Below are positions 1 through 32,000 of a stretch of 32,000 nucleotides of DNA, in pieces (within the stretch, counting starts at the first letter, position 1; each line of letters starts with the position of its first letter). The position numbers and the translations under genes were made by a program. The notes under the pieces are model-generated. The model was given only the letters and a program-made list of their open reading frames with translations, had not been told where the DNA came from and made no database searches. The DNA is from Moraxella nasicaprae (lineage in GTDB: Bacteria; Pseudomonadota; Gammaproteobacteria; Pseudomonadales; Moraxellaceae), in NCBI RefSeq assembly GCF_025643275.1, contig NZ_CP089977.1:1950001-1982000 (forward strand). Direction: 5' to 3'.

Positions 1-168
1 AGGCAGGCAGCCATCGTGATGCCCACATAGTCCGCATTGGGTTTGGGGCAAGATGGCATCGATATTGGCGATGGCGATTTTTTGGCTGGCTGGTAAGCGG
101 TCAATGGCTAGCGGAGAAAACAAAATGGGCAAATCGCTTAATCTGTCCAGATGAGTGGTGTCAGTCAT
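1..168 (-). CDS. RnfB-like Fe-S (ferredoxin-type) protein, N-terminal 56 codons only; gene runs off the window start
   Basis: My minus-strand translation from ATG (166-168) gives MTDTTHLDRLSDLPILFSPLAIDRLPASQKIAIANIDAILPQTQCGLCGHHDGCLP. The IDAxLPQTQCGxCG motif is typical of the RnfB-type 4Fe-4S domain. It starts 17 nt downstream of the nudC stop on the same strand. It is truncated, so it is not in the ORF track. Confidence 0.5.
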   Translation of the reverse strand, partial: MTDTTHLDRLSDLPILFSPLAIDRLPASQKIAIANIDAILPQTQCGLCGHHDGCLP

Positions 169-185
169 AATGTTTGGTTAATGAG

Positions 186-986
186 TTAATGATGATGAAA
201 CTGTTCGATGACAGCACGAATCAATTGATGAGAGATACTACCAGCACGAGGCGTGGGAGGTAATTGGCTTAGTTCAAAAAAATCCGCTTCGGCAAGCTCT
301 TGCTTATCAATGACGATGTCGCCCCCGTCATAATGGGCAAAAAATCCCAGCATCAAATTACTAGGATATGGCCACGATTGGCTACCAAAATAACGAATGT
401 CCTTGATGCAAATGCCTATCTCTTCTTGCACCTCTCGTACAATCGCCATTTCGACCGTCTCGCCTGCTTCCATAAAGCCTGCAATCAGTCCAAATATGCC
501 ACTTTTGTGCTTGTGGTGTCTGGCAAGTAGTAGCTGTGGTTTTGGTGTGTCAGTACGAACGATGGCAACAATCACACACGGCTGTATGCGTGGATAGGCG
601 TGATGTTTGCAGGCGGTGCAGATTTTGGCGTATTCGTGGCGATGAAAGATGGTTTTGTTACCACACACACCGCAAAATTGATGCTCATGTTGCCACCGAA
701 CCAAAGCAATGGCGTGGCTTAGATGATTGGCGGCTGTTTCGTCCATGTGGCTAAGCAAGTTGCCAAATTCGATGAATTGCAGGTTTTTGGCGGTTTTGCT
801 GTCATAGCCTTGCCCATAGGGATATATCAACCCAAGCTCCAATGCGTCCGTCAATCCGATGGCATGTGTCGCCAACCAATGATGGGGCGGTGCAAATAGC
901 TTGATGGCTGATTTTGGCGTATTGGCAAAAGTGTGTGGCAGACCATTTTCATCACATAATACACCACTGCCACGAATGACCCACAT
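186..986 (-). CDS. nudC: NADH pyrophosphatase, Nudix hydrolase NudC
   Basis: Zinc ribbon CGVCG...CTAC, Nudix box GFMEAGETVEMAIVREVQEEIGI, and the NudC-type SQSWPYPSN motif. I prefer the ATG at 984-986 (MWVIRGSG...) over the TTG at 1010, because it overlaps the upstream stop by one base (TGATG). Confidence 0.85.
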   Translation of the reverse strand: MWVIRGSGVLCDENGLPHTFANTPKSAIKLFAPPHHWLATHAIGLTDALELGLIYPYGQGYDSKTAKNLQFIEFGNLLSHMDETAANHLSHAIALVRWQHEHQFCGVCGNKTIFHRHEYAKICTACKHHAYPRIQPCVIVAIVRTDTPKPQLLLARHHKHKSGIFGLIAGFMEAGETVEMAIVREVQEEIGICIKDIRYFGSQSWPYPSNLMLGFFAHYDGGDIVIDKQELAEADFFELSQLPPTPRAGSISHQLIRAVIEQFHHH

Positions 987-2272
987 CACGATAAGACAGA
1001 CTCTCGCCAAATGCGGTCAGCGTCAAAATCAGCACCAGACTGCTGAATTAGGCTGGCATATTGTGATAAATCGCTAAACGCAACCCCTTGTTCATTTTGT
1101 TCACTATTTTTGACTTCTTCGTCCATTGACAAAGCAAGCTGACCGCCTGTCATCGCCAAAAAAACTTCCGCCAAAATCTCAGAGTCCAGTAATGCCCCGT
1201 GGAAAGTACGGTTTTTATTGCCTACACCCAAGCGATTGACTAGGGCGTCAAGTGTATTTTTTTGACCAGGATACATTTGCCTTGCCATTGCCAGACTGTC
1301 GGTCACTTGAACTCTATCCAAAAAGTCGGTCAGTCCAACTTTGTCAAATTCCATTTTTAAAAATCGCATATCAAAGTTGGCGTTGTGTGCGATGACTTCG
1401 CTGTCCACCATAAATTCATAAATGTCTTGGGCGACTTCGGCAAATTTTGGTTTGTCGGTCAAAAATTCATTGCTAATGCCATGAACTCTGATGACTTCCT
1501 CGTCCATCTCTCGGTCGGGATTGATATAGACATGCAGTTTTTTGCCAGTAAATTTGCGACCAACCATCTCAATGATACCCACCTCAACGATACGATCACC
1601 GCCTTGGTCTTCAAAACCTGTGGTCTCTGTATCCATGATGAGTTGGCGTTCGGGCTTGCCACGATTGTCAGGCTTGGGTAATAACGCCCAAAAATCAGGA
1701 TTGATACGACTGGTATCGCCATCATAGGCAGGGTTTTGTTCGCAATGCTCTGACGATGGCGTGGTATGCACACTGATGTCTGTTGATGAATTTGGCGTGG
1801 CGTCTTGGTCGGTTAAGGCGGGAATGAATGTTTCGCCAGCACCATCGACACCCAGATTGGCAAGTTTATCCGCCATTTCGTTACCTGCGTGCCCTGCATG
1901 ACCTTTGACCCACTGCCAATCAATACGGCGATTTTGACTAAGGGTATCTAAGCGTTGCCATAAATCTTGATTAAGTACCGCCTTACCGTCTGATTTTTTC
2001 CAGCCACGAGCTTTCCAGCCGTGTATCCATTCACTGATGCCTTTTTGAACATAGCTAGAATCCGTCCAGATTTGAATCGGTGTATCGGCAGGCGTGCGTT
2101 CTAGGGCGGTGATTGCTCCCATGAGTTCCATTCGATTGTTGGTGGTGTCAGGCTCGCCACCCCAGATGTTGAGTATGTCGCCATTTGGGTAGGTGATGTG
2201 CGTACCAAATCCGCCAGCCGCCAACTCTTTGCCATTGCCCTTACAAGCACCATCGGTGTATGCAATAATCAT
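986..2272 (-). CDS. dnaQ: Fusion protein: RNase HI (N-terminal) plus DNA polymerase III epsilon proofreading exonuclease (C-terminal)
   Basis: N-terminal part: YTDGACKGNG, TNNRMELMGAITALE, IWTDSSYV and KGHAGHAGNEMADKLA (RNase H DEDD/H residues). After a roughly 60-aa Ser/Thr/Pro/Asp-rich linker come Exo I LIMDTETTG, Exo II AHNANFDMRFL and Exo III HGALLDSEILAEVF. Start taken at ATG 2270-2272 (MIIAYTDGA). An ATG at 2311 is an alternative. Confidence 0.85.
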   Translation of the reverse strand: MIIAYTDGACKGNGKELAAGGFGTHITYPNGDILNIWGGEPDTTNNRMELMGAITALERTPADTPIQIWTDSSYVQKGISEWIHGWKARGWKKSDGKAVLNQDLWQRLDTLSQNRRIDWQWVKGHAGHAGNEMADKLANLGVDGAGETFIPALTDQDATPNSSTDISVHTTPSSEHCEQNPAYDGDTSRINPDFWALLPKPDNRGKPERQLIMDTETTGFEDQGGDRIVEVGIIEMVGRKFTGKKLHVYINPDREMDEEVIRVHGISNEFLTDKPKFAEVAQDIYEFMVDSEVIAHNANFDMRFLKMEFDKVGLTDFLDRVQVTDSLAMARQMYPGQKNTLDALVNRLGVGNKNRTFHGALLDSEILAEVFLAMTGGQLALSMDEEVKNSEQNEQGVAFSDLSQYASLIQQSGADFDADRIWRESVLS

Positions 2273-2687
2273 AATAATCTCGTGTGATTGTTTTGTTCTA
2301 TTATAAAGCATTCTGCTGATTTTTTGGGGATTTTTATGTCAAGAAAATGTTTGTTGCGACAAGATTTGTGCCAATCTTAGGGCGATTATTTCATCAAAAT
2401 AGGATATAATACGCATCACAAGCATTCACTCATCATCTCATCTCTTAAAAGCATGTTGTTGATGATATGGGCGTTGAATTTGCTTAGGTTTTTTATTGAC
2501 GATGTTTTTTTGTAAAAAAGTATCAAAAAGGGATTGATGACACGCTTGTTGGTGCTAGCCAAACCTTTGATGGTAGGCTGTCTTGCCAAAGTTTGTCCGT
2601 TATCAGACATAAGATTGGTAAAAATTAAGCCCGATACAAGTATGATGTCGGTTGTCATCAATGCTAATGATGGATTAGAGTTTATTT

Positions 2688-3332
2688 ATGTCACTTAGCC
2701 ACCATTTTGCCAGAGAGTTTCATTGGCAATATCTGCACGCCCCCAAAGGCGTGGTTTTAACCCAGACGAATCGACCTTTGTATTTGGAGATTGGTGCTGG
2801 CAAAGGTAAGCACGCTTTATTATTTGCCAAAAATAATCCGCAGGCACAGTTGCTGGCGGTGGAACGCACCAGTGAAAAATTTGCTGCATTTGATAAACGG
2901 TTTGACCAGCATGCACCAGACAATCTGCAAGCCATTCATGCTGATGCCATTGCGTTTTGTGTGCATTTTATTGAGCCAAATTCATTGGCAGGCGTGTTCT
3001 TGTTGTACCCCAATCCAGAGCCGCACAATAAAAATCAACGCTGGCTGAATATGCCATTTTTTGAATTTTTATTATCTCGTATGCAGGCAGGGGCGAGTAT
3101 TGTGTTGGCAAGCAACATTGCCAGCTATATTGATGAGGCTTGTGATTTGCTGGATGCTGTTTGGTTGTTGCCTTATCAAAAACGCACGATTGAGCCATCA
3201 TCAGCACGAACGCATTTTGAGATTAAATATCTGGCAAGAGGCGAGCTTTGTCAAGAATTGACGATTACCAAACCAGCAGGATATCGCACCCGATTTGATG
3301 AGATTGGGGCGGTTGGCACGCAGACAAGATGA
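2688..3332 (+). CDS. TrmB-like (Methyltransf_4) SAM-dependent methyltransferase, divergent
   Basis: SAM-binding LEIGAGKGKHALLFA...LLAVERT and a TrmB-like segment LLYPNPEPHNKNQRWL. As I recall, canonical TrmB has FPDPWHKxRHxKRR there, so the motif is degenerate. The stop overlaps the next start (ATGA). Confidence 0.6.
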   Translation: MSLSHHFAREFHWQYLHAPKGVVLTQTNRPLYLEIGAGKGKHALLFAKNNPQAQLLAVERTSEKFAAFDKRFDQHAPDNLQAIHADAIAFCVHFIEPNSLAGVFLLYPNPEPHNKNQRWLNMPFFEFLLSRMQAGASIVLASNIASYIDEACDLLDAVWLLPYQKRTIEPSSARTHFEIKYLARGELCQELTITKPAGYRTRFDEIGAVGTQTR

Positions 3333-4555
3333 TGAATAAAAAGCACATTGCCATTGTTGGTGCAGGAGCGGCAGGATTGATGGCGGCAGAGGTGTTGTCG
3401 TCCCATGATGATGTGATGGTGTCTGTGTATGAGCATAAACCGACTGCCGCTCGTAAGATATTGATGGCTGGTAAGACGGGGCTAAATATCTCACACGCTG
3501 AGCCGCTCGACCAGTTTGTCAGTCGCTACTTGGTGCATGATGAGCGATTGGCAAATTATGTTCAACGCTTTGATGCCAATGCCATCAGGGCGTGGATGTT
3601 GGGTTTGGGTGTGGAGAGTTTTGTTGGCTCAACTGGACGCATTTTTCCAACGCAGATGAAAGCATCGGTACTGGTGCGAGCGTGGCTAAATCGATTGTCA
3701 GAGGCTGGTGTGGCGTTTTATTATCGGCACGGCTGTATTGATGTGCAAGGCACCACCTTAACTTTGGTGCAGTCCGACCAAAAAGGCGAGGTCATCAGGC
3801 AATTTTCCCAAGATTTTGATGCCGTGATTTTGGCGTGTGGCGGTGGTTCGCATGCTAAGCTGGGCAGTGATGGGGCGTGGCAAGAGTGGTTTGATGATGA
3901 GCAATTAACGCCACTATACCCCAGTAATGTGGGCGTGTTAAAAGACTGGTCATCATTCATTGAGCCGCTGTATGGTCAAGCCATTAAGCGAGTCAAGGCT
4001 TGGGTGCAGCCACAGCACAGCCATCAGGGCGATATTATCATCAGCCATTATGGGCTAGAAAGCGGTCTAATTTATCGACTCAATCACACGATGAGACAGG
4101 CGATGAATCAGGAGGGTTTTGTGCTGCATTTGGATTTATTGCCCGACAAAAGCCTTGATGCCATCATTAAAATAGTTCAACAAAACAAAAAACAATCCCT
4201 TAACACTGTGTTAAAAAAATTAGGACTTGATAAAGTCAAGATTGCCGTTTTGCGAGAATGCACCAATAAAACCGACTGGTCGGATTTTATAAAAATGGCA
4301 AATCACATCAAGGATTTATCCATCAAATGCACAGGATTTCGCCCCATTGATGAGGCGATTAGCACAGGCGGCGGTGTGAAATGGTCCTGCTTGGACGATG
4401 ATTTGCAGTGTTTGCATCAGGCAGGGCTGTTTTGTGCAGGCGAGATGCTTGATTGGGACGCACCGACTGGTGGCTATCTTTTGACCGCCTGTTTTGCCAC
4501 AGGTCGTGCCGCTGCTCATGGCGTATTAAAATTTCTTGATGTCAAAAAATCTTAA
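3329..4555 (+). CDS. HI0933/BaiN-family NAD(P)/FAD-dependent flavoprotein (TIGR03862-like)
   Basis: N-terminal Rossmann IAIVGAGAAGLMAAEVL, then ARKILMAGKTGLNISH. C-terminal GEMLDWDAPTGGYLLTACFATGRAAA is typical of this family. Confidence 0.75.
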   Translation: MMNKKHIAIVGAGAAGLMAAEVLSSHDDVMVSVYEHKPTAARKILMAGKTGLNISHAEPLDQFVSRYLVHDERLANYVQRFDANAIRAWMLGLGVESFVGSTGRIFPTQMKASVLVRAWLNRLSEAGVAFYYRHGCIDVQGTTLTLVQSDQKGEVIRQFSQDFDAVILACGGGSHAKLGSDGAWQEWFDDEQLTPLYPSNVGVLKDWSSFIEPLYGQAIKRVKAWVQPQHSHQGDIIISHYGLESGLIYRLNHTMRQAMNQEGFVLHLDLLPDKSLDAIIKIVQQNKKQSLNTVLKKLGLDKVKIAVLRECTNKTDWSDFIKMANHIKDLSIKCTGFRPIDEAISTGGGVKWSCLDDDLQCLHQAGLFCAGEMLDWDAPTGGYLLTACFATGRAAAHGVLKFLDVKKS

Positions 4556-4590
4556 CACGCATTTAACACACATTTAACACATATTTAAGG
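4552..4590. repeat. Imperfect tandem repeat, about 11-bp unit x 3.5 (TTAACACGCA / TTTAACACACA / TTTAACACATA / TTTAAGG)
   Basis: Read directly from the sequence. It begins at the stop codon of the flavoprotein gene, in the 66-bp gap between convergent genes. Confidence 0.7.
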
Positions 4591-4621
4591 GCATGCTGGG
4601 CAATTTTAGTTTAGATGATGA

Positions 4622-6001
4622 CTAAGTAAGAGTATCAGTTTTGGCGGTTTGGGCAGTCATGAATGGTGCCATGAGTGCGTCGCCATCGGTTCTAGCATCA
4701 AGAGCAACCAGTAAAGCGTACGCTCCGATGAATTTTCGACTGATGAACATCATCTCTTTGGGGGGCAGGCTAAATTCCAATGACTGCATGCCTTGCTTGG
4801 CGTGTGCCATCACACGGGCGTACAAATCACTGCCTGCCCATCGATAACTGCCTGTATCATCAAGGCGTTGTGAATCTAGGGTGCTTGGCTTGGCAAAGGG
4901 TTCGCATGCCATCAAAAACACCTCTGCCATGTCGGATTTTGGCTTGCCGTTGAGATGGTCAAAGAATGGATAGCCAGTCATCGCTGACATCATCAGGGTT
5001 TTATCCTGCTGATAGCCTGCCTGAATCAGTCCTTTGGCAATGGTAAGCAGATGTTCATCAAATTGTTTAATCGCACCAAAGTCAAGCAATACCAGCTTAT
5101 CAATGCCATCTTCATGTCGCACCAAATAATTACCAAAATTTGGGTCTGTCTGCATTTCTCCCCATTCAAATAGCTCCCTTAGCACAATCTCAATGGCAGC
5201 GTGTCCTAAGGCATTTTTTCGAGATTGAGGCAGTGTGGTCAGGCTTTCATCATTGAGCGAGACCCCAGCTTCAAAGCTCATGCAAATCAAGCGGTCGGTG
5301 CTATAATTATCATAAATGGTCGGTACGATGTAGCGTTCATCGTCTGCCAAATATCGAGCAAATCGCTTGGTGGTGTTGGCTTCTAGGCGATAATCCACTT
5401 CTTTGTGCAACAGATGATTGATTTCATAAAACCAATCGTCTAGTGCCTTAGTCTGAGGAACGGCATTGGTAATTTTTAATAAATTTTTAAAAATAGCAAG
5501 GTCTGAATTGATGGAATTTGCTACATTGGGGTATTGTACTTTTAGGACGACCTGTCTGCCTGTGAACTTATGCACCGCCTTATGCACCTGTGCCAAACTG
5601 GCTGTACCAAGTGGTGTGCGTTCAATGTCAAAATCATCAATCCTATCGCCCAGCTCCTGACGAATGCTGTGTTCGATGACTTGCCAAGCCAAAGGCGTTG
5701 TACTAGCATCAAGTGTGTGCAGGGCATTTAGCACTTCTTTGGGCAAAAAATGCTCGCCATATAACGCCAGCATCTGACCAACTTTCACCACAGACCCTTT
5801 AAGTTTGCCAAGTTCGCTAACCAAATAGTCAGCTTGTTCTTGGAGTAGCTGATGTTTTTGAATGGCTCTTTGTTCTTTGCTGAGCAGTAGTCCGCCCACG
5901 CTTGATTTTGCCCAGTTTTTACCGATATTGAGCGAGGTTTTGGCGATGGATAGCTGGCGTTGGAATGGGCTGGTTTTTAGTTTATCAAGTGGCTGACTCA
6001 T
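4622..6001 (-). CDS. ABC1/UbiB-family atypical protein kinase
   Basis: LGTASLAQVHKAV...VVLKVQYPNV, plus LVLLDFGA and MQTDPNFGNYLV, all typical of the ABC1/AarF family. Start taken at the ATG at 6001 (MSQPLDKLK). The ORF-track start at 6055 is a TTG. Confidence 0.8.
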   Translation of the reverse strand: MSQPLDKLKTSPFQRQLSIAKTSLNIGKNWAKSSVGGLLLSKEQRAIQKHQLLQEQADYLVSELGKLKGSVVKVGQMLALYGEHFLPKEVLNALHTLDASTTPLAWQVIEHSIRQELGDRIDDFDIERTPLGTASLAQVHKAVHKFTGRQVVLKVQYPNVANSINSDLAIFKNLLKITNAVPQTKALDDWFYEINHLLHKEVDYRLEANTTKRFARYLADDERYIVPTIYDNYSTDRLICMSFEAGVSLNDESLTTLPQSRKNALGHAAIEIVLRELFEWGEMQTDPNFGNYLVRHEDGIDKLVLLDFGAIKQFDEHLLTIAKGLIQAGYQQDKTLMMSAMTGYPFFDHLNGKPKSDMAEVFLMACEPFAKPSTLDSQRLDDTGSYRWAGSDLYARVMAHAKQGMQSLEFSLPPKEMMFISRKFIGAYALLVALDARTDGDALMAPFMTAQTAKTDTLT

Positions 6002-6407
6002 AATTAACTTGCAATAACACTGTTTGACAATGTCGCTATTATAGCATTTTGCCAATAAAATCGCTAATGCTTGTTATCCGACTGATGCTTAATGGGTAAA
6101 ATAATCAATCAGATTACCCTTGACAAAAACAGTATGCAAAAAGGTGTGCTTTGCTTATCTGCTTAAAAACTGATTTTGTATTTTTCACAAAAAGCCACCA
6201 ATCAGTTGCCCAAGTCGTTCCATACTCGCTATCATTGGTTTGACTGATTGATGGTAAAGATTTGATGGATAAATTGGCAGCCAATGGCTTGTGTACGTAC
6301 TTTTTATGGATAAAAATTTGGCAATCAGGCTGACCATCATGGATACCTTGTGTCTGATGGGTCTAACCAAACACCATCAGACGAATAAGAAATTTTGGTT
6401 CTGGTTC

Positions 6408-6520
6408 AAAAAGTATGCCACAAAGAAAACCGTTCGTGGTGAGCTTGTCAAGCCGCTACTATCTTCCCAACCGCAGGCAAGTTAATGGCGAACGAAAAAA
6501 CCTAGTTTGGCATACTTTTT
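6408..6520. repeat. 113-bp palindromic MITE/REP-like element with perfect 13-bp terminal inverted repeats
   Basis: AAAAAGTATGCCA (6408-6420) is the exact reverse complement of TGGCATACTTTTT (6508-6520). There is an inner inverted pair CGTTCG (6431-6436) / CGAACG (6489-6494). It lies in a 558-bp noncoding gap. Confidence 0.55.
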
Positions 6521-6572
6521 AGACCTTAGACCGCCGCCGAAATTTTAAGGTGAAGGCGTTTTAAAGATGTTA

Positions 6573-6607
6573 AGAAAAAAGAGCGATGATGTCTCGCTCT
6601 TTTTTAT
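6573..6607 (-). terminator. Rho-independent terminator of purD (A-run / 8-bp stem / T-run, potentially bidirectional)
   Basis: AAGAGCGA (6579-6586) pairs with TCGCTCTT (6594-6601) across a 7-nt loop. It is flanked by A6 and T6 runs and lies a few nt after the purD stop. Confidence 0.8.
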
Positions 6608-6613
6608 CGGCAG

Positions 6614-7885
6614 TCATCGATTGATGGCACGCCAGCCAATATCACGACGATATTGCATGCCATCAAAGTGAATGTCTTTGATGGCTTCTAGGGAGGTGGT
6701 TTGTGCGGTGGCAATATCATCTGCCAGTGCAGTGACGCACAGTACTCGTCCACCATCGGTAACAATGTTGCCATCAACCTGTTTTGTGCCAGCATGAAAT
6801 ACTTTGATGGCAGGATTGTTGGTGGACAATCCTGTGATGACATCGCCCTTGGAGCTACTTTCTGGGTAGCCACGACTGGCAAGCACTACACCTAAGGCAA
6901 CCTGTTTCGACCAGTCGGCATGAGCAGGTAGATTGCCTGCCAAGCCCTGTTCAATCAGATGTACCAAAGAGCTTTCTAGTCGCATCATGATGGGCTGCGT
7001 CTCAGGGTCGCCAAATCGGCAGTTAAATTCAATGACTTGTGGATTGCCACATTCATCAATCATCAAGCCTGCATATAAAAAGCCTGTATAAGGCGTGCCA
7101 TGATTTGCCATTGCATCAACCACAGGACGAATGATACGCTCAATGACTTTATCATGTACTGACGGAGTAACAACAGGAGCAGGGGAATATGCACCCATGC
7201 CACCAGTATTTGCCCCCAAGTCGCCCTCAAAGATGCGTTTGTGGTCTTGGCTGGTTGCCATTGGTAGGATATTTTTGCCATCAATCATGCAGATGAATGA
7301 GGCCTCCTCGCCAGCCAAAAATTCTTCGATGACGACACGACTGCCAGCATCGCCAAATTTATTGTCCGCCAACATATCATCTACGGCAGCAAATGCTTCC
7401 TCTTGATTGGTGGCGACAATCACACCCTTGCCAGCCGCCAGACCGTCTGCCTTGATGACAATGGGCGTGCCTTTGGCAACGATGTAGTCTTTGGCAGCAT
7501 GAGCATCGGTGAAGACTTCATAAAAAGCGGTGGGAATGTTGTGCTGTTTCATAAAGGCTTTGGCAAAAGCTTTTGAGCCTTCCAGCTGAGCACAATATTG
7601 TGTTGGCCCCCAAATGGCAATGCCAGCCTGACGCAAATCATCAACCACGCCAGCAACCAAAGGTGCTTCTGGGCCAACCAGCACGAAAGCAACATCGTTG
7701 TTTTGGCAAAATGTGATGAGCTGTTCATGATTGGCGATGTCCAAATCGACATTTTGTAGTTTTGGCTCAGTGGCTGTACCAGCATTACCTTTGGCAACAA
7801 AGACAGTGCGTACTCGTTCATCTTTGGCACACGCCCAAGCTAAGGCGTGCTCTCGTCCACCTGTACCCAAGACCAAGATATTCAT
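6614..7885 (-). CDS. purD: Phosphoribosylamine-glycine ligase
   Basis: MNILVLGTGGREHALAW start, an ATP-grasp core, and FNCRFGDPETQ. The length (423 aa) is typical. Confidence 0.95.
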   Translation of the reverse strand: MNILVLGTGGREHALAWACAKDERVRTVFVAKGNAGTATEPKLQNVDLDIANHEQLITFCQNNDVAFVLVGPEAPLVAGVVDDLRQAGIAIWGPTQYCAQLEGSKAFAKAFMKQHNIPTAFYEVFTDAHAAKDYIVAKGTPIVIKADGLAAGKGVIVATNQEEAFAAVDDMLADNKFGDAGSRVVIEEFLAGEEASFICMIDGKNILPMATSQDHKRIFEGDLGANTGGMGAYSPAPVVTPSVHDKVIERIIRPVVDAMANHGTPYTGFLYAGLMIDECGNPQVIEFNCRFGDPETQPIMMRLESSLVHLIEQGLAGNLPAHADWSKQVALGVVLASRGYPESSSKGDVITGLSTNNPAIKVFHAGTKQVDGNIVTDGGRVLCVTALADDIATAQTTSLEAIKDIHFDGMQYRRDIGWRAINR

Positions 7886-7958
7886 AAAACTTCCTATTTA
7901 TTGAAACAATCGTTTAAAATATTGATGATGGCTGAACAATTTGACCATCATGAGTGTA

Positions 7959-8591
7959 TTAGGCGACAGAGAGGACAAATTTATCGCCATTGATGCCTGC
8001 TGTCATTGTGTCGCCAGCGGTAAGTTTACCCACGCCCTTTGGTGTGCCAGTATAAATCAAATCACCTGCTCTTAGACCAAAATGTCGATGCAGATAATCA
8101 AGCTGGTAAGCAATATCAAAAATCATTTTATCGGTGGTGTCGTGCTGACGAACTTCGTCATTAACCGACAAAAAAAGCTCACAGACATCAGGCGTGCCAA
8201 GTGTTAAAGGAGATAGCCAAGCTGCATCTTTAAATCCTTTGGCAAGCGTCCATGGCAAGCCTTTTTCTTTGAGTTTGGCTTGAATATCTCTGGCGGTCAA
8301 ATCAAGCCCAACACCATACGCCTGCACGCATTCAACGGTTGCCACTGCATCATCAGCCACATCTTGACCGATGTATAAAACCAGCTCAACTTCGTGATGA
8401 ATGTCATTTGAAAAGGAGGGTAGTGTCAAGGTATTGGCGGTGGTTAAGGCGGTGGTTGGTTTTAAAAAAACCACAGGTTCGCCTGTTGGCGTGTTGCCAA
8501 GTTCGCTGATATGCTCAGCATAACTGCGTCCAATACAATAGATGTTATTGATGATGGCGGTATCGCCAGTGGTAAAATGCACAGTTTTCAT
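7959..8591 (-). CDS. Small FAH-family protein (YcgM/FAHD1-like)
   Basis: IYCIGRSYAEHISELG, HHEVELVLYIG, GVGLDLTARDIQ and GDLIYTGTPKGVG match the fumarylacetoacetate hydrolase fold. Start taken at ATG 8591 (MKTVHFTTGD). Confidence 0.75.
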   Translation of the reverse strand: MKTVHFTTGDTAIINNIYCIGRSYAEHISELGNTPTGEPVVFLKPTTALTTANTLTLPSFSNDIHHEVELVLYIGQDVADDAVATVECVQAYGVGLDLTARDIQAKLKEKGLPWTLAKGFKDAAWLSPLTLGTPDVCELFLSVNDEVRQHDTTDKMIFDIAYQLDYLHRHFGLRAGDLIYTGTPKGVGKLTAGDTMTAGINGDKFVLSVA

Positions 8592-8766
8592 CAGATGACC
8601 GAGTAAATTTTTTGCCAAAGAAATAACCAAATAATGCCCCTTATCATATCAAAAAACCTGCACAAAACAAAGTCATTTCTGGCAAATTTTAGCCTTTGTT
8701 TGACGGATTGATGAAATGGATAGTGGGTCGTTTGAGGCAATCAAACCGACCAATTTATTGGCAATA

Positions 8767-9768
8767 TCATCGACAATGGCGACTGATTAAATCCACCAAA
8801 TGTGCATGATAGTAGGCTGGCAAATCATGCCCCAAACCTTGCACCAAAGTAAAGCTGGCATTGGGAATGGTTTTGGCAAGAAGTTTGCCATGACTGGCTG
8901 GTAGCAGCCCATCTTTATCGCCGTGAATGATGAGGGTTTTTGCTTTGATTTGTTTGCTAAATCTTAAAATAGAACCAGATGCTAAGATGGCGGTGAGCTG
9001 TTGAGATACGCCTAATGGGTGAAAATTTCTTTGGTAGCGTTTTTCGGCAATGGCACGAGTGCCTTTGATGTCCAAATGACCTGGCGAACCAACAGCGGTC
9101 ATGAACCAGACGCTATGGCGTACCATGTCTCTTTGAGAATGACTTTCGGGACGACGAATGAAAGTCATGAATTGCTTGGGATTGGGCGGTCTTAAAAATG
9201 CTCTATTGGATGTGCTGAATAATAAAATCAGATTTTGGATATATTTGGGGTAGCGTGCAGCAACGATTTGGGCAATCATGCCGCCCATCGATGCACCGAC
9301 CAGATTGACTTGACTAAGCTGCAAGGTCTTAGTCAGGCGAGCTACATCCTCTGCCATGTCGGTGAGTGTATAGGCGACTTGTTCTTGGCGATTGGACAAT
9401 CCTGCTTGCATTTTGAGCATCATTTTTAGAGGATTGAGTCTGGGCAGACCGTCAATCTGAATTTTGCTGGACAATCCTGTGTCTCTGTTGTCAAAACGAA
9501 TGACAAAAAAACCAGCCTCCATGAATAATTTTAAAAAATCATCTGACCAAAATAACATCTGAGAACCAAGTCCTGCTACAAAAATAATCACAGGATTGTC
9601 AGGATTGCCCCCAGCTTCCACACACAACTGAATGCCATCGCCAATATCAATGATGGCTTGATAAAGATGGTCAGACAAATCGGACGGATACCAATCGATT
9701 TGACCGAATCGTTGCCATGAGTCGGGCGGTGTGCGTGGCTGTGCGTGAAAAGGGGTGCTGGTCATCAT
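8767..9768 (-). CDS. Alpha/beta-fold hydrolase, EstB-like esterase candidate
   Basis: Nucleophile elbow GASMGGMIA, an HG-type oxyanion region (IIFVAGLGS), and a C-terminal GLGHDLP histidine. It starts 8 nt after the rubredoxin stop, so it is probably co-transcribed. Confidence 0.7.
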   Translation of the reverse strand: MMTSTPFHAQPRTPPDSWQRFGQIDWYPSDLSDHLYQAIIDIGDGIQLCVEAGGNPDNPVIIFVAGLGSQMLFWSDDFLKLFMEAGFFVIRFDNRDTGLSSKIQIDGLPRLNPLKMMLKMQAGLSNRQEQVAYTLTDMAEDVARLTKTLQLSQVNLVGASMGGMIAQIVAARYPKYIQNLILLFSTSNRAFLRPPNPKQFMTFIRRPESHSQRDMVRHSVWFMTAVGSPGHLDIKGTRAIAEKRYQRNFHPLGVSQQLTAILASGSILRFSKQIKAKTLIIHGDKDGLLPASHGKLLAKTIPNASFTLVQGLGHDLPAYYHAHLVDLISRHCR

Positions 9769-9776
9769 GCTGCGGA

Positions 9777-9941
9777 TTAGATTTCTACCATTTCAAAGTC
9801 CAGCTTGCCTACACCACATTCTGGGCAGGTCCAGTCGTCTGGAATATCTTCCCAACGAGTACCAGGTGCCAAGCCTTCTTCTGGGCAGCCAAGTTCCTCA
9901 TCATAAATCCAGCCGCAAACAATACATTGATATCTTTTCAT
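9777..9941 (-). CDS. rubA: Rubredoxin
   Basis: [16 protein letters not shown]...[25 protein letters not shown] has two CxxCG knuckles and the classic 54-aa length. Start taken at the internal ATG 9941. Confidence 0.92.
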
Positions 9942-10247
9942 AAAAAACCTTTCTTGTTGATTGCCGATGTCCAAGACAACAGAATGTCAAGGAGTTGGGT
10001 AATTGTGTTTAGTTTACATATGTATCGTATTTTTGACAAGTAAAATTTTTTAATTTATCAGTTTGATGAAGTAAAAAGCTGTCGTGGTCTGATTTAAATC
10101 AGTCTAGATAATATGTGTGTCAATGTTGAATGTTGGTCGTGCGACTAAGCAATTTTCTAGGCGAATCATGAATGGCTTGTTAGGTTCTGTTGGGGTGGCT
10201 GCTGGGTTAAATTTTGCAAGCAAAAATCAATCATCAAGCAAGCCCAT

Positions 10248-10284
10248 GAAAAACCCCTTTTATCAATGGAGTGATAAAAGGGGT
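10248..10284 (-). terminator. Rho-independent terminator after the Sel1-repeat gene
   Basis: CCCCTTTT (10254-10261) pairs with AAAAGGGG (10276-10283). The A-run on the plus strand gives a U-tract on the minus-strand transcript. Confidence 0.65.
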
Positions 10285-10305
10285 GGATATCATGCTATCG
10301 TGATA

Positions 10306-10782
10306 TTAGCGACGAGAGCAACCTTCATGAATGCCGTTGTCGCAGGCTTTACCAAACCATTCTTTGGCGATGGCTTTATCTTTGGCGACCCCATAACCTT
10401 TGCGATACATGACTGCTAAGTTGAATTGAGCCTCTGGGTGACCTTGCTCGGCGGCTTTGGTGTACCATTCTGCTGCTTTCTTTTCATCTCGTGCAACACC
10501 TTGACCATCTGAATACATGGTGGCTAGGTTGTATTGAGATTTGGCATGTCCTTGCTCAGCGGCTTTGGCATAGAACTTGGCAGCATTTTCAAAGTCTTCT
10601 TTTTTGTCATAAGCAAAACCAGTCAAATATTGCAGATTGGCATCGTTTGATGAGGCAAGCTCTTTTTCACAGATGTTAGCAGCCGCACTGTCTTCGCTTT
10701 CAATGGCTTGCTCGCAACTTTGGGCATAGGCTGCACTGCCAGTCAACGCTAGGGCAACAAGTAGGGTTTTCATCAATTTCAT
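10306..10782 (-). CDS. Secreted Sel1-like repeat (SLR/TPR) protein
   Basis: Signal peptide MKLMKTLLVALALTGSAAYA. Three tandem SLR units follow (AAEQGHAKSQYNLATMYSDGQGV, AAEQGHPEAQFNLAVMYRKGYGV, ACDNG...). Confidence 0.85.
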   Translation of the reverse strand: MKLMKTLLVALALTGSAAYAQSCEQAIESEDSAAANICEKELASSNDANLQYLTGFAYDKKEDFENAAKFYAKAAEQGHAKSQYNLATMYSDGQGVARDEKKAAEWYTKAAEQGHPEAQFNLAVMYRKGYGVAKDKAIAKEWFGKACDNGIHEGCSRR

Positions 10783-11106
10783 CGCAGTCTCCTAATGCTA
10801 ATGAAGGGAGGAATGAGCCATATCATAAGATAAAAATTTTTAAAAGACAATACTTTTTTTATGAAAAAAAGTTATAAAAATACGAGTGATTGTATCGCCA
10901 TATTAGCTTATTTAAATCACCAAATAGATAATATTTTGATGGCTGTGCCAACAATCAGTGGTGTGTGAGTTTTTATAACCAAAAATGATGAAAAATACAA
11001 AAAGCATAAATAAAATTTGTCGAAAGCCTACACCAAACACAAAAAATCGTGTATGATGGTGGTATTTATGGTTTAAGTCGATATTTTGATAGAAGGATAC
11101 CGAGCA

Positions 11107-12210
11107 ATGAGCGAAAACACCCCCATCAATACCGATGAAATTCAAGCTCACCGCCGCAGAATTGATGTGATTGACGAGCAAATTCAGCAACTCATCAATC
11201 AGCGTGCTAAAATCGCCCAAGAAGTCGCTGTGGTCAAAAAAAATCATGGCGACCACCCAATTTTTTATCGTCCAGAGCGAGAGGCTCAGGTGCTAAAAGC
11301 CGTCATGGCTCGCAATGAAGGGCCGCTGTCTGGCGAAAAAATGGCTCGTCTGTTTCGTGAGATTATGTCGGTGTGCTTGGAGCTAGAAGAGCCGCAACGA
11401 GTGGCATTCTTAGGGCCTGTGGGGACTTTTACGCACGCTGCTGCACTCAAACACTTTGGCAAAGCTGCTACGACCGTTTCTTTGACAACCATCACCGATG
11501 TCTTTCGTGAGGTGGAGTCGGGCAATGCCATGTATGGTGTTGTGCCTGTCGAAAACTCATCAGAAGGCGTGGTTAACCATACTTTGGACGCTTTTTTGTC
11601 ATCAACACTAAAAATCATCGGTGAGGTAGAACTACCCATTCATCATCATTTCTTGGTGGCAGAACACACCCGAGTGGAGAGCCTAAGTCGTATCTATGCT
11701 CATCAGCAAGCGTTGGCACAATGCCGTCATTGGCTGGATGTGAATTTTCCCAATGTGGAGCGAGTGGCGGTATCCAGCAATGGTGAGGCAGCTCGTCGTC
11801 TGCAAAACGAATGGCATTCAGCAGCGATTGCAGGCGAAGTGGCGGTGGCTGAATATGGTCTGCACAAATTGCATGAAAACATCGAAGACAATCCAGGCAA
11901 TACCACCAGATTCCTCATCATCGGTCGTGAAGAAATTGCACCGTCAGGTACGGATAAAACTTCAATCATGGTGTCAAGTCCTGATAAGGCGGGGGCATTG
12001 CTTGAATTATTACAACCTTTGTACAAGCATGGTGTATCCATGACCAGCATCGAAACTCGTCCAGAAAGACCTAATAAGTGGTCGTATGTGTTTTTCATTG
12101 ACATGGACGGACATATCAGCGATGAAAGCGTATCGACAGCGATTGATGAAATGAGAGTGCTTGCCAAAGAGCTGCGGATTTTGGGTTCGTATCCAAAGGC
12201 AGTGCTATAA
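11107..12210 (+). CDS. pheA: Bifunctional chorismate mutase / prephenate dehydratase (P-protein)
   Basis: CM domain (RRRIDVIDEQIQQLINQRAKIAQEV), PDT domain (VAFLGPVGTFTHAAA, VPVENSSEGVV, TRFLII) and C-terminal ACT (SMTSIETRP). Start at the ATG MSENTPIN, preceded by AGGA. Confidence 0.93.
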   Translation: MSENTPINTDEIQAHRRRIDVIDEQIQQLINQRAKIAQEVAVVKKNHGDHPIFYRPEREAQVLKAVMARNEGPLSGEKMARLFREIMSVCLELEEPQRVAFLGPVGTFTHAAALKHFGKAATTVSLTTITDVFREVESGNAMYGVVPVENSSEGVVNHTLDAFLSSTLKIIGEVELPIHHHFLVAEHTRVESLSRIYAHQQALAQCRHWLDVNFPNVERVAVSSNGEAARRLQNEWHSAAIAGEVAVAEYGLHKLHENIEDNPGNTTRFLIIGREEIAPSGTDKTSIMVSSPDKAGALLELLQPLYKHGVSMTSIETRPERPNKWSYVFFIDMDGHISDESVSTAIDEMRVLAKELRILGSYPKAVL

Positions 12211-12243
12211 TCATCAAGGGGCAAATACTTTAACACAGGCAAA

Positions 12244-14553
12244 ATGCCAAGATGTACTGGTATGAATAAGATAAGACAGCCAATTTTTGACCAGATTTGT
12301 GTGGTTGGGCTTGGTTTGATTGGTGCGTCCTTTGTGCAGGCATTGGTGCAAGCAAACCAAGACACGCCATTGATGCGTCGTATCGTGGCGGTGGATAGCA
12401 ATGAGCGAAGTATTCGATTGGCTTGCCAAGCAGGTCTGATTGCAGAAGGTCATACTGATTTATCGCAAGTTGCACAGGGGTCAGACCTGATTGTCTTGGC
12501 AACGCCTGTGCAATCCATACCAAAGTTATTTGCCCAAATTCATGCCTTATCAACGCTTAAAAAATTACCAGAGCATTGCATCATCAGCGATGTTGGCAGC
12601 ACCAAAGCTGATTTATTGCAAGCAGCTCGGCAGATTTTTGGTCAGCATCATCGATTTATTGGCGGACACCCGATTGCAGGAGCGGAAAATTCAGGCTTTG
12701 AAGCCCGAAAAGGCGATTTGTTTGTTCGGCACAAATTGATTTTATGCCCTGATAATCATAGCGATGCCAAAGACATACAAAAATTACAAGCCTTATGGCA
12801 GGCATTGGGTGCTGATGTGGTATTGATGTCAAGCGATAGGCATGACCAAGTGCTGGCTTACACCAGTCATTTACCGCATTTGCTAGCATTCTCCCTGACG
12901 CATCAATTAGCAGAGCATGACGATAATTTAGATATTTTGCGATATGCCGCTGGGGGATTTCGAGATTTTAGTCGCATTGCTGCCAGCGATCCACAAATGT
13001 GGCACGATATTTTCTTGGCAAATAAGACAGCGATTTTGCAGGCGTTGGACGAGTTTTCGGCACATTTGGGCGAATTTCGCCAGCTGATACATCAAGAGCA
13101 GTCGCAGTCATTACTGGCTTGGCTTGGCAAATCAAGAGATGTTCGCAGGCATTTTGGGCATATGCTCACCAGTCACGATACCAGCCATCATTCATCTACC
13201 CATCAGGATATTTATATGACCAATCAAAGCTATCATATTAAACCCGCCCAATCCATCTTGGGTACGATTACTGTACCAGGCGATAAATCTATCTCTCATC
13301 GTTCCATCATGTTTGGTTCTTTGGCTGATGGTGTGACCAAAGTCAGTGGATTTTTGCAAGGTGAAGATGCGTTGGCAACCCTGCAAGCATTCAGCGACAT
13401 GGGTGTCAAGATTGAACGAGAGGGCGACCAAGTAGTGATTCATGGTGTGGGCATTGATGGTCTTAATGCACCAAATAAGCCTTTGTATATGGGCAATAGT
13501 GGCACAAGCATGCGTTTATTGGCAGGAATTTTATCCGCTCAGCAGTTTGATAGTGTCATGACAGGCGATGTCAGCTTATCAAAAAGACCCATGGAGCGAG
13601 TTGCTAAGCCACTGCGTCAAATGGGGGCGATAATCCAGTCCACGGGCGAAAAAGGCACAGCACCATTATCCATCACAGGTGGTCAGTCTTTGACAGCCAT
13701 TGATTATACTTTGCCTGTGGCGTCAGCACAGATTAAATCCTGTCTGATTTTGGCGGCTTTATGGGCAAAAGGTACAACCACCATTACTGAGCCTGAGATT
13801 AGCCGAGACCATACAGAAAGAATGCTTAATGCCTTTAATTATCCTGTACACAGCAAAGATGGTGTCATTACAGTAACGGGTGGTGGTCGCTTGACTGCGT
13901 GCGATATTATCGTGCCAGCTGATATTTCAAGTGCTGCGTTTTTTATGGTGTTGGCGGCAATCGGTCAAGGAGAGGGACTGACCATCAAAAAAGTTGGCAT
14001 GAATCCCACTCGCACAGGCGTGATTGATATTTTAACATTGATGGGTGCAGACATTAGCATCACTAATGAAACTGTGGTGGGTGGCGAACCAATCGCTGAT
14101 ATTATCGTCAAGCCATCGCAGCTGATGGGCATTGATATCCCAGAACATTTAGTGCCGTTAGCCATTGATGAATTTCCTGTTCTGTTTGTGGCGGCAAGCT
14201 GTGCCATTGGCAAAACAACCCTAACAGGTGCCAAAGAACTAAGGGTCAAAGAGTCTGACCGTATTGCGGTGATGGCGGAGGGTTTGACCACTTTGGGTAT
14301 CGAATGCGAGGTGCTTGATGATGGCATGATTATTCATGGCAAGGGTAAGGCAGGGGAAACGACAGCGATTTTTGGTGGCGGAGTCATTGAAAGTCATCAC
14401 GACCATCGCATTGCGATGAGTTTTGCGGTGGCAAGCGTCAGAGCGTCCGATGACATCATTATTCATGGCACGCAGACGGTAAACACCAGCTTTCCAAATT
14501 TTGCCAATCTTGCCAATCAAGTGGGTCTGAACATTCAGGTTATTGATGAATGA
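12244..14553 (+). CDS. aroA: Fusion: prephenate/cyclohexadienyl dehydrogenase (TyrA) plus 3-phosphoshikimate 1-carboxyvinyltransferase (AroA)
   Basis: N-terminal VVGLGLIGASF Rossmann and GGHPIAGAENSG (TyrA). From about residue 330 come PGDKSISHRS, LYMGNSGTSMRLL, ELRVKESDRI and DHRIAMSF (EPSP synthase). The start is uncertain between ATG 12244 and ATG 12262. Confidence 0.92.
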   Translation: MPRCTGMNKIRQPIFDQICVVGLGLIGASFVQALVQANQDTPLMRRIVAVDSNERSIRLACQAGLIAEGHTDLSQVAQGSDLIVLATPVQSIPKLFAQIHALSTLKKLPEHCIISDVGSTKADLLQAARQIFGQHHRFIGGHPIAGAENSGFEARKGDLFVRHKLILCPDNHSDAKDIQKLQALWQALGADVVLMSSDRHDQVLAYTSHLPHLLAFSLTHQLAEHDDNLDILRYAAGGFRDFSRIAASDPQMWHDIFLANKTAILQALDEFSAHLGEFRQLIHQEQSQSLLAWLGKSRDVRRHFGHMLTSHDTSHHSSTHQDIYMTNQSYHIKPAQSILGTITVPGDKSISHRSIMFGSLADGVTKVSGFLQGEDALATLQAFSDMGVKIEREGDQVVIHGVGIDGLNAPNKPLYMGNSGTSMRLLAGILSAQQFDSVMTGDVSLSKRPMERVAKPLRQMGAIIQSTGEKGTAPLSITGGQSLTAIDYTLPVASAQIKSCLILAALWAKGTTTITEPEISRDHTERMLNAFNYPVHSKDGVITVTGGGRLTACDIIVPADISSAAFFMVLAAIGQGEGLTIKKVGMNPTRTGVIDILTLMGADISITNETVVGGEPIADIIVKPSQLMGIDIPEHLVPLAIDEFPVLFVAASCAIGKTTLTGAKELRVKESDRIAVMAEGLTTLGIECEVLDDGMIIHGKGKAGETTAIFGGGVIESHHDHRIAMSFAVASVRASDDIIIHGTQTVNTSFPNFANLANQVGLNIQVIDE

Positions 14554-14571
14554 TTGTTTAGATTTTATTTG

Positions 14572-14608
14572 AAAAAAAGATTGGCGGTGTGCCAATCTTT
14601 TGCTTTTT
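14572..14608 (+). terminator. Rho-independent terminator after tyrA-aroA
   Basis: AAAGATTGGC (14576-14585) pairs with GCCAATCTTT (14591-14600) across a 5-nt loop, followed by a T-rich tail. Confidence 0.8.
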
Positions 14609-14715
14609 GATTCGCTTAGAAAATATGACCATATGCCAAAAAATGATGATTCATATCTTTGGCAAAACCGACTTTTGATTTAAGTTTTTTCTTTGCTAAG
14701 AGTTTGGATACGAGT

Positions 14716-15612
14716 ATGCAAAAACCCATCACGACCAGCGTTCAAGGGGTCATAACTGCCTTATCTGCTTTTTTATTATGGGGAAGTTTTCCTTTATATT
14801 TCAAGCAGTTAAGTCATTATAACGCCATTGAAGTCATCGTTCATCGAGTGGTGTGGACTTTGGTGGTGCTATCGATGGTGTTATTGATTGCCAGACGGAC
14901 GGCTTGGCTAAATATCATTAAGACTCAGCCAAAATGGCTTGCTTTGACTTTTTTGGCGGCGTTGATGATTGGTACAAACTGGCTGACCTATGTGTGGGCA
15001 GTGGCAAATAATCAGGTGCTAGAAGCCAGCTTGGGCTATTTTATCAATCCATTGATGGGCGTGGCATTTTCTTTGATATTTTTTAAGGAAAAATTAAGAA
15101 AATTACAAATCGTCAGCGTGTTTTTGGCCATGTTGGCGGTGTTGGTTCAGGTGTTTTGGCTGGGTGGTGTGCCATGGGTCAGTTTATTATTGGCGATTAG
15201 TTTTAGCATCTACGGGGTCATTCAGCGACAAACACCATTTGATGCCATTGATGGCTTATTTATTGAGACTGCTTTATTACTACCGCTTTGTTTGATTTGG
15301 CTTGCCAATGCCTCAGTGGCAAGTGCATCACCAGATTTTTGGCTAAGCAGTCAGATTGGCTTATTGATGCTGGCAGGTCCCATCACTCTAATCCCTTTGT
15401 TGCTATATAATCGTTCTACCAAAATGGTGGCATTTACGCTACTTAGCTTTATGGGCTATCTGACCCCCAGCATTGTCTTTTTATTGGCGGTGTTTTATTA
15501 TCACGAACCATTTACTTGGCAAAGTGTGATTGTTTTTGGTATGATTTGGCTGGCTTTACTTATTTTTAGTGCAGATTTGCTGTATCATCAGCGAAAGTTA
15601 AGAGGTTTGTGA
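14716..15612 (+). CDS. rarD: EamA/DMT-family transporter RarD
   Basis: GVITALSAFLLWGSFPLYFK start and about 10 hydrophobic segments. At 298 aa from ATG 14716 the length matches RarD. The ORF-track start at 14659 is a TTG. Confidence 0.8.
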   Translation: MQKPITTSVQGVITALSAFLLWGSFPLYFKQLSHYNAIEVIVHRVVWTLVVLSMVLLIARRTAWLNIIKTQPKWLALTFLAALMIGTNWLTYVWAVANNQVLEASLGYFINPLMGVAFSLIFFKEKLRKLQIVSVFLAMLAVLVQVFWLGGVPWVSLLLAISFSIYGVIQRQTPFDAIDGLFIETALLLPLCLIWLANASVASASPDFWLSSQIGLLMLAGPITLIPLLLYNRSTKMVAFTLLSFMGYLTPSIVFLLAVFYYHEPFTWQSVIVFGMIWLALLIFSADLLYHQRKLRGL

Positions 15613-15968
15613 TGAATGATGTTGTTTTTATTCAAGGTTTGAACATCAATACACTGATTGGTGTCTATGATTGGGAGCGGGCGATTAAACAGCTTTTGGT
15701 CATCGATGCTGAGATGGTATGCGACATGAGTCGAGCAATTGCTGATGACGATGTAGCTCATGTCATCAATTATAAAACAGTCTGTGAGGATATTGAGGAA
15801 ATATGCCATCGTGCCAAAGCGGAATTATTGGAAACTTTGGCTGATAAGATTGCAACTCATATTTTGACAAAATATCCTTGCCGACAAATCACGCTGACCA
15901 TTCATAAGCCTAACGCCATCAAACAGGCACAAAGTGTTGGCGTGAAGATTGTTCGTAGCATATCTTAA
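15612..15968 (+). CDS. folB: Dihydroneopterin aldolase
   Basis: VFIQGLNINTLIGVYDWERAIKQLLVIDAEM and LETLADKIA match the FolB pattern at 118 aa. The start overlaps the rarD stop (TGATG). Confidence 0.88.
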   Translation: MNDVVFIQGLNINTLIGVYDWERAIKQLLVIDAEMVCDMSRAIADDDVAHVINYKTVCEDIEEICHRAKAELLETLADKIATHILTKYPCRQITLTIHKPNAIKQAQSVGVKIVRSIS

Positions 15969-15994
15969 ATTGCGTTTTGTGATTGTACCCACAA

Positions 15995-16025
15995 ATTTGC
16001 AACTTGGTTTAAAAAAGTTGCAAAT
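15995..16025. promoter_or_regulatory. Perfect 11-bp inverted repeat (ATTTGCAACTT / AAGTTGCAAAT, 9-nt spacer) upstream of dusB
   Basis: Read directly from the sequence. Further TGCAA cores follow at about 16030 and 16051. No U-tract follows, so it is more likely an operator than a terminator. Confidence 0.4.
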
Positions 16026-16087
16026 AGGGTGCAATATTGATTTCAAAATATGCAAGTTTATCCTATTTGATGTAAGTTTATACCACA

Positions 16088-17107
16088 ATGACCACAACAC
16101 AAAATCAAGAAAAACCCCTTAAAAATCAACACATTCTGCTACAACCCTTGCAAATAGGGGGTTTGACGATTGAGAACAGATTGTGCGTTGCACCGATGGC
16201 AGGGGTGACGGATAATCCGTTTCGAAAATTATGCAAATCTTTTGGAGCAGGGCATGCGGTCAGCGAGATGATTATTGCTGATACCGCTCTTTATGCTCGC
16301 AAAAAGTCTTTGTATCGTGCCAATTTTGATGGAGAAATTGCCCCGATTTCTGCCCAAATTGCAGGGGCTGAACCTGATAAATTGGCAGATGCGGCTCGTT
16401 TTCAAGTGGATAATGGGGCTCAGATTGTGGACATCAATATGGGGTGTCCTGCCAAAAAAGTGTGCAAAAAATTAGCAGGCTCAGCATTACTACAAGATGA
16501 GGATTTGGTCAAACGCTTGCTTGATACAGCGGTCAATGCGGTTAATGTGCCTGTGACGCTCAAAACTCGCTTGGGTTTTGCCAATGGTCAGGAAAATATC
16601 CTCAGTGTTGCTAAGATTGCTGAGCAGGCAGGCATTGCTGCCATTGCCATTCATGGACGCACCAGAGAGGATTTTTATACAGGGCAGGCTCGTTATGAAT
16701 TGATTAAAGAAGTCAAACAATCCATCAATATTCCTGTGATTGTCAATGGTGATATTGACAGTCCAGCCAAAGCGGTGGCGGTGCAGGCAATGACAGGTGC
16801 AGATGCGGTGATGATTGGGCGGGCGGCACAGGGTCAGCCGTGGATTTTTAGGGATATTGCTCATTTTGTTAGGACTGGCGAAGTACCGCCAGCACCTAAC
16901 CTTACCGAGCTTCGTCAGATTGTCTTGGCTCATTTGGAGGAGTTGTATCGTTTTTATGGCGAATATTCTGGGTGTCGCATTGCTCGCAAACATATTGCTT
17001 GGTACACGGGAGGCTTGCCCAATTCTAACGCATTTCGTGAAGCAATGTATGCTTGTCAAACAACTGATGAGCAATTTGCCGCTGTGGCAAATTTTTTATC
17101 TGACTGA
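16088..17107 (+). CDS. dusB: tRNA-dihydrouridine synthase B
   Basis: VAPMAGVTDNPFR, DINMGCPAKKV, TLKTRLG, AIHGRTR and NGDI are the characteristic Dus TIM-barrel motifs. Confidence 0.93.
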   Translation: MTTTQNQEKPLKNQHILLQPLQIGGLTIENRLCVAPMAGVTDNPFRKLCKSFGAGHAVSEMIIADTALYARKKSLYRANFDGEIAPISAQIAGAEPDKLADAARFQVDNGAQIVDINMGCPAKKVCKKLAGSALLQDEDLVKRLLDTAVNAVNVPVTLKTRLGFANGQENILSVAKIAEQAGIAAIAIHGRTREDFYTGQARYELIKEVKQSINIPVIVNGDIDSPAKAVAVQAMTGADAVMIGRAAQGQPWIFRDIAHFVRTGEVPPAPNLTELRQIVLAHLEELYRFYGEYSGCRIARKHIAWYTGGLPNSNAFREAMYACQTTDEQFAAVANFLSD

Positions 17108-17126
17108 CCGTGATGTAGGTTTGTCA

Positions 17127-17519
17127 TCAAATCCCACAAAGTTCTTGGCGTAAATCATCGGCGATGGTTTCCTCATTGATGACTTCCCAGTCGCCTTCGC
17201 CTAAGTTTTCGCCAACGATTTCATCATCAGACCAATAAAATTCATCATCAACACGCACCATGTTATTGGAGCAATCAAGCTTCCAATGCTCAATGGATGA
17301 ATTGTACGATGTGACCCCATCATCTAAATATCGCCACTCATCATAGATGGCAGCAACATGAAGGGTATAGTCGCCCAGCTCGTCAAGCTCCAAGCTGTCT
17401 AAGTCATAATAAAAGTCAGTGTTGTCAGTGCTGTTAGAAAAATATGTCCAATCTTCTGCCAAAGCGTGTTGAGCAAATAATAGACTGGCACATAAAATCA
17501 ATGAACGCATCAGTTGCAT
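17127..17519 (-). CDS. Small secreted acidic protein, possibly adhesin-E-like fold
   Basis: Signal peptide MQLMRSLILCASLLFAQHALA. The W..F....DFYYDLDS...KLDC...W..I....C pattern with two Cys resembles the surface-adhesin E family, judged from memory only. Confidence 0.45.
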   Translation of the reverse strand: MQLMRSLILCASLLFAQHALAEDWTYFSNSTDNTDFYYDLDSLELDELGDYTLHVAAIYDEWRYLDDGVTSYNSSIEHWKLDCSNNMVRVDDEFYWSDDEIVGENLGEGDWEVINEETIADDLRQELCGI

Positions 17520-17550
17520 GGTTTATAATTCCTTATTTCAATAAATTGTA

Positions 17551-18462
17551 TTAAGCTGATTGATGATGACCCCAAGCACTGACATATTTTGCCAAAAAAT
17601 TCTCAAAAGCTGCGGTGGCTGGGGTAATGGAGCGATGTTTGTTTTTGTAAAGCAAAAATTTGCGACTAATGACAGGTTCGCTGATTGGTACCATTACAAG
17701 CCCTTGTTCCTTGACCCAAGCATCAGCATAGCTGAGTGCAACCGTGATACCAAGACCCATTTTGACCATGCCTAATGCGGTGGATAAAAAATTAACCTCA
17801 TAATCGCTACGAAACAGTCGAGAACTGATGTCCAAAGGCAATTCATCAGCAATCTGCTTGGCAAAGGGTTCTTGTAGGGTAATTAGGTCATTTTCGCCCA
17901 AATCACGCCAAGTGAGCTTTTGGCGGTCGGCAAGTGGGTGGTCTGGGCGTAGCACCAAGCAAAAGGGCGAAGTAAACAGCTCATTAGCAACCACATCGGC
18001 ACTAAATGGATACTCAGGACCAATGCCTAAATCAGCGTCCAAGATTTGCACTTGATTGATAACATCTTCGATGGAGCAGTCAATCAAATTTACCTGAATA
18101 TCAGGATAGGTCAGTTTAAATTGACGAATCAACTCAGGCATCGCTGATGCAGCCAGTTGTTGTGGGGCAGCGATACGCACTTTGCCCTGATGAAAGTCTT
18201 TGAGGTCAGCAATTTCATTGCCCAAAAGCTGCATGTCGTGCAAGACTCTTAGGGCGTGTGGCAGGATTCTTTCGCCTGCATCTGACAGATGAATTTGGCG
18301 AGTGGTGCGGTCAAACAATCTGGTGTCAATATGCCGCTCCATTTCTTTAATCAGACCGCTTAGCGATGATTGGGTTAGGTGCAGCTCATCAGCGGCTTTG
18401 GTAAAACTTTTATGGCGGGCTACACTGGTGAAGGCTTTAAGCTGGCGAAAAGTGATATTCAT
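17551..18462 (-). CDS. LysR-family transcriptional regulator, divergent from hppD
   Basis: N-terminal wHTH MNITFRQLKAFTSVARHKSFTKAADELHLTQSSLS plus a LysR substrate-binding domain. Start at ATG 18462. The ORF-track start is a TTG. Confidence 0.9.
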   Translation of the reverse strand: MNITFRQLKAFTSVARHKSFTKAADELHLTQSSLSGLIKEMERHIDTRLFDRTTRQIHLSDAGERILPHALRVLHDMQLLGNEIADLKDFHQGKVRIAAPQQLAASAMPELIRQFKLTYPDIQVNLIDCSIEDVINQVQILDADLGIGPEYPFSADVVANELFTSPFCLVLRPDHPLADRQKLTWRDLGENDLITLQEPFAKQIADELPLDISSRLFRSDYEVNFLSTALGMVKMGLGITVALSYADAWVKEQGLVMVPISEPVISRKFLLYKNKHRSITPATAAFENFLAKYVSAWGHHQSA

Positions 18463-18689
18463 TGAAATATCCAATAAATTAGTCAAAAAAACAATTTGTA
18501 CATTTGGTGCGGCTATTTTATGATAGCAAGCACGAATTTGACAAGTATTATCTTTGGTATCTGATGATTTATTTTACAAAGACATCATAAAATACCAAGC
18601 CAATGCTGGTGAATTGGATTGACTTATCCGTTGCGATGAGTTGTGTGTTACCTAAGTGCAATATCGCACATCATTAAGGAATGATTGTT

Positions 18690-19778
18690 ATGGCAGATTT
18701 ATTTGAAAATCCAATGGGATTAAACGGTTTTGAATTTTTGGAATTTTCAAGCCCAAATGAAGGTTTCTTAGAGCCAATTTTTGAAAAAATGGGCTTTACC
18801 GAAGTGGCTCGCCACCGCTCAAAAGATGTTTCACTATATCGTCAAGGCGGTATCAATATCCTAATCAACCGCACCAAAAACAGCCAAGCCTACTACTTTG
18901 CCCAAGAGCACGGTGCTGGGGCGTGTGCGATGGGCTTTCGTGTTAAGGACGCCAAATTTGCCTATGAAAGAGCCATTGAATTGGGTGCTGAACCTGTGGA
19001 AGTCAAAACCAACCCAATGGAGCTAAAACTGCCAGCGATTAAGGGCATTGGCGGCTCGCTCATCTATTTTATTGACCGCTATGAAGACGGCAACACCATT
19101 TATGATGTGGATTTTGAATTCATCGAAGGTGTGGACAGAAACCCTGTTGGCTTTGGCTTTAAGGTCATTGACCACCTAACGCACAACCTGTATCGTGGTC
19201 GTATGGACTACTGGTACAATTTCTACCAAAAATTCTTTAACTTCCAAGAAATCCGCTACTTTGACATCAAAGGCGAATATACAGGCTTGGCAAGTCGTGC
19301 CTTGACCGCCCCAGATGGCAAAATCCGTATTCCACTAAACGAAGAGTCCAAGCAAGGCGGCGGACAAATTGAAGAATTTTTGATGAAGTTTAATGGCGAG
19401 GGTATTCAGCACATTGCGTTCTTGTCAGATAATTTGCTTGAAAGCATTGACAAACTTCGTGCCGCAGGCGTGCCACTTGCCACCGCACCAAAAGATACCT
19501 ATTATGAAATGCTAGAAGAACGCTTGCCAGGACACGGTGAGCCTGTGGCAGAATTGCAAGCCCGCGGCATTTTGCTAGATGGTACGACCGAAGATGGTAC
19601 GCCACGCCTACTATTACAGATTTTCTCTGAAACCTTGATGGGACCTGTGTTCTTTGAATTTATCCAAAGAAAAGGCGACTATGCACAAGGCTTTGGCGAG
19701 GGTAACTTTAAAGCCCTATTTGAGAGCTTAGAGCGAGACCAAATCCGCCGTGGCGTGCTAGAAGTACCAGCCGAATAA
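18690..19778 (+). CDS. hppD: 4-hydroxyphenylpyruvate dioxygenase
   Basis: [26 protein letters not shown] and [31 protein letters not shown] are diagnostic. Start at ATG 18690, 10 nt after AAGGA. Confidence 0.93.
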
Positions 19779-19817
19779 TTTTAATTAGACGATAATTAAA
19801 GTTGAATGCAAATTGAT

Positions 19818-19863
19818 AAAGGCGGATTGTATTTTTATTATAAAAAAATATCGTCCGCTTTTA
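19818..19863 (+). terminator. Hairpin plus T-tract after hppD
   Basis: GGCGGA (19821-19826) pairs with TCCGCT (19854-19859), with one G-U pair. The AT-rich internal stem extends the hairpin, and TTTT follows. Confidence 0.55.
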
Positions 19864-19957
19864 TCTAAACATATTTTAAAAATTGGTTATGATTTTTAAT
19901 ACAGTTTAATCACGATTTTATTAAAAATTTGCCCATTTTAAATTAAGGAAAAACATT

Positions 19958-20503
19958 ATGGCTATCACACAAGGTGTACACCATGTCGCCTACCGCTGTA
20001 AAGATGCTAAAGAAACGGTAGAGTGGTATCAAAAGCATCTGGATATGGATTTTGTTTTGGCAATTGGCGAAGATAAAGTGCCGTCCACAGGCGAGGAAGA
20101 CCCCTATATGCACATCTTTTTGGACGCAGGGGGCGGTAATATTTTAGCGTTTTTTGAATTGCCGACCCGTCCAGAAATGGGGCGAGACCCCAACACGCCC
20201 ATTTGGACGCAGCATTTGGCATTAAAGGTGGAAAGTATGGAAAAACTCCTTGCCACCAAAGAAAAATTGATTAAGGACGGCATTGATGTCATTGGTCCAA
20301 CCAATCACACGCTGTTTCATTCCATTTATTTCTTTGACCCCAACGGACACCGCATTGAACTGGCGTTTGATGTAACGACCGAAAAACAGTCAAAGGCACT
20401 TGATAAGGTCAAATGGGATATGCTAAACGAATGGGCGGTTACCAAAAAAGCCCCTAAACACGCCAGATGGGTACACGATGGCACCGAACCGCCAGAAGTA
20501 TAA
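19958..20503 (+). CDS. Single-module VOC (glyoxalase/extradiol-dioxygenase superfamily) metalloenzyme
   Basis: GVHHVAYRC (first His ligand), TQHLALKV (second His) and GHRIELAF (Glu ligand) fit the paired beta-alpha-beta-beta-beta VOC pattern. A good RBS (TAAGGAAAAA) precedes it. Confidence 0.8.
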   Translation: MAITQGVHHVAYRCKDAKETVEWYQKHLDMDFVLAIGEDKVPSTGEEDPYMHIFLDAGGGNILAFFELPTRPEMGRDPNTPIWTQHLALKVESMEKLLATKEKLIKDGIDVIGPTNHTLFHSIYFFDPNGHRIELAFDVTTEKQSKALDKVKWDMLNEWAVTKKAPKHARWVHDGTEPPEV

Positions 20504-20508
20504 GCGAT

Positions 20509-20569
20509 AAAAACCGCCTAAATGTCATTTTAAATTGATTTTAAAATAAAGAACAATGGGCGGTTTTTT
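20509..20569 (+). terminator. Long hairpin plus T6 after the VOC gene
   Basis: AAAAACCGCC (20509-20518) pairs with GGCGGTTTTT (20559-20568). The 40-nt loop itself contains ATTTTAAA / TTTAAAAT. Confidence 0.6.
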
Positions 20570-20663
20570 ATGCCATATTGGATTTATTTTTAAAAAATCA
20601 AATATGATGATGATTAAAATTGATGTATAATCTAATTTTAAGCAAAATTTTAAGGAAAAAAAG

Positions 20664-21662
20664 ATGAAATTAGCCACTTTAAAAAACAACAGCCGAGACG
20701 GTCGCCTTGTGGTGGTAAGCCGTGATTTAAGCCGTTATAGCGAACCTGATATTGCCACCTTGCAAAACGCCCTTGACGACTGGGCAGCCGCCAAAGAACA
20801 GCTACAAGCGGTCTATGATAAGCTAAATGACGATGAAAGTTTTGGCACGCCTTTTGACCAAAACGCTTGCCACTCGCCCTTACCCAGAGCCTATCAGTGG
20901 GCGGACGGCTCGGCGTATCTGAACCACGTGGAGCTGGTACGAAAAGCAAGAAATAGCGAGGTGCCAGAGTCATTCTATGATGATCCATTGATGTATCAAG
21001 GCGGTTCGGACAGCTTTATCGCTCCAAGAGGTGATGTACTTGCCAAAAAAGAGTGGGGCATTGACCTAGAAGCCGAAGTGGTGGTGGTATCTACCGATTT
21101 GCCGATTGGGGCAAGTCCAGAACAGGCTGGTAAGGCGATTGCACTCATTGGACTTGTCAATGATGTTTCCCTGCGTAACCTTATTCCTAGCGAACTTGCC
21201 AAAGGCTTTGGTTTCTTGCAATCAAAACCAGCTTCAGCTTTTAGCCCTGTCTTTGTAACGCCTGATGAGCTGGGCTGTGCGTGGGCGGATAATAAGGTGC
21301 ATTTGCCCCTAAATGTAGAGATTAACGGCAAGCCCTTTGGTTGCCCCAATGCAGGCGTGGATATGACCTTTGACTTTGCAAGGCTTTTGTCGCACCTTGC
21401 CAAAACTCGTGAGATTGAAGCGGGGACGATTGTCGGTTCTGGTACGGTGTCTAACAAACAAGGCAATCTGTACGGCTCATCGGTAGAACACGGCGGTGTT
21501 GGCTACTGCTGTATTGCTGAGGTGCGTATGTATGAGACCATTGAGAGTGGCAAACCCCAAACCGAATTTTTGGATAATGGCGACACTGTCAAGATTTATA
21601 TGAATGACAAAGACGGCAACAGCATTTTTGGCGAGATTGTTAATACGGTGAAGACGATTTGA
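20664..21662 (+). CDS. FAH-family hydrolase, 332 aa; candidate fumarylacetoacetate hydrolase of the cluster
   Basis: N-terminal MKLATLKNNSRDGRLVVVS domain followed by a FAH fold (GIDLEAEVVVV, LVNDVSLRNL, GTIVGSGTVSN). It is shorter than the roughly 430-aa canonical FahA. Confidence 0.75.
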   Translation: MKLATLKNNSRDGRLVVVSRDLSRYSEPDIATLQNALDDWAAAKEQLQAVYDKLNDDESFGTPFDQNACHSPLPRAYQWADGSAYLNHVELVRKARNSEVPESFYDDPLMYQGGSDSFIAPRGDVLAKKEWGIDLEAEVVVVSTDLPIGASPEQAGKAIALIGLVNDVSLRNLIPSELAKGFGFLQSKPASAFSPVFVTPDELGCAWADNKVHLPLNVEINGKPFGCPNAGVDMTFDFARLLSHLAKTREIEAGTIVGSGTVSNKQGNLYGSSVEHGGVGYCCIAEVRMYETIESGKPQTEFLDNGDTVKIYMNDKDGNSIFGEIVNTVKTI

Positions 21663-21702
21663 TTATTTGGCTTTGCCGATAAATGGCTTAAAATGTCAAT
21701 GA

Positions 21703-21743
21703 ATGGTCGTGTGGTTTTGTTTGGATTGCACGACCATTTTTGA
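21703..21743 (+). terminator. Rho-independent terminator after the FAH gene
   Basis: AATGGTCGTG (21703-21712) pairs with CACGACCATT (21730-21739), followed by TTTT. Confidence 0.75.
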
Positions 21744-21764
21744 TTATAATACAAAATATTTTAT

Positions 21765-21796
21765 GATGACAAGGGTATGAGTTATAATGTCATCAA
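21765..21796. promoter_or_regulatory. 8-bp inverted repeat TGATGACA / TGTCATCA bracketing a TATAAT box upstream of the NhaC-family gene
   Basis: Arms at 21765-21772 and 21789-21796. TATAAT at 21784-21789 lies between and partly within the arms. This is an operator-over-promoter geometry. Confidence 0.4.
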
Positions 21797-21815
21797 ATGG
21801 TTATAAGGAATTTTT

Positions 21816-23201
21816 ATGAGCAATCAAACCCCTCTTCTACACCTAACCCCCAAACAAGCCGTCCCCATTGCCGTCATCGTGGTCTTTGTGCTGGCTTTGA
21901 CGATGATTAAATGGGGCTTTGTGCCCTTGTTGTCGCTACTGATTGTCATTTTAGGTCTGTTGCTGTTTGGTTTGTCAAAGGGGCTAAAATTTGACGATAT
22001 GCAAGAGCGAATGATAGGCGGCGTGTCCACAGGTATGGGGGCGATTTATCTGTTTTCGTCCATCGGTCTTTTGGTGTCTGCTTTGATGATGAGTGGGGCG
22101 ATTCCCACTTTGATGCATTATGGTTTTGGGGTGTTAAGTGCCGAGTGGTTTTATCTGTCTGCCTTTATTTTGTCAAGCGTGGTGGGCTTGGCGTTGGGTA
22201 GCGGTTTTACCACTTGTGCCACCGTGGGTGTGGCGTTTTTGGGCATGGCAAGCGGTTTTGGGGCAAATCCTGCGATTGTCGCAGGAGCGGTGGTCTCTGG
22301 GGCGTTATTTGGCGATAAGATGTCGCCTTTGTCCGACACCACCGCCATTGCCGCAAGCATTGTGGGCGTGGATTTGTTTGACCATATCAAAAATATGATG
22401 TACACCACCATTCCTGCGTGGCTGATTACCGCCATTATTTTTATGTTTATGCCGTCAGCGACAGGCGATTTGTCGGCGGTGGTAGAATTAAAAGACAATC
22501 TGTTAAAAAGCGGATTGGTGCACGGATATACATTAATTCCCTTTGCCATTTTGATTGTGATGGCTTTGATGAAAATCAACGCCATCTACGCCATTTCAGC
22601 CAGCATTGTTACCGCCATTGTGCTAACCTACACCCATTCTAACCCCACCTTATCACAAATGGGTGGCTGGTTCTTTACAGGCTATGCCTTGCCAGAGGGT
22701 GTGGATTTGGGCGATGTGGGCAAACTGGTTTCTCGTGGCGGTTTGCAAAGTATGTTTTTTACCCAAATTTTGGTGATTTTGGCATTATCCTTAGGCGGAC
22801 TGCTGCAAGGTCTTGGTATTTTGCCTGCCCTACTTGATGGAATGAGACACCTACTTACCAAAGCCTCTCGTGGTGTGGCAGCCGCTGCCTTTACTTCCTT
22901 TGGTATCAATATCTTGGTAGGCGAACAGTATTTGAGCCTATTATTATCAGGCAACGCCTTTTTGCCAGAATATAAGCGTTTGGGACTGCACCCAAAAAAT
23001 CTATCACGCACCATTGAGGACGCTGGTACGGTCATCAATCCCCTTGTGCCGTGGGGCGTGTATGGCGGATTTTTGACAGGGGTGTTTGGTATGCCTGTGA
23101 TTAGTTATGTGCCATTTGCCTTCTTTTGTTATTTGTGTTTTATTTTGACGCTGATTTTTGGTTTTACTGGATTTACTTTGACCAAAATTAAGCCTGAATA
23201 A
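21816..23201 (+). CDS. NhaC-family membrane transporter (substrate unknown)
   Basis: 461 aa with about 11-12 hydrophobic segments. Gly-rich helices and GDKMSPLSDTT are typical of the NhaC antiporter superfamily. Confidence 0.75.
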   Translation: MSNQTPLLHLTPKQAVPIAVIVVFVLALTMIKWGFVPLLSLLIVILGLLLFGLSKGLKFDDMQERMIGGVSTGMGAIYLFSSIGLLVSALMMSGAIPTLMHYGFGVLSAEWFYLSAFILSSVVGLALGSGFTTCATVGVAFLGMASGFGANPAIVAGAVVSGALFGDKMSPLSDTTAIAASIVGVDLFDHIKNMMYTTIPAWLITAIIFMFMPSATGDLSAVVELKDNLLKSGLVHGYTLIPFAILIVMALMKINAIYAISASIVTAIVLTYTHSNPTLSQMGGWFFTGYALPEGVDLGDVGKLVSRGGLQSMFFTQILVILALSLGGLLQGLGILPALLDGMRHLLTKASRGVAAAAFTSFGINILVGEQYLSLLLSGNAFLPEYKRLGLHPKNLSRTIEDAGTVINPLVPWGVYGGFLTGVFGMPVISYVPFAFFCYLCFILTLIFGFTGFTLTKIKPE

Positions 23202-23208
23202 TGCCAAT

Positions 23209-23236
23209 GGGGTGTGTTGTTGCACGCCCTTTTTTT
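23209..23236 (+). terminator. Short GC hairpin (one bulge) plus T7 after the transporter gene
   Basis: GGGGTG (23209-23214) pairs with CACgCCC (23223-23229), followed by TTTTTTT (23230-23236). Confidence 0.55.
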
Positions 23237-23256
23237 ATATTTTAAAGGAAAAAACA

Positions 23257-23892
23257 ATGAAACTTTATTCGTATTTTAGAAGTTCGGCAAGTTATCGGGT
23301 GCGTATTGCCCTAAATATTAAAAATTTGCCTTATGAGATTGTCCCTGTTCATTTGGTTAAAGGCGAACAAAAATCAGACGATTATAAAGCCAAAAACCCA
23401 AGTGGTCTTATTCCTGCTTTGGAATTAGAAAATGGCAAAGTGATTACCCAATCAATGGCAATTTTGGATTATTTGGAAAATGAATATCCAGCCATACCAT
23501 TATTACCAAAGGATAATGTCAATAGAGCCATTGTTTTGTCAATGTGCAATATCATTGCTTGCGATACCCACCCTTTAAATAATTTAAGGGTGTTAAAATA
23601 TTTAACAGGCGAATTAAATATCAGTGATGAGCAAAAACAAGATTGGTATGCCCATTGGATTTTGGTGAATTTTACTGCCTTAGAAGAATTATTAAAAGTT
23701 CATAGCGGTCAATACTCGTTTGGTGATGAAATTACTTGGGCGGATATTTGTTTAATCCCACAAGTGTATAATGCCAATCGCTTTAAGGTGGATTTGACCA
23801 ATTTTCCTAATATTTTAAAAGTGGTGGAAAATTGCCAAACATTAGAGGCGTTTATCATAGCCAGTCCAGAAAAACAAGTGGATTTTGAATGA
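23257..23892 (+). CDS. maiA: Maleylacetoacetate isomerase (zeta-class GST)
   Basis: MKLYSYFRSSASYRVRIALNIK is the zeta-GST signature. Start at the ATG after AAAGGAAAAAACA. The ORF-track start at 23212 lies inside the upstream terminator. Confidence 0.9.
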   Translation: MKLYSYFRSSASYRVRIALNIKNLPYEIVPVHLVKGEQKSDDYKAKNPSGLIPALELENGKVITQSMAILDYLENEYPAIPLLPKDNVNRAIVLSMCNIIACDTHPLNNLRVLKYLTGELNISDEQKQDWYAHWILVNFTALEELLKVHSGQYSFGDEITWADICLIPQVYNANRFKVDLTNFPNILKVVENCQTLEAFIIASPEKQVDFE

Positions 23893-23904
23893 TGTTTTGA
23901 TGAA

Positions 23905-23940
23905 TAAAAAAAGACCGATAAAGAATATCGGTCTTTTTTA
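23905..23940. terminator. Bidirectional rho-independent terminator between maiA and the convergent permease gene
   Basis: AGACCGATA (23912-23920) pairs with TATCGGTCT (23926-23934), flanked by A6 and T5 runs. Confidence 0.85.
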
Positions 23941-23952
23941 TTGGGTTGGATT

Positions 23953-25446
23953 TTATACTCTAAATTGTGGTAGCAATGCAGGAATGCCAGGAAGCATACC
24001 AACCGCTGCCATAATGGCACATAAAATCGCAAAACCTACCAAAGGAATAATCACTCGTCCGCTTAGACCCAATTCACGACTGCGTTCTTTGTCGCCAATC
24101 AAGCCCAAGTTGTCTAGCATCATGGTCAAAGACCAGCCAAATACAGGATTTACTAGGGCAGAAGCAAAGACAACGATGGCAGCAGATTGAGTGGTTTTGC
24201 CTTTACGAGTCATCTCCATGCCAGCTTCAAGCAATGGTACAAATACCGCTACAATCAGGGCAGTGGATAGTACAGGCTGCCATACCGCTAAGTCCATCGG
24301 ATAGCCCCAAAGGCTGGCAATGATACAGAAGACGGCAGTCAAAATTGCACCTGCTGGAATGGGGCGTTTGGCGATGGCGGCAGGTACAATATATGTACCC
24401 CATGATGAGGTAAAGTTAGCACCACCAAGCACAGAGCCTGCCGCTTGACGCAATGAGCAGACAACCATGGTATCATCGATGTTCATGTGTGTGCGTTCTG
24501 AACGCTCGGGATAGCTGATTTTTTGGAAAACTTGGTGACCTAAGAAATCAGGCGACCACATGGCAACCGCCAAAACAGCAAATGGGAATACCACTACAAA
24601 GCTTTTGAAATCAGGCAGACCCAAAGTCCAGCCAGTGCTTTCGCCCCACCAGTAAGCAGGACTCATTGGCGGCAAGCCTGGTGCAGTTTTGAATTCAAAT
24701 GGTGCACCCAAAGCAAAAGCAAGAATACCTGCCAATGCACAACCCACAGGGACGGCAAGCCAGCGTTTTTGCCAATGTTCAAGCAGGGCGTACATAATAA
24801 TCGTGGCTAAGATAATAATGAATGAAATGTGCGGCATGCCGATATTGCTTGCCCAAGCATTCATGTTTTTGACTTGTCCTATTAAGCCAACAAAGCCCAA
24901 GTACAGCAACAATCCGCCCGCCACACCATTACTGGTTAATCTGGCTAAGAGCGAACCTCCTTTAAACACTGCTAAGAGTATCCCAAAAATACCAATCAAT
25001 AAGCCAAACGCCAACGGGTGTCCACCTGCGGTAACCACCAGAGGAATCAGAGGGATTAAAGGGCCGTGTGTGCCAGGTAAGTTTGAGGTTGGTAGAAATA
25101 GCCCTGAAAATAATAGGATAATAACAGAGGCAATAAGCATTTCATATCGGACATTTTCCAAAATGAATGCCTCGCCCAAGCCAAGTGGTGTCGCAAATGC
25201 CGCTGCCATCGCACCAACCATCACGATTTTACCAATTGTACCAGCCATCGCAGGGATGGCATCTTCAAATTCAAATCGGTAATCACGGAAAGGAAGGTTG
25301 ATTGCCCAGCGTTTTGGCTTCATGATTTGTAATTCATGATTTAGATAGGCATCTCTGGACGCAAAACTAGAACTTGGCTTATGTAATTCCTGATAGCTTT
25401 TTGATGACATTTCGTCATCTGACCAGCTGCTATTGACATCACTCAT
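23953..25446 (-). CDS. Polytopic membrane permease of uncertain family (NCS2/SulP-like or DUF3360-like), with a hydrophilic N-terminal tail
   Basis: 497 aa from the ATG at 25446, which follows AAGGAGA. It has at least 12 hydrophobic segments after a roughly 60-aa Ser/Asp-rich cytoplasmic N-terminus. The family assignment is from memory only. Confidence 0.6.
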   Translation of the reverse strand: MSDVNSSWSDDEMSSKSYQELHKPSSSFASRDAYLNHELQIMKPKRWAINLPFRDYRFEFEDAIPAMAGTIGKIVMVGAMAAAFATPLGLGEAFILENVRYEMLIASVIILLFSGLFLPTSNLPGTHGPLIPLIPLVVTAGGHPLAFGLLIGIFGILLAVFKGGSLLARLTSNGVAGGLLLYLGFVGLIGQVKNMNAWASNIGMPHISFIIILATIIMYALLEHWQKRWLAVPVGCALAGILAFALGAPFEFKTAPGLPPMSPAYWWGESTGWTLGLPDFKSFVVVFPFAVLAVAMWSPDFLGHQVFQKISYPERSERTHMNIDDTMVVCSLRQAAGSVLGGANFTSSWGTYIVPAAIAKRPIPAGAILTAVFCIIASLWGYPMDLAVWQPVLSTALIVAVFVPLLEAGMEMTRKGKTTQSAAIVVFASALVNPVFGWSLTMMLDNLGLIGDKERSRELGLSGRVIIPLVGFAILCAIMAAVGMLPGIPALLPQFRV

Positions 25447-25663
25447 GGTGTTCTCCTTAATCGTTGTGATGACAAAATATACCAATCAATCCTTTGCAAA
25501 ACAGCCATTTGCAATCAAAATTCTTTTGATGATTTCCAAGCAATAACTAAGTTTCCTTATTTCGTTGGTTTTTTGCCATGAACTTTTGTTATTTTTGGAA
25601 ACGACTTCCTTTATCTTGGGTTGATTGGCAGTCCAATTTGCTTAAATGATTTAAAGCACCGTG

Positions 25664-25692
25664 ATTATAGCTTGCTTTAAGTCATCTGTAAA
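25664..25692 (-). promoter_or_regulatory. Near-consensus sigma70 promoter (TTTACA - 17 nt - TATAAT) reading toward the permease gene
   Basis: Minus-strand -35 at 25692-25687 and -10 at 25669-25664, with an exact 17-nt spacer. This predicts a 5' leader of about 210 nt. Confidence 0.6.
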
Positions 25693-25774
25693 ATAAAAAC
25701 TTTATTGGATTGATTTTTATTGATAAAATAAAGCGAATTTTTCGATTTTTTGATAAATCCCATGTGATGAAGCC

Positions 25775-25954
25775 ATGACTGATGTAGTTTGTTATCCTTG
25801 TCCCACTTGTCAGCAGCCTGCGATTTGGCAAGACAATCCTAATCGACCATTTTGTTCTGAGCGATGTAAACTGATTGACTTAGGTGCTTGGGCTGCCGAA
25901 GATTATAAAATTCAAGCACAGGATTCGCCATTTAGCCAAGAGCTGGACGGTTGA
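25775..25954 (+). CDS. yacG: DNA gyrase inhibitor YacG (zinc-finger protein), 59 aa
   Basis: My translation is [59 protein letters not shown]. The CPxC...FCSxRCxxIDLGxW signature of YacG is present. It falls below the 60-aa cutoff of the ORF track. Confidence 0.88.
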
Positions 25955-26013
25955 TTTTTGTGATGAAAGCAGTCGCTGCAACAACCCTCAGCCAAGACAG
26001 TAGGACAACAAAT

Positions 26014-26892
26014 ATGCCATCAATACACCAGTCTGTTAGCATGACAAACACCGCTGATGGTCAGATTCCTGATGAGATTTTGGGTGAGATGACAGGCATT
26101 ACCTATCAAGACCAGCAACGCATCACCAGATTGTGCGTGCGTTGTGCGTTGCTGTTCATGCAGTATGGTGGCGAATCTGCGGTGGTGGTTGATTTGACCA
26201 AGCGTCTGGGCGTGGCATTGGGGGTAAATGGGGTTGAATGCGGTTTGTCATTCAATGCCGTCACGCTGACCACCATCTACCAAGGTCGCTGTATCACGAC
26301 GGTGCGAAATACGGTGCATCAAGGCATCAATGTGAGTATTTTGGTACAAATCCAGCAAATTGTGATGCAAGCAGAAGCGACACGCCAGCAAAATCATGCG
26401 GTATCTGTATCATTGATTGGGCAAATTGAAACAGCATTTGACCAGATGGATAGGACGACTTATCCTAATGCCTTAATGGCGTTATTTGTCGGTTTATCTT
26501 GTGCCTGTTTTGCTTATCTGAATGGCGGTGGCTTGGCGATTTCAGCGATTACTTTGGTGGCAGGATTTGTTGCCATGAGAATGCGTCTTTACTTATCCGC
26601 CCATCATTTCAATCCATTTGTGGTGGTCATCATCACGGCATTTGTGGCGACTTTACTGGGTGCGTTTGCCTACTTTTTCAAATTGGGCGACAATGCTGAT
26701 ATTGCGGTGGCGGCAAGCGTGTTGCTACTTGTGCCTAGTTTTCCCATCATCAACTCACTTTCCGACATTCTAAAAGGCTACATCAATATGGGCGTGGGGC
26801 GATGGATGTTTGCCACGATGCTGACTTTGTCTGCTTGTGTGGGTATTGTGATTGCACTGATTTTATTACAGATTCCACATTGGGGGCTTTGA
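26014..26892 (+). CDS. ThrE/YjjP-family (DUF1212) exporter subunit
   Basis: RLCVRCALLFMQYGGES, followed by C-terminal hydrophobic segments. The start is uncertain: ATG 26014 follows AGGA, and ATG 25963 is an alternative. Confidence 0.75.
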   Translation: MPSIHQSVSMTNTADGQIPDEILGEMTGITYQDQQRITRLCVRCALLFMQYGGESAVVVDLTKRLGVALGVNGVECGLSFNAVTLTTIYQGRCITTVRNTVHQGINVSILVQIQQIVMQAEATRQQNHAVSVSLIGQIETAFDQMDRTTYPNALMALFVGLSCACFAYLNGGGLAISAITLVAGFVAMRMRLYLSAHHFNPFVVVIITAFVATLLGAFAYFFKLGDNADIAVAASVLLLVPSFPIINSLSDILKGYINMGVGRWMFATMLTLSACVGIVIALILLQIPHWGL

Positions 26893-27344
26893 TGGATTTT
26901 ATCCAAGACATTATATTATCTTGCATCATCACTTTGGGTTGGTGCTTGATGTTCACGCTACCAAGACGGTATATTGGGCATTGCATGGTTATTACGGCAT
27001 TGGGTTTTGGTTCTAGGCTGGTGATGACGCATTTTGGGGTGCATTTGGCGGTGGCGACTTTTTTTGGTTCGATGTTTGCCAGCTTTTTGGGGGTATATTT
27101 TGCTCAGCGATACCGTTTACCGCCTAAGGCATTGATTGTGCCGAGTTTAATCTGCATGATGCCTGGTATCGCCGCCTACAAAGCGATGGTGAGCATGGTG
27201 CAAATTGGCTATTTTGGCTTTTCGATGGAGTTATTTGTCCTGATGATGTCGTATTTTTTTGATGCAATTTTTGTGATTTCGGCATTGGTGTTAGGCTTAT
27301 CCATTCCAGGCATTCTTTTTTATCGCCGTAAGCCGATTGTTTGA
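26892..27344 (+). CDS. ThrE-family YjjB-like (DUF3815) membrane subunit
   Basis: 150 aa with 4-5 hydrophobic segments. Its ATG overlaps the upstream TGA (TGATG), the usual yjjP-yjjB pairing. Confidence 0.75.
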   Translation: MDFIQDIILSCIITLGWCLMFTLPRRYIGHCMVITALGFGSRLVMTHFGVHLAVATFFGSMFASFLGVYFAQRYRLPPKALIVPSLICMMPGIAAYKAMVSMVQIGYFGFSMELFVLMMSYFFDAIFVISALVLGLSIPGILFYRRKPIV

Positions 27345-27407
27345 CAAACCGTCCATCATTTCGTCTTATTTTTTTGTGCAAAAAATAGCCAAAAATTCAA
27401 TTTGTCA

Positions 27408-27436
27408 TTGCAATATGCACACATTTGCCGTATAAT
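27408..27436 (+). promoter_or_regulatory. Sigma70-type promoter TTGCAA - 17 nt - TATAAT for the RHH gene
   Basis: -35 at 27408-27413 and -10 at 27431-27436. It lies inside the ORF-track start (27402), which supports the downstream ATG at 27462 or 27468. Confidence 0.55.
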
Positions 27437-27461
27437 TGCCAGCTTTTTAGTATGTAGGAAC

Positions 27462-27644
27462 ATGACGATGACTCAGCAAGCCGATCACGAAAAACAAACC
27501 ACTTTTAATATGCGTGTGGATAAAAACTTGGTGGAGCAATTTAAGCAGGCGGCTCGTGCCAATAATCGTACCGCCAGCCAGCTGTTGCGTGATTGCATGA
27601 TTGATTATGTTAAGAAAAATCGCCAAGCAGACATGTTTAAATGA
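27462..27644 (+). CDS. Small ribbon-helix-helix (CopG/Arc/MetJ-type) DNA-binding protein, antitoxin-like, with no partner gene
   Basis: TTFNMRVDKNLVEQFKQAARANNRTASQLLRDCMIDYV fits a beta-strand/helix/helix RHH pattern. It is 60 aa. Confidence 0.65.
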   Translation: MTMTQQADHEKQTTFNMRVDKNLVEQFKQAARANNRTASQLLRDCMIDYVKKNRQADMFK

Positions 27645-27658
27645 TTCATGTATCAAAC

Positions 27659-27687
27659 AAAAAAGCACCCAAATCAGGTGCTTTTTT
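27659..27687. terminator. Bidirectional terminator between the RHH gene and convergent roxA
   Basis: AAAAGCACC (27661-27669) pairs with GGTGCTTTT (27677-27685) across a 7-nt loop, flanked by A- and T-runs. Confidence 0.85.
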
Positions 27688-27697
27688 ACTTGGTTTT

Positions 27698-28858
27698 TTA
27701 AACCAAAATCAGCCAATTATCGTTGAGCCAAGTTGTCAGGCTGGTCAGGATTTCTTTGCCATCAATATCATCAATGGCAATCGCATCGCCTGAGGTTAGC
27801 GTTTGTAATAGTGATAATTCTTGCTCATTTAGACAGATATTTTCGCCATTGATGAACCACTGACCCTGATGATGTACAAATCGACAAGCAGGATTGAGCA
27901 TCAGGCATTCGCCATCGTTGAGTCGGTCGGACAGCTCATCATCACTAAGCTCATCTTCAAAAGATAGCAACTCATATTGGCGTTTGCTGACCAATTCGGC
28001 AACCGCCTGAGTGATGATGGCGTCTCCTTTGTCGCTATTTAGGGTAGCAAGCAGTTCGTTTTTGATGGCATTGATGCTTTCTTTGCTCAATTCAAAAGCG
28101 TCCGCTTGGTAACTTTGTGGCAAAGTCATCACGGTAAACAGCTCGCTTTGCGTGGTGGCGACATCAGCGATTTCATCAATGACTTGCACCAAATTTGGAC
28201 GGCGAAAACCAAATGAGAAGGTAAGACAGTCATCTTGGGCGATGCCGTGATGGCTTAGGCGTGGCGGTACATACAGCACATCGCCAGCTTCTAGCACTTC
28301 ATCAAAAATAATCTCGCCCATGTCATCTAGCAGGCGAATGGGCTGACCTGCCACAAATGGCGTGCCAGCATCGCACATTTTGCCCAGTTGCCAACGGCGA
28401 GACCCATAACCTTGTGCCAAAAAGACATCATATTCATCATAGTGAGCCCCGACCGAGCCGCCTTTTGGGGCGACAGAGACCATGATGTCGTCTTGTTGCC
28501 ATTTTGGAATAAAATCAAAGGCTTGCCACAGTTCGCCCAGCTCAGGCGACCATTGTTCCAGATTTTGCACCAAAATCGTCCATAGGGTTGGTGTACTATC
28601 GATGTCATCTTCACTCAGTGGCGATGATTTTAGCGACCACTGCATGGGATTATCGTCATGCTGACTGATGAGGCGTGCAGATACCCCATCTTCTACCGCC
28701 AAGCCCAGCACATCATCAGGCTCAAACATGCCCACCAAAGCAGGCAAGCCTTGTTTAATCAATAAAGGTTTTTTTTGCCAATATTCAGCAAGGAAAATCT
28801 CTGGCGTGATTCCCTCTGGCAGGCAAAATTGATTTAGTGTTTCGTGAAGGTTGTTCAT
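27698..28858 (-). CDS. roxA: JmjC/cupin ribosomal oxygenase, RoxA (YcfD)-like uL16 arginine hydroxylase
   Basis: FLAEYWQKKPLLIKQ start. The Fe(II) facial triad is in GGSVGAHYDEYDVFLAQGYG (HxD) and LYVPPRLSHHG (distal His). The length, with a C-terminal winged-helix-like part, fits YcfD. Confidence 0.75.
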   Translation of the reverse strand: MNNLHETLNQFCLPEGITPEIFLAEYWQKKPLLIKQGLPALVGMFEPDDVLGLAVEDGVSARLISQHDDNPMQWSLKSSPLSEDDIDSTPTLWTILVQNLEQWSPELGELWQAFDFIPKWQQDDIMVSVAPKGGSVGAHYDEYDVFLAQGYGSRRWQLGKMCDAGTPFVAGQPIRLLDDMGEIIFDEVLEAGDVLYVPPRLSHHGIAQDDCLTFSFGFRRPNLVQVIDEIADVATTQSELFTVMTLPQSYQADAFELSKESINAIKNELLATLNSDKGDAIITQAVAELVSKRQYELLSFEDELSDDELSDRLNDGECLMLNPACRFVHHQGQWFINGENICLNEQELSLLQTLTSGDAIAIDDIDGKEILTSLTTWLNDNWLILV

Positions 28859-29007
28859 AATTAACTCGTGATATTGGATTTGTGCCTAGTGTAACAAGTT
28901 TTTGGCATAAAACCAATAAAAAAGCTTAAAAGTCATGGTAAATTTAGCGTCTTTTCTTTATAATGGCGGGTATCTATCAATAATTTTTTTGACAATAAAG
29001 GTTGATT

Positions 29008-30108
29008 ATGTCTGAACATGACGATTTGGCAGAGCAAGAATTTGATTATGCAATGAGCGAAAATGGCGAGCTGACCCAAGCAGATATTGCAGCATTGTAT
29101 GCTGAGCTTGCTGAGGCAGAAAATGCCTTAGTTACCATTCGTGATTTTATCCGTTTTGTCGTAACAAAACTGCGTCAATATGATGTCGTGGTGGCACAAG
29201 GCACAACCGATGAATTTGCCGAAGCGGCGGCGATTGTACTGCATTCGTTATCATTGGAGTGGTCAGCTGATGAGCAGATTTTGGAATGTAAACTTACGCC
29301 CAGCGAAAAACAAGAAGTGCTGACCTTGTTGTCTGAACGCATCATTCAGCGTAAGCCGTTGTCTTATTTGATTAACTTAGCGTATTTTTGTAATTTGCCA
29401 TTTTATGTGGACGAGCGAGTTTTGATACCTCGTTCCCCGATTGCCGAGCTGATTAACCAAAAATTCTATCCATACTTTGATGTCGATGATGCCAAAAAAT
29501 CAGAATTTTTCCAACATGGATTGGCAGAAAAACAACTGTCCGCCCCAGAAAGGATTCTTGATTTGTGCACAGGTTCTGGCTGTATCGCCATCGCTCTTGC
29601 TAAGGCATTTCCTGACGCCAATGTGGACGGAGCAGATATTGATAAAGACGCCTTAGAAGTGGCGTGGACGAATGTTGAGCATCATGAGATTGAACATCAG
29701 GTCAATCTTTTAGAGAGTGATTTATTTGCCAAAATCCCTGCTGAAAATCAGTATGAACTCATCGTCACCAACCCGCCTTATGTGGATGCAGCTGTGATGG
29801 CAGAACTACCACCAGAGTTCTTGCACGAGCCAGAACACGCCTTGGCAGCAGGGCAAGATGGTTTGGATTTGGTGCATCAGATTTTGTACCATGCCCCTGA
29901 TTATCTAACCCCTGACGGCTTGCTTGTGTGCGAGGTGGGCGATAGTGAATGGGCGTTGCGTCAAGCCTATCCTGAGATTCAGTTTGAATGGCTCAACTTT
30001 GAAAAAGGCGGTAGTGGTATTTTTGCCATCGATTATGAAGAGTTGATGGAATATCGTGATGAATTTGCCCGCCAAGTAGAGCGAGTGACAGGTGTAGCAT
30101 TAGCGTGA
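29008..30108 (+). CDS. prmB: 50S ribosomal protein uL3 glutamine N5-methyltransferase PrmB, with an acidic N-terminal extension
   Basis: FYVDERVLIPRSPIAELI, DLCTGSGCIAIALA, IVTNPPYV, HEPEHALAAG and LVCEVG align with what I remember of E. coli PrmB. About 40 extra acidic residues sit at the N-terminus. Start at the ATG after AAAGG. Confidence 0.88.
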   Translation: MSEHDDLAEQEFDYAMSENGELTQADIAALYAELAEAENALVTIRDFIRFVVTKLRQYDVVVAQGTTDEFAEAAAIVLHSLSLEWSADEQILECKLTPSEKQEVLTLLSERIIQRKPLSYLINLAYFCNLPFYVDERVLIPRSPIAELINQKFYPYFDVDDAKKSEFFQHGLAEKQLSAPERILDLCTGSGCIAIALAKAFPDANVDGADIDKDALEVAWTNVEHHEIEHQVNLLESDLFAKIPAENQYELIVTNPPYVDAAVMAELPPEFLHEPEHALAAGQDGLDLVHQILYHAPDYLTPDGLLVCEVGDSEWALRQAYPEIQFEWLNFEKGGSGIFAIDYEELMEYRDEFARQVERVTGVALA

Positions 30109-30117
30109 GCAAATATG

Positions 30118-30153
30118 ACCGCCTACTGATGGTGAGTTTGGTAGGCGGTTTTG
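30118..30153 (+). terminator. Hairpin with a short T-tract after prmB
   Basis: ACCGCCTAC (30118-30126) pairs with GTAGGCGGT (30141-30149), followed by TTT. Confidence 0.6.
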
Positions 30154-30181
30154 GTCGTATTTGTGCGATTGGTTATTTGTG

Positions 30182-30955
30182 ATGAGTTCTTTGTCCAGAC
30201 ATCAACATTATCAGTTGTTAAATTTGCTTGGTTATGGATTGGCAAAATTTAATCGTGATTTTATCCAGCAGTTCAACTGCACCAATAAAGAGCAATTTTA
30301 TCAATATTTTGTAGATTTTGGCATTGTAGAGACCAAAAGTGTGGTTAAAAATCGCCAAGATTTATTTGATCCATATTTTGATAATGGTCGTCAAGGTTGG
30401 TGGCAGAAAAAAGAGGTCTATGAGCATAGAAAGATTTTAATTGATGGATTGTTTGGCAATGAAAATGTCATTGGCTATGCCAACATTATTAAACTGATTT
30501 TGCAGAATGAGTATCAGATTGATGATTTCTTGATTAAGGAAGATATAGAGCCAATCATACAATCCAAATTCAAAAAGATGCAAGAAACTGGTTTGGAAGC
30601 TGAACTTTATTTTATGCAGAATTATCAAAATATTGGGTTATTTAGTAATGGAGTTTTGCAAGACGCACGATTATTTGGCGATGGCTATGATTTTCAAATC
30701 AAAACAGGTTCAAATAATTATTTAGCGGAAGTCAAAGGCATTCGCCAAAATCAGGGTAAAATTCGCTTGACTGAAAATGAGTACATCAAAGCCTGCGAGT
30801 ATAAAAATGATTATATTCTGACTTTGGTGCTAAACTTAAATGAAATCCCAAGATTTTTGACGATTGAAAATCCAATTCATCAATTAAATTTTAAAGAAGT
30901 AATGTTGCAATCCAAACCGATTAAAGAATATCATTTGGAGCGTGAGATATGCTGA
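30182..30955 (+). CDS. Uncharacterised two-domain protein: unknown N-terminal domain plus DUF3883-like PD-(D/E)xK nuclease core
   Basis: The C-terminal half reads TGLEAELYF ... GDGYDFQI ... YLAEVKG ... LTENEYIKA ... YILTLV ... IENP. This is the E / D / E-x-K layout and flanking pattern I associate with DUF3883 restriction-endonuclease-fold domains. It is AT-rich relative to its neighbours. Start at ATG 30182; the ORF-track start is a TTG at 30161. No clear RBS. Confidence 0.7.
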   Translation: MSSLSRHQHYQLLNLLGYGLAKFNRDFIQQFNCTNKEQFYQYFVDFGIVETKSVVKNRQDLFDPYFDNGRQGWWQKKEVYEHRKILIDGLFGNENVIGYANIIKLILQNEYQIDDFLIKEDIEPIIQSKFKKMQETGLEAELYFMQNYQNIGLFSNGVLQDARLFGDGYDFQIKTGSNNYLAEVKGIRQNQGKIRLTENEYIKACEYKNDYILTLVLNLNEIPRFLTIENPIHQLNFKEVMLQSKPIKEYHLEREIC

Positions 30956-31197
30956 CTTTTGGGCAGAAAAAAGCATTATTCTTTAAATGCTTAAATGATA
31001 AAAATGGTTCTTATGGCGACATCATTCGTGATGAAGTGATGTTTTATTTTGATGATTTGGAAAATGATTTGGGCTTCTTGGATAAATATCAATCACAAGA
31101 AGAGATAGGTCATTTTACCAATATGTTGATTTCAAAAATCATCATGAATGAACATCAAGACAGTTTAGAAAATATCCTTATGTATTATTGTCAGTAA
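30949..31197 (+). CDS. 82-aa acidic hypothetical protein, translationally coupled to the nuclease-like gene
   Basis: The ATG lies 8 nt after GGAG and overlaps the upstream stop by 7 nt (ATGCTGA). By my count there are 14 D/E against 7 K/R. I see no recognisable motif. Confidence 0.55.
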   Translation: MLTFGQKKALFFKCLNDKNGSYGDIIRDEVMFYFDDLENDLGFLDKYQSQEEIGHFTNMLISKIIMNEHQDSLENILMYYCQ

Positions 31198-31505
31198 TTT
31201 TCCACCATGAAAATTCTTTCAAACAAAGATATGTCATTTGGGTTATCACACTAGATGGTCAAATTCTAACTTCAAAAGTTTGTCAAGAGAACGGCAAAGC
31301 CCTAATGACCAACCCAAATTCTGCATTGGCTGATTGGTTGTTACGCCAATGATTGAATTTAAAAGAAGGCGAATTGGCAGGTAATGAACGACTAGAATTG
31401 ATGGATTGTGATAGTGTCATTATTACCAAAATTGATGCAAATAAATATGTAATTAATAAGGCCAAATTTGGTAGTTATGAAACTTTTATTGAACAGTTAA
31501 AGTGA
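31170..31505 (+). pseudogene. Reading frame of about 110 codons interrupted by one in-frame TGA (31350-31352) and lacking an ATG start
   Basis: My translation is ...[99 protein letters not shown]. It looks protein-like on both sides of the stop. The only candidate start is TTG 31188. Confidence 0.4.
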
Positions 31506-31512
31506 GTATATT

Positions 31513-32000
31513 ATGTCAGGCAACACCATTGGAAAATTATTTACCGTAACCACCTGTGGCGAGTCGCACGGTGTGGGTTTGATGGCGATTGTGGACGGTG
31601 TACCGCCCAATTTGCCACTCACCGAAGAAGATTTGCAAATTGAATTGGATAGAAGAAAACCCGGCACTTCCAAATTTGCCACGCAACGAAAAGAAGATGA
31701 TAAGGTAGAAATCATCTCTGGCGTGTTTGAAGGCAAAACGACTGGCACACCCATTGGACTACTTATCCGTAACACCGACCAAAAGTCCAAAGATTATGGC
31801 AACATTGCAACAACCTTTCGCCCCAATCACGCCGATTATGCCTACACGATGAAATATGGCTTTCGGGATTATCGGGGCGGTGGGCGTTCGTCTGCACGAG
31901 AGACGGCAATGCGTGTGGCGGCAGGGGCGATTGCCAAAAAGTATCTTAAAGAACGCTTAGGCATTGTCATTCGTGGCGTTGTTACCCAAATTGGCACGGA
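31513..32000 (+). CDS. aroC: Chorismate synthase, 5' part; continues beyond the window end
   Basis: My translation is [51 protein letters not shown]...[24 protein letters not shown], the diagnostic AroC N-terminus. It is not in the ORF track because it is open-ended. Confidence 0.93.

Follow-up and report, generated by a model that had tools for sequence, protein, structure and literature searches.

A VOC-fold protein as the predicted homogentisate 1,2-dioxygenase of a Moraxella tyrosine-breakdown cluster

Which protein opens the ring of homogentisate in a Moraxella gene cluster that encodes the enzymes on either side of this step, but no enzyme of the canonical cupin type for the step itself? 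The cluster in question spans positions 17551-23892 of the window, i.e. the whole stretch of 32,000 nucleotides analyzed here, and comprises genes for a LysR-family regulator, HppD, a 181-aa VOC protein, a short FAH-family hydrolase, an NhaC-family transporter and MaiA. The original prediction assigned this step to the VOC protein, as a homogentisate dioxygenase not orthologous to the canonical one. Our results support this idea, based on the 62% identity of the protein to the Acinetobacter enzyme in PDB entry 9U42, the pyomelanin genetics of this orthologue and the linkage of the gene to an FAH gene in 63 of 80 related loci. We estimate a probability of roughly 0.88 that the protein is a homogentisate 1,2-dioxygenase with a VOC rather than a cupin fold, orthologous to the 9U42 enzyme. 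Orthology, conserved ligand and catalytic positions and the pathway context were observed directly; for the orthologue, enzyme activity and pigment phenotype are taken from the literature. The features of the locus are as follows:

17551-18486, minus strand: LysR-family transcriptional regulator (PF00126 and PF03466), divergent from hppD
18554-18598, no strand assigned: imperfect inverted repeat between the LysR gene and hppD, its 21-nt arms being 81% complementary
18681-19778, plus strand: hppD, 4-hydroxyphenylpyruvate dioxygenase (TIGR01263, 384 bits, cut-off 277; PF14696 and PF00903)
19815-19865, plus strand: hairpin with 22-nt arms and a 7-nt loop, 3' of hppD
19958-20503, plus strand: predicted VOC-type homogentisate 1,2-dioxygenase, 181 aa (62% identity to 9U42 and P0121, invariant residues, fahA/maiA pairing, AlphaFold2 model)
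20664-21662, plus strand: short-type FAH-family hydrolase, 332 aa (PF18288, FAA_hydro_N_2, and PF01557, FAA_hydrolase)
21701-21739, plus strand: terminator-like hairpin of 17 pairs, including G-T pairs, followed by a T-rich tail, 3' of the FAH gene
21816-23201, plus strand: NhaC-family membrane transporter, 461 aa (PF03553; TIGR00931 at 361.8 bits, slightly below the cut-off of 370)
23257-23892, plus strand: maiA, glutathione-dependent maleylacetoacetate isomerase, 211 aa from the ATG at 23257 (TIGR01262, 284.5 bits, cut-off 171)

The Pfam and NCBIfam matches bear out the neighbors named at the outset (LysR, hppD, FAH and maiA), with the refinement that the FAH protein is of a short, 332-aa type and not a canonical TIGR01266 fumarylacetoacetase. 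It reaches just 21 bits with that model (cut-off 375), and its sole solved relative is the structural-genomics entry 3LZK (E 2e-125); we presume that it acts as the fumarylacetoacetase of the pathway. The NhaC-family gene sits between the FAH gene and maiA, preceded by the terminator-like hairpin, whose 10-nt core arms (21702-21711 and 21729-21738) are fully complementary. Promoter-like hexamers are found, as pattern matches only, at 19813-19841 and 19866-19893, beside the hairpin that follows hppD, and the VOC gene may thus have a putative promoter of its own.

The absence of a canonical HmgA from the window, another element of the original prediction, was confirmed by a directed search. The probes, human HGD and human FAH, were checked as full-length TIGR01015 (784 bits) and TIGR01266 (756 bits) proteins, respectively. 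In tblastn searches, the HGD probe revealed no canonical HmgA in the 32-kb window, with a best E value of 8.5, and gave no match in 81 related loci. Family models identified only housekeeping genes among the 20 other large open reading frames of the window that were scanned, including nudC, a dnaQ-rnhA fusion, purD, pheA, a tyrA-aroA fusion, folB, a Dus-family dihydrouridine synthase gene and the gene for ThrE.

The open reading frame at 19958-20503 (plus strand) is a genuine gene, with an ATG start codon and an AAGGA ribosome-binding site 8 nt 5' of it. Its product has a sole Pfam match, to the generic VOC domain PF00903 (63 bits, cut-off 20.6), and reaches the cut-off of no NCBIfam model. 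The top NCBIfam scores are 33.7 bits for the catechol 2,3-dioxygenase model TIGR03211 (cut-off 320), of which the C-terminal-domain part alone can be aligned, without the two-domain architecture of the profile, and 29.9 bits for the YaeR-type glyoxalase-like model (cut-off 140); the cupin models TIGR01015 and HgmA are not among the NCBIfam matches of the protein. The nearest named relative, from Moraxella bovoculi, is 92% identical, and identities of 70-92% are found across Moraxella, Neisseria, Pelistega, Vogesella and Comamonadaceae, which excludes a decaying relic. The family is compact: among 1.84 billion representatives clustered at 50% identity, only 81 match at E <= 1e-30, many of these being fragments. 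Three longer proteins bearing the domain, P0248 (778 aa), P0340 (517 aa) and P0341 (with a GerE domain), were considered as potentially informative fusions and set aside, as none contains HppD or FAD-hydroxylase domains.

The identity of the protein is most directly indicated by its orthologue from Acinetobacter. A search of PDB sequences returned a single strong match, 9u42_A (182 aa; E 7.7e-73; window residues 5-174 aligned with 6-177), whereas all further solved relatives have E values of 1e-8 or higher. Entry 9U42 is a crystallized Acinetobacter protein that was deposited as homogentisate 1,2-dioxygenase, with Zn, not Fe, in the crystal. Its aligned part is 95% identical to the cluster representative P0121, named 'VOC family protein [Acinetobacter baumannii]', with which the window protein shares 62% identity (E 2e-82); the Moraxella protein therefore differs by 38% from the characterized Acinetobacter one. 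A full-text literature search found no paper mentioning 9U42 and nothing relevant on a VOC-family homogentisate dioxygenase, nor did it yield relevant papers with fitness data. A 2026 paper (PMC13572102) credits Seo et al. (2025; Proteins 93:2150) with having shown that the homologue from A. baumannii acts as a homogentisate 1,2-dioxygenase.

Genetic evidence comes from A. baumannii DETAB-R21, in which insertion of Tn2006 into 'hmgA' leads to pyomelanin formation and plasmid-borne hmgA removes the pigment (Li et al., 2022; PMC9431530). Pigment formation upon gene loss is the very phenotype that had been proposed as a check for the Moraxella gene, here reported for the Acinetobacter orthologue. 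The text of this study does not state which gene was designated 'hmgA', and we therefore mapped the primers in its Table S2 onto the A. baumannii locus L081, whose VOC gene lies at 8001-8549. The reverse primer matches positions 8528-8549 on the minus strand exactly, at the 3' end of the VOC gene, and the forward primer corresponds to the first 26 nt of the gene, except for one A in a homopolymer run; as a result of this one-base difference, a gapless search of L081 with the forward primer gave no match. Since both primers map to the ends of the VOC gene in L081, the 'hmgA' of Li et al. is the VOC gene. The gene content of L081 (aroP, fahA with 435 aa, maiA, VOC, iclR and hpd) also matches the Acinetobacter neighborhood that the original prediction had mentioned. 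In strain AB4353 of A. baumannii, an earlier study detected no homologue of hmgA and noted a gene with a ring-cleaving-dioxygenase domain between hmgC and hmgR, which it guessed to be inactive (Fonseca et al., 2020; PMC7646211). Later work contradicts this guess. In some of the publications on pyomelanin in A. baumannii, the name "hmgA" appears to have been given to the wrong gene. The VOC-type enzyme is thus already known from Acinetobacter, with genetics published in 2022 and structure and activity in 2025, so that the idea of a VOC-type dioxygenase at the Moraxella locus was right, but not new.

The genomic context of the family in other species points in the same direction. GTDB species genomes were scanned with the family alignment, yielding at least 590 relatives; the best 80 loci were kept, with 10 kb on each side, and their gene content was counted by tblastn with the window proteins and canonical probes. 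Within these best 80 of at least 590, an FAH gene is located 3' of the VOC gene in 63 loci, commonly 530-690 nt from the VOC start, and in 57 of the 72 loci that have at least 1.5 kb of downstream sequence. It is of the short type in 43 and of the canonical TIGR01266 type, with 45-49% identity to human FAH, in 20 of the best 80. We further detected maiA in 31 and hppD in 11 of the 80 loci, and 19 of them contain a homologous divergent LysR gene about 1 kb 5' of the VOC gene or of the operon to which it belongs, whereas tblastn revealed a canonical HGD gene in none of the 80. Two of these loci, L002 from a Neisseria metagenome-assembled genome and L018 from Conchiformibius kuhniae, show the exact order of the window (LysR, hppD, VOC, FAH, NhaC, maiA), including an NhaC-family transporter of 65% identity in the same position. 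In hmgABC clusters, hmgA adjoins fahA, an arrangement that is likewise described in PMC7646211 for such clusters. The location of the VOC gene beside either type of FAH gene, without a nearby cupin gene, is what non-orthologous displacement predicts.

These data also bear on the possibility that the VOC protein is an accessory ring cleaver or acts on another substrate, such as gentisate, a different para-diol or benzoquinone acetate in a detoxification reaction, while a cupin HmgA from another part of the genome opens the homogentisate ring. MaiA-like and FAH-like enzymes serve the gentisate pathway too, our search for HmgA covered the 32-kb window and loci with 10-kb flanks, and in 38 of the best 80 loci it is an uncharacterized FAD hydroxylase gene, and not hppD, that adjoins and mostly precedes the VOC gene. 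However, the VOC proteins from hppD-type and hydroxylase-type contexts are at least 70% identical, and in 20 loci the gene is paired with a canonical fumarylacetoacetase gene, occupying the place that hmgA has in hmgABC. Moreover, the Acinetobacter orthologue alone controls pyomelanin formation, as judged from the mapped primers (PMC9431530), and A. baumannii AB4353 lacks an hmgA homologue (PMC7646211). We thus regard a different primary role as unlikely and continue to favor homogentisate as the substrate.

The predicted active site combines features of two branches of the VOC superfamily. An alignment of 16 members of the family, which come from several orders and have 70-92% identity to the window protein, contains 82 invariant columns. 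Alignment with E. coli GloA, whose sequence was confirmed against 1f9z_A across 135 of 135 residues, places H9, E67, H86 and E134 opposite the glyoxalase I ligands H5, E56, H74 and E122, and these four columns remain invariant even after the addition of relatives with only 34-43% identity. In XylE, H214 and E265 are metal ligands, and H246 and Y255 are catalytic residues. The alignment with this protein (1mpy) pairs H86 with H214, E134 with E265, H117 with H246 and Y124 with Y255. Hence, the intact His/His/Glu metal triad postulated initially is recovered by the comparisons with XylE (H86, E134) and GloA (H9), and the fourth position of the glyoxalase I type, E67, proves to be invariant as well. 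We predict H9, E67, H86 and E134 to be the metal ligands, and H117 and Y124, which do not vary among the 16 aligned sequences (alignment A1) and also occur in P0121, to be second-sphere catalytic residues. The invariant residues R13, H131 and R132 are candidates for substrate binding. Judged from these alignments, the protein would join a glyoxalase-I-like ligand set to extradiol second-sphere residues, a combination that fits an O2-activating ring cleavage.

The conservation of all four glyoxalase I ligand positions could also point to a glyoxalase I, or to some other VOC enzyme that is not an oxygenase, for instance an epimerase or thiol transferase, in which case the protein would be a mere bystander in the cluster. 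Its homologues are named 'lactoylglutathione lyase', 'glyoxalase' or 'VOC family protein' in their source entries, and it shows weak similarity to FosB and methylmalonyl-CoA epimerase. However, it scores only 16.8 bits with the glyox_I model TIGR00068 (cut-off 120) and far below the cut-offs of all Fos and epimerase models in NCBIfam. The title of the study by Seo, Hwangbo, Kim and Park (2025), as cited in PMC13572102, includes the words 'without glyoxalase I functional convergence', and together with the family scores it excludes glyoxalase I. In addition, the conserved operon linkage to fahA and maiA and the invariant extradiol His and Tyr positions argue against a bystander, making this explanation highly improbable. 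A further reading takes the protein for an inactive remnant, a view put forward for A. baumannii in 2020, and the cluster for a pigment-producing dead end. It could draw on the failure of the cluster-bearing Acinetobacter sp. Tol 5 to grow on homogentisate, 4-hydroxyphenylpyruvate or phenylalanine (PMC13572102), but it is hardly credible given the 82 columns that are invariant among 16 sequences from several orders, a sign of strong purifying selection, the abolition of the pigment by complementation (PMC9431530) and the presence of intact 3' fahA and maiA genes, which would be pointless without ring cleavage.

The structural model has the architecture expected of a VOC-type homogentisate dioxygenase of about 180 aa. 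AlphaFold2 (pLDDT 87) predicts two beta-alpha-beta-beta-beta modules, with strands at residues 4-14, 31-38, 50-58, 61-67, 85-91, 111-116, 120-126 and 132-138 and helices at 17-28, 94-106 and 142-162, the last of which forms a long C-terminal helix. The monomer superimposes poorly on 9U42 (TM 0.44, rmsd 17 A), and its fit to entries for glyoxalase I and FosB is similarly poor (rmsd about 13-17 A, TMq about 0.3). A good fit, with an rmsd of about 4-5 A, is obtained for the domains of extradiol dioxygenases and for methylmalonyl-CoA epimerase. Domain-swapped dimers are formed by glyoxalase I and FosB, but not by these latter two. We therefore infer that 9U42 forms a glyoxalase-I-like domain-swapped dimer, an arrangement that would be invisible to a monomer prediction, and attribute the poor fit to this presumed swap.

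Collectively, these considerations lead to a model in which HppD would convert 4-hydroxyphenylpyruvate to homogentisate, which the VOC enzyme would then cleave with the help of a divalent metal and O2 to give 4-maleylacetoacetate. The metal, presumably Fe(II), would be held by H9, H86, E134 and possibly E67, and the ring would be cut beside the carbon that bears the carboxymethyl group. MaiA would use glutathione to isomerize maleylacetoacetate to fumarylacetoacetate, and the short FAH protein would hydrolyze the latter to fumarate and acetoacetate. The probable regulator of the cluster is the LysR protein, with the inverted repeat at 18554-18598 as a candidate operator, and the NhaC-family protein is a candidate transporter that may import the substrate.

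The VOC-type enzyme is carried by at least 590 species genomes. It is already established in the published literature that the VOC-type enzyme explains how tyrosine catabolism can be completed without a cupin HmgA and why Acinetobacter turns brown upon disruption of a 'glyoxalase' gene. NCBIfam release 20 (June 2026) contains no model for the VOC-type homogentisate dioxygenase family, and its members are named 'VOC' or 'glyoxalase' proteins; therefore, a false gap arises at EC 1.13.11.5 in reconstructions for Moraxella, Neisseria and many Betaproteobacteria.

A module consisting of an MBL-fold hydrolase and an FAD hydroxylase gene is conserved 5' of the VOC gene in many Betaproteobacteria. The hydroxylase, which is of the PRK08132 type (850 bits), adjoins the VOC gene, mostly on its 5' side, in 38 of the best 80 of at least 590 loci and is usually accompanied by an IclR regulator and the MBL-fold hydrolase. 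Greedy clustering of the longest open reading frames was distorted by spurious antisense frames in high-GC DNA and served for the discovery of the FAD-hydroxylase and MBL families only, which were recounted by tblastn. A literature search on bacterial 3- and 4-hydroxyphenylacetate hydroxylases that form homogentisate returned only fungal or unrelated papers and no characterization of the module, and the arrangement of IclR, MBL, FAD hydroxylase, VOC, FAH and maiA looks uncharacterized. It is tempting to speculate, if only tentatively, that the VOC-type enzyme is the usual homogentisate dioxygenase in much of the Burkholderiales, Rhodocyclales, Neisseriales and Moraxellaceae, and that the IclR/MBL/PRK08132/VOC/FAH/maiA module, seen in about half of the sampled loci, represents an undescribed peripheral route feeding homogentisate or the sign of a second para-diol substrate.

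Among known systems, PcpA and LinE are VOC-superfamily hydroquinone 1,2-dioxygenases that cleave para-diol rings. Originally invoked as a precedent, they hold as an analogy only: both have two domains and a length of about 320 aa and act on chlorinated hydroquinones, and they are absent from our PDB sequence matches (E <= 1), profile matches (E <= 0.01) and top 50 fold matches. The cupin enzyme HmgA/HGD (TIGR01015), as found in the P. putida hmgABC cluster and in human HGD, shares with the VOC protein the predicted reaction and the place in the pathway, as well as the position directly 5' of a canonical fahA in 20 loci. However, a cupin of about 430 aa and a VOC protein of 181 aa have unrelated folds and no sequence similarity. 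Type I extradiol dioxygenases, such as XylE (1MPY) and the one-domain BphC-type enzymes, have the VOC fold in common with the window protein, and their ligand and catalytic positions can be aligned with it. Unlike the two-domain members of this group, the window protein consists of a single two-module domain; its TIGR03211 score is 33.7 bits against a cut-off of 320, and it contains the additional invariant Glu (E67) at the fourth, glyoxalase-type position. Moreover, the substrate of the VOC-type homogentisate dioxygenase is not a catechol but a para-diol that bears a carboxymethyl side chain. Glyoxalase I (E. coli GloA, 1F9Z) resembles the window protein in chain topology and in its four metal-ligand positions, but it is only 23% identical and has neither the extradiol His/Tyr pair nor the C-terminal extension of 45 residues. 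By contrast, the Acinetobacter enzyme 9U42 is 62% identical over its full length and nearly equal in size (182 versus 181 aa), and it shares the H/E/H/E ligand set, the His/Tyr pair and the C-terminal helix. The two clusters have the neighbors hpd, fahA and maiA in common, although the Acinetobacter cluster includes IclR, a canonical FahA of 435 aa and AroP, whereas the window has LysR, a short FAH protein and the NhaC-family transporter. Gene order differs accordingly, being hppD-VOC-FAH-NhaC-maiA in the window and fahA-maiA-VOC-iclR, with hpd divergent, in Acinetobacter. The window thus adds an uncharacterized Moraxella orthologue in a slightly different operon.

The window's tyrosine catabolic cluster and its surroundings contain the following further features (window positions; strand where assigned):

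7959-8630 (-), small YcgM-like FAH-family protein, 223 aa (PRK10691, 165.7 bits, below the cut-off of 201)
11086-14553, aromatic amino-acid biosynthesis genes pheA and tyrA-aroA
17127-17519 (-), secreted protein, 130 aa, with an Adhesin_E match (surface adhesin protein E, PF16747; 36.8 bits)
19779-19957, 20504-20663 and 21663-21815, AT-rich spacers of 150-180 nt within the cluster
20664-21662, short FAH-type hydrolase, 332 aa (FAA_hydro_N_2 and FAA_hydrolase)
21816-23201, NhaC-family transporter, between the FAH gene and maiA (TIGR00931, 361.8 bits, slightly below the cut-off of 370)
23953-25485 (-), DUF3360 membrane protein, 510 aa (682 bits)

A canonical fumarylacetoacetase was rejected for the cluster's hydrolase, which scores just 21 bits with TIGR01266 (cut-off 375); among solved structures its sole relative is 3LZK, from structural genomics (E 2e-125). 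Of the 80 related loci with the best matches to the VOC-type homogentisate dioxygenase (VOC-HGD), drawn from at least 590 relatives, 43 have a gene for the short FAH type downstream of the dioxygenase gene and 20 have one for canonical FahA. Because the two types alternate in this position, the short FAH is probably a second, poorly documented form of fumarylacetoacetase. The 223-aa protein, the window's second FAH-family member, has no linkage to the tyrosine cluster.

Among the same best 80 of at least 590 relatives, 38 loci have an FAD-dependent aromatic hydroxylase of the PRK08132 type (about 560 aa; NF006002, 850 bits) next to the VOC-HGD gene, mostly immediately upstream and on the same strand. 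Examples are L005, L011, L016, L033, L039, L059 and L078, where the VOC match lies at about 10001 and the module genes precede it. In five loci (L044, L052, L065, L066 and L075), the hydroxylase lies downstream instead. It usually occurs together with an IclR regulator and a metallohydrolase of the MBL fold (about 325 aa); next come an FAH gene, of the short type in 19 loci and canonical in 14, and often maiA. This module, on which we found no published work in the literature, appears to be an uncharacterised peripheral pathway that leads to homogentisate, with the hydroxylase perhaps acting on hydroxyphenylacetate. A few database proteins carry the VOC domain in longer chains (P0248, 778 aa; P0340, 517 aa; P0341, 329 aa). 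One has a 600-aa unannotated N-terminal region, one contains further VOC domains and one has a LuxR/GerE helix-turn-helix domain at its C terminus; these chains may represent genuine fusions or artefacts of gene calling.

A 2025 paper on an Acinetobacter baumannii outbreak (PMC11945678) took a 633-bp segment, NC_016603.1:3098928-3099560, as the reference for 'hmgA'; the segment shares 14 nt with the 1308-bp 'hmgB'. Since maiA (7351-7983) and fahA (6057-7364) of the A. baumannii locus L081 exactly equal this pair in sizes and overlap, that 'hmgA' probably encodes maleylacetoacetate isomerase, not the VOC dioxygenase.

The intergenic spacers of the window's cluster are unusually long and contain hairpins (19815-19865 and 21701-21739) as well as promoter-like hexamers. 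Given these properties and their AT-richness, the cluster may be transcribed as several units instead of one operon. It lies ~4 kb downstream of pheA (chorismate mutase/prephenate dehydratase) and tyrA-aroA, a 769-aa prephenate dehydrogenase-EPSP synthase fusion. The Adhesin_E-type gene has the gene for a Dus-family dihydrouridine synthase (16088-17107) on one side and that for the LysR regulator on the other. The DUF3360 gene, convergent with the 3' end of maiA, has no counterpart beside the cluster in any of the 80 best-matching loci (of at least 590 relatives).

The NhaC-family gene occurs at the equivalent position, with 65% identity, in two other loci, L002 from a Neisseria MAG and L018 from Conchiformibius kuhniae, and its product is a candidate transporter of tyrosine or an aromatic acid. 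Whereas the Acinetobacter cluster includes AroP, the Moraxella cluster has the NhaC-family protein in its stead.

Follow-up and report, generated by a model that had tools for sequence, protein, structure and literature searches.

An AT-rich insert between prmB and aroC in Moraxella as a putative relic of a restriction-modification operon with a conserved DUF3883 gene and a small acidic partner

Introduction

Why does a segment of AT-rich DNA separate prmB from aroC in this Moraxella genome, where did it come from, and what do its genes do? The original prediction viewed the segment as a candidate undescribed cassette for nuclease-based defence or toxin-immunity, with an unclear mechanism of acquisition. 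We analyzed the window, meaning the entire 32-kb stretch of DNA in which the insert lies, together with loci from other genomes that carry homologues of its genes. The insert that had seemed unexplained now has a readable history, which appears to be that of a restriction-modification islet in a variable junction, followed by erosion.

Results

The insert occupies positions 30109-31512 (1,404 nt), exactly the interval proposed originally, and both of its neighbours are host genes. On its left, prmB (29008-30108, forward strand; Pfam MTS, E 4e-17) encodes the ribosomal protein glutamine methyltransferase, ends with a stop codon at 30106-30108 and is 91% identical to prmB of M. pluranimalium. 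On its right, aroC (31513-32000, forward strand; Pfam Chorismate_synt, E 5e-68) encodes chorismate synthase and continues past the end of the window; its ATG at 31513 follows the stop codon of the final insert ORF (31503-31505) after the 7-nt gap that had been reported. The G+C content is 32.5% in the insert compared with 44.1% in the rest of the window, and the four G+C values previously counted by hand (32/100, 19/60, 50/100, and 35/60) were all reproduced exactly. Directly 3′ of the prmB stop codon lies a hairpin (30109-30164, forward strand) whose arms (30118-30126 and 30141-30149) are followed by a T-run. The structure, which had been noticed directly after prmB, is real: its predicted free energy is -26.2 kcal/mol (z -5.95), none of 200 shuffled sequences was equally stable, and it occurs only once within the window. 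It is probably the prmB terminator. A search for a sigma-70-like promoter between the hairpin and ORF1 (30109-30181) found none. Given this result and the strong hairpin upstream, expression of ORF1 in the window is uncertain, which counts against a role in defence.

Comparison of the junction across relatives, an approach recommended in the original prediction, identified empty sites. prmB and aroC are spaced by 4-150 nt in most of 40 loci from Moraxellaceae and relatives, and none of the 40 carries ORF1, ORF2 or ORF3. Because empty sites exist, the insert is a genuine acquisition, and the view that a conserved junction had been split by a foreign AT-rich segment holds. One relative (L041) carries the same insert, 96% identical over 7.8 kb, while two other loci (L012 and L019) harbor an alternative cargo ORF. 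The latter was suspected from its sequence to be SRA-like, a suspicion that Pfam did not confirm. At the insert itself, we found no tRNA, no match to an Rfam family, and no flanking direct or inverted repeats above chance; the genes called around the L041 insert include neither an integrase nor a transposase. The earlier report that such elements are missing therefore stands, but the acquisition route is not the mystery which that report assumed, since the prmB-aroC junction is a variable site among Moraxella and the insert is a restriction-modification islet located there. Palindrome usage was also considered for hints at specificity. The window shows no avoidance of GCSGC or GCWGC, whereas other palindromes are strongly avoided; the avoided palindromes cannot be linked to ORF1, and this clue was set aside.

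ORF1 (30182-30955, forward strand), hereafter referred to as X, encodes a protein of 257 aa that matches Pfam PF13020 (NOV_C/DUF3883; E 5.7e-16). The match extends over residues 142-228, which constitute a PD-(D/E)xK nuclease domain, and scores 58.8 bits (cut-off 22.1), in agreement with the restriction-endonuclease fold assigned to X by the original prediction. The nuclease motif D167/D170...E183-V-K185 is intact. Among 28 X homologues, the window sequence included, no variation was seen at D161, D167, D170, E183 or K185, and the window X retains every invariant residue of the family. We found at least 1,970 homologues, and X proteins from Moraxella and Flavobacteriia are 60% identical. X is under purifying selection, with dN/dS values of 0.04-0.10 for the window gene and 0.04-0.19 across X loci. 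The protein is mildly acidic (pI 5.8). No homologue was found in phages, and the two matches in plasmids are both distant, a distribution that does not favor a function in defence.

The N-terminal part of X (residues 1-138, encoded by 30182-30595) carries the motif KNRxDLFDPyFxNGRxGWWQK and is predicted to form a six-helix domain. A shallow alignment yielded a full-length AF2 model in which this region was poor (pLDDT 70), but a second model, of the N-terminal domain and based on diverse sequences, was all-helical with a pLDDT of 84.7. The domain had no Pfam match even at E 10, and its second model had no fold match in PDB or BFVD. Judging from these models, it is a previously undescribed domain, consistent with its earlier description as unfamiliar. 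For the C-terminal domain, the best Foldseek matches of the AF2 model were the SPARDA nuclease subunit, SwaI, and Hjc, all weak (E ~0.01-0.07). Sequence and profile searches of PDB with the NgoFVII-family restriction enzyme of L063 and with ORF1 and ORF2 profiles returned nothing meaningful. X contains no recognisable modified-base reader of the SRA, PUA-like or DUF3427 type; this and the all-helical N-terminal domain without a fold match count against a defence function. Fusions of the N-terminal domain to TIR, Mrr_N, and a different PD-(D/E)xK-like C-terminal region also occur. Domain modularity of this kind is typical of conflict systems. In PADLOC-DB v2, X produced only domain-level DUF3883 matches to TmtA C-termini (E 4e-8 to 3e-3). 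NCBIfam and PHROGs gave no match, and within Pfam X matched neither Vsr (PF03852) nor the PrrC domains (ABC-ATPase and anticodon nuclease).

ORF2 (30949-31197, forward strand), hereafter referred to as Y, encodes 82 aa. Its ATG overlaps the ORF1 stop codon by 7 nt (ATGCTGA), and X and Y are translationally coupled in the window; the same 7-nt overlap is present in nearly all relatives. With a pI of 4.5 and a charge of -7, Y is indeed the overlapping acidic small protein described at the outset. The gene is intact and under purifying selection (dN/dS 0.06-0.19). Y had no match in Pfam (even at E 10), PADLOC, NCBIfam, PHROGs or PDB, and 20 Y relatives searched against PADLOC yielded nothing meaningful. 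The original prediction was thus correct that the pair fits no named defence system. That neither X nor Y belongs to any PADLOC system is at the same time an argument against assigning them to defence.

Because a word-indexed search with Y returned only four close matches, the Y family was rebuilt from locus DNA. The small partners of X fall into unrelated types, all of them acidic (pI 4.0-5.7). On the X tree, loci with type A, to which the window Y belongs, are intermixed with loci with type B, and four loci carry the two types in tandem. About 10 of 76 non-redundant loci carry an intact X without a detectable Y, the latter being deleted or truncated. In three loci with X and without Y (L065, L102, and L143), no invariant or catalytic residue of X has changed. 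Given that X remains intact without Y, Y is not an obligatory antitoxin. The toxin-immunity interpretation of the original prediction is weakened by these loci and by the interleaving of unrelated partner types.

The third ORF (31198-31505, forward strand) had been recognized correctly as decayed, but its identity had been missed. It is a pseudogene, R′, that corresponds to the C-terminal ~100 residues (approximately residues 272-375 of 376) of an NgoFVII-family restriction endonuclease (R) composed of a PLD nuclease and a B3-like domain. R′ matched PADLOC REase_II at positions 285-327 and 330-375 of 376 (E 8e-11 and 2.5e-8) and, weakly, Pfam RE_NgoFVII_C. A tblastn comparison with R of L060 and L063, intact in both, aligned residues 297-375 at 54% identity (E 1e-20). 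Three-frame translation showed that the reading frame shifts near 31245-31255 and is interrupted at 31350-31352 by an in-frame TGA, which L041 shares. Full-length 376-aa relatives of R exist and are named "NgoFVII family" or "PLD domain-containing restriction endonuclease" at NCBI. A tblastn search with the 410-aa C5-cytosine methyltransferase (M) of L063 detected nothing in the whole 32-kb window. With the methylase absent and the restriction gene reduced to a broken stump, the host has no restriction-modification activity left at the prmB-aroC locus. We used dN/dS of M and R to date the decay, although synonymous sites are saturated and the values are only indicative.

Gene order in other genomes indicates that the insert is not an orphan cassette but the relic of a four-gene operon, M-X-Y-R. 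This order was found in Bacteroidota and in Moraxella, in decay states represented by L042-L049 in Moraxella and by L050-54, L060, and L151 in Bacteroidota. Relatives of the insert keep either fragments of M or an intact M upstream of X; in L151, an intact M is followed by X-Y and a dead R. Members of this restriction-modification family also occur without X-Y, as a simple M-R pair whose genes overlap by 4 nt (L063 and L149). In a set of 82 non-redundant X loci, fragments of M adjoin X in 19 of 57, R remnants lie downstream in 24 of 60, and neither M nor R is present in 24 of 48 for which two flanks were available, while X is intact in nearly all. M followed by X, with the genes overlapping or abutting, is an arrangement shared by at least three kinds of C5 system, and the M proteins adjoining X in different loci are only 30-44% identical. 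X-Y is also found beside unrelated systems and alone. About half of the X-Y loci lie amid housekeeping genes, outside recognisable defence islands, which again speaks against a defence role. These comparisons suggest that X-Y is an autonomous and widespread two-gene module that resides inside or beside several C5-methylase restriction loci and outlives their decay. Since X is kept in loci that lack M, R or Y, it does not appear to be lethal to its own cell.

Discussion

The explanation that we favor, with a probability of roughly 0.55, is that the insert is an eroded, horizontally acquired M-X-Y-R operon in which X is a defence nuclease harmless to its own cell and Y an accessory. The comparisons above show that the insert descends from such an operon. 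In the Moraxella lineage of the window, M has been deleted completely, and R was first shortened to its final ~100 codons and then suffered the frameshift and the nonsense codon; X and Y have stayed intact. We infer that X acts on DNA and is most likely a self-harmless defence endonuclease. By sparing the host's own unmodified DNA, it would need no cognate methylase. It could serve as a second line of defence behind the restriction system, or it may resemble Type IV enzymes in cutting modified or otherwise marked invading DNA; alternatively, its N-terminal domain may sense a cue that sets off the nuclease. Y would be an accessory or modulator of X rather than an essential antidote. A defence role for ORF1-ORF2, which the original prediction had proposed, remains plausible.

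The part of the insert that selection has kept belongs to a very common nuclease family for which curated annotation does not go beyond "DUF3883". Given that X is found downstream of C5 methylases, outlives M and R, and has an N-terminal domain that recurs with effectors (TIR and others), the X family is a well-defined candidate for the discovery of defence systems. X-Y also offers a test case for the evolution of accessory genes embedded in restriction-modification operons.

Could X and Y instead be a toxin-antitoxin or toxin-immunity pair, in which X is a nuclease toxin, Y its acidic neutraliser, and addiction the reason for their survival past the restriction-modification genes? The two genes are small and coupled, with the stop/start overlap in almost every locus; all Y types are acidic; the pair outlasts the erosion of M and R; and partner swapping is known in toxin-antitoxin systems as well. 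Still, a strict version of this idea is less likely given the loci with an intact X, unchanged in its key residues, and no Y. Interleaved and tandem Y types do not fit a co-evolving binding pair, and simple charge neutralisation is not obvious for a partner that is itself mildly acidic; overall, we consider the idea doubtful. A repair nuclease similar to Vsr, nicking T:G mismatches or other lesions that arise from deamination of 5-methylcytosine, would explain directly why X follows C5 methylases of differing specificity, and the tight M-to-X order fits such methylation-linked repair as well as it fits defence. Furthermore, Vsr is encoded upstream of the plain M-R pairs of L063 and L149 and in none of the M-X-Y-R versions examined. 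However, X lacks Vsr homology and is kept where the adjacent methylase has been deleted, in the window and in half of the two-flank loci; small Y partners and fusions of the N-terminal domain to TIR do not suit a repair enzyme either. Two loci (L100 and L124) encode both Vsr and X, which makes X less likely as a simple replacement for Vsr; overall, we consider a repair role distinctly unlikely.

Two further explanations concern how X-Y relates to M and R. X could promote insertion of X-Y at the M/R boundary as a selfish, homing-like cassette, the fragments of M and R being co-converted homology arms. Such a cassette would account for the same restriction-modification family occurring with and without X-Y at one M/R junction, for M truncations that fall at many residues (61 to 391) and always exactly at the start of X, for the opposite flanks of L113 (R N-terminus, X, Y, M C-terminus), and for the different small gene in the X-Y slot of L147. 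But there are no terminal repeats and no recombinase, X-Y also occurs beside unrelated systems and alone, and the M remnants are open frames ending at the X start, as selection for translational coupling would also produce. Strong long-term purifying selection on X without a remaining target argues for a function at the level of the host, and homing is improbable. It is more improbable still that X, with M as its cognate methylase, serves the operon as a second, conventional Type II restriction enzyme, another genomic methylase protecting its sites here. L151, with its intact M and X-Y beside a dead R, does resemble a methylase-nuclease pair, X is as highly conserved as sequence-specific enzymes are, and the extreme palindrome avoidance in the window implies a host that lives with many restriction systems. 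Yet X is intact beside a deleted or truncated M in most loci, across two phyla, and its N-terminal domain is nearly invariant even though the linked methylases are so divergent that their specificities presumably differ.

A bolder version of the defence hypothesis, which is tentative and to which we give a low probability, is that X-Y represents a new back-up or guard nuclease inside C5-methylase operons, with the N-terminal domain as a sensor that triggers the DUF3883 nuclease. The trigger might be the bypass or inhibition of the restriction system, or a phage cue, and small acidic and zinc-ribbon partners might tune X.

The preferred reading, a self-harmless defence nuclease left behind by an eroded operon, can be set against four known systems. 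Vsr is a small very-short-patch repair endonuclease of restriction-enzyme-like fold, coupled to Dcm-type C5 methylases by genes that often overlap. X is likewise predicted to be an endonuclease of restriction-enzyme-like fold and is genetically coupled to a C5 methylase, but it differs from Vsr in sequence, in its additional N-terminal domain and partner genes, and in its co-occurrence with true Vsr. Type II systems of the NgoFVII/BfiI type combine a C5 methyltransferase with a restriction enzyme that has a C-terminal B3-like DNA-binding domain. R′ is homologous to the C-terminus of that enzyme, and relatives of the insert have the matching C5 methylase upstream; by contrast, the window lacks both the cognate methyltransferase and an intact restriction gene of ~376 aa, and in the classical systems no X-Y pair separates M from R. 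NgoAVII and CglI possess a helicase-like subunit instead (PMC4267653).

Certain proven modification-dependent restriction enzymes, which often adjoin C5-methylase systems, have DUF3883 as their catalytic domain (Lutz et al., 2019, PMC6765204). The Type IV enzymes of the YenY4I and McaZI groups share with X a C-terminal DUF3883 PD-(D/E)xK catalytic domain and a separate N-terminal domain, which in their case putatively confers specificity. These enzymes do without a cognate methylase and, like X, are often located beside C5-methylase restriction-modification systems. Modified bases are read in these groups by PUA-like or DUF3427 domains (PMC6765204), whereas the N-terminal domain of X is a six-helix domain that matches no Pfam model or known fold, and X is accompanied by small partner genes. 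An analogy in gene arrangement is offered by PrrC in the type I EcoprrI locus, where a nuclease gene is likewise embedded in a restriction-modification operon and flanked by the modification and restriction genes. PrrC is a latent second line of defence (PMC1484252, PMC3458546), and prrC is always linked to the restriction-modification locus that silences it (PMC3458546). Unlike X, which commonly survives alone, PrrC combines an ABC-ATPase with a tRNA nuclease, and the two proteins are unrelated in sequence and fold. Were X-Y indeed a guard nuclease triggered through its N-terminal domain, it would parallel, at the level of DNA, the logic of PrrC and EcoprrI, and would establish a new family of sensor domains in prokaryotic immunity.

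Gene Content of an AT-Rich Insert at a Variable Junction

In the window, 1,404 nt with a G+C content of 32.5%, compared with 44.1% in the remainder of the window, lie between prmB (29008-30108; Pfam MTS) and aroC (from 31513; Pfam Chorismate_synt, E 5e-68). The original prediction had reported a split of about 1.4 kb between these host genes, and its four hand counts of G+C were reproduced exactly. The window belongs to a Moraxella species, and its prmB shares 91% identity with M. pluranimalium prmB. Because aroC usually lies 4-150 nt after prmB (40 loci from Moraxellaceae and relatives) and the three insert ORFs were found at none of these 40 prmB loci, the insert is an acquisition. Comparison of this junction, which the original prediction had proposed, uncovered empty sites in relatives and also alternative cargo. 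The same insert with the same housekeeping neighbours occurs in a metagenome-assembled genome (L041; 96.3% identity over 7.8 kb). Neither integrase nor transposase genes were found around the insert in L041, and no tRNA, meaningful flanking repeats or Rfam family was found at the insert, in line with the absence of mobility elements and convincing repeats noted earlier. A strong hairpin (dG -26.2, z -5.95) lies 3′ of prmB, and the stretch between this hairpin and ORF1 contains no promoter-like site.

What follows prmB varies among Moraxella (L003-L009, L012:7060-7480, L016, L017, L019:5540-5955, L021, L022, L023:7075-7540). Some species in this set carry an uncharacterised 136-aa ORF without a Pfam match at the prmB-aroC junction, and one has approximately 470 nt of non-coding DNA. 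In some Moraxella, aroC is inverted and 1.5-4 kb from prmB; others have no aroC within 6 kb. Moraxella sp. K23 has, at the same junction, a 65-aa ORF with no Pfam match between prmB and a methylase fragment (L043:5263-5460). When L020 was compared with window positions 27699-31996, aroC identity was 99% for protein and 91.6% for DNA, and that of prmB only 79 and 76%, M. pluranimalium being closer for prmB; this phylogenetic incongruence across the junction points to possible recombination breakpoints in or close to the insert.

ORF1 (30182-30955), hereafter X, encodes 257 aa, and residues 142-228 form a NOV_C/DUF3883 domain (Pfam score 58.8 bits, cut-off 22.1). The PD-(D/E)xK acidic residues and the E-x-K motif are invariant across the X family, and the best fold matches are a SPARDA nuclease subunit, SwaI, and Hjc. 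Residues 1-138 match no Pfam model, even at E 10; a confident model of this N-domain from a diverse alignment has six helices (pLDDT 84.7, pTM 0.82) and no Foldseek match in PDB or BFVD. ORF2 (30949-31197), or Y, has a 7-nt overlap with the ORF1 stop; it encodes an 82-aa protein (pI 4.5) with no match to anything known in Pfam, PADLOC, NCBIfam, PHROGs, or PDB. The third reading frame comprises two ORFs in the same frame, 31188-31352, ending at an in-frame TGA (31350-31352), and 31353-31505. Together they match positions 285-375 of 376 in the PADLOC model for Type II restriction enzymes, with E values of 8e-11 and 2.5e-8. Given this match, a weak one to RE_NgoFVII_C, the TGA and a frameshift near 31245-31255, we assign the frame as what remains, at the C-terminus, of a restriction enzyme of the NgoFVII family (R), whose full-length 376-aa relatives are abundant (3,832 matches). 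The original description of a restriction-endonuclease-fold protein with an unmatched N-domain, an overlapping acidic small protein, and a decayed third ORF thus holds.

Decay of a Restriction-Modification Operon

Loci drawn from NCBI, ENA, JGI, and Logan revealed a recurring order around X: a C5 methyltransferase (M, PF00145), X, Y, and R. At the same prmB-aroC site, Moraxella sp. K23 retains a 141-aa M fragment, X, Y, and an R stump (L043); M. nasovis has two M fragments, X, and Y at another site (L042), and a third chromosomal site carries an 89-aa M fragment, X, Y, and an R stump (L046). M is truncated at residue 192 and R interrupted near its 5′ end, with X and Y between them, in a Weeksellaceae locus (L050); a Chryseobacterium locus (L060) combines M truncated at residue 267, X, Y, and an intact 376-aa R, and metagenome contigs (L151) an intact 342-aa M, X, Y, and a 64-aa R stump. 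Of 82 non-redundant X loci, 57 had enough upstream sequence, 19 of these with an M fragment abutting X, and 60 had enough downstream sequence, 24 of these with an R remnant following. The 48 loci with both flanks comprise 15 with traces of M and R, six with R only, which is the window's state, three with M only, and 24 with neither. Gene order and remnants across these loci show that the insert is an eroded restriction-modification islet in a late decay state, with M gone, R reduced to a stump, and X-Y intact. The surviving X-Y forms a module that is conserved, widespread, and linked to C5 methylases. The original finding is real and was well described; its origin is ordinary.

M truncation points vary widely (residues 61 to 391), the truncated remnants have low pN/pS, and the remnant is nearly always an open frame whose stop lies 0-20 nt before the X ATG (L042-L050, L060, L083, L094, L096, L105). 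This suggests that X is translationally coupled to an upstream ORF, the M remnants perhaps serving as leader ORFs, but repeated insertion could also account for it. An apparently intact R ORF (351-402 aa) stands beside a clearly defective or absent cognate M at four loci (L060, L070/L076, L075, L096), the reverse of the usual decay order of restriction-modification systems.

Short palindromes are extremely avoided throughout the window (1-32000), with GCGC 0, CGCG 1, CCGG 1, ACGT 2, GATC 5, and GGCC 9 against Markov expectations of about 40-160 each, and 11 CCWGG sites against about 57 expected; GCSGC and GCWGC show no avoidance there. The insert holds one of the five GATC sites (30368) and one of the nine GGCC sites (31460). 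Avoidance on this scale suggests that many Type II restriction systems have acted on the host over a long time.

Conservation and Possible Function of X-Y

X is intact in almost every locus and has at least 1,970 homologues, with identities of about 60-64% for those of Weeksellaceae, Flavobacteriaceae, and other Bacteroidota. Its dN/dS was 0.04-0.10 among Moraxella copies and up to 0.19 among Bacteroidota copies, and that of Y was 0.06-0.19; with synonymous sites nearly saturated, these values are indicative only. When the X N-domain was searched for exhaustively by itself, it turned up in fusions with TIR (P0368), Mrr_N (P0341), and a different PD-(D/E)xK-like region (P0290, P0300), and as tandem copies (P0289) or alone. 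This helical domain has the motif KNxRDxFDPxFxNGRxGWxQ and seems to represent a domain family of conflict systems that has not been described before.

We propose that X would be a DNA endonuclease, harmless to unmodified host DNA, that is retained for a conflict-related function. The proposal draws on the reuse of the N-domain with other immune effector domains, the survival of X without M, R, or Y, and the precedent of DUF3883, which is the catalytic domain in modification-dependent restriction enzymes of proven activity, often neighbours of C5-methylase systems (PMC6765204). Against this role, X has no recognisable modified-base reader, PADLOC gave no system match for X or Y, half of the X loci lie in housekeeping surroundings, and expression of X-Y in the window is uncertain.

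X-Y could alternatively be a toxin-antitoxin pair, as their overlap might imply. Among 76 loci with enough downstream sequence, the gene overlapping the X stop is an acidic 78- to 96-aa protein as in the window (type A) in 49, a CxxC...CxxC protein of 61-73 aa (type B) in 11, both in tandem in four, and a 58- to 68-aa protein (type C) in two; 10 have no detectable partner. On the X tree, type A loci and type B loci are intermixed. Since partnerless X retains all invariant residues (e.g., L065, L102, L143), Y is not an obligatory antidote. In the tandem loci (L100:3659-4125, L124, L071, L131), acidic type A and then zinc-ribbon-like type B follow X, and the complete module may have three genes, with one or other partner lost in different lineages.

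A Vsr-like repair enzyme is another reading of X. Vsr lies upstream of the plain M-R pair, with a 4-nt overlap, of the same restriction-modification family (L063, L149). Against this reading, X and Vsr occur together in L100, where X adjoins a system of the Eco47II type accompanied by Vsr and a different C5 methylase. X might also be an ordinary cognate restriction enzyme, although it survives where M is gone. In L144, X lies directly 3′ of an intact C5 methylase and is followed by a DUF4420 gene. For X-Y as a homing-like cassette, the M remnants abutting the X ATG could reflect repeated insertion. A different 107-aa ORF lies between intact M and R, overlapping both (L147:4681-5004); small inserts of various kinds seem able to occupy the M/R junction in this restriction-modification family. 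At L113:3686-5412, the flanks are reversed: an N-terminal fragment of R (residues 7-99) comes first, then X and Y, then a C-terminal fragment of M (residues 275-410). This order is not explained by simple decay of an M-X-Y-R operon.

The retained X-Y pair is a variant, so far uncharacterised, within a known class of nucleases and is worth testing. Its position within M-X-Y-R resembles, in architecture, that of prrC inside the EcoprrI operon (PMC1484252, PMC3458546).

Follow-up and report, generated by a model that had tools for sequence, protein, structure and literature searches.

A predicted NOV_C nuclease with a helical N-terminal domain as the apparent conserved survivor of a broken-down restriction-modification cassette in Moraxella nasicaprae

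DUF3883, now Pfam NOV_C (PF13020), has been published as a PD-(D/E)xK family (Steczkiewicz et al. 2012, PMC3424549); it also supplies the catalytic domain of 5mC-dependent enzymes, among them the 5mC/5hmC-dependent YenY4I and McaZI (PMC6765204). Enzymes of the YenY4I/McaZI type are encoded either on their own or next to C5 methylase systems (Lutz et al. 2019, PMC6765204). In most DUF3883 proteins described so far, the domain is part of a large ATPase, helicase or GHKL fusion, whereas the protein analysed here is short, consists of two domains and has a new partner domain. It is encoded in a window of 32,000 nucleotides from the Moraxella nasicaprae genome, on the forward strand (30182..30955), as are all the features of the window described below.

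Gene and domains of the NOV_C protein

The open reading frame reaches back to position 30161. A start at the ATG at 30182 yields 257 aa, the length of the closest homologues (P0001, also 257 aa long, is 98% identical). The protein is covered over its full length by 1970 homologous clusters, the family occupies 411 loci in species-representative genomes and its dN/dS is 0.05–0.2; the reading frame is therefore real, far beyond chance. Together with the Pfam match given below, it confirms the preliminary description of a 257-aa protein joining an N-terminal domain to a DUF3883-like core. The gene appears to encode an intact predicted DNA-cutting enzyme whose front domain had previously no name. 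No homologue was found in a phage collection of 50,697 records, and a plasmid collection yielded only two distant relatives. The same description had called the architecture functionally uncharacterised, in agreement with our literature search, which gave no functional study of the N-terminal domain joined to NOV_C.

The C-terminal domain (residues 136–257, positions 30587..30955) is a bona fide member of the NOV_C family and PD-(D/E)xK superfamily with an intact catalytic motif. Pfam NOV_C matches residues 142–228 over profile positions 3–91 of 91 (E=5.7e-16, 58.8 bits, gathering cut-off 22.1). The catalytic residues named from the sequence in the preliminary description are all present; in the 257-aa numbering used here, in place of that of the 264-aa ORF used earlier, they are E139 and E141, D167 and D170, and E183-x-K185, each conserved in at least 97% of 208 family sequences, and the motif is preceded by the expected helix with acidic residues. 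A first AF2 model, computed with a shallow alignment (pLDDT 62.8, below 50 in an N-domain loop), was superseded by one with a deeper alignment and a mean pLDDT of 82.7. In this model residues 136–252 run in the order helix, strands, helix, strands, which corresponds to a predicted restriction-endonuclease-like alpha-beta-beta-beta-alpha-beta fold. Foldseek matched the model to Hjc resolvases (probability 1.0, TMt 0.5–0.6; for 2wcw/2wcz, TMt 0.56–0.60 and rmsd 3.5 Å) and also to SwaI, the SPARDA nuclease domain, EcoRV and DpnI, all with weak E-values (3e-3 to 0.1). Profile and structure searches thus agree with the DUF3883-like PD-(D/E)xK core proposed earlier, and the fold was found in the C-terminal half of the whole model.

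The N-terminal domain (hereafter N-domain; about residues 8–112, ~110 aa, positions 30203..30517) is all-helical in the AF2 model, with helices predicted at residues 10–23, 25–29, 36–45, 52–65, 81–91 and 96–111. It carries a signature of invariant alignment columns, K56-N57-R58-x-D60-x-F62-D63-P64 and, further on, N68-x-R70-x-G72-W73-W74-Q75. This half of the protein had been described as unrecognised and it stays so, with zero matches for residues 1–135 in Pfam, NCBIfam, PHROGs and PDB sequences. Fifteen diverse N-domain homologues gave no Pfam or PDB sequence match either. None of the recognised modification-reader domains (PUA, DUF3427, SRA, EVE and similar) was detected in residues 1–135, and no known reader was matched at the level of fold, the matches listed for the whole model by Foldseek against PDB and BFVD being PD-(D/E)xK nucleases. 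Relatives of the N-domain number 127 among 1.84 billion representatives and occur in several architectures: with HNH (P0239, P0339), TIR_2 (P0243) or Mrr_N (P0213) partners, with a second nuclease-like C-terminus (P0166 and relatives) and in tandem copies (P0165). The N-domain appears to be a recurrent, portable module.

The locus and its origin in a restriction-modification cassette

In the window, the gene lies in a low-GC island between two housekeeping genes. On the left, prmB (29002..30108; 50S L3 glutamine methyltransferase, NCBIfam TIGR03533 E=1.7e-111) ends in a strong terminator hairpin with a 13-bp stem followed by a T run (30117..30153; RNA fold -24 kcal/mol, z=-4.7), which forms the left edge of the island. 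The GC content drops from ~0.46–0.49 to ~0.30–0.33 between about 30150 and 31510. On the right, the 5′ part of aroC (chorismate synthase) was read from the sequence at 31513..32000, where it runs off the window; Moraxella sp. K23 has a prmB flank and a Chorismate_synt gene at the equivalent positions. The NOV_C gene sits 3′ of the terminator, a promoter scan of the window 5′ of the gene gave no site above chance, and its expression is putative.

The protein had been taken for a stand-alone one. Its gene is, on the contrary, the surviving core of a four-gene cassette derived from a restriction-modification system, with the order C5 methylase (M), NOV_C protein (gene 2), small ORF (S) and B3-domain restriction enzyme (R). 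S (30949..31197) encodes 82 aa and overlaps the stop of the NOV_C gene by 7 nt (ATGCTGA). Downstream, the decayed tail of R (31179..31505) corresponds to the last ~109 codons of the gene for a 377-aa B3-domain enzyme, interrupted by an in-frame TGA at 31350–31352. By tblastn it aligns to residues 269–377 of the R of locus L013, and it matches positions 285–375 of 376 of PADLOC REase_II PDLC03479, with a weak Pfam RE_NgoFVII_C match. No methylase remnant was found in the window, where prmB lies directly upstream of the NOV_C gene. The window and K23 were aligned into the start of aroC; their R remnants are collinear and share the same truncation. Amino acid identity between the two is 77% for the NOV_C protein and 71% for PrmB, with dN of 0.16 and 0.23, respectively, and saturated synonymous sites. 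The NOV_C gene and S have been conserved at the prmB/aroC site since the split from K23.

Comparison with other loci shows that the cassette arose from a plain Vsr-X-M-R system in which the M/R junction was replaced and the methylase motif X thereby removed. In canonical loci free of the insert (L090, L190), an M of 409–410 aa is followed by R with overlapping stop and start, and the uninterrupted junction reads ...CTTTATATGCAGGCAGGTAATTC... A third canonical M-R locus (L092) has a 107-aa ORF between M and R, without detectable relationship to S. The left breakpoint of the insert follows ...TATATGCAGGC and immediately precedes the GNSV codons; the right one lies about 17 codons into R. Motif X is present in the canonical copies and absent from every linked methylase of the cassette type, as expected if the NOV_C protein cannot coexist with the activity of that methylase.

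A weak BLAST alignment between 'GNKHENYEILNLLGY' and the M.HhaI sequence 'GNSVVINVLQY' suggested that M might acquire motif X in trans or through readthrough of its stop codon into the N-terminus of the NOV_C protein. We rejected both ideas. The G-N pair varies between loci, with 'SRHQHYQ' in the window and 'GT' in L094, where R is intact. Nor are the stop of M and the ATG of the NOV_C gene consistently in frame, and methylases adjoining other N-domain proteins keep a motif X of their own.

The insert and its flanks have different histories. Canonical methylases nest within the diversity of invaded ones, and the trees of the NOV_C protein and M disagree: in L058/L052/L094 the NOV_C proteins are 92–97% identical and the M proteins only 73–75%, whereas L023/L051 show the reverse pattern. 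Between L002 and L063, dS is 1.67 for M, 0.47 for the NOV_C gene, 0.14 for S and 1.50 for R. Insert-free alleles together with an insert phylogeny discordant with the flanks are features of homing genes. The same truncated module is present at three different Moraxella chromosomal sites, and no integrase or transposase appears in the gene lists of the neighbourhoods examined.

M and R have decayed in most loci. An intact R ORF is found in only 4 of 83 loci and a long M in 6 of 83, while the NOV_C gene is intact in essentially all; it is independent of the restriction-modification pair. R is intact beside a truncated M in L094 (a type known from metagenome contigs), L188 (genome GCA_036657355.1), L011 and L040. 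Most R genes had seemed truncated to 212–283 aa, an artefact of the ORF caller, since tblastn finds them near full-length in one frame with internal stops. Remnants of M mostly retain the 5′ part and those of R the 3′ end, a pattern of deletions that start at the insert borders and extend outward. In the Acinetobacter-type orphan group, dN/dS of the NOV_C gene is 0.06–0.12. For S, dN/dS is 0.1–0.4. These data show long-term purifying selection on the NOV_C gene and S after truncation of R, including at the prmB/aroC site of the window. The restriction-modification cassette appears to have broken down around the NOV_C gene, which survives in conserved form, and the low-GC island between prmB and aroC is explained as a cassette relic with one still-selected nuclease gene.

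Methylation sensing and competing readings

Our preferred reading, a tentative one, is that the NOV_C protein may be a methylation-state-sensing, Type IV-like endonuclease. The NOV_C domain is a minimal PD-(D/E)xK core that would cleave DNA: D170 and E183 would bind a divalent metal and K185 would complete the active site, while the invariant E139 and E141 lie on the domain's first helix. The N-domain would be a portable targeting or sensor module reading the state of cytosine methylation or a closely related feature, because the family is so often encoded beside C5 methyltransferase genes: about half of its loci have a C5 methylase within 3.5 kb. A sensor, as suggested in the preliminary description, would fit both this strong linkage and the way in which the N-domain is combined, as a module, with HNH, TIR, Mrr_N and nuclease partners. 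The design would be that of the reader-plus-DUF3883 enzymes YenY4I and McaZI with a new reader domain. Modification-dependent cleavage gains indirect support from the methylase linkage and from the universal loss of motif X in the adjacent methylase. Nuclease activity, the ligand of the N-domain and a role in defence are all properties that we infer. Several observations count against this reading: the N-domain was matched to no known reader, an N-domain class of ~375 aa lacks methylase linkage (0/11), the phage records contain no homologue and plasmid relatives are rare, matches to the defence protein profiles discussed below are local, and in the window the gene lies behind a strong terminator and has no promoter-like site above chance.

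Another reading, somewhat unlikely in our view, is that the NOV_C gene, with S, forms a mobile, selfish, homing-like cassette whose target is the M/R junction of a single Type II m5C restriction-modification family. It would destroy motif X, spread by recombination between diverged copies, and promote its own transfer by cutting empty junctions or in some other way. The insert-free loci, the precise breakpoints in M and R, the nested canonical methylases with discordant trees, the dS mosaic, the outward deletions and the module at three chromosomal sites all favour it. However, the gene is kept vertically at one site, under strong purifying selection and with no target, which is unexpected for a homing gene. 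The lack of integrases and transposases in the gene lists examined and the quite different contexts of diverged members, adjoining intact methylases, also speak against it, and horizontal transfer of entire restriction-modification cassettes may be enough to account for the apparent mobility.

A further reading, unlikely to be correct, holds that the cassette of NOV_C protein and S parasitises, or 'vaccinates against', one m5C restriction-modification family. The M/R junction would have been replaced, the methylase motif X deleted and R left tolerated; a possible reason for the tolerance of R beside a truncated M is that S, which co-varies with R type, neutralises R. The helical domain would recognise intact copies of the same system by their methylation mark or by their DNA, and the host would attack DNA, phage or incoming restriction-modification elements with that mark. 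N-domains would then be new cytosine-methylation readers, a family widely used with HNH, PD-(D/E)xK and TIR effectors.

The arrangement of diverged relatives bears on two other proposals. In several of them the NOV_C gene lies in an apparent operon with an intact C5 methylase, overlapping it by 4 nt (L155) or following it after 29 nt (L169/L170) or 116 nt (L165), or else preceding it by 9–10 nt (L176/L178). These pairs, which also count against the preferred reading, would fit a cognate restriction enzyme or a repair nuclease as well. As a cognate Type II endonuclease, which we hold to be quite improbable, the N-domain would recognise a sequence, NOV_C would cut and the neighbouring methylase would protect the host. 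A size of 250–260 aa is typical of restriction enzymes, and the modelled N-domain has a segment that may be read as helix-turn-helix-like. Nevertheless, the cassette already has a separate, recognised restriction enzyme, R, and the linked methylase of the cassette lacks motif X in every case. An adjacent functional methyltransferase is found only in some diverged relatives and not in the window. About half of the loci have no nearby methylase and still carry an intact, conserved gene, whereas a restriction enzyme without a protecting methylase would be expected to kill its host or to decay.

It seems still less probable that the protein is a non-homologous analogue of Vsr, nicking T:G mismatches that arise from deamination of 5-methylcytosine. 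In dcm-vsr, vsr is coupled to the 3′ end of the C5 methylase gene. The tight, in some cases translational, coupling of the NOV_C gene to the 3′ end of C5 methylase genes, the 235-aa N-domain proteins that come directly after Dcm-Vsr and the harmlessness of an orphaned repair nuclease to its host are in its favour. A true Vsr coexists, however, fused directly to the junction of the NOV_C gene in L044 and L077, and in an M-Vsr-X-nuclease arrangement in L145 and L158–160, which weakens any role as a functional Vsr replacement. Moreover, the cassette's own methylase is crippled, a repair role does not suit the fusions of the N-domain to TIR and Mrr_N, and long-term selection in methylase-free loci is hard to explain.

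Least probable of all is an addiction pair of toxin-antitoxin type, with the NOV_C protein as toxin and S as inhibitor, which would explain persistence after restriction-modification decay and fits the acidity of S (14 D/E against 7 K/R in the window), its start at the same 7-nt overlap in 68 of 88 loci and its conservation with the NOV_C gene in orphan loci (61% aa identity between the window and K23), but S as antitoxin was rejected: its three unrelated types follow R type and not the NOV_C protein (S-A with a 377-aa R in L013, S-B with a 400-aa R in L020, the NOV_C proteins being 93% identical), it is absent throughout the diverged relatives, it matched no family in profile searches, and no known toxin-antitoxin family was matched.

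If the N-domain senses cytosine methylation, as in our preferred reading, it would be a new reader family in prokaryotic epigenetic conflict systems and a possible new tool for detecting modified DNA. The history of the cassette provides a concrete and testable case in which restriction-modification systems were invaded, disarmed and eroded by an insert that takes out motif X of the methylase, leaves R tolerated and persists longer than either M or R.

Comparison with described systems

PADLOC reported a local similarity (E about 4e-8) between the NOV_C domain and the C-terminus of Tiamat TmtA profiles. Only the last 53–106 residues of profiles of 1063–1782 residues are matched; the NOV_C protein lacks the ATPase body of TmtA and was not retained as a TmtA member for want of a full-length profile match including the ATPase region.

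Among B3 restriction enzymes of the NgoAVII/CglI and BfiI/EcoRII types (PMC4267653), the comparison concerns R, as the NOV_C protein is not the B3 enzyme. The cassette has no helicase-like N/H protein. The N-terminal region of R gave no Pfam match and no sign of a PLD or other nuclease domain.

Like the NOV_C protein, Vsr (PF03852) is small, belongs to the restriction-endonuclease fold class and is encoded immediately beside C5 methylase genes. There is no sequence relationship between the two (no Pfam match), and the NOV_C protein persists also where no methylase is present.

The closest described design is that of YenY4I and McaZI (PMC6765204), in which an N-terminal reader (PUA and/or DUF3427) is followed by a C-terminal DUF3883 domain, the same order as predicted here. 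Both groups are found alone or beside C5 methylase restriction-modification genes. They differ in size (257 aa as compared to about 600 aa), and modification dependence is predicted for the NOV_C protein. Unlike the readers of YenY4I and McaZI, the N-domain is all-helical in the model and unrelated in sequence to PUA, DUF3427 and SRA, without a Pfam match. Reader plus DUF3883 is thus a known design of modification-dependent restriction, in which the reader slot would here be filled by an unannotated, widely distributed helical domain.

Architecture of the nuclease and of its N-terminal domain

The nuclease gene is located on the plus strand at 30182–30955 of the window. It starts with ATG and encodes 257 aa, a length shared by its closest homologues (98% identity for P0001 from a Moraxella sp.); the 264-aa version in the preliminary description starts at an in-frame upstream TTG (30161). 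The gene lies in a low-GC island of about 1.4 kb (GC 0.30–0.33, versus 0.45–0.50 in the flanks), bordered on the left by prmB (TIGR03533, E=1.7e-111) and on the right by the start of aroC. The prmB terminator hairpin (30117–30153, plus strand, 13-bp stem, −24 kcal/mol, z=−4.7) is directly 5′ of the nuclease gene, and scanning the window sequence between this hairpin and the ATG revealed no promoter-like site. Further upstream, an 80-aa ORF (27402–27644, plus strand) has a membrane-protein gene on one side and, on the other, a 386-aa gene of the minus strand (27698–28858) that has no NCBIfam match; by eye, its C-terminal part 'NNRTASQLLRDCMIDYVKK' resembles a ribbon-helix-helix (CopG/Arc-type) DNA-binding protein.

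A DUF3883-like PD-(D/E)xK core had been described from the sequence alone. This is borne out by a Pfam search, in which NOV_C (PF13020, the former DUF3883, published as a PD-(D/E)xK domain; PMC3424549) covers residues 142–228 (E=5.7e-16). The catalytic residues named at that time are present as E139/E141, D167/D170 and E183-x-K185 (257-aa numbering), each at least 97% conserved across 208 family sequences. The N-terminal region, then unrecognised, remains so: residues 1–135 have no match in Pfam, NCBIfam, PHROGs or PDB sequences. An AlphaFold run with 26 close homologues gave a pLDDT of 62.8, and a second run with alignment A3 (70 sequences, distant relatives of the N-terminal domain added) gave 82.7. 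The model contains six helices (residues 10–111) and a helix-strand core (residues 136–252). In the PDB, Foldseek matched the model to archaeal Hjc resolvases (probability 1.0, TMt reaching 0.60, rmsd 3.5 Å) as well as to SwaI, EcoRV, DpnI, tRNA-splicing endonuclease and the nuclease domain of SPARDA; a viral library returned small PD-(D/E)xK nucleases and resolvases.

By searching 1.84 billion representatives, we found 127 relatives of residues 1–135 (N-domain), with the common signature [ST]-[IL]-K-N-x-R-D-x-F-D-P-x-F-x-N-G-R-x-G-W-[WY]-Q and invariant residues K56, N57, D60, D63, R70, G72 and W73. One could speculate that this invariant cluster forms a flipped-base pocket. The N-domain is joined to NOV_C, HNH (P0239, P0339), a different nuclease-like C-terminus (P0166 and relatives), TIR_2 (P0243) or Mrr_N (P0213), is duplicated in P0165, and occurs in proteins of about 235 aa with a helical N-terminal region; no Pfam model covers it in any of these architectures. 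Conflict systems typically swap targeting or sensor domains among nuclease and TIR effectors.

Over all classes, a C5 methylase is located at most 3.5 kb away in 30 of 59 loci, the rough expectation for a random gene being about 1%. The ~235-aa proteins are encoded last in an operon with SNF2, HATPase_c_3, HNH, Dcm and, in most cases, Vsr (3/3 contexts looked up, 8/8 metagenome loci with sufficient flank). Linkage was also found in 4/4 loci of the 546–883-aa class and in 14/27 loci of diverged N-domain + NOV_C proteins. Several of these diverged relatives adjoin intact methylases with motif X, which are separated from the nuclease by 9–116 nt (L165, L169, L170, L176, L178) or, in L155, share 4 nt with it. 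The exception is the ~375–382-aa class (L121–L132; 0/11), mostly from gut and wastewater metagenomes, in which the N-domain is N-terminal and the C-terminal region unannotated. The SNF2 helicase/HATPase_c_3 (GHKL)/HNH/C5 methylase/Vsr/235-aa protein operon extends over 478–6714 in L103 (Vsr missing), 57–6699 in L104 and 17–6705 in L106, and its methylase has a weak HTH_3 Pfam match in L104 and L105; it resembles an uncharacterised, ATP-dependent system of restriction-modification type.

Replacement of a methylase/restriction enzyme junction

Homologues with 58–62% identity to the nuclease are present in Bacteroidota, Moraxellaceae, Campylobacterota, Patescibacteria and even Streptococcus suis, and species-representative genomes contain 411 homologue loci. 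Preserved neighbourhoods show, on one strand, a C5 methylase (M), the nuclease, a small ORF (S) and a restriction enzyme (R) of 375–380 aa with the Pfam RE_NgoFVII_C B3-like domain, matching the PADLOC REase_II model PDLC03479. In 68 of 88 loci, the start of S and the end of the nuclease gene share 7 nt (ATGCTGA). In the window, S is intact (30949–31197, plus strand, 82 aa, acidic), R is reduced to its last ~109 codons (~31179–31505, plus strand) with an in-frame TGA at 31350–31352, and no trace of M is left.

The R family comprises 4700 clusters, and three loci carry an intact R without the nuclease. L090 (2406–5628) and L190 (2342–5634) encode Vsr, an ORF called X (129–130 aa), M (409–410 aa) and R, the M stop overlapping the R start; in L092, M (410 aa) and R are separated by an unrelated 107-aa ORF. 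X has no annotation, looks B3-like by eye ('GEGYLQIP...') and gives a weak BLAST match to R. These canonical methylases end with ...LYMQAGNSVTTSLVERISNEIIKVF. In cassettes of the present type, methylases adjoining the nuclease all end before GNSV, the longest versions finishing ...LYMQAS*. We take GNSV to be the core of motif X, which C5 methylases need for AdoMet binding. DNA alignments place the left breakpoint directly after TATATGCAGGC and the right one ~17 codons inside R; therefore, ~115 bp of M/R junction were exchanged for ~1.15 kb containing the nuclease, S and a conserved spacer. These comparisons show that the cassette arose out of an ordinary restriction-modification system. Since in L044 and L077 Vsr directly abuts the nuclease junction, the ancestral composite was probably Vsr-X-M(truncated)-nuclease-S-R. 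The S–R spacer (…AGCCCCGATTGCAGTGAAAATCCTTTTTTGAGAGGAACGAAC…; L013 2487–2560, L094/L188 4476–4550) is GC-richer than its surroundings and near-identical although the R proteins differ by 8–19%; it may be a regulatory element.

S is unannotated and conserved across phyla. Its three forms are unrelated to one another, and which of them is present goes with the type of R encoded downstream: type A (acidic, 78–92 aa, found in the window), type B (68–69 aa, CxxC...CxxC) and type C (85 aa). The nucleases of L013 and L020 are 93% identical, L013 having a type A S with a 377-aa R and L020 a type B S with a 400-aa R variant; no S is present beside the diverged nuclease relatives. On both grounds S is tied to R and not to the nuclease; this speaks against the nuclease and S forming a simple toxin-antitoxin pair. 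M is complete in all three canonical loci. An intact R adjoins a clearly truncated M (120–273 aa) in L094–L097, L188–L189, L011 and L040, the L094 type being present on 46 contigs; that R is tolerated there could most readily be explained by an inhibitory action of S, or by another methylase encoded at a different place in the genome.

Persistence of the nuclease beside decayed neighbours

We scored decay in 83 non-redundant loci picked by nuclease similarity. R is intact in 4, near full-length but disrupted in 9, partial in 18, absent in 41 and at a contig end in 11; M, for which no disrupted class was scored, is long in 6, partial in 22, absent in 45 and at a contig end in 10. Disrupted R copies can be read almost end to end in a single frame interrupted by stops. 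Essentially every locus has an intact nuclease, an outcome favoured by the choice of sample. The dN/dS of the nuclease is 0.05–0.2 in every group, and 0.06–0.12 in an Acinetobacter/Moraxellaceae group with one common upstream context and no trace of M or R. R remnants retain the 3′ end; in nearly every one, the last ~64 codons (from MTNPN...) still form an ORF whose pN is much lower than its pS, which suggests a kept mini-protein or a recombination arm.

In Moraxella sp. K23 the cassette occupies the same prmB/aroC site as in the window, in the order prmB, 65-aa ORF, M remnant (141 aa), nuclease, S, R remnant (72 aa), aroC. The S/R-remnant junction is collinear between the two, which places the truncation of R before their lineages diverged. 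Synonymous positions have reached saturation; the nucleases are 77% identical (dN 0.16), prmB 71% (dN 0.23) and S 61%. Given this ancestral truncation and these divergence values, the nuclease and S have long been maintained by selection without a functional R, and this retention argues more strongly than any other finding for a function of the protein's own.

Mobility and possible roles

Canonical methylases nest inside the diversity of those from invaded loci: L013 M is 87% identical to that of canonical L090, and only 73–78% to those of invaded L038, L032 and L058. Among L058, L052 and L094, identity is 92–97% for the nuclease and 73–75% for M; for L023/L051 it is 74% and 88%, respectively. 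Between L002 and L063, dS forms a mosaic (M remnant 1.67, nuclease 0.47, S 0.14, R remnant 1.50). M remnants mostly retain the 5′ part, running into the conserved ...TTGTTGCTTAATTTATG junction; the 5′ end is also lost in a minority (L001, L033, L043, L053, L057, K23), and none of those compared has the M 3′ end. One S/R-tail junction class occupies three chromosomal sites in Moraxella, and in M. nasovis the nuclease and S occupy a fourth, without R remnant. Such patterns could come from the transfer of whole cassettes combined with recombination, or from a mechanism of active mobility.

We conclude that the protein is an intact predicted nuclease that has a portable, methylase-associated targeting domain and whose function does not depend on the decayed restriction-modification genes beside it. 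Of the known roles of C5-methylase-linked nucleases, a modification-sensing (Type IV-like) one fits best, and we propose it tentatively. It is compatible with orphan status, suits the HNH, TIR and Mrr_N fusions of the N-domain, and would account for the methylase being always crippled in the nuclease's own cassette; against it, some relatives adjoin intact methylases and the N-domain matched no reader fold. That the cassette is selfish and mobile is a less likely reading, and one that does not exclude defence. A cognate restriction enzyme is improbable, a Vsr-like repair nuclease slightly more so, and a toxin acting with S, which follows the R type and is missing beside diverged relatives, is the least credible. 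In the searchable literature, we found no report of the N-domain family or its methylase linkage, of a junction-replacement cassette with loss of motif X, or of a nuclease and S long outliving dead restriction-modification genes. The use of DUF3883 in 5mC-dependent enzymes is published (PMC6765204), and the Type IV-like role is also favoured by likeness to these experimentally characterised reader-plus-DUF3883 enzymes, which are likewise stand-alone or methylase-adjacent, the same distribution as that of the nuclease family described here.
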